Shown here one piece after another: positions 1-41,762 of a stretch of DNA of 41,762 nucleotides. Source of the stretch: Trichodelitschia bisporula (taxonomy: Eukaryota); assembly GCA_010356995.1 (NCBI GenBank), contig ML996691.1:62001-103762 (forward strand), read 5' to 3'. The notes beneath the pieces are model-generated. The model saw only the letters and a list, made by a program, of their open reading frames with translations, was not told the origin of the DNA and did not search any database. The translations under genes were made by a program, and so were the position numbers. The first letter of the stretch is position 1; each line of letters starts with the position of its first letter.

Positions 1-728
1 TCTGCCCACAAGGCGCCGTCCCCCCCACGGAAAAACGGAAAATCGCCATGGTGCACAAACTCGGCAAAGAGGCCCTGAAGCGCGCTATCAAAGGCCACCC
101 GGCCAAATACCGCGTAAACAAGCGCGTCCGCGAGGAAGGGTGGCGGGCGCGGCAGCTCTACGCGCCCAGTGCCTTTCCTGCCGGCTGCAAGTTCATCGAT
201 TACCTGCCGCGACGGCCGACGCCTCTGTACCGCAGCGAGAATGCGCAGGGGGAGGTGAGCGTGGCGCAGGACTCGTGGCTTGCCGACCACGTGTGGGGGT
301 ATTGTGCGGGGAGGTCGATTGTTCGCGATAGGATTCCCGGGGAGAGGGATCAGGTTAGGCAAGGTACGTCGGGCTGCTCGTTTTGCCCCTTTTCTACTTC
401 ACTCGTCTCGCTTCGCCTCGCTTCGCTCCATTCGCTTTGCCCAATGCCAACGCCCGCAGGCCCGCCCAACGAGTACGCCGAGTCGCTCCCCATCCCCACC
501 TGCCTGGAAGCCTTCCCCGCCAACGGCCGCATGCCCTGGGAGGCGGTTCACCCGTTCAAAATATATGCGCATGGGGACCGGTATCACCACAGTTCGGAGC
601 CGCGGTGGGTGCATGGGCACGTGCGGCTCAACAGGGCGAGGTGGGAGGGGCCGCAGTTCGATAGCGAGCGCTGGGTGTTCGCGGATTGGCTCATGGAGCG
701 GGTGGAGCGGCTTTGGCTTGCGGGGTAG
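1..728 (+). CDS. Hypothetical protein, 5'-truncated by the window edge; probable in-frame intron 364-459
   Basis: Frame is open from position 3 to TAG at 726-728. GTACGT donor at 364 and CAG acceptor at 457-459 enclose a pyrimidine-rich 96-nt segment. No family recognised. Confidence 0.55.
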   Translation, partial: CPQGAVPPTEKRKIAMVHKLGKEALKRAIKGHPAKYRVNKRVREEGWRARQLYAPSAFPAGCKFIDYLPRRPTPLYRSENAQGEVSVAQDSWLADHVWGYCAGRSIVRDRIPGERDQVRQGTSGCSFCPFSTSLVSLRLASLHSLCPMPTPAGPPNEYAESLPIPTCLEAFPANGRMPWEAVHPFKIYAHGDRYHHSSEPRWVHGHVRLNRARWEGPQFDSERWVFADWLMERVERLWLAG

Positions 729-1161
729 GCGGGGTATGGGGCGGGGGGGAGCTGGCAGTTGGGGCCTGTGGTGGATGAGCCGCTGCCGGAGGAGGAGGGG
801 AGGGCGCAGGATGAGGCGGAACGGATGGCGGCGGTGGAGACGGAGACTTGGTGGGATGAGTTAGAGGAGGAGGGGTGGTATAAGGGGGTGGGGTGATGAT
901 TAAAGGGTTTTGTAATGTGTATTGTTGTAACTGTGGATGTTGCTACTTGAATGAGTCCCGGAGTGGTCGCCAGTCTCACGCGGGAGTACGTTAGATGCCA
1001 GGCTGGAGTTTCGGGGAGGCTCTATGCGAGGCTCAGGAAAATACCATCACATCGGACACTAGTCATGTCGAGTCTCACCACATAAGCACAAAGCGCAAGC
1101 CGTTCACGGTCCCCTCACGAACAGTGCCTATTTAACATTATCGCACATTCTACCCCCATCT

Positions 1162-1995
1162 TCAGACAGGATCATCACTAAACGCTTCCTCCCCCTCCCC
1201 CTCCCCTTCCCCAACCCCACTCTCGGCCGCCCCCTCCTCCCTCAGCCTGATCTTCTCCATCCGTGCAGCCCACATCCCACTCCCCGCCGCCGACGTCAAG
1301 AGGAACAACATACTCAACCCCGGTACAAGCTGCAACACCAACGCCACAGTCCCAAACCACGTATACCCCCATCTGTACTTCTTCACCCACGCCCTCCTCT
1401 CCCGCCTTCCGAATCCCCGGAGCGCGAAATACCGGTGGTGTAAAAGCGGGCCCGCGCGATACCCGGTGAGGAGCAGGAACGCGGGGACACCGACGTAGGG
1501 CAGCAAGTTGAGCGGCAGGAGGAGGATAAACTCCGCGATCTGGCGGAAGCTGAACGGCGCGTACACGCACTTCATCATCGGTTGGCCGAGCCTCTCGACA
1601 TAATCCCCGTCCTCCGACGGCGCGACTGGGCGGCTAAGCGCAACCAGCTCATCCAGCCCGTGCGCCACGAGCACAGCGTCGAAGATATCAACCTGCGTTT
1701 CGTCCACGAGGAAGGCTTCGAAGAGGAGTGCGGCGATCGCAGCGCCCTCGGCGAGCACAAGGAAGGTCCCGTTTATCCACGCCGAGGCGCCGCGGCGGAT
1801 TAGGGCTAGGAAGGCGACTTGGGGGAGGTAGGTGAATGTGAAGAGGAGGAGGAGGATGAAGAGGGTTAGGAGGGTTGCGGGGAGGAGGCGCGCGCGGAGG
1901 AGGGGGTAGAGGGGGGGGTGGGAGGCGAAGTAGACTATTCCTATGAGGGGGTAGAGGCCGGGGGCGTGGACGAGGCGGGAGACGATGGTTGGCAT
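1162..1995 (-). CDS. EI24-domain membrane protein (Lds1/Lds2/Rrt8-like outer spore wall/lipid droplet family)
   Basis: ATG at 1995 (MPTIVSRLV). Multi-TM protein with YPLIGIVYF..HP.L, VDIFDAVL, LPLNLLPYVG, HHRYFALRG and FGTVALVLQLVPGLSMLFLLTSAAGSGMWA motifs typical of the fungal EI24/Rrt8 family. Confidence 0.8.
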   Translation of the reverse strand: MPTIVSRLVHAPGLYPLIGIVYFASHPPLYPLLRARLLPATLLTLFILLLLFTFTYLPQVAFLALIRRGASAWINGTFLVLAEGAAIAALLFEAFLVDETQVDIFDAVLVAHGLDELVALSRPVAPSEDGDYVERLGQPMMKCVYAPFSFRQIAEFILLLPLNLLPYVGVPAFLLLTGYRAGPLLHHRYFALRGFGRRERRAWVKKYRWGYTWFGTVALVLQLVPGLSMLFLLTSAAGSGMWAARMEKIRLREEGAAESGVGEGEGEGEEAFSDDPV

Positions 1996-2289
1996 CGTGG
2001 GCGGGGATGGTGGGGTTGGTGGGGTTGGTGGTGGTGATGTTGGTGATGTTTGTGACGTTTGGTGGTGATACCTAGCGCGATGTTGCACGCAGCCACCCCC
2101 CATGCACGATGACCCCACCCACATAAGCACGCGGGGGCGGCATTATGCAAGCGCGGGGGTGCGCACCGCACCCATGCCCTGTGCATGCGAGCAAATCTCA
2201 ACTCCCTCCCAACGACACCACCAGGCACCAGCCAGCCAACTTCCCCTCCCCTTCTCTCTCTCGCTGTGCTACACGGCCTCGCCTCCGCC

Positions 2290-4039
2290 ATGGCTCCCCA
2301 AAACCCAAACTACGTCGCCATCGTCGACATGGGCAGGTACACCCCCCGCACCGCCTCGCAACCCCGCTAACCTTCCCCGCCGTAGTAATGGCATCCGCTA
2401 CAGCATCACCGACCTCGCGCCCGCCACCGCGCGCATCATGCCGAGTATCTACCAAGACCGCGCGGGAATAAGCCTGTACGACGCGCAATGGGCGGGCGGC
2501 GTGAAGGTCCCCATCCCCGACACCACGATAAGCGCCGTCATCGCCGTCCTCCAACGCTTCCAGCGCACGTGCGCCGCGTTCGGCGTCCCAGCCTCCAACG
2601 TACGCGTCCTAGCTACGGAAGCGACGCGGCAGGCGGCGAATAGCGAGGCTTTCCGGGAACGGATCAAAGAGGCGACGGGCTGGACGGTGGAGATGTTGCC
2701 TAAGGAGGAGGAGGGCGTGGTGGGCGCGCTGGGCGTCGCGTCGAGTTTTTTTACGGCTCGCGGGTTGATGATGGATCTTGGGGGGGGGAGTACGCAGCTT
2801 ACGTGGATTAGTGCCAGGCATGGGGAGATGGAAATGAGTGCGCGCGGTGCGGTGAGCTTGCCGTATGGTGCTGCGGCGCTGACGCGGAGGCTCGAGGAGG
2901 CGCATAGTCAGGGCCGGGCTGCTGTAAGCACGCTGCGCGAGGAAATTACGGGCGCGTTGAAGGAGGCCGTGGCTGCGATCGCCATTCCGCCGACTATCGA
3001 GGCGGACATCAAGTCCGAGCAAGGGCTCACGCTTTACTTATCTGGAGGCGGTTTCCGCGGCTGGGGCTTCATCTTGATGTCCGCCCGCTCCCCGCCGTAT
3101 CCAATTCACATCATCAACGGCTTCCGCGCCCCCGTCGCCGACTTCCACTCCACGGACGTAGTCTCCAGCATCGCAGCCACGGACGATAAACTCTTCCGCG
3201 TGAGCGAGCGGCGCGCTGGTCAGGTCCCGGCCGTTGCGTTGTTGGTCGAGTGTCTTGAGAAGGCCCTCCCGGCGATCAAGACTGTTGCGTTTGCGCAGGG
3301 TGGTGTGAGGGAGGGTGTTTTGTTCCGCGGGTTGAGCACGGCGACGCGCGCTACGCATCCGCTTGTTACGGTCACGCGTGCGCATGCCCCGCCCAGTGTC
3401 GATGTGCTTGCGAAACTGCTCCGCGCTGCTGCGCCGCCGGGCGAGAGTATGAGCGAGTACGCGCTGACTGCGCTGGCGAATGCGATGTATATCTACGGGT
3501 CGCTGAACAAGGACGTACAGGCTGCGGCGTGTCTGCGGAGCACAACGACCGGTCTACTGGCTGGCGTGCATGGCGCCGATCATGGCGAGCGGGCGGCTGT
3601 TGCCGTGATGCTGTGCGAGCGGAGGGGGGGCGCGGGGGCGCTGAGTCCCGACGATGAGCGGTTTATGCGTGGGCTTATGGGGCTACTGGGGAGCGAGGAG
3701 GGATGGTGGTGTGTGTATTTTGGGCGGGTGGCGGGGGTGCTGGGGGAGTGTTATCCGGCGGGTGTTGTTGAGGGAGACGGAGTCAAGGTTGATGCGACGT
3801 GGGAGGATCGGGGGGAGAGCAAGAAGGGAAAGGATAAAGGGATGGCATTGAGGGTTACGTTTGATTTTACGGGGGAGGGAGTGGAGGGGGGACTGAGTGA
3901 GGGGGTGCAGAAGGCGCTTACGCGCTTGGAGAAGCTGGGGAAGAAGAAACGCTGGCCGGAGGGGACGAGGGGGCATAGGATTGAGGTGAGGGTTCGGGGG
4001 GCGGCGAGGGTGGATGGGTTGGCTGGGGAGGAGGATTAG
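2290..4039 (+). CDS. RTG2: Retrograde regulation protein 2 (Ppx/GppA, ASKHA family); exons 2290-2336 and 2386-4039
   Basis: Splicing the GTACAC..GCTAAC..TAG intron (2337-2385) gives VAIVDMGSNGIRYSITDL. Also ATEATRQA.N, MDLGGGSTQLTW, SLPYGAAAL, LYLSGGGFRGWG, RVSERRAGQVPAVA and QGGVREG. Confidence 0.93.
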
Positions 4040-4919
4040 ATGGAGCTGAGGGGGGAGTAGATGGGGGGGAGGTAGGCTTTGGCATGCTTTACAGCGGGGG
4101 GGGGGGGGGCGGTTGCGATCTTGATGCTATGTAATGAGGCTTCATAGGGGGGAAAGGGGTGGTTAAGCTTCTGTTTTCGGCGGATATCGTGAGTTTTGTG
4201 TACGGTGGAATTGTAGGTTTTGCGCGGCTGTCTCGGAATCTTGTCTTGCGTGCCCCATTTCGCATTGTATGTCGCTCTCCGTGTCCCAAGGTCTTTACCT
4301 CCGCGTATCAATTCCAGTCGAGATCCTTCGAAGCTGAACATGTAATCCCAGACGGCACGCATATAGACGTGGTAGACTGGTGATTCAGTCGAGCAGAGAT
4401 GCTCGCCATGGGTCATGAATCCACACTTTATGCTAAGCGCTCATGCTGCATTTGACGTCCTCAATGACGTTCAGTATTTCCTGGATGCCCTCTTTGATAA
4501 CTATCCGCTAAACACCAGTTCTAGGGTATCTCGCGAGGCCCCCACGAGTCCGCTCCGCCTTGCTGAAGCTGGTGCTTTCGCATTGCCACAGCTCGAAGTC
4601 TTGAGCATTGCTAAAGCGCACATAGTCAGCCGCGCAGCAAGTGCCGTATGAAGACATATGTAAATGACTGCTGCGAATGGTCCCGATCAGTCGTTTGTGC
4701 CCATCTTGCGATCGTCGAGGGTTGGGGAGCGCTTAGTCAGCCATTCACCAACCCTGGTCATTGACCCCCGACGTCGACGTCGCCGAACATACGACCGCTT
4801 CAACTCCATCTTCCCCCACTCTCCTTCATCACCTTCACCTTCACCTTCACCTTCACTACTATCTCCATCCTCTCTTCTCCCCGTCTCCACCACTTATCAC
4901 CCCTCTCACCCTCGACGCG

Positions 4920-6838
4920 ATGAGCAATCCCTCCCAGCCCCCCGGGGCAAACCAGGCCAACGCCCTCCCAGGCCTCCTCCGACCAGCCCAAATCGCCGCT
5001 CTCCCGAACTTCGACGCGGCAAACAGAGCCAAACTCGAAAGCGCCGTCCAGCAAATGTGGTCCATCATCGAAAGCAAGCCCGCCGACTCCCCCGAGTACC
5101 GCGCCGCGCTCGGCCGCCTCCAGACCCTCACCCAGCAGGTCAAGAATCAGTTTAACACCTGGAAGCTGCAGCGCCAGCAGCAACCCGCCCAGGGCCAGAC
5201 GCCGCAGCAGGCGCAGAATCAAGGACAGGCGGCGCAGAATCAGGCCCAGGGTCAGGCGCAGCAGCAGCCTCGCCCGACGAGCCAGGGACAACAGCCGGCT
5301 CAGATGCCCCTCCAGCAGCCGGCGGCGCAGCCCGCGCAGACGCAGCGCCAGCAGGCGCCGCCGGGCATCTTACAACATATACAGAGCATCCAGTACGTGT
5401 TCCCGGCGGACCGGCCGGCGGGCACGCCGGAGGGGAACAAGTGGCTGGAGGCCACGAAGAATGCACACATCCAGTTCCTCATGAAGATGGAAAACGCAAA
5501 GCGCGAAATGCAGCGCATCAATGCGCTGATTGAGCAGCGCAAAGCGCAGGGCCAGGACTTTTCCGACCTGGTTCAGCAGCGCCAGGCCCACGAGCACAGC
5601 CATAACTCGTCGAAGGCGTCGCTGGATAAGTTCCGGCACGCACAGGCGCAGATGCTGAAGCAGCGGCAGCAAACGCAGGCACAGGCCGTGCAGCAGGCGC
5701 AATCGCAGCAGGCGCAATCGCAGCAGGCGCAAGCGCAGTCCCAAGCGCAACAACAGCCCTCGCAACCCGCACATGCCAAGCCGCAAACACAAACTTCTCA
5801 GTCGACGCCGGCTGCGCAACAAGCTGGAACGCCGACTCAGGGCCAAGGAGAAGGCATGGGCTTTGGGCAGAAATTCCCGGCACAGGGCGGTCAGTTCCCG
5901 CAAGGCGGCAGCGCAGGTGCCAACCCCGCGCTCGACGCGGCGAGAAACGCGTCCAACATCCGCACGTCTATGAGCCCGACAACAACACAAGCTCCAACAC
6001 AAGCTTACTCCCCAACCATGTCGCAAGCTCAAAGTACCACCACCACCACCACCGCCGGCATGCGTCCCTCCCTCAACACACAGCAGCCCGTCAACCGCGG
6101 CTCCCCAATGGGCGCTCCCAACACCGCTCCAATCCCCCTCACGCACCACGACGCCGTCGCCAAAGCCGGCCGCGCGTACTCCAACCCGCAGCCGTCGAAT
6201 CCCGTCTCAGGCCTGGGGTACAACATGAGCTCGCGCGACAACACGCCCAACCCGCGCATGCCGATCCCCAAGACCCTCCCGCCGAACGCAGTGCAGCCTC
6301 CGACGCCCATATCGATGGGTGGCCCCCCGCGCCCGACGATGGGCGGGCCGAACAACGGTATCGGCGGCGTGCTGAACCAGCCCGCTGTGACTAAGACGCC
6401 GATGTTCAATCTCGAGGCTGATGGTGGGTCAGTGCTGAGCAAGAAGAAGCTCGATGAGCTGGTGCGGCAGGTTACGGGTGGCGGGGATGGGGCGGGGGGT
6501 GAGGCGCTTACGCCGGAGGTTGAGGAGGTTCGTATCTCCTTTTTAGGCCTTCATCATGGTGATCTAACCCTGCGCGTCAGGTGATGCTTATGGTAGCGGA
6601 CGAATTCGTCGACAATGTCGTCGCTGCTGCGTGTCGCCTCGCGAAGCTGCGCGAATCGCCGTTTCTTGAAATTCGCGACATTCAGGTCGTTCTGGAGCGG
6701 AATTACAACATCCGCATTCCGGGATATGCGATGGAGGAGGTGCGGAGCACGCGCAAGTTTCATCCCGCGGCTGGGTGGACGCACAAGATGAATGCGGTGC
6801 AGGCGGCGAAGGTCATGGGTGGGAAGACGGATATCTGA
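4920..6838 (+). CDS. TAF12: TFIID/SAGA subunit TAF12; exons 4920-6527 and 6581-6838
   Basis: Q-rich N-terminus, then histone-fold [64 protein letters not shown] across intron 6528-6580 (GTTCGT..CTAAC..CAG). Confidence 0.95.
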
Positions 6839-6893
6839 GCGGTTACCACGGGCGAGGGCGGTGTTCAGGATTACGGTTACATGGCGCGGGAAT

Positions 6894-6963
<70 letters not shown>
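6894..6963 (+). repeat. Poly-G homopolymer (70 nt) downstream of the TAF12 stop
   Basis: Directly visible. Confidence 0.95.
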
Positions 6964-7323
6964 CGTTTCGGCGCGGGCCATTTATTTGTGAGCACGAGGC
7001 GAGAGGAGGGTTGTACGTAGCGGCTGGGCGCAGTGAGTAGTGTGGTTCCCCTTGGGGCGGATACTACTCGGCCATTTAGTCACCTACGCAACGATTCTTC
7101 AGCTTTGGCTCTATGTGGTCACCCGTGTCTGTACGTCGTACCGGTGTCACTGGGATGTTTGCTTCACCCCTTGAGGTCATGAACCACGAACCGAGCACGC
7201 GACACTCGTCCTTCCCAACGAGCAGCTATGATACATAGCCACAAGGGAGAATGCGACAGGCACTGAATGTTCATTCATCCTTTTCCTCACGAAAGTTTGC
7301 TCCTCACGTCAGGTATCCCCACC

Positions 7324-9395
7324 ATGTCCAGTCGCGATATGCGCGCGCCAACGCCAACGCATACCCGCGCAGAAGCCCCACACCCACCCACAGACACCGA
7401 AGACCCTCCCAACGGTACGCAGCCGGCATCTCCTCTCCTCTCCCCATCCACCCTCCNNNNNNNNNNNNNNNNNNNNNNNNNNNNNNNNNNNNNNNNNNNN
7501 NNNNNNNNNNNNNNNNNNNNNNNNNNNNNNNNNNNNNNNNNNNCCCTCCTCCACAGCCCCCCCCACCTCACATCCCCACACCTACCGCGCCTCATGCCAC
7601 ACCCCCGCCTCCCTGACGCATTACTTGGCCACCGCCCGCCCAAAGCCCCTAGTCCGAATCGTGCACGTGCAGAGCAGCGAAGGGTGGGCCGTGCCCTGCA
7701 TCTGCGCGCACTACGCCGCGTACCGCCTAAGCTTTGCCGTCATGGGCCCCGAGACGAGGGCGGGTCGGCCCGTGTTGGGGGCGTATTGTGCGGATTTGGG
7801 CAAGTCTGGCATGGGGGCTGGGGCTGGGGGGTTTGGCTTCTGGATCGATTACTTGCAGTGTTATCGGAGGGGGCAGGTGCGGGGACGCGAGGGGTACAAG
7901 CTTATGGAGTTAAACTGGTGGGATCGTGAACAGGGTGGGGAGGTGCGGTTTGGGTTTGAGGTGTTTGTGCAGCGGGTTAACGTGTGGGTATTATGGGGGG
8001 AGGGGGATGAGAAGGGTGGGGGTTTCGACTACGGTACACCTCCCTGTTCTCTCTTACCTTTGCACATATTATGAGCTTGGGTCATGGTGAAAGCGGGAAA
8101 TCTGCAGCGGCCTGCAGATCAGGATTGGTTTCGTTGTGTTGATGCGTTCGGGCTTTGAGATGAGGCGCCTGTACGCAGATGCGTGTTCGTCGATATACAA
8201 ACCCGTTGACGAACAGGCATCTGCATACAGGCAGCTCATCTCAAAGCCCGAGAGCATGAATACAACGGAACCAACCCGGATCAGCAGACCGCGCCGATCT
8301 CCCGCTCTCCCGCTCTCCCGCTCTCCCCATGGGTTTGTGGTATAATGCTCACTCCCTCTCTCCACAGGCACATCAACGATCATCATCCTTGACACCGCCC
8401 ACACACACGACCCTCAAGATACCCTCATCTACCCCAGCTCCGGAATCGAAAGTTCCTGGCGCGACCTCCCCCCCTCCTCCCCGTCCTCTCTGCGCCTCGC
8501 CGCCCTCAACGACGTACTATCCTCCGTCTTCACCGCCCTGTCCCGATCCTGGAAATTTTTGCTCGAGCGCTGCGAGGAGCACGTCTCCATCCTCGAAGAC
8601 AACATATACGCGAGACCAGCTGATGATTCCCGCGACACAGAGCTCTGGACCAATGTCGCGTTGTGGCTCAAGCTATCCAAGCTGCTTGTGCGGCAAATCG
8701 ATGCGCTCTCCACCCTCCAGGGCTCCCTCACCATCATCGCCCCGGAGTTTGTGTGGCTCCCTACCGCCCCAGCCTCGCTCTCAAGCCTCGCCGCCCAGAT
8801 CGATAAGGCATTAACCCAGCCCACCGCCGGCCTAACAGAAGTCATGTACAAATCGGTCTCGATCCGCGACGCCCGCGCGGCGCTCGAGCTAAACACGTCA
8901 GTCTGGCGGCTCAGCTGGATCACATTCATCTTCTTGCCGCTGAGCTGCGTGGGCGGGATTTTTGGGATGAATGTCAGAGAGTTTGGGAGTGGGGAGCAGT
9001 TTCCTAGATTGATGTGGTATTTCATTACTGCGTTTCCGTTGATGGGCATTGTGGTTGCGGTTTATTGGGTGATCAAGGGAGGGGATCCAAGAAAGGAGTC
9101 GAGAAAGGATTTGGAGGAGTGCGGATGGAGGGGAAGAGTGAGGAAGTGGTGGGGTAGGCGGAGTGTGGTGAGGGATAAGGTGCGTGTAGCGGAGGAGGGT
9201 GGGCGAGGTGTGAGTGGAGGGGAGGGAAAGCTGTATGTGGAGCGGCGGGGCGGGGAGGAGGGGGTGGAGGGGTACAGTGGGAGTGACGGGGATGGGGGGC
9301 AGGTGGGTGGTGGGGCGGAGAGTACGCGGAGGAAGCCGAGTATGGGGCAAGCAGGGGGCGGGGCGGAGAGAGGGGTGGAGATAGGGGTGGAGTAA
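7324..9395 (+). CDS. CorA-like Mg2+ transporter-domain protein; 5' part crosses the N gap; long intron 8034-8367; last exon 8368-9395
   Basis: Joining ..GGFDY-G|GTACAC..GCTCAC..CCACAG|GC-TSTIIILD.. links the 7625 ORF frame to the 8559 ORF frame. C-terminus has HVSILEDNIY.RPADDSR..ELW and SVWRLSWITFIFLPLSCVGGIFGMNV (GMN signature plus 2 TM helices). Start codon uncertain because of the gap. Confidence 0.8.
7457..7543. other. Assembly gap (87 N)
   Basis: Run of N flanked by C-rich sequence. Confidence 1.
8112..8287. repeat. Long imperfect inverted repeat (82-nt arms 8112-8193 and 8206-8287, 12-nt loop) inside the CorA-like gene intron
   Basis: Manual alignment of the left arm to the reverse complement of the right arm: 69/82 identical, no indels. 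Weaker pairing extends outward to about 8084/8331. Confidence 0.95.
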
Positions 9396-10472
9396 GAGTG
9401 GAGCGGAGAGAGCGGGGCCAGCGGGAGGAACAGTTGGGGGTGGGCAATATGGGGAGAGCGGAGAAGGCGGGGCCAGGGCTGTGGCATGACTGGATGACTA
9501 GACTTCGGCTTCCAGAGCTTGTAGCATAGGAGTGGCTGAGCACGACGAGAAGGGAGGAGACATGAACGAGACGGATACCAGGTGATATGGTTAGCTTCAC
9601 TGTAAGTACCGCTGCCTGGCGCACTCTTTTTTACGAGGTCGACATATCTTGAATACTCTCCCAGACGCTTCCGACGCTGGTGAAGATCCCACTGATCGAT
9701 GAAGGACGCGGCATGCCGATGCCATTTCGAGAACGGCTAAAGAGGATTCCCGCGTTCGATCACGCAAAGCGGACGGTAGTCGGGGAATCACGGCACATAT
9801 GAAAACATCGAGCGCATAGTTGAAGATGCGAAGAAAGATGAGGAAGAAGAAAAGATGAGCGGCGAGGTGTCTCTTGTTTAAATACCCCCCGGTGCCACGC
9901 TCCCTCCTTCCGAGCTCACTCGAACCTCCCTTCCCGGCTTGCCATACATCGCTTCCTCCAGCAGATTCCTTCCTGGAACAAAAATACACCTTTCGTTGCT
10001 CACTTCGGAGGGGTGGTGATCCAGGCAGGTACGCTTCCAGCCGCTCCCGCCTCGTTAGAATGTGCTGGGTTACAGTTCAACCCAGCTGTAGAACGACCTG
10101 AGGCTCAAGTTGACAAGGAACATCCGCGACTGACAGAAAGACAGAAGCCCAAACCTCTGTACAGCTTCATATGCTCCCTCGCTAGAGGAAAGAGCTATCA
10201 GCGCGCCATGTAGGCTGACAGCTGGGTAGCCATGCGCGGTCTGAGCTTGGTTTATGATCACCCCGGCGTGGGGATAATCAAATCACTATCTCCCTTTTAG
10301 GCCAATTGTGTTCCTCTTGGGTTAGGGTTCTGGATCCCTCCTGCAGTGCTCATACCTCCTGCACCCGGTAAGCAGAGACATGTGCAGAGATCTGCACATG
10401 GGCATATAGATTCGACATGGATCCCAAGATGGGAGCGACCGGTTGGCCCTCCAGTCCCTCGGAGAGCGCGTT

Positions 10473-10500
10473 GATCATCATCATCATCATCATCATCATT
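10473..10500. repeat. (ATC)n microsatellite
   Basis: gatcatcatcatcatcatcatcatcatt. Confidence 0.9.
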
Positions 10501-11166
10501 CAACGGAGAAACCAACCATCCTGAAACCCACCACATATTTCTCGACCGCCGCAGTGCGCCGGCTACATCCAACAGCGACATCCGAACAAGCATGCGCCGC
10601 GCCGACCAAGCTCCCTAAGCACCGCTCCAACCCATCCCGCAGGACACCTTTCCGCTAAACTCCCCCACACCGCAAAACTATGTGCTAATGGGAGCAATCA
10701 CGTCAGAGCTTCCCCCTCCCGCCAGCAGGGAGCTCCCGCCCCGCCTCCATCAAGCCGTCCCCAAGTAGCGAAGCTTCAGCCTCGCGGAGCCCGTGCCAAG
10801 AATCACGCGATTCCATGCCTGGCGCGCGCCATGCTGCGCACAGGCACAACATGCAGGCCGCCAGATCGGGCAAGTAGCTACCCAAACGCCTTCCTGTGAT
10901 TCGTTGCAAAACTGCACGGACTCCGGGTCGCCATGTGGGCTTTATCCCCACCTCGTTTGCGCGCTGGCGGAGCAAGCCGAGCGGGGAAGGCGCGAAAGCT
11001 CGCCATCCGCGCCGGACCAGTTGCGGGGCGGGGCACGCGGCGGGGCGGACGGCGGGGAAGCCACTTGAGTGCGCAATATCGCGTGCGTTGCGGCGGGGTG
11101 GTATATAAGGTGCGGATGGGGACAGCGAATATGTACCTGGTATATTCGGGTTCGTTGTCGCCAATC

Positions 11167-12612
11167 ATGAAGTTGTCCACGCTTGCGGCTGTGTTGCTCG
11201 CTGGTGAAAGCGCCTTGTGTGCAGCTGCTATTGTGAGGCGGGATGCGCAGTTTTTGCAGGGGCAGCCGATTGATGCGGCGGGGAAGGGGGGGCCGATTTT
11301 AGGTATGTGATGCTGGACGGAGAGCGGAGGTCTTGTGCTGATCCGCACAGGCGGGACGAATCACCAGCTCGATCTCCAGAATCCGGATAACCTTGCTCAA
11401 CAGTCGACGGATGCGGGCGTGGTGCCGAATCTGAAGTGGAGCTTTTCCGACTCGAAGACGCGTATATTCAACGGCGGGTGGGTGCGCGAGCAGGTCATTC
11501 AGGATCTGCCGCAGAGTCACGATATTGCTGCTGCTCAACAGCATCTGAAGAAGGGTGCGATTCGCGAGCTCCACTGGCATCGGGTTGTATGTTGATCTCT
11601 CTTTCGCCGGGTGAGCAAACGCTGATATCTGCAGGCTGAATGGGGCATCGTCTACGCGGGGAGCATCATCATCTCGGCAGTAGATGAAGATGGAAAGTAC
11701 GTGGCGGAGACGCTGAACTACGGCGATATCTGGTACTTTCCGAAAGGCGCACCCCACACGGTCCAGGGCCTGGCAGATGAAAACGAGTACCTGCTCGTGT
11801 TCGACGAGGCGGATTTCGACAAAGTCGGGTAGGTCGCATGTCCGCCCACTGAAGCTCCACTGACCATTAGAACCACCTTCAACGTCGATGACTGGATCTC
11901 AAAGACACCGAAAAGCATCCTGGCCAAGAACTTTGGCGTCGACGTCTCCGTGTTCAACAGCATCCCATCGCCGAATCCGTATATCCTCAACGGCACCGTC
12001 AGCAAGAGCAAGGTCTCCGGCGCACCCGCGCAGTCCGGGAACGCGTCCTTCGTATATCGCACGCTGAAGCATCCAGCGGAGAAAGTCCCCGGAGGCGGAG
12101 GAGAGTTTAGGAAAATCGACTCGACCAACTTCCCCGTCAGCAAAACCATTGCCGCTACATTCGTTCGCCTATCGCCTGGGGGACTTCGCGAGCTTCACTG
12201 GCATCCGAATGTACGTCTCCCATTCCATTCACTGCTTTGCTTCTCATCCCTCAGTCATTTCTCTTTGTTGTCTATGCCACCTAAGCTAACGTCCCAGGCC
12301 GAGGAATGGCTATACTTCCACTCCGGCACCGCGCGGGCCACCGTATTCATTGGCTCAGCCAACGCGCGAACATTCGACTTCAGCGGCGGCGACACGGCCG
12401 TTTTCCCAGACAACAGCGGGCACTACATCGAGAACACGTCCAAGACGGAGGACCTGGTGTGGGTGGAGATTTACAAGTCCGATCGCGTGGTTGACATCTC
12501 GCTTGGCCAGTGGCTGGCGCTTACGCCGGCGGATATCGTGTCGCAGACGCTGAAGGTGCCGATTGAGTTCGCGGAGAAGCTGAAAAAGGAGAAGCAGTTG
12601 CTGATCAAGTAA
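11167..12612 (+). CDS. Secreted bicupin, oxalate decarboxylase/oxidase family; exons 11167-11302, 11351-11586, 11635-11828, 11871-12210, 12298-12612
   Basis: Signal peptide MKLSTLAAVLLAG. Two cupin Mn sites: GAIRELHWHRV|AEW..WYFPKGAPHTVQG and GGLRELHWHPN|AEEW..FPDNSGHYIEN. Four GT-AG introns restore the frame. Confidence 0.93.
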
Positions 12613-13200
12613 TGGCCGGGGCGGCCGTTGGGAACGAGCGTCGGTGGAGAGTGTCTTGCGGCTTTCAGCGCTGGGAGAGCGCCTTAATTTAGTCTCTGCA
12701 TAATGAACAATGGAACCACTCAAGTATGGAAAGCCTGTTATGCTTAAAGAAGTATAAAAATGATTGCGACGCCTCAGTGATCACAATCATGGAATTACCT
12801 AGTGCGAGTAGAGTATGATTCCTTAAGCAGAGCAGAGATTATGGCCGTTGGCGTCCCATGGCGTATGCCAAAGGATTCCTGCCGGAAGGAGCTATAGGGC
12901 ACCACTGTATCTTAGCAGAGTTTTCTTCCCACTTCCTCTCTTCATCTTCACAGCATTCAGTCACATACGAGTCACTTGTTTTCACCACGGTTTCGCGTGT
13001 TGCTTGTCGTTGGGCATACTCCCACCAGTACGGAGTACTGCTCGAGCAGTGCAAGTGCTAGGCTGACGACAGATGCCAGCCTTGTCAGACGACAGCGTAT
13101 CTTGCCATCACATGGGATACCCAGCACCCATTACGGTATGAACAAATTCCTCGTCATGGAATTGACTAAAAAGTTCATTGAGTAGTTTCGTACGCCATGG

Positions 13201-13970
13201 TCACGCAAGTACGACATTGACTTTCACCACTAGATACGAGTTTTCCTTCAAAGTGGTAAAAGTCGTTGCCGCCTCTATCATGCCAAGACTGGGTGTAGGG
13301 CCACGTTTAAATCGCCTGAGACCTTCGTATGTCCGAAGTATCTGAGGCTGGCTGACCTGGAGTAGTCCTCGAAGTCTACCAAGCCGCGGAAGTCCAAACG
13401 AGGAACGCAAAATGTCGCCGTTGAGCATACGTCGCGCCACATAGAGTCCTGCCGGAAGTGAGGCTGTGGTGCCAGGTGACGTCAAAACAGGCTGCGACCT
13501 GGGGAGCTGAGATTGCGCCCCAGAGCAGTACTCGCAGAGTGCGGAAGGTGAGGGGAGGAATGGAGAATGCCATTCTGGACTGCGGGGTAATAGCGGGAAA
13601 CCCCGCGCCGAGTCCGTCGTTGGCGGCTCGGCTTGCCAACGCTAGGTACGGGCCGGTCCGTAAGCTTGTGATGATCCCCGCGTGGACCCCGCCTAGACCA
13701 AAAAGAGGGTCTTATGTGCAGTCCCGTGGAAATGCAGTTCACGAATACGTTCACAAACGCTATGAGACGAGAAACAAACACTGCGAGACAACAGTATTCC
13801 GGACAAATATTGACGAGACTTGTGTACGGTAGCGCCAGCCGCCAGCCGCCAGCCGCAGCCTTGCGTCTGAATGATCAGGCTTTGACACCCTTGCCCGGAC
13901 TGACTGCCATCATTACGGTAGCTGATATCCTTTCAGCCCCCTCATGCGGGGAACCGGCTTATTTCCGCAA
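13201..13970 (-). pseudogene. Frameshifted, internally deleted paralog of the adjacent HET gene (copy A), including upstream region
   Basis: Minus-strand peptides in three frames (RGP..PSVGKP, GFPAITPQ, PSALCEYC) match the HET N-terminus (RGP..SRVGKP, GAPTTTRQ, PSGLCEGC). Ends VNVVLA* versus RDVVLA* (15/17 nt identical at the stop). Confidence 0.7.
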
Positions 13971-14197
13971 CCGGCGGCGCATTGGAGCCCAACTATGCGT
14001 GAGCGACTGCTTTCAGGAAGAGGCATTATCGCAGCCAGTGTGCCCAGTCGACGCGTCGGGCTTCGTCCGGACCGGACGCTCCACTCTCACTCGACTAAAA
14101 AGACCTCATCGGGCCGCTAGCCGATCGCCCCAACGAGGTTCCGGACTGTCGAGTGACCTTTACCAAGTGCTAGATTTCAACGTCAGTCCCTATCCTC

Positions 14198-14300
14198 CGT
14201 ATCGTCACATCGCCGCATCATCATATCGTTGCATCATCACATCGTTGCATCATCGTATCGTCGCATCATCGCATTGCTGTATCGCCACTTCGTCGCAATC
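14198..14300. repeat. Degenerate ~8-bp tandem repeat (CATCGTYG-like)
   Basis: cgtatcgtcacatcgccgcatcatcatatcgttgcatcatcacatcgttgcatcatcgtatcgtcgcatc... Confidence 0.7.
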
Positions 14301-14471
14301 GCCTCTAAGATTGTTATGCAGATGCGCTGAAAATGCTGTATGTGATGATGATGTGGCTATGCGCCGAAATGGTAGCGTAGGGAGAAATATGGTGTTCGAT
14401 TAGGCACTGCTAACAGATTCCTCGTCATCAAATCGAGTACACAGTAGATGGACCATCTTCACACCCTATCG

Positions 14472-16868
14472 TCAAGCAAGTACAACATCCCTTAACACTG
14501 CCCCCTCCATCCCGCGCTCATGAATATGCCCCACACCAACCCTAACCGCCACATCCTCCTTCCACTCAACAAGCATGACGTGGTACATCTTCTTCCCATG
14601 ACCCAAACGACTATCAAACCTCGCAATCTTCAAGTAGCTGTGGAAGCTAATTTTGTCAGAAAAGCTCGAAAGAAGCACGAGGTCGCACGGCTCGCGCGCC
14701 GCCCGCTTAGCGTCGGGCGGGACGATCATCGTCATAGCCCCAACCCACACCTGCCCGGCGAAGATTTTAAAAACTCCTGTTTCGCCCGGTGCAATTCGGC
14801 AGGCCCTCAGGCGAGAACGTGAAAGAGCGGTATACGGCGTAGTCTCGCGTTCCAATGTGATGCAACGCGTAGCAAAACAGAGGTGCACCGGAAGCTGCAG
14901 ATCCACAATGCCGGACCTGTCACTCTGGCCAGGCTTGTACACGCTCCCATCCCCCGCGCAGATCATCCACTCTTCTACCTCTCTTTGACATGGCTGGAAA
15001 GTTGGCTGACCCCATTGCGCCTCGGTCAGGTGGCTCATTCTTGGATACTCCACCTGCCCGATCCACCCTGCCCAAGCCCAGGTGGGCCACTCTTCCCGCC
15101 TGCGCTCCGGTGCTTGCCAGGGGATCCAAACCAAACTCCACTCAAAAAGTACGTCTTCTGGTAAGCCGACTACGAACCGCGCTTCTAGGAAATCCCCTAA
15201 CCGACTGAGTACTCCCGCCGCCGCGTTCACGGCATCGGAGTCGAAGCTCAACTTCCTCGCCGTGTAATCCGATACAGCGACTGAATAGCTTGCGATCATG
15301 TTTGGGCTCCCTTCCGGCCCGGAATATTGACCGGAATCCGTCTGCAGTAGAGGTGCGAGTCTGGTGTTGCTCGGGTCGGAGGGCAGGAACGGCTCGATGA
15401 CATCTTCGTATGCGATGCCGGATTGACAGGCGAAAATGCTTTGGCCCTCTGAGAAGATCATCAGGCGCGACGACAGGAGATGTTCCTGCCACGTCCACCC
15501 GCGGCGGGACCAGGGCGTAGACTGCATCACCATCCGCATACTCTGGGCACCGATGACGAACCTCTGCCCTTGAATGTCAAACACCGGGCGCTCAGGCCTA
15601 GAACTAGCCCGCCATCCGGGGAGCCCTGGCTCGGCATCCACCGACGCAGCGACGATAGTCAGAGCAGCGGACGAATAAACGGCATCCATCTGCAGAATCT
15701 GCATCTCCTTATCCGCCTCGCTATCCTGGAAGATGCAGAGCGCATCGACCCACAGATATCGCTCCTCAAGCGCTTCCACCGCTTCCAGCGCATCCTGTAC
15801 CGTGTCTGACAGTACGGCGTCCAGTCCCCCCGGCGTGTAGAGCGCATCCTTCGTCCGCTGCTCCAGCATTACGGTGTTCGATCCTGCCCACACGTAGCTC
15901 AGCGCGACCCATGATGCGCCCGGCGGGGCATCTACTACGCATCGGCGCTGTACGTCGAGGAGGCGCATTTCCACCGGCACATTTGCCTTGTGGCCTGGGT
16001 CGTCGGGGAAAACCTTCTTCGGGGCGGCACAGCGGCTGTGCCCGCAAAGACACGCCTTGTACCACGCCTTCAGCAGCATACGGTTTACCTGGCTTTCAGG
16101 CATGCGGGCACACTCACGCGCCACTTCACCGGGGGGAGTGACGAGGTGGGCATCATCGGCCAGAAGGCGCATGTTTACCCTCGGAGCGTTCCAGTACCAG
16201 AGGGAGAAGCTGGCACGGTCGGCGGGCTCGGAGAAGTACACATGCTGTGTCCCGGTAGAGCTTACGCTGAAGTGCACGGATAAATTGGCACTGTCGAAGA
16301 TCCTGCCGAAGGTGGGGTCCTTCTGCCAGTCGTGCGTGGCGACGGTGGTGTGCCAGGCATGCGCGAGGAGGGCGCAGAGCGCGCAATTGGGTGTGCGGAG
16401 TGCGCGCGAGAGCACACCGGGTTCCAGTGGGGTGTGCCAGGGGGCCCTGCTGGGATCGCAAAGCGAGCAGGGGCCTTTGGTGAGTGCGCACGAGAGCACG
16501 GGAGCTACGAGTGCGGGGGATTCGACATCGTACATGAGACGCCTTTTGATGGGGGTCGTGAGCATTTTGAAGCAGTCCTCGCAGGGCTGGTCGGAGACGT
16601 CCCCGAGCGCGGGAGTTTCGACTTTGTGCATAAGATGGGATCTGAGGGAGGCCGCGGTTTGGATGCAGCCCTCGCAGAGGCCGGAGGGCACGGGGGACGA
16701 CGGAGGGGACGCAAGTACGGGTTGCCGGGTAGTGGTGGGAGCGCCGAGCGGAGTCGCCCGTTTGAGGATCGGCTTGCCGACTCTGGATGCCGGTCCTGAC
16801 TTGTGGACCGCGCCGTGTGCTTGGGATGGACCACGCGTGGATTTTGGGGGTTCGCGGCCTTTGGCCAT
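14472..16868 (-). CDS. HET-domain (heterokaryon incompatibility, TOL-like) protein, 798 aa, intronless
   Basis: HET blocks RLLDV..RCVV..WVALSYVW, YLWVDALCIFQD..DKEMQILQMDAVYSSAALTIVAA and PWSRRGWTWQEHLLSSRLMIF. Downstream YTARKLSFDSD and WPTWAWAGW; C-terminal VMLVEW..VAVRVGVG. Confidence 0.93.
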   Translation of the reverse strand: MAKGREPPKSTRGPSQAHGAVHKSGPASRVGKPILKRATPLGAPTTTRQPVLASPPSSPVPSGLCEGCIQTAASLRSHLMHKVETPALGDVSDQPCEDCFKMLTTPIKRRLMYDVESPALVAPVLSCALTKGPCSLCDPSRAPWHTPLEPGVLSRALRTPNCALCALLAHAWHTTVATHDWQKDPTFGRIFDSANLSVHFSVSSTGTQHVYFSEPADRASFSLWYWNAPRVNMRLLADDAHLVTPPGEVARECARMPESQVNRMLLKAWYKACLCGHSRCAAPKKVFPDDPGHKANVPVEMRLLDVQRRCVVDAPPGASWVALSYVWAGSNTVMLEQRTKDALYTPGGLDAVLSDTVQDALEAVEALEERYLWVDALCIFQDSEADKEMQILQMDAVYSSAALTIVAASVDAEPGLPGWRASSRPERPVFDIQGQRFVIGAQSMRMVMQSTPWSRRGWTWQEHLLSSRLMIFSEGQSIFACQSGIAYEDVIEPFLPSDPSNTRLAPLLQTDSGQYSGPEGSPNMIASYSVAVSDYTARKLSFDSDAVNAAAGVLSRLGDFLEARFVVGLPEDVLFEWSLVWIPWQAPERRREEWPTWAWAGWIGQVEYPRMSHLTEAQWGQPTFQPCQREVEEWMICAGDGSVYKPGQSDRSGIVDLQLPVHLCFATRCITLERETTPYTALSRSRLRACRIAPGETGVFKIFAGQVWVGAMTMIVPPDAKRAAREPCDLVLLSSFSDKISFHSYLKIARFDSRLGHGKKMYHVMLVEWKEDVAVRVGVGHIHERGMEGAVLRDVVLA

Positions 16869-17194
16869 CGTTCTGGCCGATGACAGGATAATGCTGTTGA
16901 AGTCCAGCGGAAGCGTTTGAGGCGAATACGTATTCGAACGCTTTGATGGAATGAAACAAGCACTTATAGGTAGTAGGATTCTGGATAACCCTTTGGACTG
17001 GGCCGGCGCTGCATCGTGTAGCTTTATCTCTCTTAATAGAGGAGGATCTGCGTGCTAAGTCTCAGCTCGCTGACCCATGTGGGTGCCTTTGATCGGCAGG
17101 AATTGGTGGGGCGGAGGGCTCTACGGTACGCACTTTATCGAGATCGGCGGGCATGCATGGCACCTTGTACCGACGTCACAGATCAAGGTCCATT

Positions 17195-18450
17195 TCAGTT
17201 CTCAACCCACGCGTGACCTTGCAGCCCCGACGACCTCACTGACCACGCTCGCATGAGGACGCTGAGTCGCGGAGTTGGTGGCGCTTCCTGCACCTCACAG
17301 CGTCCCTTCAAAATTCTCTCAATGCGCCACAGTTGTACCAGAGTATTGGCGTAGATTCCCTTATCAGCACCGATCGTCAACCAGAGCCTTGTGTCCAAAT
17401 TATCCGAGGCTGACGGGCCTTGAGTCGCTCTCAAAGCCCAACGGGACGCGTAAGCCTAAACAGGAACGTAAATGTCGTTGTTGAGCACATGTCGTGTAAC
17501 GAACTGCCGTGCCGGAAGTGAGGCCGTGACTCCAAGTGACGTCGAAAAAGGCTGTGGCCGGGGCAGGTGAAGAAGTGCTAAAGAGTAGCATCCCAGATTA
17601 GGACAGGGTGAGGAAGAACGGACAGGACACCGTCGCGAGTAGAGGTATGATGATGGGGGTCGTGGGGGAGGATGGAGGAGACGTCGTGTACATTGCGGGG
17701 TATTGGCGGGGACTGCCGACGCTAGCTACGGGCCGAGCCGTTAGGGTACCCTATGACGATCCTCGCACGGACCCAGGCTCAATCGAACACAGAGCTTTAT
17801 TGTTGAAGTCCGACGACAACGTCCTGTCTGAATACGTATCCGAACACTATAACTGAACGAAATGGAGACTATGAGACTATAGGATTTGGGAGAGCCCTCC
17901 GCGCGACTGGTGGAGCATTATGCAGCTTGATCGATCTCGACATCGGGGGCTTTGGGTATTGGACCTCAGCTTGTTGCTCGACACCTCACCGGCATTTCAC
18001 TCAAGGTCAGGACGTCGATGCACAAGCTGCTGCTACTGGCCGTAAAGCCAGTGGTGCTGCGGCGTTTCTTCCGGCGCTGCGGCGCGTGGTTGAGATGTGC
18101 AACAAGCAAAACGCTCACAAGCTCGACGCCACTATATCCCGGGTCAACGGAGAGGCACGTAAGGTCGAGGCGGACGCGCTTACAAACCCATCACCTGTGA
18201 TGGATAGAAATAGACAGACGGCAGGCTCTATCTAGACTGGCCGGTAGGCATGGGCACCAAGTACGCCTACGGACATGTGTTCCGGTTGTCCTAGATCAGA
18301 GCTCTCCCTCATACGGTACTGACTGCCACCCTAAGCCTTTGCCTTCGGATACTCGGACTGTGTTCTATCCTCGCCTAGGTTTAGAATTTCACTATTCGCT
18401 GATATCCTTGCAGCCCCTATCATGCACGGGCGGCCTTTTTCCGCAAAGGG
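17195..18450 (-). pseudogene. Second decayed HET-related unit (copy C): upstream region plus 5' coding remnant
   Basis: 17460-17590 aligns with 13400-13530 (gccggaagtgaggc.gtg..cca.gtgacgtc.aaa.aggctg). 17800-17860 aligns with the HET 5' leader 16895-16950 (tgttgaagtcc..gaatacgtat.cgaac). 18398-18447 aligns with 13921-13970. Contains stops. Confidence 0.65.
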
Positions 18451-18643
18451 CCAAAGAGCGCGGCGGAGAGTCCAAGGGTCCCATGTTGCTGGAGTCCGGG
18501 ACTGAAGATTTGAGAAAGCGGCAGTTATGACGACAAGGGAACTTCAAGGCATGCCTGAGTCAAACAGTGGGGCCTTACGTCAGGAAGTCACAGTAATCAG
18601 CCACGCTCAACATCATGCAACGCTCGACTCTGCCATTATCTGA

Positions 18644-20025
18644 TTACGCATCAGGCGCAAACACCATGGTCATTATCCCCATGTTCTCCTGCTCCATGCC
18701 ATGCGACTCTCGCAGTGGATGCTCCTTCGTATCGTACGTCGCCTCGAGCCGAATCTTGTCGCCAACCTTGACGGCCACGGGATCGTTGCACTCGGTCATC
18801 GTCCCAATCGTACTCCACGTCTTGCCGTCGACGGTGATGGTACCGCCGGGCCCGCCATAGATAGCCTTCGATGCGCAGTACAGCTTCCCGTTAATGTACA
18901 TGTTAACGCCGGTGCCGCCGTCGTGCATGTGCCCGCGCGCCAGCACGATGTGTCCGTTGCGGTACACCTCGTAACCATCAGTCGCAACCACGCCCGCGGT
19001 GTTCTTCGCGGGCTTCCATGCAAAGTTTTTGCCGTCGCAGCCTACGAAATCAGCTGAATCCAATACGCTGTGTCAAGGACATATTTCAGTACGTACCGAC
19101 GGCAGAGAGCACGCCCTGCTCCGCATCGCTGCCCACTTTGCCCGGCAGAAACTCCAGGTCCGTCTCGATGTACACTTGCTGCGGCTCCTTGAGGTAGTTG
19201 ATCATCTCGGCCTGTATGGCGAAGTTGTTGTCTTTGATGTAGTAGCCGCTGGGGAATCTGCCGTCGCGAGTGGTGTAGAATTGGGTGAAGTCATCCTACA
19301 CTGTTAGCGGGTGTTGACTAGCGACAGGCAACGTACCACAGCGCCGCCAATAAAGGTGTTAATCCCGCCAGCGCCGCCCGCCTTCAATGGCTTCCCAGCA
19401 AAGGTGACGTTAGTCGGGCACGCTGTGACAAACCCACTGAGGCTCTTGCTCAGGTCAATGGCGATGGCATGATGCAGATACACTCCTCCTTCGATCTTTG
19501 CCGCCGTTCCGTTCGCCCACACAACTTGCTGCACAACATTAGTAGAGCCTGGAGCATCTGTTTCGGCCACGGACCATCTTGCCAGACAGTACAGTGCAGT
19601 CAGTGCACATGGCACCTTTCTTCAACATCTTGAACGTCGAGAATCCATTCGGATCCATCGCCTGCTGCGCCGTAAGGATGGAGAGCATCTCAGCAAGACC
19701 ACCCGTCTTCCCGGGCTGCGTCATCGCCCCCGGCCCACCTCCGTGCGAATGCCCGGCCTCCATCTTTGGCTCGTCCTAGGCGGTTCAGTGTCGGCCTTTT
19801 TCGCAGCGCACAACGCACCTTCATCGGCGGCAGGGTAAACGGTCCGTACCGCGTAACCTTTCGCTGAGCATCCGAGCGCAACTTCGGCGTCGCAGACTGC
19901 ACGCTCGCGGGACTCGCGCTGTACGACGCGGGCATCAACCCGAGCAGGAAGTCTGTAACGCCCTGGCGGCGCTCGAGAGGCGCCGCCGCAGCGAGAGCGA
20001 GCGGGAGGAACAGTGCGGTCTTCAT
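18644..20025 (-). CDS. Secreted protein with PHM/copper type II monooxygenase-like metal motifs; exons 20025-19819, 19775-19575, 19528-19337, 19295-19097, 19041-18644
   Basis: Signal peptide plus basic RR processing site (MKTALFLPLALAAAAPLERRQ). Four canonical introns restore one frame. Motifs MCTDCTVL, GVYLHHA, QAEMINY, GHMHDGG, YCASKAIYG and ENMGIM. Gene structure is firm; the function is inferred. Confidence 0.8.
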
Positions 20026-22079
20026 CGTGGAATGAGTGACTTTGGCGACGCTGCCGCTGCAATGGGGCTAGCAGCGCATATACATCGGCGGCGGGCTCCC
20101 GTGGGACGCGCCGAAATTGCGCCCTCATTGCTCGCTCATTGGATTTGCTTAGACCCTTCCGTCGGAGGGTGTGCCGGCGGCCATTAGGACTACGGGCCTG
20201 GGGGTCTGCTTCCCCGGCGTGATGCGGGCGTGAACGGCCAATATAGCTGCGGTGCTGGATCAATCTGGCCTGCGCTGTAGGTGCACGATGTTTGGCCCAA
20301 GAGTTTGGGATTGAGGTCACGGGCCTAGCCACTTGCGCTGCGGGCGATGCGTTCCACGGGCCGACTCCACAGTGCTCGGGTTCGTTTAACGGTCAGGGCG
20401 GGCGCGAGTCGTGCCCTGAACAACGGACGGCGGGGTCATGTGACTCTGGCGAGGCTGAAGCGTGCGGCGGGTGTGATTCAGCTGGCTGCTCTTGATTTGT
20501 GTGTCCCACACCTTGGATATTGCCCTAAACCATGGTCTGAGTGATCCGCGGGTAGATCCCGAATTATGCGGGGTCTCGGTGCGTCGGTGGCTCGTTCTGC
20601 AGGTAATTTGTGTGAGTTTTCCGCTCAACTAGACTTTGGGCCTGGAGCGGCATGGTTTAACAAGGTACCTGCGCCCGTTCTCGACCGCTTAATAACTGAT
20701 AGGCATGCGGTCTGTTACTGGAGATGGAATCTTAAGGGAATGGTGGCAAGGGGCTCGTCGGAAAGGAGAATCGGCTTTGAGAGAAGAGGCTAACTGCCTG
20801 CTCTAGACACTGCCTTCCATTCGCCTGATCCGCCGCATGATCCAATTGTTTCAACAATCGAATGGAGGGTGAGTGTGTCTCTCCACACGGACCACATTTT
20901 CCATAACGTTGGCTTCCTTAGTCCCCACCATGGCAGCTTGTCGGTGTCTCTCGGCTCAGAAGGCTTTACCAAACCCTCCCAGTCAATCTCTAGGCTGCAC
21001 TTGACGACATCTGATATTATACTTCGATCACAAGCTGCGCTCATCATTGCTTAAAGAATGGAGTACCTTCATTCCTATGTAAAGGTCAATTTCGTCCACT
21101 GTCAACAGCCTGGAGCACCTGAGCCGTCGGCAGAGTTTCCAGCACGCTCAGCCGTACATGCTGCCCGACTTCGCCTGAAGCCTGGTCACGCCCCAACTGT
21201 CAGACTTGACGATGTCTCGAAGCTTTAGAGATTGCTGGTGAACCGCGTCGTCGAAGCCGGATGTTTTGAAAAGTAAAGCCTTCGTGTCAAACGTACCTGC
21301 TGAAAACTGCCAGTGCCCATCGTTGATTATCTGCGACTCGGCCGGACGCACCGGACACGAAAGGGAGATGGTTCGCCGGCGCGTCACCCATTGTAAATGG
21401 AGCGATTGAATGAGGCCAGGGAAGAGTAGAGACATATAATACTGAGACTGCTGCTGGAAAGACCAGTGAGGTCCCTTCAATTGTTCCGGAATCTTTGGAG
21501 AGCAAGCACGACCTCGTCGCTGACTTTCGATTTGTATTCCCCTTTACCACTCTCTTTCACATTCCAACATATCCATTTCCAAAGTCCGGAAAAGGAGCAC
21601 CTCAACCCCGACATAGTGTTCTGACCCCATTTCCTCGGTGCAAGGACATCAGCAGTAGAAACCTTCTGTACGTGCTTCCTTGCTTTTGTATGCGGCCGCA
21701 ATCTGACCAACAGTCATCACATTACGGACCCAGGGAGCAGACAGATATAACGGAAGACAATAGCGATATCGATGTGGGTGCATAAGACATTGAGGCACCA
21801 AGGCAGATGTTGTTGCAGGGCAGCATATTTACTTGGGAAGGAACTTACCATTCTTGCGGATGGTTCTTGCCAAAGGAAGGTGCACAGTCATGCTGGGTAC
21901 CCAAATGAGGCAGGCACCGACGACGCAATAATAGTAATGGAAGGAGCCACGGAGCACGTCATATTTATATATTCTAGAAAGCCTCTTAACTCTCTCCCTT
22001 TCCACATCTTTTCTTAAACTTCAGTTTTCAACGCAGCCTTTGTATGTGAAGACCTCTACTCCCATTGAGAGATATTGAA

Positions 22080-22621
22080 ATGGAGCAAAACTCATCCGAC
22101 GTATCGATGAGCGAGCGGCCAGCGAAGAAGCAGCGTACGAAGCAGTTACCGGTGCAACGGCCGCGGCGACCACTGGAACCGCCAGGAGCACCGAAGAAGC
22201 AGCTCTCGCCGCCAATGATGGTGCAATTGAAAAAAGAGTGGGCTCGGGCCGACGAACTGGAGAGGAGGCTACGCGAGTGCGATAGTCTAACTGGACTGAG
22301 CCAATTCCACGAACTCTCCCGCTCAACAGTACGTGATCCTATTCTTCAATATCTCGGCTTACTTATCACAGTTCCAGGAAAGAGGAGAACATCCATCTTT
22401 GTCAGACTTGCGACTTACTTCTCTGCCCACAGGAGAGATGCCCGGCTGAAGGCTTAGAAGGGCCTGCCTACCAACGCACAATCCGTGCGGTGAAGCTAGT
22501 CAAGAAGACCACCAATTCCAAACGCTTGTTCTCTGCATTGCAGATCGTTCAAGACGGCTTTAATCGCAACGAGCAACTTCGACAGCAGCAGCAGGAAGAG
22601 CTGGCACAGGATTTGAAGTAA
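22080..22621 (+). CDS. Small orphan protein, possibly nuclear (RPAKKQR); probable intron 22329-22432
   Basis: GTACGT donor after ..ELSRST and CCCACAG acceptor give phase-0 continuation ERCPAEGLEG..QQQQEELAQDLK*. Confidence 0.5.
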
Positions 22622-23183
22622 GGATGGAGGGGATAAGGCCATAAGGCAAAAATACTTGACATTTGAAGGAAAATCTACTGTGCGGTGGCGTTACGGGGCT
22701 ACTGCTGCTCCATGAGCGATATCTGCGAGAGTTTGCGGGCTCCTGATGGACAGTACTTTCTGTCTTTATGGCATGTTTTCACTGAGTACTAGGACTAGTA
22801 AAGGATTTACAGACTACTCAAATGATTCCTGATGTCTGCCAGGTTTGTGTTTCGGGCTCCGAATGGAGCTGATCCGTGTCAGTGAGATGTCGGCGCGCCT
22901 AGCTGGAACTAGTGCGCTTCCCTTCAGAACTAGGAAGTTCGTGATGCTCGCATGGTGTTTTGATTTAGCGGTCTCTAATTGGCTAGCCCTACCCGGCTTC
23001 CCGCAATACCCCGGTCTCCGCTAGCCGCACTTCGAGCTCAGAATTCAACTTCGAGCATGTCGATGTGTTCTCGATAGCTAATTGAGTACACTTCGCAAAG
23101 AAGATGGCGAGCAATGCTATGTTACAGGTGAATACCGCCCGAGAACCAGACACCACCACCTGTCCCACCCATCAAGACTCGAC

Positions 23184-23866
23184 TTAAGGCCACGAGCCCT
23201 CCATCCCAGCCTTGCGCTCAAGCCGCGCCTCATACCGCCGACGCCTCGCATCCCTCTCCGACTTCTTGGCCTTCTGCGCCCTGTTCGAGTCTTCAGCTTT
23301 CTTATCCTTTCCGGTCTTGCTCGAGTCGCCAGCCTTCTTGACCTTTCCAGTCTTGCTCGAATCACCGGCTTTCTGGACCTTCTTCGTCTTCCTAGCGCCA
23401 CGAGCCTTCTTGCGCGCCGCTTGGTCCTCACGTACACCCTCTGCGAGAAACTGCACCAGTCGAGTCTTCTGCGCCTCCGTGAGCCCCTTGACGCTGAAGT
23501 CGAGTACGACCGTCGCATGGGTGCGGAGAGGGCTGAGGATGGTCAGAGGAACTAGTGCGACTGTTAGCTGGATGATGGGGGGATTGCAGTTTTTGGGGGA
23601 GGCATACCGGCGGGGGTCTGGTGGTTCATGGCCGTGCTGCTGGGTGGGGGGGTTGTGGAGTTGCTGTCGGAAACCGTAGATGGTGAGGCGGAAGAAGTTG
23701 AGGCGGAAGAGGCGCCGAAGTTGCTCCCGGTGTTGGAGGGCGAGCCGGAGATGCTTCCGGGGGGAGATGAGCGGCACAGGTAGGCCATGCTGCCGAGGTA
23801 CTCGCGTGTGCGAGACGAGAGCTCGCTGGAGGAGGAGGAAGTGGAAGAGTCGAGGCTGCGTGCCAT
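23184..23866 (-). CDS. Orphan protein, Ser-rich N-terminus and Lys/Arg-rich C-terminus with about 3 KKAGDSSKTGK repeats; intron 23607-23552
   Basis: GTATGC..GCTAAC..CTAG intron joins the 23866 and 23184 ORF frames. 33-bp coding tandem repeat at about 23281-23380. Confidence 0.6.
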
Positions 23867-25295
23867 TGTTGTGGCTGGTGGTTGTCAGTGTGATTTGCGG
23901 TGAGGGGGGAGTAGAGGGAAGGAATATTTACTGTGTGAGAATTCCTGGGAACTCGAGATTTTGCGATGGTTTGTTGGAAGAGTTGAAGAACTGAGGGGGG
24001 GGGACAGGTGAGGAACTGGGAGTGCAGGTAAGGAACTGGGAGAGAGCAGGTGAGAAACTGGGGGAGAAAGTATGGCAGAGCAATGGAATGGCTTTCGGCA
24101 ATGGAGAAGTGGAGGCAAACCTCCATTCACGGCCAATTCGCCTGCAGCCAAGAAGCAATGAATTGACAATCAAGTCTGCGCCAAGTGCTCAATAACCATT
24201 GTTGCCATCGATGGCCTTCCAAGTCCCCTTACCGTATTGAGGTTACTTTTCTCTGTCTTGGATCCATATATACCGCGCCCGTCTGAAGCGAACAGCGCCT
24301 ATATCGACGTTCAATTCACAAGTGATATATAGACGACAGGTAGATTCCGATCGGTCTCGGACTGAGTATACTTGAAGTCAAGTCGATGGCCTTGGACTGT
24401 TTGCTGTTTGCAGATGTGACGATTTAGCTGTTTCTTGTCCCCGTCGCTTGTGGGCAGCTTCTTGCGCTTCTCTGATGCGGTCCGGCTTGAGCGGCGGGGC
24501 TCTAAATGCTGTTATAACTGGTTCAAGTACGCTCGAAGCGACGGACTGTAGGCGCCATGTTATTCATTAATTTTGAGTGTGGCTCTAAAGGCGGTAGGCG
24601 GGCTGAGGTAGAGGAAATGTCCGGGACGGAAGGCTTTTGGCACGAGAAGTATGCGGACAGTGGTTACATTTTATAAAGTGTCACTTATTTGTATATCATC
24701 GACAGTGTTGTTTATCTCGTCACTTCTTTATCTCCTGGCTGTGAACCCAGCTGCGCCTTGTGTACTGCAGCACAATGGCAAATGTACAATGATAAAACAC
24801 GTGACTTCGTATTCATCATCCTAAATTACACCCGCTTGTCTTTTGTCCTCAATATCATGGCTTTTCGGCCAAACATTTCTCGTCCATGTTTCATTCGCTA
24901 ATTCCCAACTTTTTGAGGTCTCTGAAGAGCTGGTGTCCTTGGGCTCGTTTGCGGAGCTGTCGGACTTCTTTTTCAAGTTGTTCTTCTTCTTCGACGCTTC
25001 AGGCGTATTCGCTTTGGGAGGTTGTTTTTTTATAATCTCGGAGCGGTTGGTGGAATCCGGGGACTTTTTGATCGCGCTGCGGTTCGATGTGGGTGGTAGA
25101 GAGAATGATGGTGGAGGGAGAAATATAGTTTGTATAGAGAATATGTGGATGATGCGTCGTGAGGGCCAAGCACAGTAAAGTGTGGTGAATGTCAAAGAGA
25201 AGACACGAGATATACATCTTTCAGTCCTTGGCTAGGTGGGCTGTGAAATTAGTAAAATTAGTGCAAAAACAGAGTCTATGGGAAGAACTTATAAG

Positions 25296-26205
25296 CTACA
25301 ATAATGAGGCTGTGTTGGTACTCTGCGTGTCAACTGAGGTTGAAAGGTACGTGGTTGCTATTTGGTGATTGCGCTGACAGACTAGGCTGTCGAAATCAGG
25401 CACAACGTTCATGCGGCGATGATTCATGCGATTGAGGGGGTCATGTAGCTTAGTTAATTTCATGGCATTTCCTTTATGACTAAATTCTCTGAGCCATGCC
25501 CTGAGAACCATCACAGGTGGGCTCGTTTGGCGGTAATGTACGGCGAATCCGTTCGAAGGTGACTGCTCAACATCACGCGTCCTTGAAAGCTCCGAGTGAT
25601 ACCACCGAAGTGCATCCTGTCCTTTCCATGATCATCAGGGCATCACAGTGCCGCGCCCTTGGCCGCTGTAACTGTGCCGTTCGTCGCCACGCCGCGCACA
25701 TCCGCACATTTCACTGTCAGTACAGTCTCAGAATTCGGGCACATACCTTCTGGCCCTGGCCCAAGAAGATGATTTCGGCCGCCGGCCTGGCGTCGCGCTG
25801 AGCACAGTACTTCATATACTGCGCCATCTCCCAGGCATCACCCCAGGCGAAGTAGCTCATGAATTCTGTTTTGTACTCCTCGAATGACTTGGAAAAGGGA
25901 CGTTCAACTCTGGGAGGGAGTTCTTGGGGGTATGAGCTCCAGGATTTGATGGTTCCGAGTCTAGTCCACCTCACGACGCGCTCCCAGGATTTAGGGACAT
26001 CGCGCAGGGGATTCTTCACGACGGTCTCCCAGGAGCTGTAGGGGACTTTGCGCATGGCGTGTTCCACTACGTCCTCCTAGATGTGGACAGGCTCCTCCTC
26101 GTGGGAAATCTCGACATTAGTCTCGGACGGGGACCCGTATCGGTACTCTGAAAGGTCCTTGCCGAGAAGTGCGGGTTCTGGCGTTCGAAGGCGCCGAGGT
26201 GGCAT
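25296..26205 (-). pseudogene. Orphan gene with an in-frame TAG at codon 43 and an uncertain 3' part
   Basis: ccaccATG at 26205 gives MPPRRLRTPEP..EEEPVHI*EDVVEHAMRKVPY..GQGQK, then a GTATGT donor at 25746. TAG at 26079-26077. Downstream frames do not join cleanly. Confidence 0.5.
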
Positions 26206-26754
26206 GGTGGCGCTTTTGTTAGGGGTGCAAACCGATGCGTGCGAGAATATTCAAGTATGGAAAGGGAAAATGGTGCGAGGAGAATGCTACTCGGAAGGCG
26301 AGATGACGACAGTGGTCGCTTGGCACGCACGCAAGGGCAATCTTGTTGATCCTGAAGGACGGAGAGGATAATCTCTAGGAATGCAGATTACGTTCATCTA
26401 CCGAATCGAGAAGGATCCATCGAATATCCACGGCTGTTCCATCGCACATATTGTCGGCATGTTCGGCGTGTTTCCCTCCCAAGAGCAGCCCCGCAGCCTT
26501 GTGCCCCCTGTGCGCCAATCGGTACACATTCCGGACAGGAATAGCACGCTAGCCACGGTCACGCAGCACGAGGCTGAACGTGGCATTTTGCGGAGCAATT
26601 GCGGATACGAGGGACAATCCAATCCAGCGCACCATGTTCGCGATATGCGGCTATTTAAACAACGCGAACTTCGTCTACAGTCTTCAGTCCTTCACTCTCT
26701 CGACCATCGTCGCAATACCATCCCATCACAGCCAACCCATTCACTCCAATCAAG

Positions 26755-27435
26755 ATGTATCTCCTCGCCCTCCTCGCCCTCCTCGCACCTGCCCTCGCCG
26801 TCGACCGCACCTCCAACCCGGACCTCGTGTCGCGCCTCAAAACTGCCGCCACAGTACTCGACCGCCTCGCACTCCTCTCCGACACCGACTTCCTCTTCGA
26901 CTTCGAAGCCCAGTCCTACGCAACCTATTCCCCAGGCGGCGTCGTCAACGCCAACGCCGCGACCTTCCCCGCCGTCGTCGGCACAGGCATGACCGTAGCA
27001 CTGCTGCATCTCGGACCTTGCAGCATCCTCCCCGCACATCTACACCCACGGGCCACGAATATGGTCGTCAGTGTCCAGGGCCAGGTGCACACGTGGATGG
27101 TGCAGGAGAATGGGGCGCGGACTGTTGAGACGGACCTCACGCCTGGGAAACTCACTATATTTCCGCAGGGTAGCGTACATATGATGCAGAATGTGGGATG
27201 TGATAAGGCTCTGCTTGTGAGCTCGTTGAATAGTGAGGATGCTGGGACGCATAATGTTGCGAATGCGCTGTTTGGGTTCCAGGCGGGGATGTTAGATGCT
27301 GTTTTTGGGTATTCTGGGTTTAATGGGTCGGGGATGCGGATTCCGGCGGTTGGGACGGGGGCGGGATATGGGAGTATGGAGTGTCTGGCAAGGTGTGGGC
27401 TGACGCCGGGGTATAAATTGGATGAGGATAAGTGA
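26755..27435 (+). CDS. Secreted spherulin-1/germin-like monocupin
   Basis: Signal peptide MYLLALLALLAPALA; ANAATFPAVVG, LGPCSILPAHLHPRATN (germin box 1), FPQGSVHMMQNVGC (box 2), SLNSEDAG. TATTTAAA box near 26652. Confidence 0.9.
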   Translation: MYLLALLALLAPALAVDRTSNPDLVSRLKTAATVLDRLALLSDTDFLFDFEAQSYATYSPGGVVNANAATFPAVVGTGMTVALLHLGPCSILPAHLHPRATNMVVSVQGQVHTWMVQENGARTVETDLTPGKLTIFPQGSVHMMQNVGCDKALLVSSLNSEDAGTHNVANALFGFQAGMLDAVFGYSGFNGSGMRIPAVGTGAGYGSMECLARCGLTPGYKLDEDK

Positions 27436-27852
27436 TGGATGGTGTGCTGTGCATGTCTCTATGCTTCTTGTGATGTATTTATACCTTATATCATAGCTTT
27501 CAAATTCACCAAACTATTATTTCACGGATTGACTTCAAATGCTGACGAGATCGGACCACCGTGAGCCTCCCGTATCGAGCGAGGCTTTTGCGAGCTTGAT
27601 CATCACGCCGGGTCTCAAATCTGGCAGCCGTGAACATGGCCTGACTCCAGGAGGGAATGCACGCAGAGTGTGCAGCGTTCCTTCCGTCTCGCTCTCTTCC
27701 ACTCACAAATCACACCTTCCCATGCCATTGCAGTCACTCAGTGCACTCACCAAGAAAGCCGTATAAAGCTCCGACCACCAGCTCTTCCACAGCATCCACA
27801 GCACCACCACCTTACTACAGCAGCCAAAGCACACTCCACCATTCCACTCGAG

Positions 27853-28005
27853 ATGTGCACTTACAACCTGATTCGTTACACCTGCACTCACACGGAGGTG
27901 CGCTGGGTTGAGTTGTGCCATGATTCGCCCTATGAGGATCACGTCCCCACCTTGCTGAGAACCATCGACATGCCCCACACCTGCATTGGATGCGGGCTTC
28001 ACTAG
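27853..28005 (+). CDS. 50-aa Cys/His-rich microprotein (MC-x6-Y..CxH-x8-C-x7-H-x13-CxxC)
   Basis: MCTYNLIRYTCTHTEVRWVELCHDSPYEDHVPTLLRTIDMPHTCIGCGLH*. GTATAAAGCTC TATA at 27761 and a CA-rich leader. Motif spacing is shared with the 37327 and 38896 ORFs. Confidence 0.7.
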   Translation: MCTYNLIRYTCTHTEVRWVELCHDSPYEDHVPTLLRTIDMPHTCIGCGLH

Positions 28006-28577
28006 GCGCGGTTGGCTCGTTTACCGGCCTGTCTTTCATGGCTTCCGGCTGCCGCTACTGGGTTGCCGAGTGATGGATTCATAGATGTATGCCGCGGGAT
28101 GCAATCGGAGTCCTAGAGCCTAGTTAACAATCCATACATGCTTCTTTATGCTTGTTCTTGCGAAGTGTTTGTTGTGATATATTGCGGAGTGACTCGAAGT
28201 CGGGGATCCCGCACTTGGCATTACTCAGAGGTCTCGTCAGTGTGTCCCCAACGGCGAACCTTTCGACTGTATCCTGAGAGAAATGCTCCTTGACTTTGAC
28301 ATCAAAACGCCTTCAGTACCCGTTTATGCCGGCGTGGTATGCAAACCGAATCACGAACGCCGGCCTAAGGTTTTAGCAAGCAGGCGAAGTACTTATAGCT
28401 AGCAAGATTTCCAAGCCAGCCACCTGTAGACTGAACGAAATCACTTGTCCAACTCCATCGATTTCATCGGCCCACAAGCCTGGGAGCCACCTCACCTGCA
28501 CCAAAGACGATTCCTAGCAGAACATTCGAAGTCTCCAATAGCTCTGCATACCTAGAGCAGCGCTCACTCCCCCAAAC

Positions 28578-29033
28578 ATGGCGGATTCTCTCCACGAACA
28601 TGGCCTCCCATCAGAACCCACAGCAAGCTTGAACTGGCTTGAAAGCCGCCCGATGCTGAACGACGGTCAGCTTGGAGAAATTGAGACCGTGCTTAGAGCC
28701 TATGGTGGCTTTCCTGCGCTGCCATACAGGCTCCATTATTCCCATGGCTACATAAGATGGGTTTTGTTGGTACGAGAGAACCTCCTTGTGTTTGATCTGT
28801 GGAACGTAACCATAGGACTTCACCTCCTCCCGGATACTCCGCGCGCACTGTTCATCAATCGGATTGCCAAGGCATGGATGCTCAACCATAGGACCGAGGA
28901 AGACTTCGATGGGATCCTCAGTAAACGATATGTATTGAGGAAATTATCACTTCATGAGCTCTGGGTCGCTATCGGCGAAGTCTTTGGTCCGGGCGGCGTA
29001 CCACTATTGACGACGATAGCGATGGAGCGTTGA
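28578..29033 (+). CDS. Orphan 151-aa protein, copy 1 of a local tandem family
   Basis: Intact ORF with caaacATGG context; clear paralogy to 29300-29719 (PM.ND..L.EIE, G.PAL, LVRENL.VF.L, LPDT, KAW..N). Confidence 0.7.
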   Translation: MADSLHEHGLPSEPTASLNWLESRPMLNDGQLGEIETVLRAYGGFPALPYRLHYSHGYIRWVLLVRENLLVFDLWNVTIGLHLLPDTPRALFINRIAKAWMLNHRTEEDFDGILSKRYVLRKLSLHELWVAIGEVFGPGGVPLLTTIAMER

Positions 29034-29299
29034 TGCCTGGAAGGCGTACGTAGTATACTACCGGACATGATGTAATGAGCGCACAAATGGAAAAAAGGGT
29101 ACATCAGGATACGTGGCATAGTGTATGTAAGTCTTGAGAGTCTCTGACCCTCGTCCTCTCTTTATCTTCGACTTCACTCTCCAGTTTACACAGTTGCCGT
29201 TACCTGTGCATGAGCCTTGCTCCCATCTACTATTGTTAGCAGAGCATTCGAAGTCTCCGACGGGTTTGTGCATGCAGAACAGCGTCCGCTTCCCCCAAC

Positions 29300-29719
29300 A
29301 TGGCCGGTTCTCAAGACGAAAATCACTCCACATCTGGAGCCTATGCAACCTCGGACTCCCCAAAACTTCCGATGCGAAACGACGACGAGCTCAAGGAAAT
29401 TGAGGCCGCGATTGTGGCCCACAATGGCCTTCCCGCGCTGTCAGAGAAACTCGACCATTGGACCTATCGTAACTACAACTGATGGACTCACTTAGTGCGG
29501 GAGAATCTCCACGTGTTTGAGCTAGCCGGTGGAAACTACGCTCTTCCTGACACTCGTATCGAGAAGCGGTTGAATCAAATGGTTAAGGCATGGCTGTTCA
29601 ACAACATGATGGCAAAGGCCCTCGACAAGATCCTGTTGGAAGGGTATGCGCTGATGAGGTATTCGACGTATATGGATCTTTTGGGATTCATCGAGGATCT
29701 TTGGATGGAGGAGCCATGA
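29300..29719 (+). pseudogene. Copy 2 of the orphan family, single in-frame TGA at 29480-29482
   Basis: ORFs 29300-29482 and 29495-29719 are in the same frame. YN*WTHLVRENL aligns with YIRWVLLVRENL of copy 1. Confidence 0.8.
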
Positions 29720-29969
29720 GGCAGGAGCATTTGACTTGCTGGAAGGAGCAAACGCGTCTGAGGAAGGAAGCATGATATAACGGGTACATGCGCGAGGAAG
29801 GAGCATAGGAGGACACTTGGCATCCACGGTGTATTTAAGTCTCCAACGTCTCTGACTCTCTCTTCTTCTTTGCTCGTCATCAACTCTTCATTTCACACCG
29901 TCGATTTGAGCCCGTCAAACCTCTGCTTCTACTACTGGGAGCCACTTCACCTACACCAAAGACAACTCC

Positions 29970-30260
29970 CAGCAGAATCTTTGAAGTCTCCGACTGGTTT
30001 TTGCATACAGAAAGGCGCCCGTACCTTCAATACCAATAATTTTCAGAGCCCCGGTTGCCTATCGTCGAAGCCTCACCACACCGATCCCGCGGCTCGGAAG
30101 TCCCGATGGAAAACGACCGCAAACTTCGCAGCATTGAGGAGTTACTGCCAACCTATGGGGGATCTGCTGTGTCAGTTATCAAGCATCAATGATCTGAACA
30201 AACAAACCGGGCGAATATTTGTCTTGTGTCAAGCCACTCCTTTACCATATGACGTCCTGT
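29970..30260 (+). pseudogene. Copy 3 of the orphan family, heavily decayed
   Basis: Shared leader gcagaa..t.gaagtctcc.a..g.t.tgcat. Peptide PMENDRKLRSIEELLPTYGG matches PMLNDGQLGEIETVLRAYGG. Stops follow. Confidence 0.65.
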
Positions 30261-31405
30261 ACGCACATACGGATAGCACGAGAGATTCCCCGGTTCAAAT
30301 CCAGCAATACACACACGTTTCCCAACTTGGGCATGTCGAAGGCCCGCAACACCCGGCTGTCAGTGAAGAGGATTGAGCTTCGTCTCCTGTCCTCGTATCG
30401 AGGCCGTCATCGATACAGAGTGCGGCAGTCCCATATTCCCTCAGCCCTATCCGCCTCCGTGTCACATCCCCGCTGCTCTCCTTTGTCTGCCATAGTCCCT
30501 CGTCGTGACACCGCCCCCATTTCCATACATTTTCTCTCCCTCAGCTCTCATTTCCCACCTCCACAGTATGCCAGTTCGCCCATTTCCACGCCCCCACGTT
30601 CGCCGCACCCCATTTCTCCGCTTTCCGCCCGCAGACTCACGCTGTCCTGGTGTTCACGTTTCGCTTTCATCTTTTGTTTCGACTTCCCGAGCCAGTGATT
30701 GCACGACGTGAAGTGTCAGCCACGCCCGGCTCTAGCCGGTGGTGACGAGCGTGGCAGAGTCATGGGCGCTGTTCGAGGGCGGCGGAGAACTGGACACTTT
30801 TGTTCGGAGGTCGATGAAACAGCGGATGTGGCTTGACCCGGAGGAGAGATGCACGTGGCATGCCACAGGGCTGTTCTGACGTCGTGGCGTTACAATTGGG
30901 CGACGTAGGCGCGCACCAACCATCTTGTGATTGCGCCGCCGGTCCCGCCGAGCGTCATCGGATATCGTCTAGCTCGTCAGCAATGCAACAAAGACTGGGA
31001 CCTGGAATCGGTAACCGGCGCACGCTTCCGGAGAAAAGCACGCATGGCCAAGGAGACATGGCGCGCGTTGTTGCTCCCAATAATGAGTGAGGGTTAGGGT
31101 TAGTATGGCTAAGTTCAGGGTTAGAGTAACATCGTCATACCCAGGAACAGCGTAGACAGCCGCAGCGTCCTTTTTATCGTCAGTAAGGAAAGAATTATGC
31201 CAGAGAGTAGACGTTGTTGGTCGTCTCGAGCCTCCGGTGTTCCGCGCATGAACAGCCCAGGCACCAAATCACGTGCAGATCCCGTCCATGCTTGACACAA
31301 ACCCTCGAGCATGCATTCCAAGACTAAAGCACATCCGTTCCGCCTCCTCTATCTTTCCATGTCTTGAACCTCTTGTATTCGACAATGTACATGTGCCGGA
31401 CCGGC

Positions 31406-32409
31406 TTAGCGATACGGCGCGTCCGCCCGCATGGCCGCCGCCATCTCCGGTTCCCACTTGTCGCCGTTGGCCAGCAGCTTCTCCTTGTTGTACATGAGCT
31501 CCTCGCGGGTCTCGGTCGCGTACTCGGCGTTCGGGGTTAAGACGACGGCATCTGTGGGACAGGCTTCCTGGCAGTACCCGCAGTAGATGCATTTGGTCTT
31601 TATACCGAGTGGAGCTGTTAGTTCACTGCTAGATAGAATTCTAGGATGGACTTGCCATGTCAATGTCGTAGCGAGCGGTGCGGCGGCTGCCGTCCTCACG
31701 CTCCTCGGCTTCGATAATAATGCAGCTGGCTGGGCAGATGGAACTGCATAATTGGCACGCGATGCAGCGTTCCTCGCCGGAGGGATACCGTCGGAGGGCG
31801 TGCTCGCCACGGAAGCGCGGAGAGATGGGGCCCTTCTCGAAGGGGTAGAAGATGGTGTATCTGGGGAATTAGCCGAGGGCGGAGACATAGAAACGAAGGA
31901 AAGCGAGAAAGAGTAGTTGGGTGGTAGGAAAATAGAGGTTCAGACAGGGGGTCGATGGTATATAGCAACCGGACTGGAGTCCAGATCAACCCAATTGGGA
32001 TATATAGCGTTGCGAGGTCGGTCATGCGCCTTGCTTGTAGACGAGACCCACTGTCTGGAGACAGGTGGATTGCCCAGGTCCGAAAGGCCAGCTACCCAAC
32101 GAAATATGCCCAAAATAGGGAGACTCACGGCGGGCGGAAGAACTGCTCCAGAACGACGTACATCCCGCGGAACAGTTCGTTCAGCAGGAAGTACTTGCTG
32201 GCGTGGTCCAGGACGCTGTCCTTCTGAGTATCCCACCGGGTCGGAGGCGGCAAGCGAAAGCCGGAAGGAGGGGGGCCGCTCGGGAGCGCAGGGCGCGGAG
32301 CTGATGTTGAGAAGCCGCTGCGGGCGACGAAGGTAGCAGTGCGCGCAGCACGAAGGGTGCCGGAGGGCGTGGTGCGCGACAGGGCGGCGAGGGCGCGCGT
32401 CGTGGCCAT
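31406..32409 (-). CDS. NDUFS8: Mitochondrial complex I TYKY/23-kDa 2x[4Fe-4S] subunit; exons 32409-32129, 31860-31656, 31597-31406 (second intron GC-AG)
   Basis: Presequence, then [87 protein letters not shown]. Confidence 0.97.
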
Positions 32410-32587
32410 GGCGGAATCAAGCACAGGAGATTCGCGCGCTGCTTGTAATTAGCTTTAAGACACCTGGAGGAGCTGGGGGGGTGCGTACCGCTTGCGTTGG
32501 TGTGCCCAGCGGATTAGGTGACGAATTGACGAAGTGACGGTTGACGTTGGCCTCCACCCCGGCGGAACAGCGATCCAGATATCCCGA

Positions 32588-32595
32588 TCACGTGA
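32588..32595. promoter_or_regulatory. Palindromic E-box TCACGTGA in the 297-bp divergent promoter between NDUFS8 and ACP1
   Basis: gaTCACGTGAcc matches the bHLH (Cbf1-type) consensus; function not shown. Confidence 0.45.
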
Positions 32596-32706
32596 CCGGC
32601 AGATTTTCTAGCATCAAGCTTTCCCGCCGTCACTCTCCGTTCCCAGCCCCACCTCCCCAACTGCATCACCGACCACCTGTGCTACCTCCAACTCCCACAA
32701 CGCACG

Positions 32707-33323
32707 ATGTTCCGTCCTGTCTTCCTCACATCCGTCCGGGCCGTGTCCCGCGTGTGCCGGAGGGCGCCAATTGTGCGGCCTTCGTTCAAGCCCGCTATGG
32801 TGCCGGCTATGCGGTGGTACTCGGCGTCGGCGGGCCTGTCCAAGGACGAAGTGCAGGGACGGATACTCGACCTGCTGAAGAACTTTGATAAGGTGGGTTT
32901 GCGGCGTTCATGTATATGGTCAAGCTAACGGAGCAGGTCACGGATGCATCCAAGGTACGCTCGTCCAGATCATCACGACCACGCTGACAGCGCAGCTCGG
33001 CGGCTCGTCGCACTTTGCCAACGACCTCGGACTTGACAGCCTGGACACAGTCGAGGTACTGATGGCGATCGAGGAGGTGGGTTCTCACGCAGCTACGGCC
33101 ATTGCGACCGCTCGCCACTAACGGCAGCAGGAGTTTAGCCTCGAGATCCCCGACAAGGAGGCGGATGCGATCCACAGCGGTGAGAGCTGTACTGTCAATT
33201 TACCGTCGGCACATCTAACAAACGCAGTCGACCAAGCCGTGACGTACATCCTCAGCCAGCCCGATGGTAGGTCGGCCCTTCGGCCCTTGTCTGCCGGCGG
33301 CGCTAACATTGGCAGCCCATTGA
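32707..33323 (+). CDS. ACP1: Mitochondrial acyl carrier protein (NDUFAB1/SDAP); exons 32707-32892, 32937-32954, 32996-33076, 33131-33179, 33228-33266, 33316-33323
   Basis: Presequence; LLKNFDK|VTDASK|LGGSSHFANDLGLDSLDTVEVLMAIEE|EFSLEIPDKEADAIHS|VDQAVTYILSQPD|AH*. Phosphopantetheine Ser in DSLD. Five GT-AG introns. Confidence 0.96.
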
Positions 33324-33660
33324 GAAGTCTAGATAGTGTAGAAATCCACTCTGCTTTTTGTGCTCTAATTAGGCGTCTGGCTGTGTTGCTATCAAATGTC
33401 AATGGTGGCTGCATCTGTGGTGCCAAATGCTGCCGTCCCGTGCAAATGTTTCGTGTCCCAAAATTCCAGGCCCCAAGCTTTGACCCCAACGCAACCTCAA
33501 CGCGCCGATATTCTGTCCCTCCAACTGCCACCGCCCCCTCGGCCACCCCATCGGCCACCCATCAAACGCACGTCGCCCACCGAACCCACACCGCCACCAC
33601 ACCAAGTCTACAGACTGATTGCACACCGAAAATCATTTCTATCGCTGTCTCGCACCCGCC

Positions 33661-34815
33661 ATGGCCTCCACGTCCGGCCTCACGCGCCGCCGTGGTGCAG
33701 CCGCCAACGACGAGCGAGTCGCCAGTCCAACCCCCCGCGACGCCCCCGAAACCAGCTACGAGTCGTCAGAAAATGGACACAAGATCGCCTTTGACCCGCG
33801 CGACATCAGCGAGAGCGCTGAGCGCAATAAGCAGCCGAAGCTGACGCTCATGGAGGAGGTCTTGCTGATGGGACTCAAGGACAAGCAGGTGAGTTCCACC
33901 AGGCCCATAGCCCGTGTCGCGCCCCGCTGACCATAAGGGCTACCTCTCGTTCTGGAACGACAACATCTCCTACGCCCTTCGCGGGTGCATCGTCATCGAA
34001 CTCGCCTTCCGCGGCCGCATAAGCATGCAGAAAGATGCCTCACGGCGCCGGTTCCCGCTGCAGGACCGCCCAATCGAGGTCATCGATGACACACTCACCG
34101 GCGAGGTACTTCTCGACGAGGCGCTGAAGATGATGAAGACAAGCGAGAAAATGAGCGTGGCGTCATGGATCGACCTAATGAGTGGTGCGTCTCGTACATA
34201 CTGCTGAACACCCTCTCATCGCTAATCACAGGCGAAACGTGGAATCTTATGAAGATCGGCTACCAGCTGAAGCAGGTTCGCGAACGTCTCGCCAAAGGAC
34301 TCGTCGATAAGGGCGTGCTCCGCACCGAGAAGCGCAACTTTCTGCTCTTTGACATGGCAACGCATCCCGTCGCGGACAGCGGCGCAAAGGACGAGATCCG
34401 CCGGCGTGTGCGCACCATCCTGACGAGCCGTACTGTGGTGCTGCCACCGTCGCCATTCCTCCCCGAAGAGACAGAGTTCCGCTACTTGCGCACGGTTTCG
34501 ATGGTCTGCGCTGCGTATGCGGCCAACGTGCTCGAGAACGCGCTCAGCAACCTTGGACACGAGGCGCGCGAGCGTGCGTTCGCTCAGGTCGACGAGTTGC
34601 TCGCCGAGTACTCGCAGTGGCCGTTCCAGCGGCGCGCGGGTAGTGGCGGTATCGGCGCGAATCTGGCGCAGGTGGTTACGGAGGAGGTCAACGCAGCCAA
34701 GGACAAGGAGTTGCAGCTGGAGGTGAGTTTGTCCCGATCTTCTCGCTCATCGCTAACACCCCAGGTCGTCGCTGCGTGCCTCAGTGTGTTCACTCGGTTG
34801 GACTCATTATTGTAG
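33661..34815 (+). CDS. VPS74: Golgi phosphoprotein 3 / Vps74; exons 33661-33888, 33938-34184, 34232-34722, 34765-34815
   Basis: GLTRRR N-terminus, [88 protein letters not shown]. Confidence 0.97.
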
Positions 34816-34840
34816 TTTAGCGGTGCAAGGCGTTAGGTTT

Positions 34841-35942
34841 TTAGTCTACAGTGCAGATAATCTTGCCCTTCGTCTCGTTGCGCTCCATGGCCTCGTGCGC
34901 GGCGACTATCTCGGTCCACGGCATCACGCGGTCAACATGCATCTTGAACGTGCTCCCAAACCCGGGCAGCCGCTCTGCCAGCATGTCACGCAAAGTGCGT
35001 TGATACTCCACGCTCCTCGACCGCAGCGTCGACCCGCGCACCGTAATCCTGCGCCGTACGAAGCCACTAATATCCACACCATCCGGTAACTTCGTCCCGC
35101 CCAGGGCGCCCAGCGTCACGCACACACCGTCCATAGCGAGCACATTCAGGTTCTGTTGAAAGTACGGCGCTCCAACGTAGTCAATCACGATGTCCACGCC
35201 GCGCCCACCCGTCATGCCGAGGATCTCGTCGTCCCACGCCGGCGTCGCGCTGGTGTCGACCGCTCCGTCTGCCTTGAGCACGTCCCTGCAGAAGGCCGCC
35301 TTTTCCGCTTGTCGCGTGGTCGCGTACACCGCGCTTGCGCCCCCTGCGCGCGCGAGTTGCTGCCCCGCGATGGACACGCCTGACGCGCCCGCGTGCCAAA
35401 GGACAGACTTACCCTCCGCAAACCCGCCAACGAGGAACAGTGCCTGCAGCGCCGTAATCCAAGTCTAATCATCAGCATCGTCCCCATATCCAGCAGCCCA
35501 CATACCTCAGGTATCCCCGCCGCCTCCTCATAACTCATCCCCTCAGGCTTGTGCAGCAGCATCGCTGTATCCACCGCTATATACTCAGCGTACGCGCCCC
35601 CGTACGCAAGCCCGAACACGGCGTCCCCGACCGCGAACCCGCCCTCCGCCTTCTCGCCAAGCTCCGCGATCTCGCCGCTGAATTCGACGCCGAGAACTTT
35701 GCTCGCGCCGGCGGGGACGGGGTAGTACCCTAGCCGCTGTAGGAGGTCCATCCTATTCAGGCCGAAGGCGCGGATGCGCACGAGAGCTTGGCTGGGTCCG
35801 CGGGTGGGAAGCGGGGTGGCATCGTTAATAAACAGCGCTGAGGCGGGGCCGGCGCCATTTTTGATGTCTGGTACTTCGTCAATTGTATTCCCCCGGGGAG
35901 GGAGGCAGACGTACCGACTGCACGCATGGTTTTGGATGTCAT
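34841..35942 (-). CDS. NADPH:quinone oxidoreductase, PIG3/zeta-crystallin-like MDR; exons 35942-35915, 35867-35506, 35464-34841
   Basis: AFGLNRMDLLQR.G.YP, LGVEFSG, GLAYGGAYAEY, AAGIPE|TWITALQAL, WHAGASGVS, GSTLRSRS, AHEAMERNETKGKII. Confidence 0.93.
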
Positions 35943-37326
35943 GTTGGCGGTTTGGGATGTAGTGTGCTACGAGTGGCAGTTGGCTATGCTTTTGAGAGCG
36001 CAGGAGCTGCGCTGTTGCGGGGCGCTGACGACATGATGCTGACTATTGCGGAGGGCCCTGGTCCCGGTTCGGGTGAACCGATCCCGCACTGCGGGGGCCG
36101 GGTGATGTTACGTGCGTACGGTATACTGGGAGCCCTGTTCGGCTGAGCCGGTGTAGCGAGACTGGCCGAATGCGAAGGTTTGACGAGCGGAGCGACGGGC
36201 GAGGAATTGCTCCGAGTGAGGTCCGGGCGACGGATTTGTCGCGGAAGGGATGCAGGAACGGCTCCGTGCTGAGGGTGACTGCCGATGCCCCGCATTTTCG
36301 GGCTTTGGTGACGAATCGCGCTTTTGGTATATGAGGCAGCACGTGATAATTCAACTCGCGCGTGAAGGTTCAACAGCACCAGGTCCTGCTCGGAGGTTTA
36401 TTTCATGTGTGATATCCAATTGGCTGAGTTAATTCCTAGTGTACGTAGTATTTGAAAGACTGATACCGTACTGTACGCGCACGTTTGGATGGCTGTCGTT
36501 GGTATCCCGGTATCGCATCCTCCTTCATCCTGACGCGTTGACGACCAGCCTCGTCGAGCCGCTGATGGCTACACAGATAAACTCAGTTTCTTACTGAGAG
36601 ACAGTTGAGCCGAATACATGGCAAATGTGCTAACTCCCAGGCTTCATGTCGAAGGCTTCCGGAGAATGGTTTTTCCGCGCTTGTTGGGTATACTTCAGCA
36701 GCAACTGGAGATAGATTCCCATCCATCATGTGATGCGATTTAGGGCGATGACTCTCAGAGGGGCGGCCTGTCTGTTTTGGACCGGTGAGATGGCGGCTTC
36801 ACACCTCTATACATTCGTATGTAAGTTATTCCAACCTCACTACGGCATCCAGTTCATTTCCTCTATCCAGATATATACCTCAGTCGGGTGCATCAAACTG
36901 TTACTCTCCGCTCTAAAAGCCAAGGTGGGTTATTGCGAAGCTCTAGTTCTAATCGAAGAGGTAGACATTGCAGATTTTTCTGAACCGGCATCCCATTGTC
37001 CTCAAAGTCTCACCCGACCTGACAGTGACCCCATCTGGACGGGACGCCTACTTTATCAATTCACTTTGGAAGGTTCCTTGACCAAGGGCATGGGCCGTGA
37101 TGTACAAAACTAGAGATGCGAGCATACGAGTGAAGAGCTGACGAGTAGGTGACGGCTTATTGTCACCACGAACAGGTGACGGCTCGGCGTCACATATGCG
37201 GCCTTTCACAGAGGCTTATGTGTATAAAGCTCAGAATCAACGCCTTCTTCTCCTTCTTCCTTCAAAAACCACTATCAGAACACCCACTACCACAACACCT
37301 AACCATTTTCAACTAAGCCCTTCATC

Positions 37327-38337
37327 ATGTGCAAAATCCATATCGAAGACTACACCGACTGCGGCCACTTTCGCATTGATCACATCCAGGAATGCGCGGA
37401 GCCTCCCTCTCGGGGTCACCTCGTGGTTATCCAGAGCTCCGGGCTGCGTGAGGGCGTTTGTAGAGGGTGTTTCACTCGGGGCCGCGCCATGTATGAAATG
37501 CTGCGGGAGTACGAGTTGGATCGCATCCTGGGATTTCCTGGTCCCGCTCCTCCTTCTCGGTTCACCCATGGCCATAGCGCTCACCCCTTCGAGCCTCCGG
37601 CTCCCCGCGGTTTCTCCCGCCATACTCACGGCGGTTCAAGCCGGCTGAGCGATCTGTCCCATACAAATCCTGATAATGATGACACTTTCCTCTTCGAATA
37701 CGTTCGCCAGCATCCGGACGACATCGAGATGGTGGAAGAGCTCCTCCATCAGATGCGGAATGACTTGAATGCTCGCCTGCACCGCGGCCCTAACTCATAT
37801 GCCGGTCCGTCGGGTAGCTCGGCTTCTCAGACGCGCGGCCATGCATCCCGCTCGTCTTCTCAGGCTTGCGGCCATTCATCTCGCTCGTCTCGGGCCGCCT
37901 ACCCCCATGCCGGTTCGTCAGCTACCTCGGCTTCTCGTGGAGGCAGCGCTCCTGCTCAGGCCGGTACTCGGGCCAATGCCACTCGGGCCAATGCTACTCG
38001 GGCCAATGCTACTCGGGCTTATACTCCATCTCAGCATGACATTCAAACCCTCCTTGATCGCCTTTCGAACGGGGCTAGGCATCGTTCCGATGAGTCGGGC
38101 CCTTCGTATGCCCCTAGTGGCAATACCCAAGCTCAAGGCCACGCCACTACCGAGACAGCTCCCGCCAATGGTCCGGCTCAGACAGCTACGGGCGATGCTC
38201 CTCACGCCACTGAGGCAGATACTGACTCCCCTACCAATGCGACTGAAGGCTCCCATACCGAGGCCGATTCTCACTCTGACACCGAAGCCTCTCCTCCAAA
38301 GGAGCAGGAGAAGCTTCCTCCTTTTGTTGGACACTAG
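37327..38337 (+). CDS. Orphan 336-aa protein: N-terminal MC..CGH..C..H..CxxC motif plus a long disordered tail with TRANA repeats
   Basis: Intact ORF; GTATAAAGCTC TATA at 37222; 15-bp tandem repeat at 37966-38019. Confidence 0.7.
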   Translation: MCKIHIEDYTDCGHFRIDHIQECAEPPSRGHLVVIQSSGLREGVCRGCFTRGRAMYEMLREYELDRILGFPGPAPPSRFTHGHSAHPFEPPAPRGFSRHTHGGSSRLSDLSHTNPDNDDTFLFEYVRQHPDDIEMVEELLHQMRNDLNARLHRGPNSYAGPSGSSASQTRGHASRSSSQACGHSSRSSRAAYPHAGSSATSASRGGSAPAQAGTRANATRANATRANATRAYTPSQHDIQTLLDRLSNGARHRSDESGPSYAPSGNTQAQGHATTETAPANGPAQTATGDAPHATEADTDSPTNATEGSHTEADSHSDTEASPPKEQEKLPPFVGH

Positions 38338-38895
38338 CCGCTGTTCTTGGGGTACGCATGCGCCCCCTCGGAGGGCGGTCTCAGCGGTCCGACAGGGCTG
38401 GCAGCCAGTCCAGATCCTAGTTCTTTTTTATGTCCAATCAATCATTGCAGTTTGTCACACAGCTTTTCGCAGCCCGTTGTGGATTCGGCATTGGTCTAGG
38501 TAGGCTGCTAAGGGGTCTGTACACTGCGCAGGATGAGTGCAAGATACTGAAAGAACGACAAATAGAAAAAAAGATTGACAACATATGTAAGGCGTGCCAT
38601 TCCAGACGTGATACTCTAGGCTAATACTCTGAGCGTGAAGTGTGCCTGGGAAAGTGAGTGCCCGGCTTGTGACTCGAGAGGACATATGCTACTCCTAAGC
38701 AGTCAATCGACGCCAAGCTGCAAACAATGAATATCTGCCATTGCTCACCCACCCAATTCACCCAATCCGTAAGATAAGTTTCCACAGGCTGCTCCAATCC
38801 TCTCCCATTCATCGCAGCATCAAAATCTTCCACTCGCAAACGCATCCCCAACCCCAACCACCTTCCAACAATTCTCACCACCCCCAACCGCAACC

Positions 38896-39345
38896 ATGTG
38901 CACCATGGACCTCGTCAAATACGCCAACTGCGGCCACGCAGCCGAGTACACCTTCAACCCCTGCTACTTCAAAGGCCGGGAGGACCACATGACCGTCATG
39001 TACCGGACGATCACCACGACGCCCTGCGCCGCATGCGAACAGAGCAAAGTCCGTTCGCAGCGCAACACCGCCTTCTCGGAGACCTCAGGCCCGTCTGTAC
39101 CCGTACAGCCCGGCCCGAACTATTCCACCATCCACTTCATCAACTACGGAGCGTGTGGCCATGTCGGCAAACTCGAGGTCGTTCAAACGGGCAATGGCGG
39201 CCCGGACAGGGGTTACTTCCTGGCCACGGCTACCAAGGATGAACTCTGCCCGGCGTGTCTGCCTCCGAAGCTAGCGCCTCAGATGCCGGCCCCTCAGATG
39301 TCAGCGCCGCAGATGCCAGGGCCTCAGTTGCCAACGAGCGGCTGA
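38896..39345 (+). CDS. 149-aa protein with two copies of the CGH..CxxC motif and a PQMPx repeat tail
   Basis: caaccATG context; MCTMDLVKYANCGH..C..H..CAAC and YSTIHFINYGACGH..CPAC. Confidence 0.7.
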   Translation: MCTMDLVKYANCGHAAEYTFNPCYFKGREDHMTVMYRTITTTPCAACEQSKVRSQRNTAFSETSGPSVPVQPGPNYSTIHFINYGACGHVGKLEVVQTGNGGPDRGYFLATATKDELCPACLPPKLAPQMPAPQMSAPQMPGPQLPTSG

Positions 39346-39966
39346 GACACCAGCGTCGAGGCTGTGGGGGAACTGGACACGGCTTTGCTTAAGCCCTCGC
39401 GCTTATCTTCCTCCGAAACTGGAAAGACATCTAGAATGCTGTCTCAACCTCTGGCCTTCATCAACTGTCAACACACAACTTCTCCTTCCCCGCGTCGCAT
39501 GATGACGATGGGCTCAGGAGGTACTCAGTGGATCAATAATTAAAAAACATAAACATTCTTACAATGTCTTTTGCCCTTCGCCATATGCCGTCACCAGCAG
39601 AGGAAGCTGCTATTGCAATGTGATTGTCAAAGCCAGTAGCCTCGATTAGCGAAGTTTATCTACAATTTGATCCAATTTGACCAAAAGCTAGGCTTGAAAG
39701 TTTCAGTGACGATGTGCGAGAGGCCGGAGAAGCAACCTGACGTGGGGTTGAAATAAGATTCGTCGACGGTAGGGCCGAACATGGGATATCCCTAGGGAAC
39801 TTTATAGATCTAGTGGCGGATATCGCTATCCCTTACCGTACTTCACGGTAGTACAAAACTAGGAGCATCGGCGAGACTTAAAATAAAATAGTTAGCGGCT
39901 CGGCCCGATACCGTAGAGCTAAGGACTTTAATCCTACTCACCCCACACAACCAAAAAAGTGAAAAA

Positions 39967-40084
39967 ACATACAGCAGTTGGGATTCGCTGCTGGTCACCC
40001 ACGCAACTACTAGTCAACCGGTTCGAAGCTTAACTTCAGTGAGCAGACGGGGACTGGTGTACTCTTCGACCTGTGGCCGTATGT
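39967..40084 (-). rRNA. 5S rRNA (dispersed copy)
   Basis: Reverse complement ACATACGGCCACAGG..CCCGTCTGCTC..AAGTTAAGC..TAGTAGTTGCGTGGGTGACCAGCAGCGAATCCCAACTGCTGTATGT (118 nt). Helix I fully paired, followed by an oligo-T Pol III terminator. Confidence 0.95.
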
Positions 40085-40422
40085 AGTGGGCTGTGTTGCC
40101 GTTCAAATAATAGCTGGCGAAAAAGACGGAAGCATTGTCAAAAGAAGTGTTAGCTCTCCGAGCGAGAGCGTTCTTGGGTTGGAATAGGGGACGTGCGTTA
40201 AGCTGCGGAGCATCTCCCCTCGATCAGCCGGCTGAGCAGAAACCTTCACGAGCCTCCTGAAAAATTATCATGGCCACCTCGCCTGGCTGATTTTGCGGAC
40301 GGGACAGCTATGACTTTTTCAGCTGGTCCTTCGGCCAGAGTGTCGGCTTACATTAAGCTTCGGAGCTCCTCCCGCTGAACGAGCCGATCAGCAAGCTTCC
40401 GGGGTGCAAAAAAAGACAAAAA

Positions 40423-40540
40423 GCATACAGAAGCTGGGATTCGCTGCTGTTCGCCCACGCAACTAACAGTCAACCGGTTCAAAGCTTAACTTCAGTGAGC
40501 AGACGGGCACTGGTGTTCTCTTTGACCTGTATCCGTACCC
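40423..40540 (-). rRNA. Second 5S rRNA copy, sequence variant or pseudogene
   Basis: 118 nt collinear with the first copy, with an oligo-T terminator. 5' end GGGTACGGAT weakens helix I. Confidence 0.75.
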
Positions 40541-41593
40541 TTAGCTCAATAAGAAAAGTGCTCAATCTGGACTAGCCTATGCATTGTCATCCATGCTAGC
40601 TAATACTTTCCTCCGCCTTGCCGCTAAATCCAGCGCCAGATTTCCTTCAATTGGAAATTACTGACGCGCTAAGTGATTTTAGATGGGTAGTAACATGTGC
40701 TCGTCCTGCCCTCCGCATTGAACCACAACGCCTCCCTTAAATCGCCCCGTCTTCGGCCTGTCGCCGCCTCCCCTCTCCAGAACCGGCCCGGTTGGACCTG
40801 CAAGCGAAGTATCATAAGTATGGAAAGCGTCATATCTCAATTAAGCGGGGGCGCCTGTTAGGACCCCTATTCCGTCTTTCGCAGTGTCAGCTCTGCCTCA
40901 ACGTGACTCAGGCAACACTACCCCACACTCCGAGTCTGCGAGTGGGGTGGCTAGGGGGCTAAGTGTGGAGTTGTACCGTGGTGAGGGAAGGGAAGACGAG
41001 CCGAGGCAGTGGCGCAGGTGGCGAGAGTGAGTTGGTGGCACGGGTGAAGTTGGTGGGCGCGGATGGAGATGGTGGCGCGGGTGGAGGTGGCGCGGGTGGA
41101 GGTGGCGCTCAAGAATGGGGCCCTCTGTGCAGGGTCTCAGATGACAAAGATAGGATTATCCGCCTAGCCTCCTAACGCAGTTTCGCGTCTTTATCAATGG
41201 AGGCTAATGAAGGACATGGTGTACGTAACCGTCTCCCTTTTCCGGCATTGATCAGGTTGAGCTAGGGTCTGGTCCCGTCTTCATCAACGCTCTGCTCGAC
41301 GCAAGAACTGGGAGTGGAAAGCATTGAACACAGCTACTACATTCCATGATACCTTCTCTGTGGACTGAAGGAATGGTTAATTCCAGATGTTTCCAGATCC
41401 CCATTGCATTGAAGCCATTACTTCACTGATCTGGCGACATTTTTGTACGCCACTGTTACCATTTGGTAATGGAGTGCTTGATTTCAAAGCCGTACGATTC
41501 CCATTTGTAATCCTTTGCCACTTCACTCTCAAAGAGGTATAAAAGGGCTAATACCGTAACGGGGGCGGGTGAAGAGGAGGTTGGGAGAAATAT

Positions 41594-41762
41594 TTAGCAA
41601 ATGAATTCCATGCACAGCACTTGACCAGACATACATCCCCAGCCAACCTTACCCTCGTGGATAGCGACAGCGCCAGGGCCCGAACTGCAATACTCGGCTG
41701 GAAGCCAAAGAAGCTTTTCCGTGCCCCTAGTTACCCATTGCTCCTGGACAATTATGGACCGT
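41594..41762 (-). CDS. C-terminal end of a probable NACHT-WD40 (HET-E/NWD-like NLR) protein, truncated by the window edge
   Basis: Not in the ORF track. Translates RSIIVQEQWVTRGTEKLLWLPAEYCSSGPGAVAIHEGKVGWGCMSGQVLCMEFIC*, matching the W..G..LLWLP.EY..AV..V..GC.SG.V..F terminal motif of fungal NACHT-WD proteins. Confidence 0.75.
   Translation of the reverse strand, partial: RSIIVQEQWVTRGTEKLLWLPAEYCSSGPGAVAIHEGKVGWGCMSGQVLCMEFIC

Follow-up and report, generated by a model that had tools for sequence, protein, structure and literature searches.

Why does a CorA-like gene carry, within an intron, a hairpin with long arms, and does the hairpin serve any purpose there? The window, i.e. the whole stretch of 41,762 nucleotides analysed here, contains this hairpin in a spliced intron of 334 nt, and the original prediction had offered three readings of it: an intron-hosted small-RNA gene, a structure controlling splicing, or an old MITE or fold-back element. 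The third fits best, as it accords with the existence of a second copy, with a central deletion and with short orthologous introns, although only two copies are known and no convincing target-site duplication accompanies them. We thus consider it likely that the hairpin is a decayed, low-copy foldback or MITE-like element that was inserted into an ordinary short intron of the CorA-like gene and was later shortened in its centre. The features on which this view is based are listed in Table 1.

Table 1. Features of the hairpin-bearing intron and the adjoining exons of the CorA-like gene (positions in the window).
Feature	Position	Strand	Basis
Upstream coding exon of the CorA-like gene, visible part	7547..8033	+	open frame ending ...GGFDY + G; orthologue alignment; spliced contigs
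Phase-1 intron, 334 nt, GT..AG	8034..8367	+	contig joints; junction in protein P0001; position in 5/66 orthologous loci
Putative 5' part left of the host intron, with donor GTACAC and a pyrimidine tract	8034..8082	+	sequence; introns of L117 and L125 likewise begin GTAC
Left repeat arm, with core 8112-8193	8083..8193	+	repeat scan, alignments
Block most alike to the C9 copy, 22/24	8159..8182	+	P 0.09 on random placement; contains the seed that found the C9 copy
12-nt loop, a deletion joint; 3' part AAACCCG is right-arm sequence without partner	8194..8205	+	alignment with the C9 copy
Right repeat arm, with core 8206-8287	8206..8331	+	repeat scan, alignments
8-nt unit in three tandem copies, by which the right arm is expanded by 16 nt as compared to the left	8299..8322	+	alignment; flagged repeat
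Putative 3' part left of the host intron, with branch-site-like GCTCAC (8347-8352), pyrimidines and CAG acceptor	8332..8367	+	the intron's only branch-like motif
Downstream coding exon with CorA domain and GMN motif	8368..9395	+	Pfam PF01544, E 1.2e-11

On realignment the hairpin was recovered exactly as it had been described, with two gap-free core arms of 82 bp that enclose a loop of 12 nt and differ by 13 substitutions and no indels. It is part of the longest inverted repeat of the window (85 nt, 85%), the runner-up in the repeat scan measuring 38 nt. Four of the differences had been assigned to G-U pairs on the sense strand, and these are found at 8131, 8138, 8147 and 8192 of the plus strand; the others had been regarded as small mismatches, and three of these, at 8124, 8166 and 8174, are G-U pairs on the minus strand. 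The looser pairing proposed for about 8084 to 8331 reflects real homology, with 92 of 110 aligned positions identical between 8083-8193 and 8206-8331, but it is gap-free only in the core: since the outer arms differ by a 1-nt indel and by a 16-nt expansion of an 8-nt unit, the whole element of 249 nt is not. This element has a G+C content of 57%, and the intron contains stop codons in all six frames. Folding had been suggested as a check, and the plus strand of the intron indeed reaches -177.5 kcal/mol as compared to a mean of -101.4 kcal/mol for shuffled sequences (z -12.98; 0 of 100 shuffles as good), the opposite strand reaching -180.4 kcal/mol (z -13.12). A G-U-rich outer helix (8064-8079 with 8332-8345) occurs in the minimum-energy fold only and is absent from the centroid; it was left uncounted.

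The regularity of the core is no more than chance provides. With 13 substitutions, a complete lack of indels is nothing unusual (P 0.09-0.43 if substitution:indel ratios of 5-15 are assumed), and perfect pairing extends over at most 17 bp, just as far as in random placement on average (mean 17.1, P 0.48). The core differences comprise 7 transitions and 6 transversions, and all six transversion mismatches are purine-purine on the sense strand, which by itself would speak against a decayed element, the corresponding ratio in the full repeat being 6:2 (P 0.29). RIP was considered as the cause of decay and is unsupported, given this balance of transitions and transversions and a TpA/ApT value of 0.29.

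The splice junction proposed for the intron was confirmed, as contigs of both runs (2/2) join across exactly 334 nt with GT..AG ends and the public protein model P0001 joins the two exons at the same position. The contigs come from two runs of one sample in one study, and their RNA status, a guess made by the mapping tool, is backed by seven GT..AG joints. The other joints between 7550 and 13000, the part of the window compared in this respect, skip 42, 48, 48, 63, 87 and 116 nt. No contig spans the hairpin interior (8096-8277), which is uninformative because contigs drop rare forms. Judged by the branch consensus, we take the GCTCAC motif near the acceptor to be branch-site-like. One contig of run X2 opens with about 28 letters of the 3' end of the intron (8342-8369) and goes on at 9497, with non-canonical ends; it is probably a chimera.

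Among the 230 homologues listed for the downstream exon the named ones are fungal, and the top match, P0001, is identical over the query and bears the name of a Dothideomycete species; a close paralogue of the host gene that could serve as internal control was not found. An assembly gap (N at 7457-7543) interrupts the CorA-like gene in the region 7325-7745, and the true start of the gene is upstream of this gap. P0001 starts at an ATG near 7742 and omits the upstream in-frame stretch VRIVHVQSSEGWA; since this stretch matches a motif conserved in the orthologues, the model is probably truncated at its N-terminus. The CorA-like protein is unusually derived, as it is devoid of a loop of 40-90 residues with a conserved NPY motif before the intron (window 7980-8033) and a glycine-rich tail stands in for much of the conserved C-terminal region (window 9060-9395); it is still expressed and has kept the GMN motif. 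We also considered that the intron might be this loop, which the orthologues possess, in intronised form and rejected the idea, as the residues are missing from the exon itself, before the junction, and the translations of the intron are, by eye, dissimilar to the loop.

Further observations concern the surroundings of the gene. The CorA-like gene is preceded by a run of 70 G (6894-6963), located between it and its upstream neighbour, which may have arisen through an error of assembly or sequencing. Between the CorA-like gene and the cupin gene the plus strand gives rise to a spliced transcript region (9404-10797; GT..AG joints of 63 and 116 nt; longest ATG-started frame 50 codons), which would be either an extended UTR or a non-coding transcript. 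At 13141-17862 a HET-domain gene is flanked by several direct repeats that have diverged (57-101 nt, 70-75%), which suggests an old duplication.

The history of the intron can be approached via 80 orthologous loci from metagenome contigs, 66 of which were callable at this codon and 14 of which were not called. Five of the 66 contain a phase-1 intron at the same position and 61 contain none. The five introns, which represent about four independent lineages as two are near-identical, are 53-75 nt long and fold with only -4 to -14 kcal/mol; two of them begin with GTAC, like the 334-nt intron. If 8083-8331 is removed from the latter, 85 nt remain, retaining the donor, the pyrimidine tract, the branch-like motif and the acceptor. 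Because the same-position introns are short and unstructured, the hairpin looks like an insert, and an old short intron with a hairpin insert would be the simplest reading of these sequences. An old age of the intron is less than certain, since the position is intron-free in the closest-matching orthologues, those with a best hit to a Tothia protein as the nearest homologue with a name. There is redundancy among the 61 intron-free loci, some of which may represent transcripts; the distribution is patchy, and introns may have been gained in parallel at this position.

The same data bear on the idea that the whole intron is an introner-like element, i.e. a mobile structured intron that was recently gained. 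PMC3879977 describes fungal introner-like elements as structured and as exceeding resident introns in length, which holds for this intron, too, and the position is empty in most of the callable loci. Yet the intron shares position and phase with the five short introns, so that the position is not lineage-specific, and BLAST-type searches of the genome revealed no near-identical introns elsewhere and hence no family of whole introns. Moreover, only the arms bear a strong likeness to the second copy, which lies past a stop codon. This reading is already largely refuted, and we regard it as extremely improbable.

The hairpin had appeared to be a single-copy sequence, a view that was dropped when a two-arm profile, run over loci from motif searches, found a second hairpin on another contig (G000:C9). 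Its arms (L176 1425-1531, plus strand, and 1604-1697, minus strand) are in hairpin orientation and in the same arm register, with E values of 1.8e-9 and 6.7e-6 at whole-genome search size for a profile built from the intron copy only. This C9 copy (L176:1425-1710, about 980266-980551), which has a 14-nt inner palindrome in its spacer, folds with a z of -10, and its arms are 63-69% identical to those of the intron copy. It is located about 40 nt past the stop codon of the NTR2 gene, outside any detected intron context, and this different genomic setting argues for a transposon. In an end-to-end alignment the intron copy is devoid of a 67-nt centre that the C9 copy has kept. Given this gap, and as the last seven bases of the loop are partnerless right-arm sequence, the 12-nt loop is a deletion joint, and its tight, pre-miRNA-like shape results from the loss of the centre. 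By the same comparison the intron copy is a central-deletion derivative of the C9 copy. A 10-nt word followed by ATAT stands before the left arm here (8056-8070) and after the right arm at C9 (L176:1702-1724) in the same orientation, probably by chance.

The second copy also bears on whether the hairpin might be a one-off, non-mobile inverted duplication of existing local sequence that arose by fold-back during replication or repair. The very low copy number, BLAST matches restricted to the query itself and the lack of a target-site duplication would be expected for such an event, but a C9 hairpin in the same register would then demand either two independent fold-backs at the same place in related DNA or a later segmental copy that comprised just the hairpin, which makes this origin highly improbable.

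Further copies were sought throughout the genome. BLAST-type searches with the element, with one arm and with the C9 copy returned self matches only, and six genome-wide motif searches together with the three BLAST searches yielded no third paired copy, although more diverged copies could escape them; the sequence examined directly amounted to about 1 Mb plus the motif matches. Motif matches numbered 16, 11 and 38 (30 of the 38 cut out as loci) versus 12, 2 and 21 in the reversed control, and 15, 14 and 11 versus 8, 18 and 13 in later searches. One of the 50 non-self loci from the first three motif searches could be extended, namely L176. The three later motifs were based on both copies; the first picked up three of the four arms and the other two all four, with no additional paired match. 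The other non-self matches of the three later motifs were judged by position only, and none was paired in opposite orientation nearby. Six further, weaker candidate stretches gave no profile match, and locus L016 was too weak to be counted as a copy, its E being 0.0025 when two arms were used and 0.16 when four were. Among the motif-search matches no arm match lay beside a long element, and a 24-nt motif had no exact match in viral contigs.

Hence, the case of many dispersed copies with target-site duplications, which the original prediction had named as the signature of a MITE, is not what the genome contains: two copies are recognisable, and the candidate duplications are 4-5-mers at chance level around uncertain ends, the best 5-mer here overlapping the arm end. 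The element is short and non-coding, has inverted arms of about 110 bp in both copies (outer ends uncertain) and is dispersed, if minimally so with two copies. MITE families usually have more than two copies, and ends that are not sharply defined speak against a transposon. Because the copy number is low and the candidate duplications do not exceed chance, we do not file the element as a bona fide MITE. Nevertheless, MITEs and other remnants are described as accumulating in fungi stochastically, by drift (PMC5751038). In a background sample of 80 stretches of 10 kb (800 kb, mostly at 100-kb steps, contigs C1-C10), four stretches contained seven other local hairpins with arms of at least 35 bp, three of them at least 90 bp. 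Two of the seven are mutually related, at about 75% (L194:5972-6193 and 8492-8680), and none is related to the intron hairpin; the others are a cluster of three (L200:5700-6523) and two single hairpins (L193:1075-1209, L056:28-274). As extrapolation from 800 kb suggests that the genome probably contains 100-200 long hairpins, such a structure is not rare here.

Might the stem have been kept for splicing, either as a zipper stem that helps to remove the 334-nt intron or as a switch that tunes expression of the transporter? It had been proposed that folding brings donor and branch point together. The geometry is right, as the stem lies wholly between the two and a linker of about 70 nt is predicted to remain if the outermost helix forms, within the 42-85 nt by which yeast zipper stems are defined in the account of PMC12350175; moreover, the branch motif is predicted to be open (0.94 unpaired). 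On the other hand, several observations speak against a function. The outermost helix is predicted to be only about half formed (0.48 unpaired), and with the core alone the linker would measure about 104 nt. The acceptor is predicted to pair with flanking sequence (0.02 unpaired), a weak prediction. There is neither a strand bias nor a retained or alternatively spliced contig over the hairpin, the latter being a weak argument since rare forms are dropped from contigs, and for the related copy, situated behind a stop codon, a zipper would be pointless. A selected role in splicing is therefore quite unlikely.

The remaining reading, a small-RNA precursor, was the headline of the original prediction. 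It would make the hairpin one member of a two-member family of functional intron-hosted milRNA or hairpin-siRNA precursors, in which Dicer cuts the pre-mRNA or the lariat and the product guides Argonaute. As expected for a stem-loop precursor, the host gene is transcribed and spliced and a very stable stem of about 110 bp is predicted in the intron; the genome has two loci with Dicer-dimerisation domains, so that incidental Dicer processing of the stem is possible. MITE-derived MIR genes, which PMC10004981 describes as established in plants, provide a precedent. Two comparisons between the copies are also compatible with a functional product. Among 107 four-way columns, nine have both arms changed together between copies, versus one and one for the other patterns (P 0.0014), and a 24-nt block of the 5' arm is identical at 22 of 24 positions. 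These double-sided changes, however, would fit founders that were different perfect palindromes, or arm-to-arm DNA conversion, as well as they fit selection for RNA pairing, and the conserved block has a P of 0.09 and includes the search seed.

The other tests provided no support for a small-RNA gene, be it Rfam, strand bias in energy and G-U pairs, or perfect pairing. Rfam gave eight weak matches, none near the gathering score (best 25.7 versus 85 bits). Signs of selection on the RNA strand are absent: G-U-compatible changes are distributed 4:6 between sense and antisense in the full repeat of the intron copy and 11:9 in the C9 copy, i.e. 15 versus 15 in total, small numbers in each case, and the energies of the two strands are within 3-6 kcal/mol of each other. 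In the genome no close match to the arms that could serve as target was found besides the C9 copy, and the arms have no match in the 80 orthologous loci (best E 0.25), which belong to distant species. In the excerpted account of PMC9757828, fungal mi/milRNAs are 'very rarely' wholly intronic and many published loci fail re-analysis. A search that covered mostly titles and abstract openings, without supplements, found no papers on this locus. As small-RNA reads are the defining feature and wholly intronic loci are described as very rare (PMC9757828), we do not file the hairpin as a milRNA, and we regard a functional precursor as unlikely.

A more specific variant links the two copies to each other. 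NTR2 is a spliceosome-disassembly factor, and the 3' arm in the CorA-like intron might release a Dicer-cut small RNA that is complementary to the NTR2-adjacent hairpin and regulates spliceosome disassembly in trans, the nine double-sided changes reflecting selection for pairing in such a domesticated pair. We consider this very unlikely.

Returning to the insertion of a MITE-like element, the sequence of events may have been as follows. A non-coding fold-back element of about 250 nt, its arms measuring about 110 bp each, would have moved into the short intron; most likely it was a non-autonomous DNA transposon of MITE or foldback type, now decayed. Subsequently, its central spacer would have been deleted, so that the arms met as a tight hairpin, and substitutions and a microsatellite slip would have accumulated afterwards. 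In the pre-mRNA the insert may fold between donor and branch site, presenting the spliceosome with a near-normal intron of 70-85 nt that is removed at its usual ends. The insert would be tolerated because the folded form leaves such an intron, and would have no selected function.

Compared to known systems, the intron resembles the introner-like elements of Dothideomycetes, as summarised in PMC3879977, in being long, structured and efficiently spliced. It differs in that the repeat unit is the inner hairpin, the position is shared with short introns and a family of near-identical introns is absent. As in fungal mi/milRNA loci, as far as PMC9757828 describes them, the hairpin is imperfect, is part of non-coding sequence that is transcribed and occurs in a fungus that has genes with Dicer domains, but an intronic site is rare for these loci and their defining criterion is small-RNA reads. 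If a precise Dicer product did exist, the locus would join the rare fungal milRNAs hosted by introns, its origin could be traced to a transposon-like element, and a candidate target would be at hand. The geometry is that of the zipper stems of S. cerevisiae as outlined in PMC12350175, whereas the stem in question is a single inverted repeat of about 110 bp, apparently of inserted origin and known from its sequence and predicted fold. In contrast to fungal MITEs as portrayed in PMC5751038 and PMC10004981, only two copies were found, with 63-69% identity, the candidate target-site duplications stay at chance level, the ends are not sharp, and the G+C content is 57% instead of the sequence being AT-rich. 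Nevertheless, the element is like fungal MITEs and TIR remnants in these accounts in being short, non-coding and dispersed, with long inverted arms near or inside genes, a variable central spacer and one deletion derivative. As best explained, it matters little, being one more self-folding DNA insert tolerated in a fungal intron, and its small value is that of a clean example of insert decay in which a relative has preserved the lost centre.
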